In this document: piece after piece, positions 1 through 64,000 of the stretch
Position numbering within the stretch: position 1 is the stretch's first letter
Layout: every line of letters begins with the position of its first letter
Made by a program: the position numbers and the translations under genes
Origin: Magallana gigas
Lineage: Eukaryota
Length of the DNA: 64,000 nt
Reading direction: 5' to 3'
NCBI RefSeq assembly: GCF_963853765.1
Contig: NC_088854.1
Location: 28,582,001-28,646,000 of the forward strand
The notes under the pieces: model-generated
Database searches by the model: none
Seen by the model: the letters and a program-made list of their open reading frames with translations, nothing else
What the model was told of the DNA's origin: nothing

Positions 1-742
1 GCTATGAATAATACATGAACCCCATTTATTTGGTTCTGTTACAAATGAGTGACAATGGAAGAAATAAGATTACCATGATTCTGTTTTATAAACACCAAAA
101 CTTTGATTACTTGCAATTTATGAGGTACACACGTAGTTACATCATCTGAATACTAGTATTATCTAGTATATATATATAACTGATATGTTTGGCTTGCAAC
201 GTTCTCTGTAAGAAATCACATATCCCGTAAATTTGCTTCGTGTGCAGTTTGGCAGCAAATACATTTAGAGATAATTTTTGAAAAGTAGGGACAAAAGTTC
301 TATAGAACTACTTTATTTCACATTCCCTACTTACCCCAGATCTTCACATGAAAACAAGTACCAGCCATTTGCAACGTACATGTATGTGATGCCATAGCTT
401 AGAGTAATCAATCATATGTGCAATTACCAACAACATTTTTGTAAGTATCGTGTTAAAGTCTCACAATGCAGAATCATAAAATATATATATATACTAACAT
501 CTCTGGACGAAGAAGTAAGTAAGGAGGGGACAAACAATAAAACGTGGTCCTATGCACGATCCTACAAATTCAAACTTTAGCAGTAATTATGAATCACTGT
601 ACAGTAAAACTCGGTTATAGCGAAGTCCGTACTAAGTTTCCGGAATAAGAAAGGTACATTGAATTCTAGAAGGTGATTTCACTAACAATGAGTTACTGTA
701 ATAGAAAGAAAAATTTAAATTAATTATATATTCTCTTTTCAG

Positions 743-3700
743 CTAACATTAATGGACGATGATTGCAAGAGCCATTCCGCTGGCAGGTTTCGAATAGAAT
801 CTGGAGATTTAGAAGGAAGCGATGAGGTACGTAATTGTGTAATCACAATGTGCAAAACAAACACACTTCAAATGGTTGATCGATCAGATTTGACATAATA
901 ATATTAAATAGAGCCAAAGAGAACAAATAGGTAAATTTTATGACTTTAATTTGTAAGATAGTATATCACAGAAATATATGAATGGATCATGTTGAAATCA
1001 AGAGTATAAGGTTACAAATGCAGCACATGGCTCAGTGGTTATAGGTATTAAGCCAGTAACCAAAAGGAGGCCGGTTCGAGCTCAGCTGTGGTCAACTGGT
1101 GTTGTGTGTTGTGTCTGTAGACAACTTGCAGACACTTTATGTACACAGTCTCAGTCCACCCAGCTGCAATTGGGTACCGGCTTACGTGATGGATTACACT
1201 GTGATGGACTGGTGTTCCACCCTAGTCAATCACTCTCATCCTCTAAACACTACAAAAACCAGGGATAAGCACCGGCCCTATGCACCTCTTGACTCTTAGA
1301 AGAATTTTAAGGAGACATGGTCACGATTTAAACTGAAAATGCTCAAATTTTATTTTTGCATTTTTTATGTATATATTGTATCACTAAGGTATTTCAAATT
1401 GTCAACTAAAACTTGAGTACTAGTGTCAATCATTTGGTAACACATGTATTATGTAAGATAAAAAGCTCAGGTTATGTTAACTTTTTGTTTATATATTGAG
1501 AGCTAAATAGAAAACACAAGGTTAAAAACAGAATTAGAAGTAGTGTACAGTACATACTGTAGTACTTTTATATCTGTGTATGCAACAAACTAGTAAATAG
1601 AAAAAAAACCAGACCATTAATCATTTTATTGAACCAATAAAAGCAAAAATTGGCACGAGCGTTATGTACATAACAAAGCACTGTGAGCTCTGTATCTTGC
1701 TTATAACTCTGCAATTTGGTTTATCATTACATCTACCTGTAGAAATGAAAAATTAAAATTTGAAAACATTCAGCTGAATTCGTGACCAATCTCCTTTAAA
1801 TTTTTTCTTTACACGTGTTAAAAAATCAAAACTACATGTATAAAGTGTTCAAATATACAAGGAAGTTAAGGTAACAAGGATATGAAGTTATTTTAACTTA
1901 GTGTAATGATTCAATTTAGGTGGTCTATTGTAACTTCTTAGGAAGAACAAAGCTTACAGCAAGTGATAGAGATAATGATCACAAGTGTGAAATTGTGCAT
2001 TGATTTTTATTTATTTCTAAAAACAAAACAACATTAACAAACGCTACAGTTTTAAACTAAGTTAAAGTCAAACCTTTGTGTAGTAATTTGTCAAATTGAC
2101 AAAAATGTATTTGTTAAAGAAGAAAGTGGAAGTAATTAGACAAAACTGGGAGAAGGGCGAACGTTTCTAGATGCAATTTAGAAAATCACATGACGTTTTA
2201 CGTAATTCAGGATCCTTATTCTGAGGGAAATTCTAGTACATTCTTATTTCCTTGTTTTCTTGTTTACAAACAACAAATTTTATTTCAAGCTTATCTTCAT
2301 TTGTATATTTGCATTATTCTGCTGTATCTGATATGCTTAAAATAAAAATTGATTGAACATAGCATATTGTGTATATGATAGGACTGTTAGAGTATTGTTT
2401 ATGTAAACAACTGACTGACCATGTTGATAAGCTTGTCATTCCCATGCAGCGATCTGACAGGATAAGCTCTAATTGACCATTTAACAGTGTGGACAACGAG
2501 ATAAGCGAGAATAATTGTACCCAACGAACTAACAACTTGTTTTCCATTTTCATTGCCTTTTGACTTTGGACAACAATGAGTATAGCTTTTCTTTCTTGGA
2601 AGAAACATTATGTTGTGTGAATATCACTTAAGTTAATCCTTGAAATAATTCATCAAACTAGTTCATGTTACAGAAACACAGCCCATTGTAATCCAAATTG
2701 AAATCTCGTGTATATTAAAAATAAAGGAAAAGGGGGTGAGGGTGGGGGGGGGGGGGTTAGTATATAGTATCTTGAAATTGAATACCGAGGTAGACGCTAT
2801 AAGGTGAATTTCCTTTCTACTACTGTCAAACCATATTAAATTTTTGGAGTAAAAATTTTCGTGAGCTGACATCTTTTAAAATGATTTCGTAAATTGCTTG
2901 TACCTATAAGGAATAAAGAATTTGTTGGTGATATTATATCCGTGGGCGGGGATACATATACCATCGTTATCCTTGAAAATTAAGTATCCACGAATTCTAG
3001 TGTTGCGATTGTAAACCACACGTCAGATAGATCTTTTGTTATCATTAATATTTGGTTGTACTTTTTTTTATTGTTCTAAACGTTCAACAACCTATCGGTC
3101 AATGACGGAACGTAATTATCCCAGAAACTAAATATCTCCGCAGTAAGCTACCAAGATTCTAACATTAGATTTCTTTCTTTAAGTCATATTGGACCGATTA
3201 AATGACAGACCATACGTAATAAGCAATTCCTCGTTGATATAATTTCAAACGATAGTGTTGATTTGTTTTTTTTTTTGTTTTGAAAGTTGTACAACATTAA
3301 AATTTGTAATGTGATATGCTTATCCTTTATTAAAGTGCGTATTATAATATAACTTTTTAAAGCTTGGTAAGGATTATAAAACAGTTTGACGACCATTTTT
3401 ATACAACTAAATTTGCACTTTACTTGTTTATTAAATTCATGTAAATGCATTGGGTTTTTTTCAGGTCTCAAGTCCCGTTGCGAGTCCAGTCCATCTTGAA
3501 AACCCAGAATTTCAAACCCGATGGTATTTTAAATACTTTCTTGGAAAACGTAAGTAGATTTTCATCTCTCATAATGGGTTTCTGAACTATCAATGTCAGG
3601 TGATTTTTCTCTATGAAATTCCATTACAAAAAAAAATTTGAAATCAAACACAGAGCCACTAAAGGGAGCATAATGGTACGTGGTCTTAATCTTCACATGA

Positions 3701-6700
3701 ATAACCTTGATGTATTAGTAAATAAATGTAACAGCAGGAGTAGTCTTCAGATGACACTAGAACTAATTAAGTTAGGCTCTTTTATCTATAGGAAAAACAA
3801 GAGATTAATCACCATGTTTCTTTCGAATTCTTTAGTTATATGTCGTGGTATTCACAGATAGGAAAATATGTCAGGAAAACAATGAAAGCAAATTTTTATT
3901 AAAGGTTCCACATTTGATTAAACATTAACATGTAATCCTTATTCTCTACCTTTGTTCGATTTTCACTGGCTTTAAGGCATAAGTATATGCCAAAATCCCT
4001 GTAGATCTCTTTAACGAAAGGAAGGGTATAACGTTCAAATCACTCTCAATCACCGGAAGTGCATGCCCTCCCATTGTGTTACCCTCTCGGGATCTATTTT
4101 AAAGCAGTCATGCACTCTTGCAAAACGTATACAATGCAATGCCGTGATTAAATTCGTGCTGTTTTGTACTTTAGAATTTTTGGTAGTTTATTCACTAATG
4201 GGTTTCGAAACTCCCATTTCTGCATTAATTTTTTTTCATCAGTTTTTTTATGTAGCCATGGTAACAAGACTTAAGAATTATTTTAAAATGGAAAATAGCA
4301 AAAAACCTTATTGATTTGATAATAGTCTAACAAAGTCTCCGACACAACCTATAACCCAACCTCATCATTATCCATACAAGAATTGTATCCATGTCAAATC
4401 GACCATCTACATGTACCTTAAAGCCGTGCCCGATATTGGAGTCTAATATCATTTCCAGGAATTTCTAACCTTCTGGGTTTCCTGGTTTATTTTTAAAGTA
4501 GTTATTTGTGACATCTTCACAGATTTTGCATCAATCCGTAAAAATAAAGTTACGTATTATACCTAAAATGATTAAACATAATAACAAGTGGACACCGATT
4601 CTATTGGTCTCGTGTCGTGTTTAATTATATGGAGATTAAGTTTAAAGGAAGCAAGGTACATAAATATGATCTTTTTAATATCCGCTGTTATTATGGGTAA
4701 TCGAGTTGTTAATATAAAGTCAATACCGACTATTCAATCGGTCCTTGCCTAATGATCTCTGAATCTGTGTTATCTGAAAAGTACAAACCAAAAGCAGGCC
4801 AGTGTAAATGCTATGCTTTCGTTTCGTTTAGTTCTAAGTCATCGACTTATTTACGACGCTGTTCATAGTCTATGAAACCCTTTAATGAGATAATGTAAGG
4901 CAATAACCTACTAGTTTTTGCTCTTTAGTATTGTTTACATGATATATACATGTTTCATAAAGATGAATTGTTTAGTAATAGTAATATACATCTAGACATG
5001 GTCAATTTATGTAGTTTTTTTTAGGGGGGGGGGGGTGTTTTTTCGGGGGAGGGGGCGCCAATACATGTACTGTTAAAAAAAATGTTTCCCTTTTTAGTTG
5101 GTTTTTTAATAAAATTATCAACAATACTTACACTCGTTATACATTTTAGCATTTTCAGACAACTTTTCATACCTTTATTTGAAGAATATGACCAACAACT
5201 AAATTGCATCATCACAATGTATCTCTGTTTTTAGTGCACCAGAATTATGTTGGAATAGACACAGAGAAAGACCCGTTTATATTGTCTGTGGTAGTGACGG
5301 ACGCTAACAACCACAATGTTCCACAGTACAGAGCTGTGCTATGGCGAAAAAACGTAAGTCAAATTGTGCTCACTTTATCATATGATAATCATTATTGAAA
5401 CTTGCCCATCGTCTTCGTCGGTCTGCAGTCTGCAACTTTTCCGAGCATAAGTAATTATGCAACAGTATATTTTTTTAACTATAACTATATCGTGCCGTAG
5501 AAAGTTTGTACGTATTAGAACCCCTTGCCCCATTCCTTCCCCACCCAAAATCACTCTGGTAATATCACAGAAACACCGCACTTGCGCGGATCCAGCGGGA
5601 ATTGGGGGGGGGGGGTCCGAGGGATATTTAAGTTTGCCAGAGGGCCCAAGTTCAGTAATTTTCCTATGAATACTTTCCTCTAGGGTTACGCATGACACCA
5701 AACGCCATCCGACACCGATTCCGGGCTTCCATATCCCCAATACTTTTTGAATCTTTGCTATGCGCACGCGAAGCGCACCTGAGACCGATTACGTTAAGTA
5801 TTGCTTCCTGTAAAGAAGCGTTTGGAGAGGGGTGATTGTTTCATACTCCAGCATTTTTCAAAAACAATGCATTTCATGAGTCACGCCGACGCGCAGACAA
5901 CAATTCTTCTATTGTTTTAGTTCCTCGTTTTTACGTACAGGATGTATTGGGTAAAGATGGAAATTCCTCTTTAGTTTTCATTCATAACAAATTTTACATG
6001 TATATACATGTATTTGTGTAATAAACATGTACTTATTTGGCTACAAAGTGTATTATTCAAAAGGTAACCACATTTACCACAAGGCAACGCGTTGTCGAGA
6101 GAGTGTCGACTTAACCTTGCGTTTCCGGCCACACTGCCGAAGTTTAATCAGCGCCATTTCGTTATGAAATCGACCAATGAAATATGATTTAGTTTTCCTG
6201 GTTAATATCGAATAATCTTATCTTTTTATATTGAACACCCGCCTATCGGTTTTTCAGAATATTTTTTTTATCCGCATTGAAAAATAACTTGTTTTTACCA
6301 GAATGTTAACTACTTCTCTAGGAAATGAATTTTCATTCACTTTTTAAATCAAATGTTTTACACACGAAAAATTTATATACATATAGTAAAAGTAGTGCTG
6401 GGCAAATTACAGCATATCATTACATCATATTAAGACAGTTTATTGTATTTCTTTATTTTTAGATTTAAATTTAACCTTTTATTTGTCTATGATAATTTAT
6501 TCTAGGGAGCCAAGCGAGTTTGCCTTCCATATAATCCACAAAAACCTCAGACAGTCAAGGGCATTTTAAGGTACACTAATTGCTGATTTGTTGAATATTT
6601 TTCGATTGATTGATTGATTGATTTTTTTTTGTTGATTTTGATGTTCAGCATTGTGTTCTTCAGCTTTCTCATTTTAGCTATTTTAAGACTCGACATACAT

Positions 6701-9700
6701 GTACTGAGTATATCGATTGCTGATGAACTTCATTTTAACTTTTGATAGACACTTTAAATGAATTACAGTGTCAGACATTAAATCCCAAATAAGATACGAT
6801 TATCCGTTAAAATGAAATTCCATTTTGGATAATTTGTTGAAACTCGGAGCTTTATCCGATGGAGGTTTCCTCATTGCAACAACTTTGTGCTTGTTTTTGC
6901 GATCTCGTTTAACATTAATCATCAAAATACAGGGGTGCAATTCATTGCATTATTCAATAGGTCCGACTGCAAAAAGCCTGTAAAAGGGGAAGCTGTTGAC
7001 ATCTGATAACTTAATCTGTACACTACTTCCTCTATGAATGGCTGTCTAACAAAGCTAGACATTTGAACCAATTGAATGATTAAATGGCGGATTGATCGTG
7101 TTGTCAATGTAGTCAATAAAACTAATCGTTTTAAAACGAAAAGGACACATTAGCCCTAATGCTTAATGATTTCACTGACCTTTGCTTGTAACGAGGTTAC
7201 GTATATATACGTGTACATAATGGGCATCACTTTCACTTTTCGTAAGATAAATAATTAACGGTAAAGAATTTCAAACATACAACCCACTCTATATATTTTA
7301 TCAAAATCCATAAAAAACAAAAAATATTCAGAACGTTAATCGTTCAATCAATGAAAAAAATTACATTATCTCTTTAAAAAAATAGACATTTTATGTCTTG
7401 TAGTCATTTTGAGCTGGAAAAATTCGAAAAAGGACCCAAAGAGATATTTGACCCAGATATCCAAAAAGACATTCTGGTACTGGAGGAGCAAGAGGTAACT
7501 AAAAGGATTATGCAAATCCTTCTGTCTTTATTAATAAACTAAATAAACATCATTTATGATTGCCTGGGGAAAATTCAGACAGATATATCAGACGTTATGG
7601 AGAAGCCTGGGTGGAACTTTTCTTTCCTTTTTTTTTTGGCCTGGCCAGAAGCACTAAAATGTATATAAAAAAAAAGACGTATATTTATAAAATTGTAATA
7701 CAGATTCAATTTTTTGCTCAAAAAGTTCATGGTAGCTGTGCCCTCCATCTATAGGCAGTTGATTAGTCTGTGAATAACGCCTTCCACTTATCTTATGATC
7801 TATTCTCTATATAATTAACATGCTGCTTATGTGCTTTACTCAGGGTTCGATCAACTTCAAGTTTGGTGTGGTCTACGCCAAAGAAAACCAGGTGTCAGAT
7901 GAGGAGTTTTATAGTAACGGTACGTATTGCTGCTAAAAATATCAGTATGACGTCATTAGAATGGCATGATTGCTTGCTGTCGATTGTGGACAGTGTTAAT
8001 ACCATGTGATGACGTCATGTTTTATTCTGGTCAATTAAGGAAATTGATGACAGTCAGCTGCTTATACATTCTTGAAATCACTGCTCACTTTCGATCAATA
8101 AGTGCTCTGAAATTTTGGTAAAAAATGAATTACGCCAAAAGTAAAACACTGCAACGATTTTGATACAGGAATAAAACTGGAAATACTGAAATATTGATTT
8201 TCTTCTCTTCTCTTTGAAACAGAAATGAAATAGCCCTCAAGCAAATTTAACAATATTAAAAAGAATTCGTTCGAGGATTTTTTTTAATTCAAAAACAAAA
8301 AAGGAGTAGGCTGTAAAACTTGTCTACGTTTGCCTTCGCCTTATTACCGGTATAAATAATACATAAAGTTATACGAACGGTGTTTTTGTTGCATTAAAAT
8401 CTCATATTGTTCAGGTTATTAACCCTAAAATTGGTGTCTCGTTATAATTTCACTTTTACAGATGACCCTTCGCAGTCGTTTAATAGTTTTTCAGACCTAT
8501 TGGGAGACAGAATCAAATTAAAAGGATGGGAAAAGTTCAAAGGTGGTTTAGATGTCAAATGTAAGTGTGGTTTTCTTTAATCATTTTCTTTTGATATTTT
8601 TGCAATTTAACACGAAAATACACTATGACGTCTCATTTTCAAAATATCCTTATGGTATATTCTGAAAACGGTGTCGTATGAAAAGTGTCTCAATCATGTA
8701 AATAGTGTACCATATCTCATTTCGGTTACAGCAAATGCAACTGGAACTGAGTCTATATATACAGTTTACGAAGGCCACGAGATTATGTTTCATGTATCTA
8801 CGTTGCTTCCTCATTCTCTTGAGAATAAACAACAGGTAATTGGTTGATCCTAAAAAAAAAAACATAATCATATTTTCTCCACCAAAATCATAGTTCTTTG
8901 TTATTAAAAAAAAATATGTAGTTTTTATTTTTTTTTTTGGGGGGGGGGGGGTCATCTCACTGATAATCAGCATTAAACATGAAAATACTATAAGATTTAT
9001 TAGAAAAATTAACCTCCTTTTCAAAAATTTCTTTTAGGTGGAAAGGAAGCGACATATAGGAAACGACATAGTAAACATTCTCTTCTACGAGTCTAGCAGT
9101 CCGGACCCTCAAGCATTTCCTCAGTTCAAGCCCTGCATGATGAGGTCACGATTTACTCGTATCCTTTTTCTTCTGTTTTGTGTTTCAATAATCAATCCGT
9201 TCTGTAGAGCTTCGTCAATATAAGGCAGCGTCAATGAGGCGACAGGCAGAGTTAAGGGCTCACTCGCCAAGGAAGTGCCTAAGCACCCACATTATTGGAG
9301 AAACAGGCGTTGAATAAGACAAAATAATTGTTCGATCTAAACTGTATTTAGCTATTAATTTTAACACGTCGATTTTGACACACTCGACGCTATATATACG
9401 TATATACGTACGGATTTTGAATTAGAAATCATATGAACCCCGCTTGGTGCGTCTAATATGTTATTGACAATTTAATCACCATGTTCTTCACGTGGATTTA
9501 AACAATGTTTGTTTACAGGAAAGATTTATAATGAAGAAATAAGCTGGTTATGACTTATGAATAAAAGGATTGGTTCTGCGCTTCCCATTTATCGTTGATG
9601 ATAATAAACAAAAACAATCATTTAAAATAAAGTTATCTACCGATATTTAAATTACAACCACTGGGGATATTTTCCTCCATTTCTTCAATATTCCGATTGT

Positions 9701-12700
9701 GTGTAGACAGTCCTTAATAAAAATTTAATTTCTCGATGATAAGAATCTGTAGACATTTTGACTATCGAGAATCTGCAATATACACAAATAACGATATTAC
9801 TTGGTTTTATGATTACGATCTGATTAAGTCTCGTGCATTGTGTGTCGCAACTTTTATATCCTTGTGAGCGAATTTTCTTTTTTCAAAACGTTTTTGACAA
9901 TGCTTTTAATTCTCACTGTCTTTCAAAAATAAAGATATTCGAAGAGAAAACGTTGTTGGTCAATGGAGAGAAAAAACAGGTTCAAAGTCTTTCGTCGATT
10001 TTTATGGTCCCAGATTGCCTTATGAACATATTAAATTATTTATTCCAAGATCTTTAAGTACAAGGATACTGATGCTAATTCGGAACTAATCAGGCTGATC
10101 GATGGCTACCTTAAGGGCTAGAGTTAGCGCCACTTCCTGTCCCACGCACTTCCTGTCTTAGCTTTCCCCTAACAGATCTATCACAGAGAGAGGACAGATG
10201 CTGGTGCATTTATAGAAAAGATGGAATAAAAATTATTTAAAAAATACAAAAAATACGGTGAACAGAATTTATATCTCAAAATAAAATTCAGTTTTTAAAA
10301 TACATTGGTATTTTTTTTATGTTATTTTGTGTGTATTTTGTTTGATTGATGGGTTAATTCCTTAATGCACTTTAGATATATTTGCTGTTGTTTGTTACAA
10401 TACATGTGATCGCTCTTATAAACTCAACGTCTTTTCCGAAGAGTCGGTCCCTCTTTTCGGACCGCCTCTTCCCTCGCCCCCTGTGTTCCATGACGCCGAT
10501 GAGTTCCGAGAATTTCTTCTCGTCAAATGTAAGCACTTCTCAAATACATGTATTAGCTATAAAATAATTAAAATGAAGGATTAACAAAAGATAACGTGTT
10601 ATTCTGCTTGGCATGCAAATCGTCATCCAAGAAGCATTTCACAAAGTATTTCTTGATTTATTGGAATGTGTGATACATGTAAATCTACATATGGTCACTA
10701 ATAGATGTAACTATTTTATGATACTTTTGCATAGATGTTCACTTGTTTCATGTATTTTATATCGAGTGTTAATCGAGTGTTTTGATATATTATTTGTGCA
10801 TGGGATATCGTTTCAGTGATAAATGGCGAGAAAGCCGCCGTTAACAATCCTTTGTTTGCCCAGAAACGAGAAAGAACTCTAGAGATGCTGATAAAGAATA
10901 TACACCAGGGATATATGATGGAAACCAATAAGGTAACGTATATAGTCTTATTTTATGTTAGATATCACTCAATATTCTCTATTGATGAAAAAGAACATCA
11001 CACGTTCTGGCTGCAAACAGACAAAATACACAACGCAAATAATAAAAAGAAACGAAAACATATCTGCTGTTAGCATGGAAACCGTCAGTTTGAAAAGAAA
11101 ATTAGATTTGGATTTATAATTTGATCAATGATAAAATATTAGTTTCTATGAAACTGGAACAAGGGTTTTTATCTCCTTACAAAGCGTAAAGATTGCAAAG
11201 GCCGGTAATAAAAGCCTTTACTACGCACGTGTATGAAATCAATTTGAAATTAAATTTAAAATGAATGAAAATTTTTCCCCATAAGCTAAAGATACATTTG
11301 TTCAAAACTTTTTTCTCCGTCTTTTTTATTAGCTGTACAGAAGAGCTTTTAGCGATGTGATTCAAGACGCCCACATCTCCAGAAAAGAAGAAGCTAGACG
11401 CAGCGAGTATCTTAGAGTGGGCCAGGTAAGAAGACTAATGTCAAAAGTCAGTGTGCATTTGTTTGGCTGAAATTAAAGTGTCTACATTTAATTACGGTCG
11501 CAAGTCTTCCTTTCAGACCTTAAAAGTAAAAACGATTTTGAAAGGTGATGCTCCAACAAGCTTAGTCACAACAGGACTTCTTAAACGAGAGGCAAGTCCC
11601 ATCGACTGATTTTATACTCTATGTTATTTTTTCGCTTTTAAATTTCATAAGATTCTTTACGTGAATAATTTTATCTCTGGTGAATGGTGTATATAGTACG
11701 CAAATTACAAAACTTCTACAAACTAGTTTGTGAACTTATTTTGAACCTTTTCTTCTACAAGATATAAATCGCTGTCAAAAAAGCAAGGTCTCCCTGTCAT
11801 GTGTTTAAAAGTGTTTGAGTGTTTGATTGGTTCATTGTCTTTGTATTGTAGCCATGGGAACCGCAGTCATTCTGTATGGATTTCCCTCATCCAATTATTT
11901 GCGGCGATTCTTGGGGTACGTCGATCACACGCGACTTAAATTTGTTATTTGTCAAGGGTCTTTGTTTTGAAAGAGTTTTTTGTGTTTGGAGTCAAGTTGT
12001 TATTCGAGAGATGTGAAAAAAAATGAAGACAAATGCGATAGCACGTGTTATCGTGTAACACGTTGGTAACAGCCTCAACAAAATTTTATTTATGGCAGAT
12101 CTGAAAAGAAGATTATTTTTTATGAAATATCTTAATGCGTTTCTGATAATAAACTTTCGGTCCACACATCATTGTCCTTATTGATTTTTGTTTTCTTTCA
12201 GGGGACAACAAATTAATATTATCAACGGAAAATGGCACGTTTATCGTGGAAGGTAATGTTGCCGCGACGTCAAAGAAAAAAATGAGAAATGATTTCGTTA
12301 AAATCAATTTCAATTCATTCGTACAGAATTTTAAATCATCATCTTATCATACTCGGTTTTTTTTTTCCAGAGGGTCTAAATCATCGATCAATATTTGATA
12401 AGTCTGTCCCTGTTAAACAGCTGGATGTTGTGGAAGCTCACAACCTTTTGATTTTTAGATGCGACAAAGGTACGGAGATCTATCAAATGCATATTAAGTA
12501 TATTCAACTATTGATTTACAAGATCAGCGGTTTTTTTTCAATATTAATGTCCTCTCATCAAAACAGGTAAAGAGGGAAAGATCTACGTGTACAGATTGAA
12601 TGACTTCGAAGGAGAGGTGTTGGATAAAGTTACAAGGGGAAAGGCAGAATGCAGGGAAAACAGAATCGAGAAAACAAAGGGTATCGGAAGATAATTCATT

Positions 12701-15642
12701 CCAAACTAAAACAACTCTCAACTTTAATGCACCATAGTTTCACTTTTTTTTTAAATAAAGCTAATAACACACATCTAATATCATACACAAAATAAATTCA
12801 TGATTCTTTTTCTCGTTGATTTCAGCTTGTGGTTATTAAATTTTTCAAAGGGGGAGGGTGGGTGGTTTTATATCGCTAAAAAGGCGGATGTAGCACACAT
12901 CTCAAAAGGTACACACACAAATGTACTTTAAAATATGTTTAATCAGGTTGCCATCTGTACGCCCTGAGCAGGCAAGGGGCCAGCCATCTAAGAATGGTGG
13001 TGGCGATTCAGAAACGTCTCCTGTTGTTTACGTGGAAGCATTCCGTGGCTTGGTCTACGTGGTGTCCAACTGTTGACTTCGAAATCGTGGATGGCTTCAA
13101 CTTTGTTCGAGTATGCAGTTATCCTCGTAAATTTTAAATCATGTGTGATGGCCAAATAAAAAAAAAAAAATTTTATTCAGTTTATGACTGTTTACTATAA
13201 ATTTTGCTGATCTGAATCATTCCACCGATGTGTTATGAATGCTTCAGTGAAGTGTGTGTGTGATTACTTGTAAATTGCCTATCGCGTGTTTTAACACAGG
13301 AACTACAGGCCTTTGACTCGCCCCAACTGATAACGCTGATCGATGGCGTTCGAGATGACAACCAGATCTGTGTTGGATACAAGAACCAGTTTGACCTAAT
13401 TAATGAGAAAAACGGAGACACTTTGCAACTGTACCAGGTGGAGGCAAATAAGGTAAACCCAATTATTCATTGTTGCCATAAATGAATGTCATTGACATAT
13501 TATATTTCTTCTATTCTCGAGAAACATTTAGCATATTTATGATGGCCAATTATAAGGATAGCCTCAGATGCCATTTTTCCTAAGCCCTTAAACGCAACAT
13601 TATTTTTGTATTCATATCGGAATTCGTGTTGATATATCAAATCGTTACAATCTTTAATATTAAAAAGAAAATGCGCACTTTCACCTGGAAGACGACGTAG
13701 AAGCTATATCAAGTTCAAAAAGGGTATGATAAGTCTTATACCAAGACATTTCCCCTCATTAAAGCTGGACAGTTAAGTTGCAATCATAGCTTGGTTTAAG
13801 TGGACCGAATGATAAAAGGATCAATAATTTAAGCATCATAGTCTTCGACATTCAGGTCAATCAATTTGAAACTGTTATTGAAAAAATCTACTGAAATTGT
13901 GAATATGTCAATATGAAAGCAAGGGGGTTAAACAGATCATGATTTTTCTGGTATTCATACATGTAGAAAATTGGCTCATATGTATTTTTTTTTGTTTAAA
14001 CAATATTTTATTTCAAAATGAAATAAGATCGGACAGCAGGCATAGCCTATTTTTGTCCTTTCCCTTTACTTATATACATATTTTATATGTATGTTAGTTT
14101 ACATATAAATCTTTTGCACCAGCCTGTTGATAAACAATCATCTGCTCCGCCTCTTTCTCGGAATCGTTCATTGTTTCCTGTGTTTAGCATTATCTTAAAT
14201 TTCAGCGAAAATAGCTGAAAACATACTGACATGCGATCAATTCTCGCCAAGGACCGATTAACCGATTTTTTGTATATTATTTTATGTATTGATATAATGA
14301 CGCAACAGTGCACTGGCGAGAAGTGGTCCTTGGCAAGAATTGGTCGTGTGCCAGTATGGTACATTTATTATTTTTGTAAAGCAACAGTGTCAATATGAGT
14401 ATGAATAGTCTAAGGGTGATTTGAATATGAATGAATATGTTTTATATTACCTAGAATGTATGGGTGGTTTTTGGAACCATCGGCATTTCATATAAATGAA
14501 GCATAAATGTGCACAAACTTCTGTTGAACAAGTATAATTATAAACTTCCACATGTTGGACAAGTTTGTTGTTTTCAACATTAATAATATTTTGTTAACAG
14601 ATCTTGCGTAAACGGAAAATGGAGGTTAGAGTCTTAGCTGCAACACAAATGCTTCACTCTTTTGCGCATATTCTTCCGCAATGACACTAACATTTCATTT
14701 ATATTATAAAACTAGAAATAAAACGTATCTGAAAGAAATGTGAAAACGTTAACGTGGTCAGAAAGCAAATGAAGTTAACTAAGTAGTAGAATTATTAATA
14801 GTTTATTTATTCAATCTTAGGCCTCATGATGAACTGAAACATTCTAATGAAACCAAAGATTATCTGTAAATACCTATCTAGAAAGAGTTATTTCCTTTTC
14901 TATATTTGGAACATTAATAAATAGTCTCTTGGGGGCATTTTTGTTTAACCCGTAGTGCCCCCCTAATGTGTTATATGAGCAGAAATTGCAATCTTTAGCC
15001 AGCTTGTAATACAGCATATTATACCAAGCGATTTTCATTAACATAGCTTCTTTTTATAACTTAAGGCAAGCTACTATGTTTGATTATAGATGTACTTAAA
15101 ACGAATTTCTAGGTTAACTTAGTAGCAGCTTTGGATATATATGAAGATGAAGAGTCAGAATTACTTCTGTGTTACAATCGTGAGTAGATTTTGTGGTTAA
15201 AAACATTTTGGGAATTTTTAAACAAATATTTTAAGAATTACCAAAAGTTTGGCTATGACTTAAACTTATTTTGCAGATGTAAGTCATTTCCAAAAGCTCT
15301 CAGAGGAAACATCACATGATTTTGACTTCAACTGGAACTCGGAGCCAAGTGACATAGGTAGAGAAAACTAAGACTGAATTACTATAGTATATAATGTGGC
15401 CATCAGTCAATGACAATTAAACTGAAACATTGTGTTTAAATGTGCACATAGTACATGTAATACCGTTTTTTAAAACCTTGCTTTACTTTCAGTTTGCGCA
15501 TTCCCTTATGTAATGGCCTTTACCGCCGACTCCATAGAAATCCGCCTCATCATCAATGGCAACCTTGTACACGCCATGTCTCAGCCTGGATTGTCTCTGA
15601 TTACATCGAAGGTAACCAAGCATCATGCACATTCACCTTTAT

Positions 15643-15727
<85 letters not shown>

Positions 15728-16584
15728 AGACCTTTAATCACATTTTCAGAAAATAGTTCATTAGTTTATTTTTTTCAACCTGGCTATCATCATTATAGTA
15801 TTTTATCTATTTTGATATTGATTTATTTGAATTATTGGTTCTGATACCAACATTCTGGTATGGCTAATTTTTGTCACTATAGTGTGATATCTACTTCTGC
15901 ACGTTGGCTGGTCCGGGTGGCTCACCAAAAGAGAAATCGACAGAACAGAGATACACACCCCCTTCATCCCCATCTGGTAGGCTCAAATTAAATTTGAAAT
16001 AATTTTTCTTACCAATTTGTTTTTAACATCGGAACAATGTGTTTTACACACCTTTTCGTTTTGTTTAGCCAAAACCCTGCGCCCTCCCCAATACATTTAC
16101 AAAATCCCTCTCTCGTGCCTTGCCGGGCAAATGACGACAACTGACAAGTCCCCCATGAATCCAACGCCTCCTCACCAGTCTACTCTTCTGGCCCCAGTGG
16201 CTCAAAATGGCGATCGGTCACCTAGCAACAAGCGCCGAAGCCCTCTGTTGAGAACCAAGTGCATTCATCCAAGTGGCGAAAAGGTATAGCAGCTGTAGTG
16301 TCTCTCCTTGTATTTCTTGACAGTGAGTATAACCAAATATCGTCGTTAATAATATTCTGCTAATTGTCCTGTCTAAAGTTTTATTCTTGGAGAATTTCAT
16401 CATTTTTACTTTTTGTGGTTTTTTTTTTTTTAAAAAGACTGCTAGTGACAGACACGATTCGTCGGGATCCGATTCAGGGATCTCCATTCTTAGACCGGGG
16501 AACAATAGTTCACCTCCTGACAGCCCGTATCAACAGACAATATGTACCCTGGACTTTACACAGCAGGAAACGGACCTAGTTTAG
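743..16584 (+). CDS. GARNL3: GTPase-activating Rap/Ran-GAP domain-like protein 3 (RapGAP + CNH); 25 coding exons in window, possibly 5'-partial
   Basis: Exons: 743-826, 3465-3549, 5235-5353, 6506-6570, 7404-7494, 7844-7919, 8462-8560, 8732-8835, 9038-9158, 10376-10528, 10817-10932, 11333-11425, 11517-11591, 11852-11915, 12202-12252, 12371-12469, 12567-12680, 12947-13110, 13300-13452, 15113-15179, 15277-15357, 15493-15611, 15883-15976, 16069-16283, 16438-16584. Splice phases are all compatible (2649 nt). Recognisable motifs: HLENPEFQTRWYFKYFLG, VPQYRAVLWRK, GSINFKFGVVYAKE, GHEIMFHVSTLLP, VERKRHIGNDIV, EESVPLFGPPLP, INGEKAA..FAQKRERTL (RapGAP); PWEPQSF, CAFPYVMAFTADSIEIRLIINGNLVH (CNH). The first exon has an acceptor and an in-frame ATG at 752, so the true start is uncertain. 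Confidence 0.93.
1022..1300 (+). mobile_element. tRNA-derived SINE (degenerate) in a GARNL3 intron
   Basis: Pol III A-box TGGCTCAGTGG at 1028-1038 and B-box GGTTCGAGCTC at 1073-1083. The central motif CTCAGTCCACCCAGCTGCAATTGGGTACCGG (1150-1180) resembles the conserved cores of invertebrate SINE superfamilies, from memory. Confidence 0.6.
1311..1795 (-). mobile_element. Non-autonomous TIR element (MITE), TTAA-flanked, Kolobok-like; family A
   Basis: TTAA|GGAGACATGGTCACGA ... TCGTGACCAATCTCCT|TTAA. The interior (GAGCTCTGTATCTTGCTTATAACTC) is the reverse complement of the copies at 50635 and 59010. Confidence 0.75.
15646..15731. repeat. Compound microsatellite (TC)n(AC)n
   Basis: Read directly from the sequence, 35 bp downstream of the GARNL3 donor at 15612. 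Confidence 0.98.
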
Positions 16585-18112
16585 CACGTCATGGCGTATA
16601 TATGTGGTGCAAGCAAGACATATTACGTAGCGCATTTTCATATTATGAAGGTGCATGTGCCTTAACCATGTTCAATCAACGACAGTGGATGCTAACTGGT
16701 ACTGAGGCGTCAGATAAACAATATTCGGAAGATTACAAGGCCACGCGTCTAAAAGAAAGCTAATGAAGGTTTCCGATGACGTTGCTCCTTATTTTCATTT
16801 GATACACCGGTGGCACCTGATCATAAATGTTATTAATTAACTAAGATGAGGATGTTGCATTTGTGTTATTTTTGCTGGCCTCAGAGCGGATAACTGTATA
16901 GTGTTAAAGATTATTTTCATTCTGTTTTCTTTCCATTGAATTATTATTAAAAAAAAAATTTGAATTTTTTCTTGAAATATGGTGCTATATCTACAAATGT
17001 GATGTGATTAAGAACGGATCTGGAGAAGGGGAGCAATGAATTGAATAGTGTTTGAATAGATTTTTTCAATACCTCGTTTTTCTTTGCCTTGTAAGTAGAT
17101 AGCATCGTTATGTATATATTACAGTATGACAAGTCAAACATTGGATATCGTACTTGGAAAAAGAGAGAGTTTTTTTCTCCTTGAAAAGTTGGTGCAATAT
17201 AGTAGGTATATAAATAATTAATTTTTCAAATGGTATGGTTTGTTATGTGGATTTTTACTGTGCTTTCAGTTAATTGAAAGGGAAGGGATACTCGAAATGA
17301 ATGAGATTTTCTAAAACCGATATATAAATGCGCTTTCAGCATTTTAAGAAATTTTATTGGATTTTACTGAAGGATGACCTAGCAGATGATATGTAGCTTT
17401 CCTTAAATTGATTTGACATTATCTTAAAAATTGAGCACTTTTTCTTCTCAAATCTTTCTAGATAATATTTTTTAAAGTTTCATATACACTTGTTTTTTTT
17501 ATCCTTTTGAATTTTAAAGAAAAAAATATTTTGATTTTTAAAGACCATTGATTCCTCTACTTCATTTTCATTGTTCATAATACATAGGACGTTCAAGCAA
17601 ATAAAATAAAGTGTTCAACCCTGTTCAATCATCGGATCGTCACATTATAATATTAAACATTTTGAAAAGTATCAGTATTAAGCAAAGAATAAATGCTTAT
17701 TTTTCTCCTGTAGTTTTCTTCATCTCCGTGCCGAGAACTGTCGTTTGGTCGTTTAAGTCGTCAATTTGCCTTTTTGTTTCATATCCATGAAAACATTTCA
17801 ATGACTCAGGTTCATAGAGATTTTTTCCTGTTATTTGCACATGAACGTCATAATATATATTTTGTTCCCTTAATATGTTGTTTATTTTTGTGTTCTGTTT
17901 TTTTCCTAGATATGTTTATCAGAAATAAATTTATTACATATGTTTCATTGTTTTTGTGTATTTTTTCTAATGCAAGTTTTACGCGGTATTCCGTATTCCA
18001 TATAAAACAAAGAATACTAGTATATCACCGCTACATTGTATGTACATGTATTCCTCTTGTTGTTGATCCTGACTGATATATGTAATGGCCAAAACAAAGT
18101 ATCACGCACTGA

Positions 18113-18280
18113 AGTAACATGGTCACGATTTGAGCCTAAATCTTTCTAAGCGCATCCCCCCACCTCAAAAAAAGATGCTTTACTAAGGAATTACAACAGT
18201 TAAAATTTGAAAGTTATTTGTCAAGTTTGAAGCGAGATACAGAGCTCACAATGCTGTGTTTTGCAAACATAAACAACTAA
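18113..18280 (+). mobile_element. Truncated family A MITE fragment
   Basis: AACATGGTCACGATTT terminus and the internal GATACAGAGCTCACAAT motif shared with the 50635 and 59010 copies. Confidence 0.5.
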
Positions 18281-18362
18281 TAGCTACTTTTACACTGCAT
18301 TTAGTGACGTTTCCAGGACACCGAAATCTTAAATCGACGAGAATTAAGTTGTTTTGTACGAT

Positions 18363-18614
18363 TTACCAAATTTCCAAGAAATACATGACAAGCACTTTAG
18401 ATTGTTCTTCCTGATTGCAAAATTCAGTCAACTCATGCTCAAGATAATGAAGGATTTTCCGCTGGCTTACAATTTGACTCTTGAGCCGAACACACTTGGA
18501 ATTCTGTTCGGATAATAATGGATCATTTCTAATCATTACCTCTTGTTGTTTAAGCTTTGATAGATCTTCTACTAAAACAACACATGTCCGCGTTAACTGA
18601 CGTGACTTTATCAT
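18363..18614 (-). other. Orphan 83-codon ORF or exon (helical, coiled-coil-like); broken copies at about 25780-26010 and 26461-26690
   Basis: Open frame MIKSRQLTRTCVVLVEDLSKLKQQE...LEIW. The same sequence recurs twice at 25.8-26.7 kb with indels and an early stop. Confidence 0.35.
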
Positions 18615-19839
18615 AAGAAAATCAATGTAACATGAATTTCGAATTTCTTTTATTTTTAATGATCAATCCACATCTCTGTAAATTGCACGATTCATTATGA
18701 TGAATCTGGGTCTGTGCGATTCGAGTGTCCATAAACAATTTGCCAGTTTGCAATCCTTTGAGAAAACCAGAAGTACAATAATAATGTTTATTATATTGAT
18801 CAAATTACATATGTTTTTCGTATAGATATCATAAATATTAGGTTATAATTTTATCTAGAACAGTTTGATGTCGCTAAGAAACAGGTTTTTAGATCCACGA
18901 TTTGATTAGTTGATTAGTTAATTACGTCTTGGCTTTCGTAGGTTCAATTTGTTAGTTAATTTTGCTAACAAAGTCTAGTACACATATGCAAGGTTTTCTC
19001 TCACAGTGTTATAATACTTGAAAACAATCAATTCGCGTGGGGGGGGGGGGGGGGGGGGGGTGACAATTTGAGGTCGCGCGTTGAAGTTTTTGAGGAAGAC
19101 ATAATTTCAAAATGAATTAGTACTGTCATTTAATGTTCGGTTTATTGCTGCTTTGTTGTCAATGAACACGATACTTCAATGATTTATTCTCAACAATATT
19201 AAGAAATGTATCTAAATGTTCACAAAGTCAAACCGATCATATAACCAAATATTTACATTCAGTGTATATTTCCTCATATGTTTGCATTGGAAATCTGCGA
19301 CGTTATGAATCTATGAATACACTTTGATAACTCATGCGGCATGTGCAGAAATATAAACGTCTTCACGTGTTTTGATTATATTTATTCTTGTAAAATTAAA
19401 TGAACCGTTCAATCTTACATAACCAATTTGATATATACTTTTGAAAAATAATCATTAAATCATATCTAATCCTTACTAAAAAATATTTTTCTCTACAAAG
19501 TTTCTGGCACTGTATTTTTAGTCGCGGAAGCGAACTAAATAATATGTAAAATGGCTGTTCCATGTATGTTTCAGATCCCTGGCTCAGTGCGTATATAATG
19601 GCTTTAAAGCGACAATACACATATATTTAAAAAAAAAAAGAGACATCAGTATGAATATAAATATAAGCATTGAATGCTTATCTTTGGATGTCTTTGGTCC
19701 AGTAACACAACAAGCGTTGCAGACAAATTGTTTCATACCACGCTAACGTGCGGTATTCAATTTATCTGCACCTCTTGGTGTGTTAAAGGACCAACGACAT
19801 CCAAAAATAAGCATTCAGTGCTTAAATGATTATATCAGT

Positions 19840-20660
19840 TTATTCAAATTTGACCATTTTGTTATCGCATCAAGGTCAGGTCAAGGTCACTACCTTTTTC
19901 CTCAACTTAAAGGTATTAAAAAAATGTAGTTACAATGTATTTGCAGTTATGTAGACATCTGTTTAAGATATGACGTTTCTATTCTTCCATGAAATGATAG
20001 AATATCATAATGTGAATCAGCTAATACTACTTAATTGGAATAAGAATGTATTTAAACAAAAATTAATATAGGTAAGCCTGCATTTCCTCCATTTTGTCTT
20101 AAATTTTGAAGATATTTTTATTATGTTTTATGCTACCAATATTAGAATATTTCTGATTTTTACATATTATGAAGATCTTTTATAGATGTATAAATTGACA
20201 GAAACGCTAATATATTGACCATTTGATAAGAGAGAAAATCCGATTAAAGTGATTTTTTCACACAAATCTACTTATTATAATAGAATGAGCGCTTAAAAAA
20301 CTAATGAAAATGTTATTTGATAGGCAAATCATATTTTAAAAACATATTCTGAAACCCAAATATCTTATCAATAGATCACATTAGTTGACAAAATCCAACA
20401 TTAATGTTATTGTTGAAAAAAAAGCTAAATAGACTGATGGATCTACAGCAATTTTGAATTGCAATAACATGTGATATTTTTCTACGCCAAAGATCCGCCA
20501 AAACTATAGTTCTTTTTAGATTCTAAACTTTGATTATTTCTATTGTATGATAGTACAAAATAATTTCTTAGTATAAAAGAAAGAAAAATATGATATTTTT
20601 ATTTCATTTCCTCTTGATTTAATGAACACTTAATCAAATGTACTTTTCAAATGGCAATTC
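19840..20660 (+). repeat. Interspersed repeat of about 800 bp; second copy at about 52440-53200 in the same orientation
   Basis: Colinear matches, e.g. CAAATTTGACCAT.TTGTT.TCGCAT.AAGGTCAGGTCAAGGTCAC, AAGAGAGAAAATCCG, TTCTGAAACC.AAATATCTTAT, GATTCTAAA. Confidence 0.75.
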
Positions 20661-20865
20661 GAAAACCAGAAAAGATACATTTTTTTAAAACACAAAAGTA
20701 AGTTTGAAATTTACTATTACAATTTCAAGTTCATTTGTATATTAAATATTCTCGACTTGATACCAAATATTACTCCTTTGCACAACACAAGATTAAATTG
20801 TTGTAATTAGTTTAATTTCAGCTACAAAAATGACATGTTGATCTATAAAGAACACTTTCTTACGA

Positions 20866-22659
20866 TCACTGTAAATACTTGTATACTAGTACTCTCACTT
20901 TGTTGGTGTAACATTGTCCCACAGAAATATCGTTCTCGTCATCCACCCACACACTAAAAGGCCAATATACCTCTTGTGGTGTGAGTAGTTAAGACAAGTA
21001 CTGACCGTCTTAATCTAGAATATGAACCGAGTCACTGATAAAATCAGAGACCAAGATGTGACCGATGACATCGGTAAATATACCCAAGGGGCTAATCTCT
21101 GGCTTCTGACCTATGTAAGAGAACCTGTATTGTCCGTTTTCACCACCACTATAGCATGTTAGTTAATATCTGATACACAGATATCACCATTGATGTTTTC
21201 TGTGATGTAGCGTGGATAACTATACAGTTCCTGTCCTTCGCTGTCCCTTTGTATGTTCTGTATTTCTTCTCCTTTCTTGTTGTACCTGGTGACTTTAGCC
21301 TCTTTACCATTTACCATCCCGACCAGTATGTCCCCGTTGACGTGGGAGGAGTGTATGCCAATTGGTGTCCATTGTCCTGTTTTAAGGAATTCAATTTCTG
21401 TATCATTTGAATACATTATTATAGCTGTTTATGTATGTATACATCAGATCCCCGTCTTGTGTGACTGTATGGTAGCTATGTTTACCACTGGTTTGTATCC
21501 TCTGCAGCAGATTTCCCTGTAGATCTGTTTTGACAAGGTTACCGGTTAAATCACTAACCCAAAGTCTACCTGATTTATCTAGTGATATATGATATACACG
21601 ATCTACACCTGGTACTTTGTACTTTCTAGCCTGTTTCAATTTCAATAATCGAATGTTCCATTTCGTTAACTTTTTCTACATTATCTGACAACATTGTATC
21701 CAGCAGACATTTTAATGATTCGGTTTCAGTCTTCATTGATGTTCTTATATCATCAATGATGTTTTTGATATCGTTGATATTTTCTTTTATATCTCTTCGC
21801 ATATATTGTGAGTTTGCGATAAAAAGCTGATGTATTTCATAGATTTTTTCTGAATTTCTCTGAATAGATTATCTTTAAATCTTTTAGTTTGTGATTTCCG
21901 TGGTCTGGCATTGCACATTTGGAACATACTGGAACTTGACAGTCCCGACAAAATATGTCTATATCTTTATTTGGATGATCTTTGCATTTTTCCACAGGTA
22001 GTGGTATTTTGCGGTGTCGGTAAAGCCCCTTTCACAATTGGCGCTAAACTACTTTACACCACTTTAATATCGACATTTTTTAGCTTAGCACGAGCTCTCG
22101 CATACGTTGCACGAGCCCTCGCTTACGTTACACGAGCTCTCACGTTCGTTGCATACGTTTTACTGGTCGCATCAAGTCTCCTCTGAATAGTGGATATGTA
22201 CACTATTCAGACACGACCGAACGCGATCCAAATTATCGCAGTGCAACGCATGAACATTTACTTAGTACGAACTTTTTACAACGTTTTGTGTACTCGTAAG
22301 AGTGTTTCACGATTTATAAAGATCGTAAGATAAATCGCTGCTGTTTCATATATTCTCTGTTTAAGAACAAAAATTTACAGTATACATTTATTGCATGATG
22401 GTGAGGGAAATACATGTATGAAGATTTATTTCCTCAAGAAATATCATATTTCCCGAGGGCTTCCCCCGAAAAAAATGTTTTTTTTTCTGGGGAATAAAGC
22501 ATTAATGCAATAAACGTTTTATTATACCAAGCAACATATGATTACACAAAATACGTTGATTTCTAATAATGTTTGACTTTTCAACAGTCGCAACATTAAC
22601 GTCGTGATTGTTTGATTTTCCATGTAGCTGTCTCACTTTTCTGGCTTGGACAGTGCCAT
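20866..22659 (-). pseudogene. B-box/coiled-coil/NHL-propeller (TRIM-like, RING-less) paralog 1, pseudogene
   Basis: AG|ATG at 22659 (MALSKPEK*), then foreign DNA from about 22630 to 22022. It resumes at YRHRKIPLPVEKCKDHPNKDIDIFCRDCQVPVCSKC. An internal deletion at about 21640 removes the linker. There are frameshifts near 21850, 21420 and 21140, and a premature TAA at 21159. The end VYKYLQ* is at 20866. Confidence 0.88.
22022..22300 (+). mobile_element. DNA transposon terminus with 21-bp subterminal repeats, inserted in paralog 1
   Basis: Begins TA|AAGCCCCTTTCACAATTG exactly where the TRIM-like homology breaks. Three 21-bp units (GCACGAGCTCTCGCATACGTT-type) lie at about 22087-22150. No matching second terminus was found. 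Confidence 0.5.
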
Positions 22660-22852
22660 CTAAAATCGATATCTTTTTTTATCATTTTGATAAGTCACCT
22701 TGATATTGTCTATACCAGTAATGTATGATTAAAAGTTAGTACATATGAAAACCTAATTTATTATGCCATTGTATGACTATTTTGACATGAAAGACATGAA
22801 TAACTGTTTAATAAGATATACTAGTACAAGTTATATTACTTTTATGATTCAC

Positions 22853-23085
22853 CTTGTTTCGACAACTTTTAACATAAAGTCTCTTTTAATCAAAGTCGAA
22901 CTCGGCGTAAAGTGAAACTAGACGAGATCCAAGATCTTAAGATACTTCCTAATTGTAGGTAGAAATAGACATATGGCCTTTGAACGGCAGATCATTCAGA
23001 TCGTACGAATTTTTATTTGTCACATTTTATACCTATTGCAGATAATCAAAGGTGTATACGTTGCAGCTTGGCTAAATATTTTGAT
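22853..23085 (-). promoter_or_regulatory. Conserved 5'-UTR exon and promoter block of the TRIM-like genes; also at about 31041-31270 and 35794-36030
   Basis: About 230 bp of non-coding sequence is conserved in all three paralogs and ends in a conserved donor, AACAAG|GTG(A/G). A short intron follows and ends at AG|ATG. Confidence 0.65.
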
Positions 23086-23624
23086 ATATTTACATCAACC
23101 ATGTATAATTACCTCTTTATCTTACGGAAAAATATAGTCAATTCATAGCTCTATAGAAACAGCCAAACTGAAATTTACACGCCCCATTTATCGATTGGTC
23201 GAAATCTACAGCGGCTGAAAGTGACAGGACTGAAATTGACACGCCCTGTTTATCGATTGGTCTGAATCTACAGCGACCTAAGTAAACTCACGGACTGCAC
23301 GAAATAATCATGATGATGCCAGACTCAAAGTCTCACAAGAGACGATTTGGCTGTTTCTTTTAGCCTACGTACTTATGTACATGTACATTAACAGTAATTT
23401 AGTGAATTTTACTAACTTTTCATAATCAAATTTTTAATTAGTTAAAGAAAGATGTTAATATAAACATTAAATGCTTTCTTTGATGATTCATGCGGGTTAT
23501 GAAGGTAGCGATCATTGCAGGAAAAATTAACATAACCCGCGTAAGCGGGTTATGTATTTTTCCTGCAATGTCGTTACCTTCATATCCCGAATGAATCACC
23601 AAAAAAGCATTTTATTGTTTAAAT
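23086..23624 (+). mobile_element. Non-autonomous element ending in a long palindrome, no TIR or TSD (Crypton-like); second copy at 57553-58105 on -, partial copy at about 36290-36480
   Basis: Absent from the paralogous site in copy 2 (TTTTGATATGAATTAGAGTGCAG, about 31260). Termini ATATTTACAT...TGTTTAAAT are shared with the 57.6-58.1 kb copy. The hairpin of about 160 bp is centred on ATAACCCGCGTAAGCGGGTTAT. Confidence 0.65.
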
Positions 23625-24359
23625 GAATTTGAGTGCAGATACGTGTTGCGAACATTATTTTTTTTCGGATAAGAACTGCAATTTAACTTATACCGACGTA
23701 TTAAAATGAGTTCAGTTCTTGTTATAATTACATGTAGAACTCATAACACCTGACTGACGTTATTTATTTTCTCGTAAAAAATAATAAATACATACCTAAT
23801 AATACCAAGGTGTTATAAATGATTTGGTAAAGGGTATATTTTTATGCATTAATAGGTAAGGAGAAGATTTTTCATTCAGAAAATACATTACATAATGCAG
23901 TTGTCTGCGTTTGAACGATGCATAACGTTTTCAATGATATTTAGCGCAAATTAAGTGACCAATTTATGGCGAAAATATGTCACTTCTTTTCATAGCTATA
24001 TGAAAAATACGCAATATACCTTTAACCAAAATGTAAAATAAGGTAATAAAAGTAATGGAAAGGGTTAGTGAGTAGTTCTTGTTTCATTCAAACGAAAGTT
24101 TACTTTAACTTTACCGTCGCCTATCAGAGATCTAAAGAACAGTGTAAATAAATGAATCTGGGCGCATTTCACTTATTGTAAAACGTTCTGTTTTAAATCA
24201 ACACTTTCTTTGTATTACGACGACTTAAAGTAAAAATTACATATTATGAAATGTTGCAAAGATACGTCATTTGCAGCGCTTTTATTATAAAATCATAAAT
24301 ATATATTAACACCTCCTGTAGTTGTGAGAGTATAATATAGAATACTTTAATATGATATA

Positions 24360-24735
24360 TAGGTCATGTGAGCCAGATGTTATGTAAATCAACATTATAT
24401 GAAAAGTTCCTGTTTGGAAGGGTAACAGTTGAAATTGTCACCCCGAGAGGCGGACGTTGACATTGGGGTCAGTTTCAACTGTTACCCTCCAAAACAAGCA
24501 CTAATTATTTTATTATACCAAATATCTTAATTTAAAGAAAACTTTACTGCTTTTATATAGGAAGGATGTGAATTTTACGGCAAACCTTACGCGCGTGATT
24601 TACATGTACACGCATGTAACAATTCGTTGTGTTAAACCGTTGCCAAGTGTGTTGCTAACGCTGAGGGTAATACAATGAATTATAAACTGCGTCTAAGCCA
24701 ATCAGATTTCAGTATTTAACATAAAGTATAATAAT
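24360..24735 (+). mobile_element. Palindrome-bearing non-autonomous element (Crypton-like, different subfamily)
   Basis: Hairpin GGAAGGGTAACAGTTGAAATTG...CAGTTTCAACTGTTACCCTCCAAAACA at about 24410-24500, followed by a CCAATCAG-containing tail. Boundaries are approximate. Confidence 0.45.
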
Positions 24736-25779
24736 ATTAAGTGGCAACTACACTCTAAATACGTGCCACTATGATAAATACTTAAAAGAATTACAATTTA
24801 TTAGCTGCAGATTTATACATGTCATAGACATGTCATCTTATTTTGGTAGCGTAAATCTAAATGTATTTGTAATAACGAAGTGTTGACATTAGTTTTCTTA
24901 CAATTCAAATTTATACCAAAATCTTAAAAATTGTTTTAAAAAGCTCTTTCAGGATCGATTTGTCAAAAAAATAAAAATTATGTGAATTAGATGTTCATTT
25001 GCTCAGAATCTATAGAATTCCGGAGAATACTTTTAACAACATAGAGCATTATGCTTTAAAAATGTTGATTATCAAAATAATATCTTAGTTCTAAGTTACT
25101 TTCGTTAAACAAAATCCACTAATGTTTAATAAATGTATACTACTCTGCATGGGAAGCTGTTTTAAAGTTCATTATTGACATAGTTTTAATTCACCATGTA
25201 TACTGATCAATGTCATCTTGTTATTCCAATTATAAAAAGCTCCGAGTTTGTTCTGTGATTGCATGGTGGGTAATAACACGATAAAAGTTTTTGAAGTCTA
25301 TTGGATTCCAGCTATTTAAATCTCTATAGTAGTGAAATATTTTGAACGCCATAAAATCAATTTATCATAAAATCAACCACCTAAAATTTGGGGGGAGGAG
25401 GGGGGGGGGCTAAAAGAAGCTACATTAATATACATTATCGCTACAAATTGATCGCTTTGTAAACAATCAAAATGCTTGCACTTCCTTCGTTATTATGCAA
25501 TCTTTCGTAACACTTACTATAATTAGATATGAATGCACTAGTAAAGTCAAACACTTATCCAAGTGTTTCATTTGAATTTGTATCTATTGTATTCCGTTAT
25601 GCCTACTACATTTATATGTTACGCTTGTAGAAAATTAATTTTTATTAGTAGGTTAAGTAAAAAAATATCTGCATTGCTAGCTACCTTCATAGTCTAAATG
25701 AACCGACAAAACGGTTTACCGTTTATATAAATCTGCCTTTTAATTAATTATTCAATTCATCATCCATAAAAATGTGAGT

Positions 25780-27141
25780 AATACATGACAAGCACTTTAT
25801 AGATTGCAAAATTCAGTCAACTCCTGCTCAAGATAACGAAGAATTTTCCGCTGGCTTACGATTTGACTCTTGAGTCGAACACTCTTGGAATTCTTTTTGG
25901 ATAAAAATGGATCATTTCTTATCATTGGCTCTTGTTGTTTAAACTTTGATAGATCTTCTACTAAAAGCAACACATGTCCGTGTTAATTACGTGACTTTAT
26001 CATATGGAAATCAATGCACCATATTTTTATTTTTATTTTCTCTATTATAACTACTCAATCCCTATATCTGTGAATCACACGGTTCGAACTGATGAATCTC
26101 TGTCCCTGTGATTTAGGTTAACAAATAAATATAAATATTTTCATTCATTTATAAATATTTTGCCAGTTTAATATTTACAATCATATGAAAAACAAGTACA
26201 TGTTTATTATATCAATTATCTTACGTATGTAATTGTATTTCTCAAATTTAAAGTTGTTAAACATATAATACTTTATTTACTATTTTCGTTATTATGGGTA
26301 GGTATCTGTTTGTTATAAGGACAGTTGGGTGGATCTGTGTGTTTTTATGTCACGTGACATGGTCATACATGTACATGTATAAATAGTAAGTGCGCGCTTT
26401 TTAAAGTCCCTTTACCGCTCGTTGAAACGTAGCTATATTAAGTGAAAAATAGAAACCAGTAATACATGACAAGCACTTTATAGATTGCAAAATTCAGTCA
26501 TCTCCTGCTCAAGATAACGAAGAATTTTCCGCTGGCTTACGATTTGACTCTTGAGTCGAACACTCTTGGAATTCTTTTTGGATAATAATGGATCATTTCT
26601 TATCATTGGCTCTTGTTGTTTAAACTTTGATAGATCTTCTACTAAAAGCAACACATGTCCGTGTTAATTACGTGACTTTATCATATGGAAATCAATGCAC
26701 CATATTTTTATTTTTATTTTCTCTATTATAACTACTCAATCCCTATATCTGTGAATCACACGGTTCGAACTGATGAATCTCTGTCCCTGTGATTTAGGTT
26801 AACAAATAAATATAAATATTTTCATTCATTTATAAATATTTTGCCAGTTTAATATTTACAATCATATGAAAAACAAGTACATGTTTATTATATCAATTAT
26901 CTTACGTATGTAATTGTATTTCTCAAATTTAAAGTTGTTAAACATATAATACTTTATTTACTATTTTCGTTATTATGGGTAGGTATCTGTTTGTTATAAG
27001 GACAGTTGGGTGGATCTGTGTGTTTTTATGTCACGTGACATGGTCATACATGTACATGTATAAATAGTAAGTGCGCGCTTTTTAAAGTCCCTTTACCGCT
27101 CGTTGAAACGTAGCTATATTAAGTGAAAAATAGAAACCAGT
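25780..27141. repeat. Near-perfect tandem duplication, 2 x 681 bp
   Basis: Unit 1 is 25780-26460 and unit 2 is 26461-27141. Both start AATACATGACAAGCAC and end GAAACCAGT. Two substitutions were seen (CAACTCC/CATCTCC; ATAAAAATG/ATAATAATG). Confidence 0.95.
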
Positions 27142-28599
27142 ATTTATCAATTATAAATTATTGTATATAAATAGTACAGTATGAATATAGAATAATAAAT
27201 GTGTGTTTTTTCGGTATTTTTTTTCGGTATAATAATTTTTGTTGTTGATATGTTTGAAATTATAATTGAATGTGTGTTTTAAATAAACGGTTAAGTATCA
27301 TTCCATGTCTTTGTTTTCTGTTGTTAGTTTTTTTCGATTTATGGTAATACATATGTTAAAGACATAATTATTTTATATTCGGACGAACAGAGTGAGAAAA
27401 ATTATATAAAAACCAGCCGCAATTCGCGAAGTTTGCGGTCGCGTAAAAGTTTTTTAGGTTGTCTCAATACTTTTAAAATTAATAAGTACTCTCTTTTAAT
27501 GTTTGATTTATTACTGTCTTGTTGTTCTTGAACTTCGTACTTTATTTTTTTTTATTCTCAATAAGAAAAGGATCTTTCAAGTCACGGTAATCACCAACAG
27601 GCAAGAAAGAAAACTATGCATAAAATCCAAGTTTATTTTTAAAACTCTAAAGTTGTTTGGAATATACTAATTTAATTTTAAATATGTTCAATAATTCTGT
27701 TATTAGTTTGATTTTAGTTATATGAATAATATATAGATCCACATGCATGTATATAAAATACTTTTCTTAAGATCGCTGTAGATACTTGTACACTGTCACT
27801 GTGGCTGTGAAACATCTTCCCACATGGATATTGTTCTCGTCATCCACACACACACTACGGGAACAAAATATTTGTTGTGGTATGGGTAATTTAGACAAAA
27901 ACTGACCGTCTTGATCCAGAATATGAACTGTGTTACTAATAAAATTAGAGAACATGATGTGACCGAGGACATCAGTATGTATACTAACTGGGAAAAAGAA
28001 TGATTCCTGACCTCTGTAGGAGAACCTGTGTTGTCCTGATTTATCTACCACCACTACGGCTTGTTCGTAAAAGTCTGATGTACAGATGTCACCATTAATG
28101 TTTTCTGTGATGTAGCGTGGACTACTATACAGTGCCTGTCCTTCGTTGTCCCTCTGTATGGTCTGTATTTCTTCTCCTTTCTTATTGTACCTGGTGGCTT
28201 TAGCCTCAAACCCACCCTTTATCATCCCCACCAGTATGTCCCCATTGATGTGAGAGGAGTGTATGCTGATTGGTGTCCAGCTTCCTGTTTTAATGAATTC
28301 AGTAACTGTATTGTCCAGTGCTAACCTGTTGATAACTTTGTTGACTCTGTCTGTATAGATCAGATCTCCGTCCTGTGTGACTGTGTGGTATCCTGTATCA
28401 TTGCCACTTGTTTGTATCTTCTGTAGCTGATTCCCCTGTAGATCTGTTTGGATAAGGTTACCTTTATCATCACTTACCCAGAGGGTGCCTGATTTACCTA
28501 GTGATACATGATTTACATGATCAACACCTGGAACTGTGTACTCCTTGACCTTGGTGACAAACGTAGACAGAGATAGCATTGATTTCACATAAGATTTCA

Positions 28600-28752
28600 G
28601 AACTATCATTGACCTTTTCAAATTGTTCCTTAGTATGTTTGTCAACATCAGAAGTATCTTTGACGTTTTCCAATTGTTCCTTAGTATGTTTGTCAATATC
28701 AGATTTCTCTTTGACATTTTCCAATCGTTTCTTTTGTATAGTTGTCAATATT
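28600..28752 (-). repeat. Coding minisatellite, 51-bp (17-aa) unit, about 3 copies
   Basis: CAATTGTTCCTTAGTATGTTTGTCAA(C/T)ATCAGA... repeated; translates as (I/V)[12 protein letters not shown](E/D)xSD. Confidence 0.85.
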
Positions 28753-29459
28753 TAAATCTAGTAAAGTTGATGATAGTAATAAAACTACTAATAACATGAA
28801 TATATGAAATAAATGTTTCCTTGTATTATTCTGTGTAGAGGCAGTCTTCATGGTTATCATTTTTCTGCTCATTGGTTTAGTGTCAGGGGCAGTTACTTTA
28901 CCCAAAAGTTTGGTGACATCTTCCTTGCTGTATACACCAGCAGTAAATACTGGAGGGGCTGGTTTGATGGTCTTTGGTGTCGCTTTAGTTTTTAACTTGT
29001 CAGAAAGAGAGAAGATGATGATATTGTTATAAAGTTTAGTAGAGGACAGGTAGCCATTGAGTTCTTTGACATGGACCTCAAGATAGGAGATGTAATCTTG
29101 ACAAGTTTTTTCTTGACTCTGAAAATTTTCAATGATTGACTCTTCAATTTTGTTAAATTGTTCTATGTAATCTGACAACAGTATATCCAGCAGACATTTT
29201 AACGATTCAGTTTCAGTCTTCATTGATCTTCTTATAGCATCCATGATTTCTTTTATATGTTTGGCATTTTCTTTTATATCTCTCTGCATGTCTTGTGAAT
29301 TGGGAATAAAATCTGATGTATTTCACAGATTTTTTCAAGACAAAGAATGAATTTTTCTGAATAGATTATTTCTAAATCTTTTAGCTTGTGTTTTTGGTGA
29401 TCTTGCATTGCACATTTGGAACATACTGGAACTTGACAGTCCTGACAGAGAATGTCTAT

Positions 29460-30602
29460 TTATCTCATACGTGTGGTGTATATTACCCGTGTGATAAACC
29501 TTTGCTATATCACACGGGTGATGCTATATCAAATACTTCCGGTCGGAACTACTTTTGACACAGCCCCTCGCTTCAACGCTTCAGTGATTTGTTAGTACTT
29601 TCAACATAACTATATCAACTACAAAAAGTAGCGATATAAAATGGATTTTGTCAAAGACTTCAATTACTTACAAATCTGAAGGAAAACACATAACTGCGTA
29701 GCATAGGCGTCTGAACCCGGGCTATTGGGGGGGGGGGGGCTTAGCCCTCCCCCCCCCCGGCCCCCACCCAACTCTTTTTACAAAGTTATACATAACTGTA
29801 TCCAAAAGACTTTTTTTTCTTGTTAAGATTTTTGATAAGTTTAGCCCCATTCAAACTTTCAATTTGCTTTGTGTAGTTTATAAAACTGCAAATTACGTTA
29901 ACTATCAACAAGTTCATACTGACGACGCGATGGAAACAGAGCGTACTGGTTGTGCAAATTGTGTTTATATACAAGACCTTACCGAAATAATGTTTCATAA
30001 GACTTTGATTCCACCACCAGTAAGCATCCTTATTCACTATTTTCAATCCCTAATCATTAGGCTGGTGTTTGTGTTATAAAACATCAACAACTGTTCCTTG
30101 TTCGAGTCAATTCAAACTAACGTGCATTCGCAACTTTGTGTATGTCAACAAACTTGATAATTCAAGTCTTCTGATCAGTATTTCCATTTAATCAAATGAA
30201 TAAGCTCTAAGAAAAATTATTTAGAGCTAAAAAACCATTCCAAGGTTTATTTCAGTGATACTTAACATTAAAACAGTTAGATTTAACTCAGAAATGACGT
30301 ACTAAATTGTATTGCGCAAGGTCACAATAACCGGATAACACAACGTTGCATCATCGTTTTTAATCTTTGATAAAAAATCAATTACTTAAATTCGGGTCAT
30401 ATAAGGGACTGTCTCAAAGGCGTCATAATATAAATCAAATTGTATGAGATAAATAGAACATCTATAATTGTGTGATTTTATATTCGCTTTATCCAACTCG
30501 TTGAAATGGTTATATTCGCTCGGCAAGCCTCGCGAATATATACACCATTTCAACTCGTTGGATAAAGCAAATATAAAATCACACAATATAGATATCCTCT
30601 AT
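29460..30602. mobile_element. Composite insertion within B-box 2 of paralog 2, palindrome-terminated (Crypton-like)
   Basis: Interrupts the D-I-D-I-L-C codons that are contiguous in copies 1 and 3. Flanked by the 5-bp direct repeat TCTAT (29455-29459 and 30598-30602). A palindrome of about 145 bp lies at 30455-30602. Confidence 0.75.
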
Positions 30603-32416
30603 ATCTTAATTTGGATGATCTTTGCACTTCTCCACTGGTAATCGTATTTTTCGCTGTCGGTAAGGAACCACTTCATGGTTCTTGGTTTCCGGACTCTTCT
30701 GATGTTTATCCCTGCAGTGTTTACACATCGGTCGGTGACAGGGATTGCAGTAAAACTGACAGTTCTTCTTACATTCTTCATTACCACACACCAAGTAGTG
30801 CTGGGCAACCACTGGTAGGTCTGGAACAGTATTTGGAACATCTGGCTTGGACAATGCCATCTGAAATCGATATTTTTTCATAATTTTGCTGAGTCCATTT
30901 GATTTTGCAGTAAGATAAAATCGATTGTTTGTACAAATGAAAGCCTATTTAGGTAATTATGTGTGTACAATTGTATGACTATTTTTGACATTAATAATTG
31001 TTTCAATCGATATATACAAGTAATTAGTTTTATGACCCACCTTGTTCCGACAAATCTTTACATAAAGTCTCGCAATATCAAAGTTTAACTTGGCGTGATG
31101 CGAGACTATGCGAGATCTTATGACACTTCCTATCTGTATGTTAAAATAGCCATATGGCCTATTAAAGGCAAATCAATTAGATCGTACAAATTTTTATCTG
31201 TCACATTTTTATACCTAGTACAGATAATCAAAGGGGTAAACGGCGTAGCTTGGCTAATATTTTGATATGAATTAGAGTGCAGATATTTGTTGGGAATAAA
31301 AAAGAATTTCGGATTAGAACTGCAATTTAACTCATACCGACAGAGTAAAAAGTATTGTTATTGTTGTTACATATAGAACGCACAACACGTGCCTTGCGTT
31401 ATTTTTTTTATGAAAAAAAAAATATATCTACACCTAATAATACTTTTGTGTATATTATTATTTGGTAAAGGGAATAATTTTATATTTTATAGGGTAAGGG
31501 GTATATATTTCATACGAAAAAATTACATAATGCAGTGGTCTGCGTTTGAACGATGCATGGCGTTTTCAACGCTACTGCGCACGAGCGCAAATCAGTTGCT
31601 CAGAATCTATAGAATTCCGGCGAATATTTAGTAACTACGTAGAGCAATATGCCTTAAGAATGTCGATTAACATCATATTCTCTAACTTAATTTTGAGTTA
31701 ATTTTATTTTATTTTAATTTTTTAAAAACACTTTTTATTGCATATTACTCCACATGTGAAAAGAGTGGCCTGCATGTTGATAACGTTCAGATCAATGTTC
31801 ATCATGTCGTTCCGTGTATGTTGCATGTTTACATGTTAGGTACTAGCAAGATAAAAATCTTTTGGATTCCAACTGATGACATTTCTGTAATAATGAGATA
31901 ATCTGAACAAAAAATCAATTTTTTAATTAATCAACCACCTAAAATTGGGGGGGGGGGGGCAAAAAGCTACATTAATTTACATGTGCTTTAACCTTAACCT
32001 AAAAATTGAAAGCGTGTTTTATTTTCGTTTGTATTAATTTAATCCGTTGCACCTACTTCATGTGTATGTCACGCTTGTAGAAAATTAATTTAAACAATAA
32101 CATTTTTTCTTATATACGATATTTTCTTTATTCTCAGCAAGATAAGGATCAAGATAAGGATCTTTAAGGCCTAAAAATCACTAAGATTTAAAAATGAAAC
32201 ATTATTATTACATGCATACATGTTTATATTTCAAAACCCAGATTTAAGTCGTTTGGAATGTACTATACGTATACGATTTTAACTTTGTTAAGCAATATTG
32301 AAACCAAATATTACTCTTTTGCAAAACACAAGATTAAATTTGTTGAAAATAGTTTATTTTAATTAGCTATATAAATAACATGAAGATCATACATTTATGT
32401 ATATTCAATACTTTTC

Positions 32417-33418
32417 TTATGCGAAATATCTTTGTAAATACTTGTACACTGTCACTTTGTTAGTGTTACATTGTCCAACATGAATATCGTTCTCATCATC
32501 CACCAATAAACTTATGGGACAATCTAACTCTTGTGGTGTGAGTAATTTTGACAAATATTTACCGTTCTGATCTAGAATATGAACAGAGTCACTCATAAAA
32601 TCAGAGACCAGAATGTGACCGATGACATTAGTACGTATACCATAGGGGGGAATCTTTGACCTCTTTGACCTCTGACCAGTGTAGGAGAATCTGCGTTGTC
32701 CTGATTTATTTACCACCACTACGGTTTTGTTGTCATAATCTGATGTACAGGTATCACCGTTGATGTTTTCTGTGATGTAGTGTGTTGTACCATACAGTTC
32801 CTGTCCTTTGTTGTCCTTCTGTATGTTCTGTATTTCTTCTCCTTTCTTGTTGTACCTGGTGACTCTAGCCCCTCCACCATCCTTTCTCATCCCCACCAGT
32901 ATGTCCCCGTTGATGTGGGAGGAGTGTATGCTGATTGGTGTCCAGTCTCCTGTTTTAATGAATTCAGTAACTGAATTATCAAGTGTTACCTTATTAATGA
33001 CCTTGTTTTCTTTGTCTGTATAGATCAGATCCCCGTCTTGAGTGACTGTGTGGTAGCCATATTTACCACTAGTTTGTATCTTCTGTAGCTGATGTCCTTG
33101 TAGATCTGTTTGGACAAGGTTACCGGTTAAATCACTAACCCAGATTCTACCTGATTTACCTAGTGATATATGATATACATGATCTACACCAGGTACTGTG
33201 TACTCCCTGACCTTGATGACAGAGGAAGACAGAGAGTGTATTGGTTTCACATCCAATTTTTCTTCATCGATTTTCAATTGTTCGCTTGTATGGTTTTCTA
33301 TATTTGAATCAGGCAAGGATGATAATAAAAACAAAAAAATTATAGATAAAAATAAAAAATAAAATAAATGTCTACTTGTACTATAATGCTTTGTTGAAGC
33401 AGTCTCCGTGGGTTTCAT
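32417..33418 (-). CDS. Intact 333-aa ORF: short N-tail, 18-aa hydrophobic anchor, stalk and six-bladed NHL-like beta-propeller (3' half of paralog 3)
   Basis: ORF track. [30 protein letters not shown] is followed by [56 protein letters not shown], colinear with the propeller of copies 1 and 2. Whether it is expressed as a separate protein is unknown. Confidence 0.6.
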
Positions 33419-34234
33419 TTTTCTGTTCTTTGTAGTAGTGTCAGGAACAGTTACTCTACCAAAAAGGTTGGTGACATCCTCCTTGTTGTATTTACCAGCA
33501 GCAAATTCTTTTTAGCTGGTCAGAAAGAGAGAAAATGAGTGGATTGTTAAGTTTAGAAGATGACAGGTAGCCATTGAACTCTTTGACACGGTCTTCAAGA
33601 TAGGAGATGTAATCTTGACACGTTTTGTCTTGACATTGAAGATTTTCAATTATTGAATGTTCCATTTCGTTAACTTGTCCTGTATTATCTGACAACACTG
33701 TATCCAGCACACATTTTAGCGCCTCGGTTTCATTCTTCATCAATCTTCTTATATCATCCATGATGTCTTTTATATCTTTGATATTTTCTTGTATATCTCT
33801 CTGCATACCTTGTGAATTTGGGATAAAATACTGATGTATTTCATTGACTTTTTCACGACATAGAGTGAATTTCTCTGAATATATTGTCTCTAAATCTTTT
33901 AGTTTGTGATTTTCATGGTGTTCCATTGCACATTTGTAACATATTGGAGCTTGACAGTCCTGACAGAGAATGTCTATATCCTTATTTGGATGGTCTCTGC
34001 ATTTCTCCGCAGGTAGTTGCATTTTGCGTCTTTGGTAAATGACCACTTCATGATTCTTGGTATCTGGACTCACCTGATGTTTATTTCTGCATTGTTCACA
34101 CAATTTTCGAAAACAATGATTGCAGTAAAATTGGAGTTCTTGTTACATTCTTCATTATCACACACCAAGTAGTGCTGAGCAACCACTGGTATGTCTGGAA
34201 CAGTGTTTGGAACATCTGCTTTGGATAATGCCAT
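33419..34234 (-). pseudogene. 5' half of TRIM-like paralog 3 (B-box x2 + coiled coil), frameshifted
   Basis: AG|ATG at 34234 (MALSKADVPNT..CDNEEC). A 1-nt deletion at about 34134 shifts the frame. The B-box/coiled-coil frame is open from 34133 to 33492. A 38-nt deletion relative to copy 2 at about 33505 produces KRICCW*. Confidence 0.85.
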
Positions 34235-34249
34235 CTGAAATCGAAATTT

Positions 34250-34315
34250 TTTATACCCCCGCTCCGAAGGAGAGGGGGTATACTGTTTTACCCTTGTGTG
34301 TCTGTCTGTCCGTCC

Positions 34316-34369
<54 letters not shown>

Positions 34370-35588
34370 CTGTCCGTCCGTAACAAAAATTTCTGTCGCA
34401 TTTATCGCAGCAACTATTTATCGCAGATGCTTGAAATTTTAACACAGTGTTTGTTAAGGCATGCCATATCGTGGGATATAATTTTGTACCAATCGGACGT
34501 CAACTTCCTGTTAAATGACGATTTTGCTTATTTTTTAACCAAAATTATCAAACAAATTTTCGTCAAAGATTTCTCAGCAACTGTTTATTGCAGATGCTTG
34601 AAATTTTTACACAGTATTTGTATAGGCATGCCATATCGTGGGATATATTTTTGTACCAATCAGACGTCAACTTCCTGTTAAATGACGACTTTGTTTATTT
34701 TTAGCAAAACTTTTCAAACAAATTTCCGTCAAAGAATTCTCAGCAACTGTTTACCGCAGATGCTTGAAATTTTTACACAGTATTTGTATAGGCATGCTAT
34801 ATCGTGGGATATATTTTTGTACCAATCAGACGTCAACTTCCTGTTTAATGACAACTTTGTTTATTTTTAGCAAAACTTTTCAAACAAATTTCTGTCAAAG
34901 AATTCTCAGCAACTGTTTATCGCAGATGCTTGAAATTTTTACACAGTATTTGTATAGGCATGCTATATCATGGGATGTATTTTTGTACCAATCGGACGTC
35001 AACTTCCTGTTAAATGACGACTTTGTTTTTTTTTAGCCAAAATTTTCAAATAAATTTTCATCAAAGATTTCTCAGCAGCTATTTTTGGAGATGCTTGAAA
35101 TTTGTACACAGTGTTTGTTTAGGCATGCCATATTGGGGGATATATTTTTGTATCAATCAGATGTCAACTTCCTGTTAAATAATGACTTTGTTTATTTTTA
35201 GCCAAAATATTCAAACAAATTTTCGTCAAAGATTTCTCAGCAGCTACTTATCGGAGATGCTTGAAATTTTTACACAGTGTTTGTTAAGGCATGCCATATT
35301 GTGGGATATATTTTTTTACCAATCGGACGTCATCTTCCTGTTAAATGAGTACTTTGTTTATTTTAGCCAAAATTTTCAAACAAATTTTCCTCAAAGATTT
35401 CTCAGCAGCTAATTATCGCAGATGCTTGAAATTTTAACACACTATTTGTTTAGGCATGCCATATTGTTGGATATATTTCTGTACCAATCGGATGCCAGCT
35501 TTCTGTTAAATGTCGACTTTGCTTATTTTGCATATTCACATCAGAGCGGGGGTATCACTAGTGAGCATTGGCTCACAGATATCTTGTT
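34250..35588 (+). mobile_element. Helentron-associated non-autonomous element (HINE/DINE-like) with an internal satellite array
   Basis: Inserted in a T-run. 12-bp subterminal inverted repeats ATACCCCCGCTC (34253) and GAGCGGGGGTAT (35544). (CTGT)n microsatellite at about 34299-34380. About 7 tandem units of about 166 bp. 3' stem-loop GTGAGC-ATTG-GCTCAC at 35561-35576. Absent from copies 1 and 2. Confidence 0.88.
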
Positions 35589-38439
35589 TCATCATCTTGC
35601 TTAATTACCTTTGGTTTGCATTTATCTATTGTATACTATATAATATTATCATATATGTAATTGAATGTTAGTTTGTGTCAATATAGTGCTTTTTTAATAG
35701 CTACATGTAGCTATCTGTGTACAAATGCATGATCATTTTTTACATGGAAGACATAATCATTAACTGTTTCAATGGATATATTTTAAAACTCACCTTGTTT
35801 CGTCAGATTTTCACACATAAAGTCTCGCTTAATCAAAGTCTATCTCGGCATGAAGCGAGATTATACGAGACCTTTAGATACTTTTCTAATTGTAGGTTTA
35901 AAAAAAAACCATATAAACTTGTAACGGCAGATCATTCAGATTGTAGGAATTTTATCTGTCACATTTTGTTTCTATTTCAGATAATGAAATGTGTGTAGAG
36001 CGTAACTTGGATAAATAATTTGATGAAAATTCCACTGCAGATACGTGTTAAAATGTGAATATTAAAAAAAAATACCGATTACAACTGTCACAGTAACTTA
36101 ACTATGTAATAAAATCGGCGCTGTTTTTGTTTATCATGTTTATGTTTGATCGCACAAGCGTCTGACTTTATCTATTTTGTTGTAAAGAGAAAATACATCC
36201 CTAATATATCATTAGGTAAGGGGTATATTTTTATGTATAATAATCAGTAAGGGATATATTTTTCAGTAGTAAAAAATAGAAACGGAATTTTACTTACTTT
36301 TCATAATCAGTTTATTAATAAGTTAAAAGAAAAATGTTAATATAAACAATAAAATGCTTTCTTTGATGATTCGATCATGCGGGTTATGAAAGTAACGATC
36401 ATTGCAGAAAAAAATTCTGCAATGTCGCCACCTTCATATCCCGAATGAATCACCAAAGAAAGCATTTTATTGTTTAAGTATATACATAGCATAGATATAC
36501 ATGTACCATCCATTTTGTTTGGTAGATTTACAGAGCTACATAGTTTATGTGAGTATAGACAAGGTTTCAAGGACAGTAAATCTTTTTGAAAGAAATGTCC
36601 AGAAATGTGTACCATTGAACTGAAAGTCGATTTTTCACATCGAACATTGCAGTACATTCTTGGGAATGTCCGGTGTATGCCGACATGTAAAATATAAAAT
36701 TTAGTGAGATTATTTTTGCACATATTAAACACTTTTTAGGGAAATTGAGAGGTTGTATGCCAACATGTATCTCAGACATGGCACACAATGGATATATATA
36801 ATACATTTCAAATAATCATTACTGATTTATTATAAATAAAAACAATTTAAATCTAACACGGAGGTTTCAGCTTCGCAATATTTTTATTGTTTTCGTCAAA
36901 AGTATATATATCAGCACTTCGTAGGATTTGCGTCCAAAGACGGTAAGAAATTAAATAACTAAGTATAATAAAATTGTTATTTCTTAAAGAGCCAGAATAC
37001 TAAAGTGTCAAGACTCAAAAGAATTAAATAAAATGAGAATCATTGAGCAATATATTATCAGAATATCGTCTTACCTACAATATAATTATTTAGTTAATTT
37101 CTTAAAAATGCGAGCTCATGTAGATAACTATGTATTCGGTCGAGACCTCGAAGACAATAAAGCTGTGTATTTAATAAACAACGTTCAGGTTTAGAGGTAA
37201 GTACTGGCATTGTTGTAAATAAAATACACACTGGTCAATGCTTATTATGCTGTTCGATATACTAGTCGGTGGGTGTGTTTGCATGTTAGGTACTGGCACG
37301 ATAAAAGTCTTAGAAGCATATTACAGAATGCGGATTTAGAAAGGGGACCCACCCACACACACACCATATATTTGTGAGATAATTTGAACGCCAAAAAATC
37401 AATTAATCACCCACCTAAAAGTTGCCTATTTTCTACAATAATACGATATTAAAAAAAAACACCACCAAAATGGCAACATTTATAAACATGTATTTCAACA
37501 GATTACTTAAATTTCCAAAAATTGAAAGTGCGTCTAAACCTGTGTATCTACAAGTTGATCGATTTATACAGAATCAATGTGTTTGCACTTCCTTTATTGT
37601 TAGACAATCCTTCTTAACACTTATGATAGGAATGCACCAGTAAACTCAAACACGTGTTCACGTGTTTTAATTTTTATTCGTTACATAAATACACGTATTC
37701 TGTACCTTGAGTCTTTAAACAAACTTTATATTAAAAATGCGTTCTATACATAGCCCGTCTTAGTTGGTTATGTACAAAAATTGTTCTACAACGCTATAGC
37801 TACCCTCATAACCTGAAAGAAGCACCAAAGAATGCATTTACAGTTCTATAAATGTAATTTTTTTAATTATTAAATCAATCAACGAAACAAAGTGAGTTAA
37901 AGCACACAAGTAAACATTGTCGATAGAAAATGTTACACATCAAGAACAGCCAATTTCCCATATATGTGAAGGTCACTATGGTAACTACAGCTTCTTGAAA
38001 GTTTGCTGAGTTCACTCAGTGCAGTTCCGTGGAGTTCGTGCTCCTAATGTAAATTAGTTTCGATCGATATAAATATATTCTACGAAATAGTACAAACTGG
38101 ACATCAATGAACTATTTAGAAATTATTTCATTTAATTCAACTTTAATTAAATTTAAAATTGTCATCTAAAAATTAAACAAGGCATCTATAAAAGCAGTTT
38201 AGAATGCGTATATTCGTACGTTGGGGGCTATGTCACTTCACGGGATCGCAACGATTTCTGTCTTGCCATGCATGTATGAATACAATCATTTATTATAGAT
38301 TTTTTAATATACAATAATGCGTTTGAATGTGGGGTTTTTTTTTTGGGGGGGGGGGGTCCCACTGGTAAATTAATTTTATATTTTACCTCCGAGGTCATTA
38401 TTGAAAAAAATCTTTCATATCTATATAAATAATCATGGC

Positions 38440-38680
38440 TTTGCTGTTTTTAAGAACTTTTAAGATTTTCAAATTTCCGTGTGAAAGTTTGTTCTCCATC
38501 ACGCGCCTAACCCCTGGGGATCATGAGTTGAACAAACTTCGATGTACACTACCTGGGGATGCCTCCATACATGTATACATACGGCTAATCATGTCTTTGC
38601 ATTCCAGGGGAGAATTAAAATTTATTCACATTTTAACCGCACCCTACCCTATAAGGGTAACGATTTGAAAAAAAAATGTT
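38440..38680 (+). repeat. Degraded fragment of a bivalve Helentron/satellite-related repeat
   Basis: CCCCTGGGGATCATGAGTTGAACAAACTTCGATGTACACTACCTGGGGATGCCTCC resembles a common oyster repeat core, from memory; single copy in this window. Confidence 0.35.
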
Positions 38681-39573
38681 TTTTTAATGAACAGTGTGTA
38701 TATAGACGCATTATTATCTGGAAATGGCAGCTGTAAAGAAAGCAGTTCGTGGAAGACTGTCAAGTTAACTAGAAATACATGTATACAGCTGTTGTTATGA
38801 GATTGTGTTTTAAGTTATAAATAACAGATACTATAATCAGTTTGACAGCGCACAACCTTACATTGATGGGCATAATCAAAGTCAGAAATAAACGTAGTAT
38901 AATTTTATTTTTCTGATCCATCAAAGACAAAGATTATTTCCGCACTTACTCATCCATTAGAATGTTAATCTCATATTTCATCAGATTCATAAAAAAATCA
39001 CTACCAAACACTAAATGAATGAATACTGTACTCTGCAAAATAAAGATAAACTCTATGATAACCATGTTTTTTTTTTCAATTCAATACAGATTTACGAATC
39101 AGATACTAACTTCAGATTCTATCTTTATGTGACAAATATCTTGTGACAAAAAAACAAAGAACATAGGCGACATACTTTCATGATTTACTTTCATAATAAC
39201 AATGATCAGAGATAATGATGAAAATATTTTCAAAGTTCAGATGAGTGAAAATAATGAAACACTGATTGCTTGTGATAGCACATAATGAGCACTTTAATCC
39301 CTAGTGTCATGACATCAGTAAAATACGATCATTTTGCGGAGAAAATTAATAAATGACTCATTGTTTTTTTTCTCTTGCTTTGAATGGCCTTGAATCTCAT
39401 CAATGAACTGGTTCACTTGCACAGCATCATCAAACTAGTTCCTTGACCCATAGCACACTTGATGACACATCAATTGTTTACAGCATATAACATGTCCTTG
39501 TTTCAGTAACTGTCCTGTAACAGCCTTGGAGTAAAAGATAATGTGGTCTAAGTTAAACCCTTGGAATCTTTGT

Positions 39574-42500
39574 TCAAACTGCCTGGACAAGTGAGGGGTC
39601 CTCTCTCAACAACTGAAGAAGGAAACTCCCTATGTCTTCATCCTAAAAAAAATATTATAAAAGTAAAAACCCCACTACTTTGGAGTACCACTAAATATTT
39701 TGTTGCATACAGGTATCGATCTTGCTAGTACTTGCAGGACTTTTCATGACAGTTTTATAGCACATAAATATTGGTTTATTTTCTTTTAAAAAATGAAAAA
39801 TTTGGTCACATATTACATATAGCGTTTGGAAAAATTTGAATTCTTACTTATAATTACAGCTACTATAAACGACATATACATTTCAAATGCTAGTTATAAG
39901 GTGGAAGAATATTGACTCACCTGGTGTGACCATGACACAAGGACTGATTTAGTCTCATCTTCATCTCCAGACACCTGGATCAGGAGAGAATCGGAGATGG
40001 ATATGGAACCATCAGAAGAGTAGTGGATAGAAAAGTCCTTTAACTTCCTGACAAAGGAAAAACAATGTAAAGTCAATACAGTTGAGAGCAAAGCATTTGT
40101 ATGTGATTCCATAAGCTTTAAGATTCTTGGCCCGGTAAATTTTAAAGTTTATTTCCATCCTAGAGATAAAAATTCTTAATACTCTACATGTTAATTGATA
40201 AAGAGATAAATTTCACTACCCAGGTATTTTACAAAGTTACAGCATTTTTAATTATGCAACCATCAAAGACATTTATACAGCTAGTTACCATATGTAAGGG
40301 AACTTCTTGGTGGCTTCATAACTAAAGTTTGTCAAGCTAAATTTCCATTAAATGTCAATTAATCCACACAATTAAGAGTACCTTTTGACCAGTTGGTAGA
40401 TTTTCTCGGCCACTTTGTTGGAGGGCCCCTCCTCCTCTATGCTAATGGTGGAGGTGAACCTGAGGTGGTGCTCCTCGACCCCCATCTCCTTCAGTGCCTG
40501 GCTCGGGTCAATGATCTGGAGACGCTGGTACCAAGTAACAATATAAAGAGTTATACAGCACTACGGTAGAAACAGAGATATATAGGACTGAGTGAAGAAA
40601 CAAATATAAATCATTGCATGGTACAAGTATCAGGAGAAACAGACATATAACACCACATAAATCCCCTATAGTATAGCTATTAAATGAAACATGGACATTG
40701 CACTACACTTCTCCTACTAACAAATTTTTTAAAATATACTTTACAAAAAGTTTCATCCTCATTTTTAAATGCAAAATGTGTCATAAACCAATATTAACAA
40801 GTGTTTGGCTAAATGATTTGAACATTTTGTTATTCCCTTATAGTCCTTTTAAATCATACTTTTCTACTTACATTTCCTCTCATAACCAATGCTCCATGTA
40901 AAACTCTTGGTCTTTTGGCATCAGGGGGAAGTAATCCTGAAAATACAATCATTCAATATAACTTTCATCAATGAAACTAAATATAAAAGGTTATGTACAG
41001 AAATTTCCAACCCATATTCAATTTATCCAAACCTGTTTTAGATGCTTCCCTCTTTAACAAAGAAAGTGGAATATCAACATGGATATTGTGTGTTGTTTCT
41101 ATTGTAACAGATTCTCCATTGGCTGGTTTGTAACAATCAATGCCTACAAATATTATACATATTAAAGTTAAAACTGATATTCAATAATTAATTAACATTA
41201 TACATAAGTATACTCATATTCAATTAACAATTAACAAGTCACTGGCACTACTTTTATATAATTTACCAGAAATTTGCAAATAAACTGTATACTGTATATT
41301 CCTAATTAAACATAAGCACTTAATTTTCACTAAAACGGTATGAAGCTTTCCTCATGGATTCTAAATTTTCACCATTATTTGTAATAATTGCAATTATTTC
41401 AAAAAATCAAATGCTTAAAATACCATGTTCTCGTAATTTGAATCATGTACAAAATATTACAATGGCAGAATGAAAAACTCCTGTCAAATTCTTTTAAAAT
41501 AATGAATCAACAAAACTTTACCAAACTCCTGCTGGATTTTGTTTTTTAGGAAGTCCATCTTAGCCGCCTCTCCGTGGACCAGCATCACGTTCCTGGGCTC
41601 ACACTGAGAGATCAGCTGCATGATTCCTTTAGCGTCAGCATGGGCACTGAAGGACATGTACTGCACAGAGAGCTTCACATCCAGCTGATACAATACAATA
41701 CATCACAAACTAGAGAGCATTCATCACAAAGGGCCTATTGGCCTTAGATAAATAATTTCCCACTGGCTGTTCTAGGAAACTAGGGAAATATCCATATCAA
41801 AAATGTTACAAAGAATTTTTCTTTTAAAGTTTTCAAAGGTTACAAAAAGTCTTAATTAATTCACATGCATGTAATTTTGGATCTGATACAGAAATCCATG
41901 TACAATCTACCATTATCAAATATTACCACATGATTATCAAGAAATAAGGGAAATAATGTAAAACAAAAAATTACAGACCATTCTGAGGCAAATAAATTGA
42001 TCAATTTTTTTTTCATTTAGAAAACTGTAGCTCTAAAGTATGTCCATCCAAATTTTCCTATAGGGCTGCATTTCTATAGCTAGGCTACTTACAAAGTCAT
42101 CAAAGTCAAGTTCTATTTTCTTAAAGAGGTGGTGTGATACTACATTGTAGTACATGTACTTACGATTTGTTTGTTTTCTAATTCTAATTTCCGAGCTCCA
42201 TTCAGAATTTTATGTCCCACAGTTCCTGCTACACAGTATCCAGGCATTATGACCTACAGAAAAATATGCTTATACACTTAATGATAATAGTGGAAATAAA
42301 GCTGTGTAAATTAAATCTACAAGCAAAGATAGATTCTCTAAGCCCTGTGAATTGATATGGATTAATACCCACGATATTATAAAGTCCAGTGTATCAATAT
42401 TAGAACATTAGCAATGAACATACCATGTTGAGTTCATTAGGGGCCCATTTCTTGAAGATTTGTAGAGACAGACCAGCATGCAACATTCCAGGGGTAGCAA

Positions 42501-45500
42501 AGACCACCATTGGTCCTGGATTGTCTATAAAAGCTCTGTCAAATGGCTGATAAACCAAGCATATAATCACATGAAAACATTTTGTGTATAATGTAACAAG
42601 GTATTTCTTGATCCATTACAGTGAATGATAGACAGCAAATATTTTTTTAATAATGTTCAGGATTGCATGTGCATTGTTTAAAAAATATCACCAAAACATT
42701 CAATTTCATAAAAAGAAAATCTAACCAGTGTGATAATCTGATAATTAAAATGGTAACATTTAGTTATGCTTTTACCCCATTATTTGAAATCATCAAAAAG
42801 ACCTCTTTATAGTATGGTACATGCAGTACTGCTCTATTGCAGGACAAATTGACATAGTTTGGTGAAATATGATGTAGCGGCAGTCGTTTAATCTACCTCA
42901 TCAAATTATCTACCAACTAAAACTTTGCCATAGTATACCAATGTGCTCTTCCAGAAAGCTATACCAAGATATATAACAAATTATATTGTAAATGATCAAT
43001 GAAACGTGTATATGTCATAGAGGGTCAGAAGTACATGTACTGATATAAACTAGCTCAAATATTTGCTTCCTACCTTGATATGCTTGAATTCAAACATATT
43101 TCTCTGTACAAAGGTTTTCTTAATCTTCTGACTTGTCCATGTAATAAATAACTTGTAGTAGTGGTTGGCCTGTTAACACAATCACAACTTTTATACACTA
43201 GTAAACAATAATTTCCAATATAATATACCAAGGATTCAAAGTCTACTGGACCTGCAATAATGTTAGCCTCCCAAAATTTCTTTTTTAAATCAGAGGGCTA
43301 CATTATTGCAGCGAAATCAATGCCAAACTGTTTTACCCACCTTTTCAGTGAGACCCAGAGAGAAGTAGATGGGGACTTTGATGTTCATGCGGTCCCAGTA
43401 ACTCTCCAGTAGAATACAGAGTTCTTGTGCTCGGCCCAGAGCAAACACTGGAATCAGGACCTAAAATTTGTTTTCAAATTTGATAAATGATTCTAGATAT
43501 ATTTATCTACATTGATTAAAACTGACCTTTAATACATACACTGTATGACATTGGTATTTTTCTGGTATAATCTAATATTATTATTTTCATATTACATTAT
43601 TACTGTAAATTCCTTATTAAACGCGAGGAATTTATATCCGTGTAAAATTGCAAGAAGTCCCCCTCGCAGATTTTAAAACCTCGCCATTATTTACTGAGTT
43701 GAGAACTGTAAGAAATAAGGATAATTGTTCCACGTTTGCGATTTTATATTATCGCAATCAGCAGGATCGCGGAATTAAGTACTTGTGTAATATAAGGAAT
43801 TTACAGTATAATTATAAAATTAATATTTTCTTGTTCAAGTGTAGGCATATTTTCTTTAAAAAATTTAAAAAGAGATCAGATAAAAAAAAAAACACCAAAA
43901 AGAATGCTTCATGTTGTCCATTCAAGAAATACATATACTGCCCTTTAAAATATACCAGGAAAATACATGTATTTATTCACAGAGCAATTTTTTTCCTACA
44001 CTATACCTTTCCACCTTTCTCCACACAGTCATGAACTTTTTTCAGGAAATCTCTCTCTCTGCATCGCTTGGAGTCGCGTATCGTCGTGGCATAGGTAGAT
44101 TCTGTGATAAGCAGGTCAGGCCGACATTTATCAATCCAAGCTGCACCTAAATGTCTGTCTGGAGTCATGTTATAATCCCCCTATTATCAGATTTTAATTG
44201 ATACATGTACATATGTATAGAATATAAACACCATATTTATATGTGAAAATATTGTTTAAGAGGAGATAACTCTTTAATATTTTGGTTTTTAAGTTTACAT
44301 CAATTCATATAAACAGTAAGTTCAATAACAAAAATAAATCATAACAAAGGACTAAGTGCGGTTTTATGCAATTTTTGCCCCCAAAAATCAAAGTTTTAGA
44401 AAGAGCTTTAAAATAAGGTGAAAGATACTTAAAATCATATTGGAAATAAAGGTGTAAAAGGTTATCACCACAGTGACGTCATAATGTAGAAATGACGTCA
44501 TGAATATTACATTACTTTGATAAATTGATGTTTTGTAGCAAAATATGGGTGTTTTCCGATGGTTATTCGACTGGGAAACATCGAGCGCAGGCTTGCTCAA
44601 GTACTATTTTTTAGTATAATATGTATAACTATCTGAAGAAAAAGATATGTTAAAATCGCACTTGAGCAGACCTGCGCTCTATACTTCCGAATGCAAAATA
44701 TAGTGCAAAAATGTGAATATCTTCATTTGTTTGCAAATTTGCGGGAATTAGGTCATTTAGGTGACGTCATAGATAAACAGAGAGTGAGCAATGATGACTA
44801 AAATCAATATTAAAGTTATAGGCATCCTCTTTACAATGATTTGTGTAGATTTCATTTTTATACGATACTGTTTAAAAATTGGTTGAAATCGGGGGCAGAT
44901 ATTTGACCATACCGGACATAGTCCTTTAATATTCTTATATATAGATTATACATAGACTCTATTACAGAAAATCTTTGCACAGCTTAGAATATACATGTAA
45001 CTACTGTATATACATTGTACTGTATGTATATTTTAGTTTTTACGGAAACAAGTTAATATAAATTTTAAAAACTTTTGTATTAATTGAAATAAATATGTCT
45101 TCATTGTACAACATATCAAGCTATGTGGCAGAAAACTTTGATAGCAATTTTCCTACTAACCGTATACACCACTGATTGCTGGCCTACTTTGATGTGAAAC
45201 ATGGCTGCCCCTAAAACATGACCTGCATAGTAAGCTTTTATCTCCAGCTCTTCATCAACCTATCCAAATAAAGACAGGAAAGACTGTTCAGAGTCCACAC
45301 ATAAAATCAACTTTAACTTTTTGCTCTGCGAGTCTCAAAATGAAATTCAAAAATCATCCATGATTGCATACTGTTCGACAAAGTGAGAAAGATAAATGAT
45401 CAAACCTGTAAAAAGCAAGCCATATTGATAAAAAAAAAAATTACACACATTATCCAATTCTAGATCTGAACAATGAATACTAAACCTGTTTAGTTTCATG

Positions 45501-47929
45501 CAGATTGACCACCACCACTTTTTTCATGCAGTTTTTTATCATTTCAGATGTGAAGAAATTCTCTTCTCCTTTCCGTTCCACTGTTATTTTCCTGTAGTCT
45601 TCCTAGAAAAAGATAGGTTTGGTTTTTTTATCACGAGTTTCATTAGTGATTTGTGCACTATGAACCTTTGTTCTATTTTGAGAAAAAAAAATAATTCAAC
45701 TGTAAAAGTACTGTAACATTACTTGGGCAAAATCATATGAACTGATTTACAGAAAAATTACTTAAACACCCCTAATTACCAGCAATATGGGACAGATGGC
45801 TTTAGTTGGGTGAGTCATGTAGATGGGACCATCATAACCCACCATTTCCGACATGTACGGCAGTGCTCCACAGTGATCAAGATGAAAATGACTGAAATAA
45901 TTATCACAGTTTGATATGAAAATTCACAAAATTTGAGTATTAATTTTTGTAATATTCTGAACCTGCTGGTTCTTTTTACCATACACATACATGTATTGTC
46001 ACTTATTAGCTCACCTAAAGCATAGAGGGGGGCAGAAATGGGGTTGTTATTTTGAAGTCATGACTGCATGAATAGGGAAAAAGTGAAATTATAAATTGTC
46101 AAATGAATGTTCATATGAACTTTGACAGCCTTTACAGGATACATATTTGCTCAATGTTATGACCTAGAAAATTGCATGAATGTACAATTTATCTTCATAA
46201 ACAATTATAGCCTTTTGATGAGTTCAAAACATAGTTTTAAAGAACTGATGAGGGTTCTGTATACATGGCTATTTTCGCCCAATGTAATTTTCGCTATTCT
46301 ACACTTGCAAACAGATTCACCCATCTTGAATTCGCCAAGACACAGTTGTATTTAAAGAGAGATGATTTGAAACATTGGAATTCAGCCAGTCCTAAATTCG
46401 TCCACTAACAACAAGGGCAAATTTTACAGCAAAATAAAATTCTAAAAAATACAGCTCATAATGCTTTAAAATGTTTATTAAGGTTGTTCTTTTGAAAAAT
46501 ACAATACCATGACTATTTGACATTTGTTTTCATGTGTAGAAGAAATACAACGTCTTACCTGATGATAACACAGTCCAAATGATCTGTCAATCTATCTCCT
46601 TCCTCATCAGTGATGTAAGTAAAATCTGGAAATCTTCGCTATAATTTAGACACATCAGTATATCGTAAATGAATTATAATGGAATAAAAATTTTGTTCAA
46701 TCAAAGCATACAGGTTCTCAAAATGAATAATAATTAGTACAGTCAAAAGAGGTCCACTTTTATCTTTATAATCTTATTAAATGACTTTTTGGATTTAGCC
46801 AATAACTATAGTGGCAAATATCAGTATGCATAATGACATCAAATAATGAATATTGATGGAACAGATATGCATTTAATACAAAAATATTCATCAATTCTAC
46901 TTACTTCATCATTGTAGCCCATGTGCATTCCACAATCTAACATGATGTTTTTTCCTCCAATTGTAAGTAAAATACAACTTCTCCCAACATCTGAATTTAA
47001 TCATGAGGGTGTTTAAATCAATACATGTAGTACAGTATTGTTTGTAAAGAGAATTAAAAATTGAAAGAAAAATTAAAGAGAGATAATAGTGAGTGCAGGT
47101 CACTAGCGTGAAGCACCGCCTGGCAAGCACTGCGAGCTCTAACAATAAAGCCTAGGCAAAGAGAAAATTTGAACTATTGCTCCCTTTAATGTACTGAATT
47201 TCTTTCTTATCAGAATTGTATCCATTATTTAGCGTGTATTAAAAATGGCTACCAGTTTCATGTTCCTACGAGAACAGGTAAAAATGAATTTCAAGACCTT
47301 CATGTACTAAAAAAGTAAATAAAACATTCTGCTACTCATTGTTAATTCTCATGAAAGTTTTCAAATAGAAAACCAGATGTCAATAAACTTGATATGAAAT
47401 GTAAACTCGGACAACCTAATCACTGTCTTATTAGGGATAAGAACTCTATCTGCATTGAAGTAAACAAAACCGTTAAATCGTACTTGAGATGCAACTATGA
47501 TTACATGTTATTAACAAAGTTCTACTCATTAATAAAAACATTGTGGTAATTTAATGCACTTAGATACTGGCGCGTTAAAGTTATCCTGTTATTAAATAGT
47601 ATTTTCTAAAAAAAAAAAAAAAAACCAATGGACAAACAAAATGTTTTTTTTAACTTTTTATCACATCGAATCATGTTGCCCTCGCCCAAACGGTCGTAAC
47701 CAGAATCATATCAATAATAACAGAATGTTATACAAACTAATGTCTGAACAAACTGTACTTACCCTGTCCTGCCCCTAAAAAAAAAATGAATGATTCAGCT
47801 TTCAGTACATTTTCATGTTTCTATAAAAAAAATCACAACACATTAACAAAAAAAGAATTCTTTCCTCTCTTTTTCTATCTTTTCACGCTATTCTTTACCT
47901 AAGGGTGTTACTTTGATCTCTGATGCCAT
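39574..47929 (-). CDS. INTS11: Integrator complex subunit 11 (CPSF3L; metallo-beta-lactamase/beta-CASP endonuclease), complete, 605 aa, 18 exons
   Basis: Exons (minus): 47929-47899, 47774-47763, 46990-46905, 46638-46559, 45891-45780, 45602-45486, 45259-45161, 44180-44007, 43460-43341, 43169-43074, 42546-42424, 42253-42164, 41684-41522, 41143-41033, 40936-40872, 40524-40382, 40047-39921, 39642-39574 = 1818 nt, all GT-AG and in phase. Motifs: [71 protein letters not shown]. Confidence 0.97.
43603..43806. mobile_element. Tc1/mariner-type MITE (TA TSD) in an INTS11 intron
   Basis: TA|CTGTAAATTCCTTATT ... ATAAGGAATTTACAG|TA. Confidence 0.75.
44348..44925. mobile_element. TTAA-type MITE, family B, in an INTS11 intron
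   Basis: Imperfect TIR AGGACTAAGTGCGGT / ACCGGACATAGTCCT|TTAA; the left TTAA is degenerate (ACAA). Confidence 0.6.
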
Positions 47930-48012
47930 GTCTTGCTGTTCTAATTTCAAAGAATAATTCTAAATTGAAACTCTTTGCAGTAGGCTGAGTAGCTTCTCGA
48001 CTTCATGGAGGG

Positions 48013-48021
48013 CGCCATGTT
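48013..48021 (-). promoter_or_regulatory. YY1-type motif (AACATGGCG) near the presumed INTS11 transcription start
   Basis: CGCCATGTT on +, 84 bp upstream of the INTS11 ATG; matches the consensus AANATGGCG. Confidence 0.45.
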
Positions 48022-48543
48022 GTAATGAATTCCGCACATCGAACCCGATGGTTTATCAAAGAAAGGAAATAGGGAACACGGTTGAGATTTTTCAAAAGTC
48101 GATTTTCTTTTAATTTCAAGTGGGCTGAAAATCTAAATTTTGAATTCTTTGTTTTAATTATTTTTGTCGGTATCCGAAAAAATCATCCAATTCACAAAGC
48201 ACTAAAGAGCTATATGATTAGTGATCACTTTAATACTTTTTAAATTGTTTGAGAACATATTAAGGAATGATGGAGAGCAGAAAGGAAATTAAAATTTCTG
48301 AAACTCAATAGAACTGCAAAGAAAATCAACACACAAGTCACAGGCACTGGAATTTATTGTTTATATGAATTAATATAATTATTTAGTATATGTGCATGTG
48401 CGTGTACAATTTAGTAGCTTTATTTTCTATACATTTCAAGAAAATAACGTATGTTGGACGGAATCTGGCTCCACTGTCACCAACTTTCCTCAAGTTAGAT
48501 GTAATACATCAAGAATTTGAGCTGAGGACTGAGATAAGGGATT

Positions 48544-48645
48544 TGTCATGTTGTAAATTTTGAATTTACCGGGTGGCAGTAAATTATCATGTTGTAAATT
48601 TTTTATTTACTGCCACCCGGTAAATTCAAAATTTACAACATGACA
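48544..48645. repeat. Perfect 41-bp inverted repeat with a 20-bp spacer
   Basis: 48544-48584 (TGTCATGTTGTAAATTTTGAATTTACCGGGTGGCAGTAAAT) is the exact reverse complement of 48605-48645. Confidence 0.95.
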
Positions 48646-48768
48646 GAATTATAAATTTTGATGACGGGGCTTGATTTGCTTTTTTTAACCTAATATTATG
48701 TAGCACTTTGTTAGTCATTTTACTTGACTCAGTAAAAATGACCCGAACTATTGAAAAAAAAAAATTAA

Positions 48769-48905
48769 NNNNNNNNNNNNNNNNNNNNNNNNNNNNNNNN
48801 NNNNNNNNNNNNNNNNNNNNNNNNNNNNNNNNNNNNNNNNNNNNNNNNNNNNNNNNNNNNNNNNNNNNNNNNNNNNNNNNNNNNNNNNNNNNNNNNNNNN
48901 NNNNA
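48769..48905. other. Assembly gap (137 N)
   Basis: Run of N in the sequence. Confidence 1.
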
Positions 48906-50634
48906 GGCTTTATAGATATTATCATTTACCTATATTTATTGGCTATGAAGACGATAGAAAGTTTTATTTTTCCCGACACAGCAACTATTTCACGAGGCGA
49001 ACAAATTAAATTAAGTTATTGGACGCTGATTTTAACGTAGCGACTCGGGTTACACTAGAGGTGTCCGAGTTTAAAAACGGGGGAAATCGAATGCCGCTAG
49101 TGAATAGTTTCGACGACTATTCACCATGGGCAGATGATACGGAAACTATTAATTTCACGGTTAGAAAGAATATTATGTTTATTCGTTCTAATTTTACATA
49201 AAAAAATATCCACAGAGGTATACTAAAAAAAGTTATAACATAAAAAGAATAAGTGATATATTCTTTATTCAATTAGCTATGTGAATAATTCATTTGACCA
49301 GACAATGGCGTTTCATTCATAAAAGTCGAATTCAAAGTCGCATCGAAAAGTGCAATCATGAATCATGTTTCAAAGGCGGGTCTATACCCCAAGGAACATG
49401 ATTAGCGAAATCCCTGACCTGTTATGAGGATGACTTCCATTGCGATACCGTTTGTTCCCACCACGCAAGCAATAATGTAGAAAACAATACCAGACAGGTT
49501 GAACCACTCGTCTGAACCCCTATCGATGTATGAGATACTAGTATTATTATCTTTTCAATGTATGATATTTTCGTTATATGATATTTTTACTGTGGAATTA
49601 CCAAATTTTAGTAAAACGCAGTCTCGTGAACCCAAGTATTTGTCTACACATTGTTTTATAATTTTTATCAAGGTACATGTAAATATGGCCTTAAAGATGC
49701 GCTTCATGCCACTTCTGATAAAATAGATTCTCTATAATATATAAAAAAAAAATTAAGGGTTTTTCTAGCAACTCTTCAACATTACATCAAGTAAATTGTA
49801 GCGTTTACTCATCAATTGTCGAATTTTTCATGTTGCATTTTTGTCTCTGTTTGTCCCTTGATATATGTCAATATATCTAAGTATGTAAAAACATACATAG
49901 AACATGCCCCTTTGTTTTTGAGTACCTGTCGTCATAATGTACATTTTAAATTTAGTACATTTATCAAAAAAAATCCTATATGACAATTGTGCTTGAATTG
50001 TTACATGTATATATTTGTGAGGTAAATGTATGATACTAAATATTTATAAAGAAACAATGATTGAATACATTTATATGTAATTTTACCATTGAAAGCAAAA
50101 GGTGTCAATTCCAATCTAACACCTGTATTGAAAAGGTACTTAATCAGTTTTGAAAAAACTAGTTTAATTTGGTCGAGGGGGGGGGGGGGGCATTTACACG
50201 TGGCACAATTTCCATCTTGCATGATTGATGAAGGCAGCAGAAAGAATTTTGCATCAAATTTTTTTTATTTTCTATGCAAAATATACGTAACGTGATATTA
50301 TAAAATTAATTATACAATGAGAAATATACAGCTGATCATGTAATAATGAAGTAAAAAAACGTATAAAACAGATACTAATAGTCATCGGAACAGAATTCTG
50401 GACAGCGGCGGAAGGCTCTTTTGATATCATCCATGTCAACAGTTCCCTGTGAAATAAAAATTTGCTTACCTCGTCATTTGAACACGGTTTATAGCATAGA
50501 CAGAAATTTCAAAAACAGATTTTTTTAAGAAGGCTCGGTGGTTAACGAATTAACCATCAGATCTACACAATATTTCAAGATATGAATTTTTTACCTATAC
50601 ACCATTAGAAATTCCACAAATTTTGACTTCTTAA

Positions 50635-51131
50635 AGGGGCATGGTCACGATTTTGGTCAGATTCTATGTTTCTGTTTTTATTATTTTATTATGCTTTAGG
50701 AATGCATTTCTAGTTATGAAGTGAAATTTGAGAGCCAGTTGTAGAGTTATAAGCAAGATACAGGGCTCACAATTCCTTGTCATGTAAACAAGGCTCGTGT
50801 CCTGTTTTTGTTTACATAGGTTCATTATACCAGTAAAACATCTTTTTTACGTTGATTTGTCTGTCTACTTATCCATTCTAAGGATAAATAAACAGTTCCT
50901 AACGTTTAACACATTCATTTTAGGTCTAAAACTGGAATTTTCACTTCTACATTCAAAATGTAAACAAAATCTGTGTTTACATAGCAAAGAAATAATGCAA
51001 GCTCTGTAACTCGCTTATAACTCATCGAATGGCATTCAAATTCGAAATAACTATTAAAAATGTCTTAGTGAAGCATTATAAACATTAAGATCGGGAAGAT
51101 AATTTTTGACCAAAATCGTGACCATGCCCCT
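50635..51131 (+). mobile_element. Family A MITE (TTAA, Kolobok-like)
   Basis: TTAA|AGGGGCATGGTCACGATTTTGGTCA ... TGACCAAAATCGTGACCATGCCCCT|CTAA; 25-bp perfect TIR. Confidence 0.88.
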
Positions 51132-51889
51132 CTAAGTTGAATATTTTCCTATATTTTTATACAGAACTCTTCTTCTAAAGGAGATCAATACAGTCTAAAG
51201 AGGGTCACAGCCATCGAGCCCTCTTTAAAAAAACACACATCAGATTGAAAAGTATCAATACCTCATTGTGGTTATAACTCAAAATTGATGGTAAGAAATT
51301 ATCAATTTATAACGAAACTACATTGATTTATTCGAACTTATTAATGCAAATCTACATGGTTCAAAGTAAAGTAAGTTTTTCATTACGTAAATAGTTTCCA
51401 GATTAACTCTGCCCTGGAATAGTAATTCGTAAGCCATGTCGCAGTTAGTATTTGTTTTGGCTGAAAAATAAAAGACGAAAGAATTTATTCAAATGAAAAC
51501 GTTTTAGAAAAAAAACCAATACATTTCATCGTTATCATGAAGATATTGCACGTAGCAAAAGATTGAATATTCTAATTTAGGGTCACATAAACGCGCTAAA
51601 TACACGTAGAGTATTTAGATGGACATCTGCGTTTCAGAGCCATTTGTTTCTTTCAATGCGAGTGCTAGACCTAAAGTATCCTTCGTATGAACACTATTTC
51701 AAATTCATGTATAATTATAAATTGCACCACATGTATAATATAATGAATATACACATAGTGTCTAGTAAGGTAAACAAAAAATCAAAAACAAAGGTAGTTA
51801 TTTTTTTTTATCCGTTATGCGCATCCTGCCGGTGTTTCATTGAATACCATGAATATAAAGAAATAAGGGAAAATCAAATGCTTCCTTAA

Positions 51890-52268
51890 GGTGCCTCACT
51901 ACACCTTGAAATAGTTTCTCAAATCAACAGAAAATTACTTGATTATGATAGATAGCATGATGGATAAGAAGTATATGTGTCAAATAGGCGAAAAAATGTT
52001 CAATTTAGATAAAAAAAAAATGATATTTTAAAAAATTCCATTCAGTAAACATGAACAAAAGCCCAAGGCGGATTCGAACTCATGACCTGCCGTTCACAAG
52101 CCCGATGCCTTTTTTTTATCCTTTACAATTTAAGCCTGATACTTTAACCATTGAGCTATTACGATATACATCTGAATAGATTAATACAAACAGTTTAACA
52201 AAACATCTAAATCGCTATCTTGTGACGTAGTGTCTTAAACAGTATAAGTCGCGGTGTAGTGAAGTACC
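51890..52268. mobile_element. TTAA-flanked MITE, family C, carrying a tRNA-derived segment
   Basis: TTAA|GGTGCCTCACTACACC ... GGTGTAGTGAAGTACC|TTAA (14/16 match). On the minus strand, TAGCTCAATGG and GAGTTCGAATCC boxes lie at 52061-52159. Confidence 0.8.
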
Positions 52269-53329
52269 TTAAGGTGGGTCTCTACTTGGCGTTTTGTTTT
52301 TTGTTTTTTGGTTAAGGGATTTTTTTTTCTCTTTAAAGTAGGAGTTTTCTCGATATCCGACTTACATGTTATTTTGAGGAATTCATGAATTTTTTCTCGC
52401 AGTCAAACAGACCATATTACCAAATGATAGTCTCATCTTAATCAAATTTGACCATCTTGTTTTCGCATGAAGGTCAGGTCAAGGTCACAATCTTTTTCCT
52501 CAACATACAGGATAATAAAATAGATGTACATGTAGTTATCTGTAGTTATCTGTTTAAGATGTGAAATTTCTATTCTTCAAATGATAAAATATCACAACGT
52601 CTATCAGTTTATAAAACTTAATTGAAACAAATATATATTTTAAATTGATATTGCTTAGCGTGCATATCCTCAAATTTTCTTAAATTCTGAAGATATTTGA
52701 TTATTTTTCTATGCTTCCAATATTGATATATTTCTGATCTTTACATATTATGAAACATGTATATAAAGATATCAGTTGACAGAAAAGCGAATATACTGAC
52801 CATTTAGTAAGAGAGAAAATCCGGTTTTATTGGCTTTTCTCTACACAAATCTATTTATAGAACGAGCACTTAAAAAACTTATAAAATATAATTTGATAGG
52901 AAAAAATTATTTCAAAAACAGATTCTGAAACCAAAATATCTTATTATTAGTTCACATTAGTTGAAAAATCCAGCATAAAATGTTACTGTTTTAAAAGAGC
53001 CAAATAGGCTCATAAATGTACAGTAATTTTGAATTACAAAATCGTGATATTTTTTCTACTCCAGTGTTCTGCAAAAGCTAATGTTCTTGTTAGATTCTAA
53101 AATTTGATTACATTTTTTTACGCCCAATTGTATAATAGTAAGAAAGAAAAAATTGATCTTTTAATCCTCTCATCTTATTTTAATGAAAATTCAAATGTAC
53201 TTTTGATATTTTGACAGGTCAAAATCTAGACAAGACTCCTCCCCTAAATTTAAAATTTGACAAATGTTGTATTTAACAAGCAAAAAACAAAACAAAAACA
53301 ACCTTAACCAGTAATTTTTCCAATCTTCA

Positions 53330-56300
53330 ATTATATGCAGATAAGCCAGATATATAACCCCTTGCTTAGTTTCGTTAATACTATAAACCAAACAAATCAA
53401 ATCAGAGATTGTTAGTGTATTTTTAAGCCTAAAATGTTTATTAAAAGAATCAAAAGTATAATTATATATTCAATTTGATTTTTCCATTAAAGAATTTCAG
53501 AAATGTAGAAGTAGAAGACGCCTAATATCACTATATCTAATGTCCTAGTAAACCAATTCAAATCCTGGTTTTTGTTTTCAATTTAATGTAAAAAAGGGTG
53601 TTTTTAATCAGCTTTATACCAAACTTTAAAAAGAGGCTTTCTCTTATTCGAGGGATCAAACAACATTTGCGAACATTTTACATATACTTGCAATACTCAT
53701 TTTCTCTAACTAGTCAAGTTAATTCAAATGCATCTGATGCATATGTTGAATTGCATCATTAATCATTTTCTATTTTTTTTTTATAAAAAGCAAAGTAACC
53801 AACTTACCTAGAGAAATAAAAAAGATAACCATATATATTGTAATCACAACAAGGAGCGCGTGGACAGCCATGTCTCTTTGTTAGATGTAGTAATCTCTTT
53901 GCATTTTACACGCTTTTAATATCACAATTTATAAGCAACTCATTACAAATTAATAGGCAATATTGGTTTTTCGGGCAAAATTGATAAAATGTTGTTAATT
54001 TGAAATGTGACCTAGTCATACCGGGCAAAAGCAGCCCCCTTAACTATAAGACAATTGTAACTGTGATATGTAACTGTATCCTATTTGATATTTGAAATTA
54101 TCAGCTTCTGGTGTGAAGTTGCCTCTGCACTTTGCCTACATTTTTGGGTTTTTTTGTAATGTTTTTTATTCTGTACGACCAGTTTTTACTCATTCATGCA
54201 ATCGCTTTAGTGTTTGCTGGTATGTAGTTTTTAAATCTAAAGTTAGAAATAATTCTAAATCTAAATCTAGAAATTTGCTAGTAAATAGTTAGATTTAACA
54301 TTAATAAAAGATATTTGCTATCCATATGCAACATTCGTAAAAACTTAGACCTACACAATGGTTTGCTGACAGTTTCATAGGCAAGCACCTTCTCTCGATA
54401 TACATGTAACAAACACTTTGCGGAATTTGATTTCAATCGGATGAAAAACGGTAAAATACTATGTTCTATGAGTATTTGTTTTATTGAATTGGTATGGAGT
54501 AATTATAATATAATAATGGTTTTTATCTGTTACATTTTTTTAAAAATTTGATATATGATTTTATCCATGTGAGAATAAGACTCACTTATACTTAACAAAT
54601 AGATGCTTTCATTTTCAATGTTTACTAAAAAGTACCTGCAGCTGCGTAGGGATGGCATGGGACCTGTTATAGTATATGATCGTATTTGCTCGTCCACCCC
54701 GTCAATCATGTCAAGAATTACCCTTCGAGGAAAGCGATATCTTGAAATAAGCTCCGAGTCATTAAAAAAGTCCAGTGGTTGGGTTCTATCTCGAAAAACA
54801 CGCTGCTGTCTCAGAGAACGCTGCATAAATAAATATGTCGCCATTTTTATTACGCTACGTACGTTCCTACGTCTGCTGAACGTCACCCGTAGATTTTGAC
54901 GTAAATCTATGCCAAAACGTAAGATACGACCTTTAGTAAAACGCAAAATCAGGCTAAGTTACGTCTACGTCTACGTTTAGGTCTACGTTTCGAGTTACGA
55001 CCTTTAGTAAAACTGGCCCCTGGGCCTTCTCCATTCGTGTTCATGCGCTTGGTTAGAGATCATTGAAATCTTCTGCTATTTATGATTCTTAATATTGTTG
55101 CGTAGGTTTAAAAAACAATCCTATGGGTCAGAAAGATTTCGTAATTAGAATAATAAACCCCTGTATATGTTCAATAGTATATGGCATTTTAATAATCACA
55201 TACATATAATTTTATAAAAAGCAAAATAGCGGAAAAGGCAAAACAGACTCAGGAAGTGAGTATTAATCCCATACATATTCATCTACAACAAACGTAGATG
55301 GATAGATAAATACCAATCCCATACATATACAACAAACAGAAATAGATAAATACCAATCCCATACATATGCATGTACAACAAACGTATTTAGCAATTTTTC
55401 TCTTTAACATCCGACATTTAATGTATTTAAAAAGCCAAAAAATATGTCGTTACTAGTTATTTTGTTTTATCAGAATCTCAACTATATGCAGAAAACTAGG
55501 TATATCCCCCCTTTTTTATAATTTTTTTTTAGCTAGTCTCATTTTGTAAAGATCTAATTTTGTTATTGAAGAAAACAGTTTTGAATCTTTATTTTGAAAC
55601 CAAGTAATAATTGATAGATTTTCTTTCATAAACCTTTTAGAACAGAAAAACACCCAGAGCGCTTAGTTTCGTTAATACTGTAAACCAATCAAATTAATCA
55701 GATAACAAATGTTCATTAATAGTATCCGAAATATTATTCTATATTTTCAATTATATTTATCTATTGAAAAATATCATCGATGTAAAGATCAAAAAATGGT
55801 AAATGTAACTAGATAAAGACCTTAAAATCACTATATTTAATAACCTGGTAAACCGTTTCAACTCAGGTTTTTTTTAATTAATTGTTAAAAAATATATGTT
55901 TTTACATGTACTATTCTCCCCTGTAGAAAGTGTTCTTTTATCAGCTTTATACAAGTCTTTAAAGAAGACAGTTTCCTCTGTTTCTCTTTTCTCGAGATAG
56001 CTAACAACGTCAAGCTTTTTAAAGCATTTTACATTTACTTGCAATGCTCATTTTCTCTACCTGTTAAATTCAAATACATTTCATATACTAGTATTGAATT
56101 GCGTCATCAATACTTTTCTTTTTGTTAGTGAAAAGCAATGTTAACATACTTACTTACAGAAATTAAAAATATAACTATGTATATGTACACTAGAAGCACA
56201 ACAAAATTTTATGGAAAACCATAATGTTTCTTTGAGTCCAGTTGGATGTAGTAAACTATTTTGCATTTCACACACTCTTGATAACACGGTTTCAAAAGCA

Positions 56301-57070
56301 ACCCATTAAAAATTAATAGGACATTTTGGTTTTACGAGAAAAATTGGTAGAATGCTGTTAATTTGAAATGTGACCTAGTCATACCGGGTACGAGCACCTC
56401 CTAAAGTGATGGCATATTTGATATGTAACTGTATACTATTTGATATCTGAAATTATCAATTTTGGTGTAAAAGTTGCCTCTGCACTTTGCCTACATTTTT
56501 TTTTTAATTCAGTACGACCTTTTTTCTCATTCATACAATCTCTTAAGTGCTTGCTGGTTTGTAATTTTTTAATATGAAGCTGGAAAGAACTTTTAATTTA
56601 AATCTATAAATAATATGCTACTAATTAGTTAGATTTAACATTAATAAGACATATTTGCAATCCATACTAAATTTATGATTAATGAGACCTACACAATGGT
56701 TTGCTGACATTTTCACAGACAGGCGGCTTCTTCAACTTGTCAGTGATACGGATAATAAACGCCTTCTGTTAGTGTTACAAACCCTTTGCTGAAATTGATA
56801 CCAGTTGGATGAATAAATCTTGAGTGTATGGAAACACATACAGGTAAATTGTTGGCAGCAATTGGCCTTCTGGGCCTGCCCTATACGTGTGCAAGCGCTG
56901 GTGAAATTTTTTAGAACTTCTGCACATTTTGATTCTTTATATTCTTGTGTGGGGTTTAAACAATTCTATGAATCAAAAAGGTCCCGTAGGTAAAAATAAA
57001 CCCTTGTGTATGATCAATAATATGACATTTCAATAATCATATGTACTATATATAATAACAAGCAAAATCA
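53330..57070. repeat. Old local direct duplication: unit 1 about 53330-55330, unit 2 about 55480-57070
   Basis: Colinear blocks in both units: GCTTAGTTTCGTTAATACT.TAAACC, TTGAAATGTGACCTAGTCATACCGGG, GTTGCCTCTGCACTTTGCCTACATTTT, GACCTACACAATGGTTTGCTGACA, TGGGCCT..CC.AT.CGTGT. Confidence 0.8.
54600..55019 (-). mobile_element. PIF/Harbinger transposon 5' end with a truncated, frameshifted HARBI1-type transposase
   Basis: TIR GGGCCAGTTTTACTAAAGGTCGTAAC next to CTG; the TACGACCTTTAGTAAAAC motif is duplicated subterminally. ATG at 54844 gives MATYLFMQRSLRQQRVFRDRTQPLDFFNDSELISRYRFPR..., then after a frameshift RSHAIPTQLQV, typical of the HARBI1 N-terminus. The catalytic DDE region is absent. Confidence 0.85.
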
Positions 57071-57552
57071 TAGAAAAAGGCAAAACAGATTCAGCAGGCA
57101 CGTAGCACCGTTTTTGCTTTCTAAAAGGTCTTGACAAACAAAAAGGGAGGTTTGCAAATCGTGAAAATCCCAATCAATGTGTGTGTGTGTGTGTTGTTGG
57201 GAGAGGGGGTCGAATATATATAACTTCGATTTCAATGATAATTTCCTGTTTTTAACTTTAACTTTTAGATGCTCCCAAAATGTGTGTGTGGGGAGGGGGG
57301 AGGGGGCAGCTCCATGTTGTTTTAATTTTCTATATGTAAACTTGAGAAAAATGTTTGATGAGTGAAAACGTGCTGCCGCTCCCCCTCCCCCTCCTGATCC
57401 TACGTGTTTATTCAAGAAGTGACAGTTGATCACAAATTCATTTCTTTAATCTAACGAACTGATGTTCAATAACATTAATTTAGCTTCTTTTACTTACTTT
57501 TTACGATCAATTCATTAATCTGATAAAAGTGAAAAATGTGAAAAATGGAAAT

Positions 57553-58105
57553 ATTTAAACAATAAAATGCTTTCTTTGGTGATTCATCCGGGATATGAAG
57601 GTAGCGACATTGCAGAAAAAATACATAACCCGCGTTAAGGGGTTACGTACATTTTTTCTGCAATAATCGCTACCTTCATAACCCGCATGAATCATCAAAG
57701 AAAGCATTGTATTCTTTATAATAGCATCTTTCTTTTAGCTATTTGATAAATTGATTATGAAAAGTAAGTAAAATTCACTCAACTACTGTTAGTGTACGTA
57801 AGTACGTTAGCTAAAAGAAATAGCCAAATCGTCTCCTGTGAGACTTTGAGTCTGACATCGTCATTATTATTTCGTGCAGTCCGTGAGTTTTCCTAGGTCG
57901 CTGTACATGTATTTTTGGACCAATCGATAAACAGGTCGTGTCGGTATCTGTCCTGTCATTTTCTTGTCAGTTTCAGCCGCTGTAGATTTCGACCAATCGA
58001 TAAACGGGGCGTGTAGATTTCAGTCTGGTTGTTTCTATAGAGCTATGAATTAAATATTAGTTTCCGTAAGAAATAGAGGGAATAATACTTGGTAGATGTA
58101 AATAT
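57553..58105 (-). mobile_element. Second copy of the palindrome-terminated element at 23086-23624
   Basis: Reverse-complement match along its whole length, including the hairpin at about 57560-57720. Confidence 0.75.
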
Positions 58106-59009
58106 TAAAAAAATGCATGCGGGTTATGATATTTGACATACAGTGTAATTGCAGGAAAAAAATTATATAACGTGCTAACACTGAAGAGCTCTAATGAAAC
58201 AGTTGAAAATCACTATTGATTTCGGCATATCTGTTTTAATAAAATATATACACATTGTAGAATATCGACAAATAAAAATTTAAATCATTTAAGCAAAACA
58301 CTAACATCAGTGAAATTGTTTAAAACACGTTCTAGAGAACATAAAAGACTATATTTAGCTTCCGTCGTATTTTTACGAATAACATTTTTCACTGCACTAC
58401 GCTATATTCTTATGTACTTCCATCTCGAATAAATCATAACATTAAAATCCCATTTCTCTATAATATTTATTATTTTGTGCATTGACGTCCGATACAGCAG
58501 TCGCTCATTAAAAAAAAATTCCTTCAATTTCAAATACCATAACACACATGACAAGCACATTGTCAGTAACACTAGAAACTGTGCATCATATATGCATCTT
58601 TGCAGCATCTATTCTAACATGTTCAAAATCTTTGGATTGAATATCTAATTCTTAAATAAAATCGACTTTCTCGTGCCGTCCGGAATCGTCAGAATGAATA
58701 CTACTCGAACATACTCTACCCGTAATCACCTTCGAATCACCTACCTCATGAATATTCATCATTACCACAAAAGAAAATATTTTCAATCTAAATCACTACG
58801 TTCAAACGAAAGAAAATATATTTAATGCAAGAACATAAGCTGACTGTTTTCCTTGTGTGTTAATTGTATTTTCTTTTTTTCTTTTTTTTACTTTTTATAC
58901 ATATACGTTATCAAAGAACAAACTTACTTGAAGCGTATGATGAGATATTTAAAAGTTTAAAAAGTCTGCTATAATTCGCGTCTATTGATATCTAAGATGT
59001 GATTCTAGA

Positions 59010-59503
59010 AGGGGCATGGTCACGATTTTGGTCAAATTCTATTTTTATGTTTTTATTATTTACAATACTTTAGAAATACATTTCTAATAATCAAATAAAA
59101 TTTGAAAGTCATTCCTAGAGTTATAAGCAAGATACAGAGCTCACAATTCTTTGTCATGTAAACAAGGCCCGTGCCCTGTTTTTGTTTACATAGGTTCAAT
59201 ATACCAGTAAAAAATCTTTTTCCAGCTTATCTGCCTATCTTTTTATGTATTTTAAGCATAGATAATAAGTTCTTAACGTTTAAAACATTCTTTTTAGGTT
59301 TAAAACTGAAATTTTTACTTCACTGTTCAAAATGTAAATCAACGCTTTGTTTACATACCAAAGAATTTCAAGCTCTGTTACTCGCTCATAACTCAACAAA
59401 TGACAATCAAATTTCGGTCGCCTATTAAAAACGTCTTTCTTAAAGCATTGTAAATATTAAAATCGGAAAAATAATTTATGACCAAAATCGTGACCATGCC
59501 CCT
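59010..59503 (+). mobile_element. Family A MITE (TTAA, Kolobok-like)
   Basis: AGGGGCATGGTCACGATTTTGGTCA ... TGACCAAAATCGTGACCATGCCCCT|TTAA; interior colinear with 50635-51131. Confidence 0.88.
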
Positions 59504-59874
59504 TTAATGTTTTATTAGTATTTCTTGTTACAGCTTTAACATCTAGATTCGATCAAAGAATGAATTAATTACCGGTACTATGTAATCCATATTTTTCGTT
59601 TTTAGATATGGAGACACGTTCTGTGTTAAAAACTTTCAATTTGTAGTTCACCCTAGCTAGTTTTTGTTTTCCCCATGCTCTCATGTCCAATTATCTATAT
59701 AAATAAATTGGCCTTAAAGTTCAGTTCACAAAAGTCTGCTTATTAAGCATCTGGCATTTAACTCTAAATTGCTCGACATTTAATTACATGCCTAAAATTA
59801 CCGATAATACTACTTAAAAGGCTTGAAACCACATTTGTCCATATCAGCCTTCCTCTTCCGTTCATCAAGCGAAC

Positions 59875-62639
59875 ATGGAAAGAACTGCTCTTCTCATCGT
59901 ATTGGTATCAAGTCTGCTGGTATGTAGTATAGCATTGAATCATGAATTTTTTTTAAGTAACTAGTCTCATAACTGCAGCGGTGTGTGCATACAAATTGAG
60001 TAACGGGCGTTAGTGCCTTATGAAAATTTGTATGCACACATCGCTGCAGTTACGAGACTGTATGCGTAAAAAAATCATGATTTTAAGTAAATCCAGTGTT
60101 CTGTGATGTCATACTTTAATGTAAAACTTTGAAATATAAAATAGGAAATTTAGGATAGAATTAAGCTGCGAAATTTTCTTGAACTTAAGAGTAATTCTAG
60201 TTCTACAATTACTGTTAAGTTCAAGAAATTTTCGCAGCTTGATTTTATCCTAAATTTCCAATTTTTTATACATTTTATCTATACTAAGGGGAAATAACTC
60301 TTTTTCTGATTTTAACTTCATGCTTTGTCTGCAAATGTGATTTATACTTTAAAATTCCAATCTTATCCTCAGGGTAAGTTCATTACATGAAAGAGCTACA
60401 GTTACAGCCACAAGCGGGAACTTTGATTTTCGCTTATGACGTTGCAGTTTACAGCGTTCAACGTTTGTGATGTCATAATAAAACTCGTCTTTTTTACCTT
60501 TGAGTACCCTGTGTGCATGACAGTGTTATAACAGCCGTAGCTTTCAACACACTTTAAAAGCAAAAAATATGTGGAATGTAAATATTATAGCATTGAATCA
60601 CGATTTTTTGAAAGATAAAGTCTCATAACTGCAGCGATGTTTGCATAAAAATTGAGTAACGCGGGTTAGTGCGTTATGAAAATTTGAATGCACACACCGC
60701 TGCAGTTATGATACTGAAGTTTTAATAAAAAATTACGATTTAATGCTTATATTTACATTTTTTAACTTCTATTATGTCTGAAAATTTCAAAAAATTTCTA
60801 TCTTATCCGATAAGTAAGTTTATATTAATGGAAGGGCCACTGCAACAGCCATAAGCGTGAGTTTTGATTTTCTCTTGTGACGTCGCTTTTTACGGCGTTC
60901 AACGTTTGTGACGTGATAATTAAGCTCGTCATTTTAACCTTTGAGTACCCTGTGTGTATTACAGTGTTATAATTTAATTCTGGTTGTAACGCGCTTTCTG
61001 AATGGCTTATATATTATATTATATCGTATAAAGAATGTTGCCTACGTCATAGTAAAACTTACGTCAAAAACGTACCAATACGCCTGACGTTACGTTTGAA
61101 TTTTGTACAATTTTACGTCATTTTAAAGGTCATATGACCGATTTTATCTACAATGAAGAGAAAAAAAATTAAATTATAAGCAATAAATTCAATATTTATT
61201 AGTTTTATACGATATAAAATGGTTTGAAACAGTTTACGCTTTTTTATAAACAGCTTCGCGGTTTATAAAGCGTAAACTGCCTCAAACCATTTTATATCGT
61301 ATAAAACAAATAAATATTGAATTCATTCCTTAAATAACTGCCGTAACATTCAATTTAATTTACAAGCAAAAAATATGTGGAATGTAAATATCATATCATA
61401 TAATGTAGTTCTAAAGAAAATAAGGTTTGTGTTTACTGCACTTAACTTAAGTATTTATTAGTTTTTTGCTATTCCTGTGTACAATATCAGTAATTAAATT
61501 TCTGTGCTGCATACACTAGCTGTACATGTAGACATGTATATTAAATAAACTTTTAAATTTGTACCACAGTTGTCAAAATGTTTATTAATTGGCTGTGTAA
61601 CATATAAAATATGATGTATGTAACAAGGAGGGGACTATTTAAGTTTTAAAACTTGTGTCCAATCTTTTTGATATCTTTATAGTTAATAAGATATGTTCAT
61701 TTCAATTCAAATTAACCCGTGGAAAGTTGTCTTTAAAAAAAATTTCCCTTTTTTGAATTAATATATTTGAACGGGTCATATGATAACGTGTTTTGATATT
61801 ATTGCGATTAAAGTTTGCAAGATAAAACAACATGTATCTGATCTATAATTATTTTTAATATTTCCTTCTCGATTCCTCTACCGATAGTTTTTGAACGTTC
61901 AGTTTGTTGACGTTTTTATGTAGTTTTCATCCTGATATTGATAGTTTTTCCTCATGTGAACAAATGGAAGTCTTTTATTTGCCTGGTTTTTGTTTTGTTT
62001 CTTTGTTTATTTGGTATTTGATGGGTTTTTTTTTCGTTTGTCTTTTGTTTCTGTATTTTTGATTATTTGTTACTTAACTGATTTTTAAGTAAAAAGGAGA
62101 GGGTGGGTTGTGGCGTTTGCAAATTTAAGTTTAATTTAGATAAACCAGAATACAAAAATGAAATAAAGAAAATTGCCTTAAATTTTTTTTATAATTATTA
62201 TGAAAATAAGCTATTTAATCCTTAAACTACATAGAGTTTTTTTTCCCATAAATTGATTGCCTTAGAAAAAAGATATAATAGATCCTCTAAATGAGGTAAA
62301 AATGATGAGTCATTTCCATGCAACTATGGCATTGTCATAAAACATACAAATTCATTACCTAGCTAAAACTTCTGCTGAAATGGCAGAAAACTTACTGTCG
62401 AATTCCATGACTGGTTTTTTTTCAATGAAGTACCTCAAAAATACTTTGTTGATTTCAGATATCCAAGTCGGCAGGTCAATTTGTGCGAGGATATAATGCA
62501 AGTTACTTCGACATTATCTTGGAAGAAGTTTCGATCAAAAAGAACGGAGAGGAATTTTCGGTTGAATTCAAAAACATCAGAACTCTTTGGAGTGACAAGA
62601 TAAGGTCCTTGTGGTTTGTAAATGAAGTTCCGATTCTAA
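59875..62639 (+). CDS. Unrecognised secreted or membrane protein, first two coding exons (3'-partial)
   Basis: Exon 59875-59919 (MERTALLIVLVSSLL, donor GTATGT, upstream acceptor at 59847) joins in phase 0 to exon 62459-62639 (acceptor TTGTTGATTTCAG, donor GTAAGT). Product: MERTALLIVLVSSLLISKSAG/QFVRGYNASYFDIILEEVSIKKNGEEFSVEFKNIRTLWSDKIRSLWFVNEVPIL. The join completes a signal peptide ending S-A-G. Confidence 0.6.
59925..61400. repeat. Tandem and nested palindrome-bearing elements
   Basis: Hairpins at about 59925-60090, 60139-60267, 60570-60760 and 61185-61330. Direct repeats 60380-60560 and 60830-60975. The element at 60975-61335 interrupts the second unit. Confidence 0.8.
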
Positions 62640-62999
62640 GTAAGTCATTTTCCTATACCTTTTGATGATAACGAACAAACTATAATTATGGATTCAAGTT
62701 ATAAATGAATTATTCATCCTTTCCTCTAATACATGTATATTTATTAATTTATCTATCCACCGTCGAGAAGTTAGAGAAACAAAACGTTACTCAAACAGAG
62801 TCAAAATTCTCATAATTATAAAACTAACGATACATTGTGGTACATTTAAATCGGTCTCGAAAACATACGATATCAATGCCAACCAAACACTGGAGTTTCA
62901 CTGATATTGTTTGATTAAGATTTTCTTTGATTTCGTTGTTAGGTTGATCCACTAAATTCAATGTTCATTGAAGTCCAATATCTAATCATAAATTGCATT

Positions 63000-63650
63000 G
63001 ATAGGATCTCAAACTTGGAAACTTTAATCATAGAAAAGGTCTATGGAAATTTAATAATTGTTTGTTACATGATCCAGATTCCATTACCATGATCATGCAA
63101 ATCAAAGAAAATTATGCATTGCCCGTATATAGTGGAAATGGTTTTTCCACTATATCTGATTCTGAAATACAATTTACAATTGATGATCAGCTTTTCCTTG
63201 AAACTCTTTTAATGGAAATTAGGGGCAAAAACATATCTTATTCAAGCTTTATATAAAAAAAAGAAATAATGATAAAGAAAAAAATTATAGTTACAGAAAT
63301 GAATATATTAGAAGAAAACTGTGAACAAAATATAGGTCTGATTAATGAGAAAAAAAGGAATTAGAAATTTGAAGAAATCAAATGCCTATAGTCAGTATGG
63401 TGAGATCTAGAGCTAAATGAGCAGGTGAATGAGAAAAACCTACAAATTATTTTTTAAAATTTAAAAATCGACATTATACAAAAAAAAATACCGAAACTAA
63501 CAATAGAGGAAGAGAATTTAAAAGAAATTACAAACAAAAGGGAAACTCTGAATGAAATTGAAAGTTTTTATGAGAATTTATATAATAAAAATGATGAAAA
63601 CTTTGACTATAATCTAAATGAAATTTTAACAAACATTGAAATAAAAACAC
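63000..63650 (+). mobile_element. Degenerate L1/Tx1-clade LINE ORF2 fragment (linker between endonuclease and RT)
   Basis: RKGLWKFNNCLLHD..QIKENYALPVY..IQFTIDDQLFLETLLMEIRGKNISYSS..VRSRAK..EKNLQ..IPKL..EIESFYENLY, with stops and frameshifts. Cut at 63651 by TTAA|AGGTATATG, the likely start of another MITE. Confidence 0.85.
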
Positions 63651-64000
63651 TTAAAGGTATATGTTGCGTATTTTTTCATGCTAAGAAATATTTGATTGAT
63701 TTATTTATTTAAATAAGTTATATAAAGATATATCTTCACAATAAATTACGCAGTTTTTTCATTCGGATTAAAAAGATAAATAAATAAAAAATGTTTATAA
63801 TTATTATGGAGTCGATAGTAAATCCAGCACTTGAATAAACCCTGCCTTAAATCGGTCACGTGATACCACGCTCAGTCTATCACAACAACATTGGCGACGA
63901 CAAGAAAGATAGATATACCGTGAAGTTTCACAGATTTGGCATAAAACGAAAAAAGAGACAGACTGACAAAGATAGGAACAAAGGGAAGATTGTCAGTGGA

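Follow-up and report, generated by a model that had tools for sequence, protein, structure and literature searches.

A linker insertion of single origin encodes a predicted transmembrane helix in a sub-family of Magallana B-box/NHL genes

Background

TRIM-like B-box/NHL genes form one of the largest lineage-specific expansions in bivalves, and their products are presumed to be cytosolic. The window analyzed here, a stretch of 64,000 nucleotides from contig NC_088854.1 of the Magallana gigas genome, contains genes of this type with a hydrophobic segment encoded between coiled coil and propeller. In a preliminary description, these genes were put forward as candidate type II membrane receptors, descended from an ancestral gene whose product would have had its propeller on the cell surface or in the lumen. 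The locus raises the question of whether the segment is a membrane helix, how it was acquired, and whether the genes carrying it can make a membrane protein.

Results

The hydrophobic segment of copies 2 and 3

In both copies, which lie on the minus strand, the interval from the coiled coil to the propeller includes an apolar stretch of 18 residues (Table 1), and the translations agree with those of the preliminary description. Pfam places a B-box upstream of the stretch and an NHL-like propeller (Vgb_lyase and SGL models) downstream of it. Copies 2 and 3 are sister genes in the tree (support 100/98) and carry one clade-wide insertion (see below); therefore, the common position of the stretch reflects inheritance rather than coincidence.

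The copy 3 core has a KD19 of 2.33, a Hessa-type sum of -1.4, a mean hydrophobicity of 0.88 and a hydrophobic moment of 0.03. Across the clade that shares the insertion, the core comprises 17-21 uniformly apolar residues, with a KD19 of 1.76-2.58 (mostly 2.2-2.6), a mean hydrophobicity of 0.78-0.88, a hydrophobic moment of 0.03-0.15, and a Hessa-type sum of about -2.3 to +2, compared with +4 to +11 in the paralogs lacking the segment. The helix is marginal in L003/P0008 (KD 1.76, 16-17 apolar residues). By KD19, Hessa-type sum and low hydrophobic moment, the segment scores as a transmembrane (TM) helix, as previously supposed. AlphaFold2 models a helix at residues 303-319 and leaves the rest of the linker disordered. 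The insert is the sole KD19 maximum above 1.6 in the protein, and the N-terminus (MALSKPDAPKTV...) is hydrophilic, which speaks against a cleavable signal peptide.

Table 1. Positions of the B-box/NHL gene copies and their features in the window
Feature	Positions	Strand	Basis
Copy 1, fragmentary pseudogene of the same clade	20869..22022	-	tblastn pieces, several frames
Copy 2, same gene type as copy 3, broken	27767..30881	-	ORFs 30606-30881, 28699-29289, 27767-28717; tblastn pieces
51-bp tandem repeat, 3 copies, linker after copy 2 TM segment	28597..28748	-	Tandem Repeats Finder
Copy 2 hydrophobic core, LFHIFMLLVVLLLSSTLL	28759..28812	-	translation; KD19 2.27
1,144-bp dispersed repeat (non-autonomous transposon) in copy 2 B-box 2	29462..30605	.	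genome copies
Copy 3, single-exon B-box 1/B-box 2/coiled-coil/linker/TM/NHL gene	32417..34234	-	ORFs, Pfam, tblastn
N-H-T sequon after copy 3 TM segment	33287..33295	-	translation
Copy 3 hydrophobic core, 18 residues, predicted TM helix	33314..33367	-	translation, KD19/Hessa
38-nt frame-breaking deletion site, copy 3 linker, specific to window haplotype	33495..33510	-	comparison with copy 2
1-nt deletion site, B-box 1 of copy 3	34127..34134	-	frame change between ORFs 34070-34234 and 33492-34103

The window copies are pseudogenes

In the window haplotype, copy 3 is split into three open frames (34070-34234, 33492-34103, and 32417-33418), and a tblastn search with the intact paralog L002 matched residues 1-610 on it in three frames. 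The B-box is recognized by PF00643 (E 1.3e-8), and a splice acceptor (tttcag) directly precedes the ATG. The two frameshifts make the window haplotype of copy 3 a null allele; other oysters carry different disabling indels. At the linker site, the X1 and X2 contigs have 37(+1) extra letters at 33509 relative to the window, and alleles L055 and L056 keep the deleted stretch (..INPIPETTT.VPP..). At the B-box 1 site, an X2 contig has one additional C behind 34134, and L055 has an extra G, giving AACTGCCAA. The T-rich tract of the core is indel-prone, L055 having lost 2 nt there. At least three different null haplotypes exist; the gene is decaying, several null alleles having arisen independently in the population, and copy 3 represents a presence/null polymorphism of a kind common in oysters.

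Copy 2 is a pseudogene of long standing that carries a transposon and frameshifts shared with other alleles. The transposon, of which at least 40 full-length copies with 84-94% identity were found elsewhere in the genome among 1,092 first-look candidates, splits B-box 2 at ...KCKDHPN / KDIDILCQDC, contains a 44-nt hairpin at 30467-30587 and is covered by high read depth. The remaining PF00643 match (E 3.4e-4) lies under the curated cut-off of Pfam. The hydrophobic core is followed by NYT and then by a +1 frameshift leading to a stop at 28699; alleles L057 and L058, as well as the 56-member P0171 cluster, share both this frameshift and the stop. The frameshifts of copy 2 lie in the 51-bp tandem repeat, the length of which differs among individuals, and a 44-nt indel in this repeat separates L057/L058 from the window copy. 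Copy 1 corresponds to residues 198-351 of L002, without the linker and TM region. Copies 2 and 3 of the window are therefore pseudogenes rather than receptors and ought to be annotated as such.

Transcription and splicing

Judged from runs of guessed RNA status, copy 3 is still transcribed: read depth is zero over the intergenic interval 30961-32339 versus about 3-8 across the gene body. Record 6 of the X1 contigs (32926 to 33694), from a transcriptome-sized run whose RNA status was likewise guessed, crosses the TM segment without a skip, with 4 gap letters somewhere in 32926-33509. Words from the TM region of L002 are present in many transcriptome-sized runs.

It is very improbable that the T-rich segment is an unrecognized small intron missing from the mature mRNA. 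A weak in-frame 84-nt GT..AG in copy 3, pointed out in the preliminary description, and the acceptor immediately 5' of the ATG speak for an intron; however, this GT..AG is absent from copy 2 and from the other clade members, the RefSeq and UniProt models keep the segment, and the rest of the family is single-exon in the coding part. No joint at 33298-33381 was found in four runs, and together with the read-through contig this led us to reject splicing-out of the segment. The retention of 33298-33381 in RNA, as previously expected, is thus borne out by one contig of guessed RNA status.

Distribution and origin of the insertion

The hydrophobic stretch is part of a linker insertion of about 30 aa that is present in 7 loci on three chromosomes of the M. 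gigas genome and absent in more than 120 paralogs of the same genome. In a tree computed with the insert columns taken out, all 14 TM-bearing rows fall on one branch side (1 change, support 63/90) within a clade supported at 100/99. The tree shows a single phylogenetic origin of the insertion, which answers the call of the preliminary description for a test of monophyly.

Full-length clade members of 609-627 aa occur in M. gigas and C. angulata, with intact ORFs in P0001-P0005 and P0008. Intact TM-bearing homologs, whose complete absence would have spoken against the preliminary reading, are thus present both in C. angulata and in further M. gigas assemblies. In the genome studied here, only L002 and L003 are full-length; L002 has a Cys-to-Phe change in B-box 1, and L003 has an 18-aa duplication within one propeller blade. 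Many members are broken or truncated, including L004 and L006 (truncated) and the C7:25636k locus (broken). By an approximate hand count, long open frames are retained in 4/7 clade loci versus about three quarters of the family (Fisher P ~0.4); this difference is not significant, and faster decay of the clade was rejected as not shown.

A word-indexed search of the TM region found no TM-bearing members outside M. gigas and C. angulata, and an exhaustive profile search of 1.84 billion representatives likewise recovered nothing beyond proteins or allele fragments of these two species. Such absence from other taxa is weak evidence, because clustering at 50% identity can hide members; the insertion probably arose within the Magallana lineage. 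As for a donor of the insert, a whole-genome DNA search matched clade members alone, and blastn-short and tblastx, run against the gene and its own paralogs, yielded matches no better than chance.

The dN/dS ratios are 0.36-0.60 in the clade versus 0.38-0.57 in other paralogs. For most pairs, the hydrophobicity of the segment has been kept over dS of about 0.4-0.6 beyond what an unconstrained simulation gives (P 0.0005-0.04).

Predicted topology

The type II orientation is our best guess and the likeliest reading, mainly because a zinc-binding, coiled-coil N-terminus of about 300 aa without a signal peptide precedes the helix. The preliminary description had instead relied on a basic N-terminal flank and a distal sequon. 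Both are present in copies 2 and 3; neither is conserved across the clade. Only copy 2, copy 3, and P0007 still have the post-TM N-x-T sequon; the main intact (L002) group has NIDDHT or NIYDHT in its place. The flank charges are +2/+3 (N) versus +1/+2 (C) in the window copies and +1/+2 versus +3/+4 in the intact L002 group, so that the positive-inside bias is weak or reversed in intact members. Accordingly, positive-inside charge and the sequon were rejected as general topology signals of the clade.

The propeller itself has changed in two respects: (i) an NKT sequon found in 44/50 paralogs without the TM segment, and in 4/4 of the nearest paralogs, has disappeared from 13/14 clade rows (via NKR, NKK, SKT, DKT, and TTS), and (ii) the cysteine of the LVCD motif is lost in 12/14 clade rows versus 0/50 elsewhere. 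These losses are suggestive of a changed propeller environment, although both contrasts rest on one TM origin and may each reflect a single early loss. The clade propeller retains three cysteines, an odd number for an oxidizing compartment.

Comparison with known protein families

The clade belongs to the same family as the RING-less B-box/coiled-coil/NHL proteins of bivalves ('TRIM2/3/71-like', 'PML-like'), with 54-67% full-length identity. Two B-boxes, one long helix, a linker, a six-bladed NHL propeller, and a single-exon coding part are common to both, whereas the clade differs by the hydrophobic linker insertion, by a cysteine gained in the coiled coil (LKCLL), and by the loss of the LVCD cysteine and the NKT sequon. 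The proteins begin about 20 residues ahead of B-box 1 and have no RING finger; Pfam detects only zf-B_box and ANCHR-like B-box at the N-terminus, and the Cys/His ligand columns of the B-boxes are invariant in the family alignment. In the AlphaFold2 model of P0003, one helix (residues 115-225), the predicted coiled coil, follows the B-boxes, and the propeller is modeled as a six-bladed NHL domain with pLDDT ~88. PF01436 is recorded in many paralogs; the window ORFs give only sub-threshold Vgb_lyase/SGL matches.

The top Foldseek matches are the NHL domains of TRIM2, TRIM3, Thin, TRIM71, and Brat (stand-alone NHL chains, target-normalized TM-score 0.71-0.79, E to 1e-15). The TRIM-NHL proteins (TRIM2, TRIM3, TRIM71/LIN-41, Thin, Brat) have the propeller fold and the B-box/coiled-coil layout in common with the clade, but the clade lacks both RING and filamin domains, and propeller identity is only 16-20%. 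Moreover, TRIM-NHL proteins bind RNA or protein in the cytosol and have no TM segment, whereas the clade has a predicted one. The only described TRIMs with a TM segment after the coiled coil are those of class XI, TRIM13/RFP2 and TRIM59 (PMC3503706, which refers to Lerner et al. 2007). In these vertebrate-only, RING-containing proteins the TM segment forms the very C-terminus, whereas in the RING-less clade it is internal (~303-322 of ~612), is followed by a propeller of about 280 aa, and is of independent origin.

Teneurins combine, in type II orientation, a large N-terminal domain in the cytosol and a single TM helix with an extracellular NHL-type propeller. They offer a functional analogy only, since nothing but the generic propeller is homologous: teneurins also contain EGF repeats, a YD shell, and a toxin-like domain, and the nearest structural neighbors of the clade by Foldseek are TRIM NHL domains. 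Our search of the accessible literature retrieved no description of a TM-bearing B-box/NHL protein, in agreement with the earlier impression that this architecture is undescribed.

Discussion

The best overall explanation, which we hold to be somewhat better than an even bet, is that a single linker insertion gave rise to a sub-family with type II membrane members. An insertion of about 30 residues arose a single time in a RING-less B-box/coiled-coil/NHL gene, within the linker that joins the coiled coil to the NHL propeller, creating a uniformly hydrophobic helix of 17-21 residues, and its descendants form the small sub-family of 7 loci. The intact members would fold their two B-boxes and coiled coil in the cytosol, the helix would then serve as an internal signal-anchor, and the protein would reside in the ER-derived membrane system as a type II protein with a lumenal or extracellular propeller. 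Membrane insertion, topology, and any receptor role of the intact members are inferred. More tentatively, and with a probability that we put a little short of even, a cytosolic TRIM-like scaffold became, through one short insertion, a type II membrane protein whose propeller, now lumenal or outside, later adapted by repeated loss of the sequon and of a free cysteine.

Two other readings of the helix have to be weighed. The stretch may be a functionless by-product, a slippage-prone T-rich insertion tolerated for some time in a disordered linker, within a gene family of high redundancy, in a now decaying clade that makes no biologically useful membrane protein. The broken state of both window copies, copy 1, and C7:25636k, the truncation of L004 and L006, the multiple (at least three) null haplotypes of copy 3, the 2-nt indel of L055 in the T tract itself, and the B-box 1 change of L002 are all consistent with such decay, as are the failure of the searches to find a donor or functional source of the insert and the restriction of the clade to two very close species. 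We nevertheless consider this reading unlikely, since two species still have full-length ORFs in several paralogs, dN/dS stays well under 1 without exceeding that of the rest of the family, hydrophobicity exceeds the neutral expectation over dS of about 0.5, the share of long frames is not significantly lower by the approximate count given above, and the insertion was followed by a spread of the clade over three chromosomes. It appears less probable still that the helix anchors the protein with the propeller left in the cytosol, either as a monotopic or hairpin protein or as truncated, tail-anchored alleles resembling TRIM13/TRIM59. Such truncation products are encoded: copy 2 (196-aa ORF, P0171) and allele P0166 of copy 3 terminate a few residues past the helix, a layout of coiled coil plus C-terminal TM segment. 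The flank charge of the intact group, which does not favor N-in, and the cytosol-type free cysteines kept in the propeller also fit a cytosolic propeller. On the other hand, the uniformly apolar core is neither as long as hairpin anchors typically are nor interrupted in the middle, the disappearance of the NKT sequon and LVCD cysteine is easier to reconcile with a lumenal propeller, and the intact genes cannot encode tail-anchored proteins because a folded domain of about 280 aa comes after the helix.

The type II reading, if true, means that an insertion of about 90 nt can relocate a ligand-binding domain to the other side of a membrane. So little time has passed since then that intact, truncated, and dead copies are still found side by side, and the sister paralogs provide a natural control for the adaptation of a cytosolic fold to the secretory pathway. 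The sub-family would then be a recent and datable case in which an expanding gene family of immune type gave rise to a new membrane receptor architecture.

The hydrophobic segment and its distribution in the B-box/NHL family

Re-translation of copies 2 and 3, two of the three minus-strand B-box/coiled-coil/NHL gene copies in the window, reproduced the peptides and coordinates of the preliminary description, and the hydrophobic stretch in the linker between the coiled coil and the propeller is real. In the M. gigas assembly searched here, G000, the window corresponds to C2:28582001-28646000. In both copies, Pfam places B-box zinc fingers upstream of the apolar core and an NHL-type propeller downstream, the latter via the weak Vgb_lyase/SGL models. 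The encoded proteins fall in a RING-less B-box/coiled-coil/NHL family that is expanded in bivalves and carries the annotation TRIM2/3/71-like; the RING that is a criterion for TRIM proper is absent from them.

A genome-wide six-frame search with the linker, transmembrane (TM), and first-blade peptide of copy 3 as the query yielded 127 family loci, most of them single open frames of ~570-600 aa, and only a handful of these loci match across the hydrophobic part, a set confirmed by two more searches (see the table). Single-exon genes of the parent family lie in very large tandem clusters (C4:36.6-47.1 Mb, C7:25-28 Mb, C1:51.6-51.8 Mb, and C10:26.7-28.8 Mb of G000), and in a rough count over >120 scored loci about a quarter of the open frames are shortened.

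Coordinates of the gene copies, their lesions, and the TM-bearing loci
Feature	Location	Strand	Description
Copy 1	20869-22022	minus	fragment without linker and TM region
Copy 2	27767-30881	minus	several lesions; broken, TM-bearing
Apolar core, copy 2	28759-28812	minus	from translation
1,144-bp element	29462-30605		in B-box 2 of copy 2, between ...KCKDHPN and KDIDILCQDC
+1 frameshift, copy 2	directly after NYTKE	minus	leads to stop at 28699
Second frameshift, copy 2	within 51-bp tandem repeat 28597-28748	minus
Copy 3	32417-34234	minus	three separate open frames; broken, TM-bearing
Apolar core, copy 3	33314-33367	minus	from translation
38-nt deletion, copy 3 linker	~33509	minus	copy 2 has KTKATPKTIKPAPPVFTAG there; copy 3 goes from LKR to FAAGKY
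1-nt deletion, B-box 1 of copy 3	near 34134	minus	frame break
L002	C3:27.753 Mb		611 aa, TM-bearing
L004	C3:27.746 Mb		570 aa, truncated at the C-terminus, TM-bearing; sequence identical to that of RefSeq model P0006
L003	C7:24.620 Mb		627 aa, TM-bearing
L006	C7:25.641 Mb		543 aa, truncated, TM-bearing
Unnamed TM-bearing locus	C7:25.636 Mb		broken fragment

In the alignment, the segment is a clean ~30-aa insertion directly after ...METASTQ, where every other paralog is contiguous. Monophyly of the TM-bearing genes, which the preliminary description suggested testing, agrees with a maximum-likelihood tree built with the insert columns removed: all 14 TM-bearing sequences lie on one side of a branch (support 63/90), nested in a 100/99 clade that also includes three non-TM genes, and copies 2 and 3 are sisters (100/98) next to the group of L002 and proteins P0001-P0005. 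Since the tree needs one change, a single origin of the insert is the simplest reading. The insert DNA had no other match in a whole-genome search, and no donor was detectable within the gene. A coiled-coil cysteine (residue 175 of P0003, LKCLL; alignment column 182) marks the clade: 12 of the 14 TM-clade sequences have it, against 0 of 50 other paralogs. L003 and the C. angulata protein P0008, both with an open frame, have in common an 18-aa duplication within a propeller blade.

Disabled copies in the window

The window itself contains dead copies only. Copy 3 is polymorphic among oysters for different lesions. The 38 nt absent from its window allele are present at 33509 in contigs of two runs from other oysters, X1 and X2, and the X2 contig also has the base missing at 34134. 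X1 carries its own 5-nt deletion at 33676. The X2 haplotype is free of disabling changes across the ~960 nt covered. The allelic Logan contig L055 retains the base of B-box 1 as well as the 38 nt that the window copy lost; its own changes are 8 nt inserted in B-box 2, 2 nt deleted from the T tract within the TM segment, and 1 nt inserted past this segment. In L056, the linker has gained 1 nt and blade 1 has lost 4 nt. The different lesions in X1, L055, L056, and the window indicate that copy 3 is a gene with several independent null alleles.

A (TGTC)21 microsatellite with a repeated element (34247-34378) precedes the copy 3 start by ~15-20 nt and adjoins its splice acceptor (tttcag directly before ATG); at 34247-34251, many of the reads that stem from other genomic copies diverge. 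The upstream sequence of L055 differs, which suggests that this stretch is a haplotype-specific insertion into the 5' intron of copy 3. Farther upstream, a tandem array at 34408-35529 (period 166/331 bp, 3.4-6.8 copies, 87-90% matches), which gives repeated plus-strand ORF peptides (...MLEIFTQYLYRHAISWDIFLYQSDVNFL...), is probably a satellite and not a gene.

Copy 2 is an older pseudogene, as its frameshift after the TM segment and the resulting stop are common to the window, the alleles L057 and L058, and a 56-member cluster of ORF fragments. The element in its B-box 2 is dispersed and non-autonomous, with at least 40 full-length copies elsewhere in the genome at 84-94% identity (1,092 first-look candidates); a 44-nt hairpin lies within it at 30467-30587, and it is abundant in RNA libraries. 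The 51-bp (17-codon) repeat in the linker, after the TM segment, differs in length between individuals by a 44-nt indel (L057, L058). Some alleles end a few residues past the hydrophobic helix, namely P0166 (L055:665-1336) and P0171 (window 28699-29289); these ORFs consist of a coiled coil and a C-terminal TM segment, resembling the TRIM13/59 layout, and the P0171-type ORF of copy 2 recurs in the 56-member cluster of Logan contigs.

Intact genes, constraint, and expression

Intact TM-bearing homologs, on which the preliminary description made its proposal depend, were found as full-length ORFs in other M. gigas assemblies (P0001, P0003 (= K1Q5F3), and P0005) and in C. angulata (P0002, P0004, and P0008, the ortholog of L003). 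Pairwise dN/dS is 0.36-0.60 in the clade, the same range as in non-TM paralogs (0.38-0.57), and synonymous divergence among deep clade members is 0.4-0.6. When one core was mutated without selection up to the observed difference count, simulated cores were as hydrophobic as the observed ones in just 0.05-4% of trials for most pairs, with L003 as the exception; this simulation is indicative only, since ungapped registers inflate the difference counts. A functionless, decaying insertion is in our judgment unlikely.

Read depth in four runs was zero over the 1.4-kb intergenic region 30961-32339 and ~3-8 over the body of copy 3, and a stranded poly-A run gave a few reads in the orientation expected for minus-strand RNA. 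Retention of the splice candidate 33298-33381 of copy 3 is supported by an 801-nt X1 contig that spans 32926-33694 and reads through the TM-coding segment, X1 being a transcriptome-sized run whose RNA status is guessed; none of the four runs reported a joint there. Sequence words from 401 nt centred on the TM segment of L002, not localisable within that stretch, reach shares of 0.36-0.48 in many transcriptome-sized runs, roughly on a par with the 0.43-0.55 in DNA runs. These shares are consistent with expression of the intact paralogs.

Predicted membrane insertion and topology

The maximum Kyte-Doolittle mean (19 residues) is 2.2-2.6 in most clade members (1.76 in L003/P0008) and always falls on the insert, whereas in 23 non-TM paralogs it is <=1.8 and falls in a propeller strand. 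Hessa-type sums are about -2.3 to +2 in the clade versus +4 to +11 in the non-TM paralogs. The Eisenberg mean hydrophobicity (0.78-0.88) and moment (0.03-0.15) of the insert indicate a uniformly apolar, not amphipathic, helix. The AlphaFold2 model of P0003 comprises two B-boxes, a single long helix at 115-225, a linker of low confidence (228-347) that includes a helix at 303-319, and a six-bladed propeller modelled with confidence. Among solved structures, this propeller is closest to the NHL domains of TRIM2, TRIM3, Thin, TRIM71/LIN-41, and Brat.

Two local signals on which the preliminary description relied do not hold across the clade. Only copies 2 and 3 and P0007 keep the N-x-T sequon behind the helix, the main intact group having NIDDHT or NIYDHT instead; as to the positive-inside bias, the K/R count in this main group is higher on the C-terminal side. 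An N-terminus without a signal peptide before a single apolar helix normally leads to N-in (type II) insertion. The stronger argument for this topology is this general one, given the ~300-aa zinc-binding, coiled-coil N-terminus that precedes the helix without a signal peptide.

The propeller itself shows changes. The NKT sequon (...RYNKTG...), which 44/50 non-TM paralogs and 4/4 nearest non-TM relatives have, is gone in 13 of the 14 clade sequences, with five states (NKR, NKK, SKT, DKT, and TTS); the LVCD cysteine, found in 50/50 non-TM paralogs, is replaced by Ala or Ser in 12/14. Both losses would fit a changed compartment for the propeller and are suggestive; as the TM segment arose once, the two contrasts are not independent replicates, and a single early loss with later changes needs roughly the same number of steps as losses in parallel.

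Judged from the sequences, membrane insertion with type II topology is the best-supported reading, which we hold with modest confidence; a membrane anchor facing the cytosol seems quite unlikely. The membrane-receptor idea stands in part: the insert is TM-like and intact homologs exist elsewhere, but the window copies are dead and the sequon and charge signals are not general.

Comparison with known systems

Among TRIMs, a TM segment has been described only in class XI (TRIM13 and TRIM59), whose members are vertebrate-specific, contain a RING, and terminate with that segment (PMC3503706). In the RING-less oyster clade, the TM segment is internal and followed by an NHL propeller. The combination of an internal TM segment and an NHL propeller was not found for any B-box protein in the searchable literature or, by database searches, in other taxa. 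Teneurins are a functional analogue of the predicted TM/NHL layout and not relatives. In M. gigas and C. angulata, there are genes of this B-box/TM/NHL architecture that are intact, under constraint, and probably expressed.
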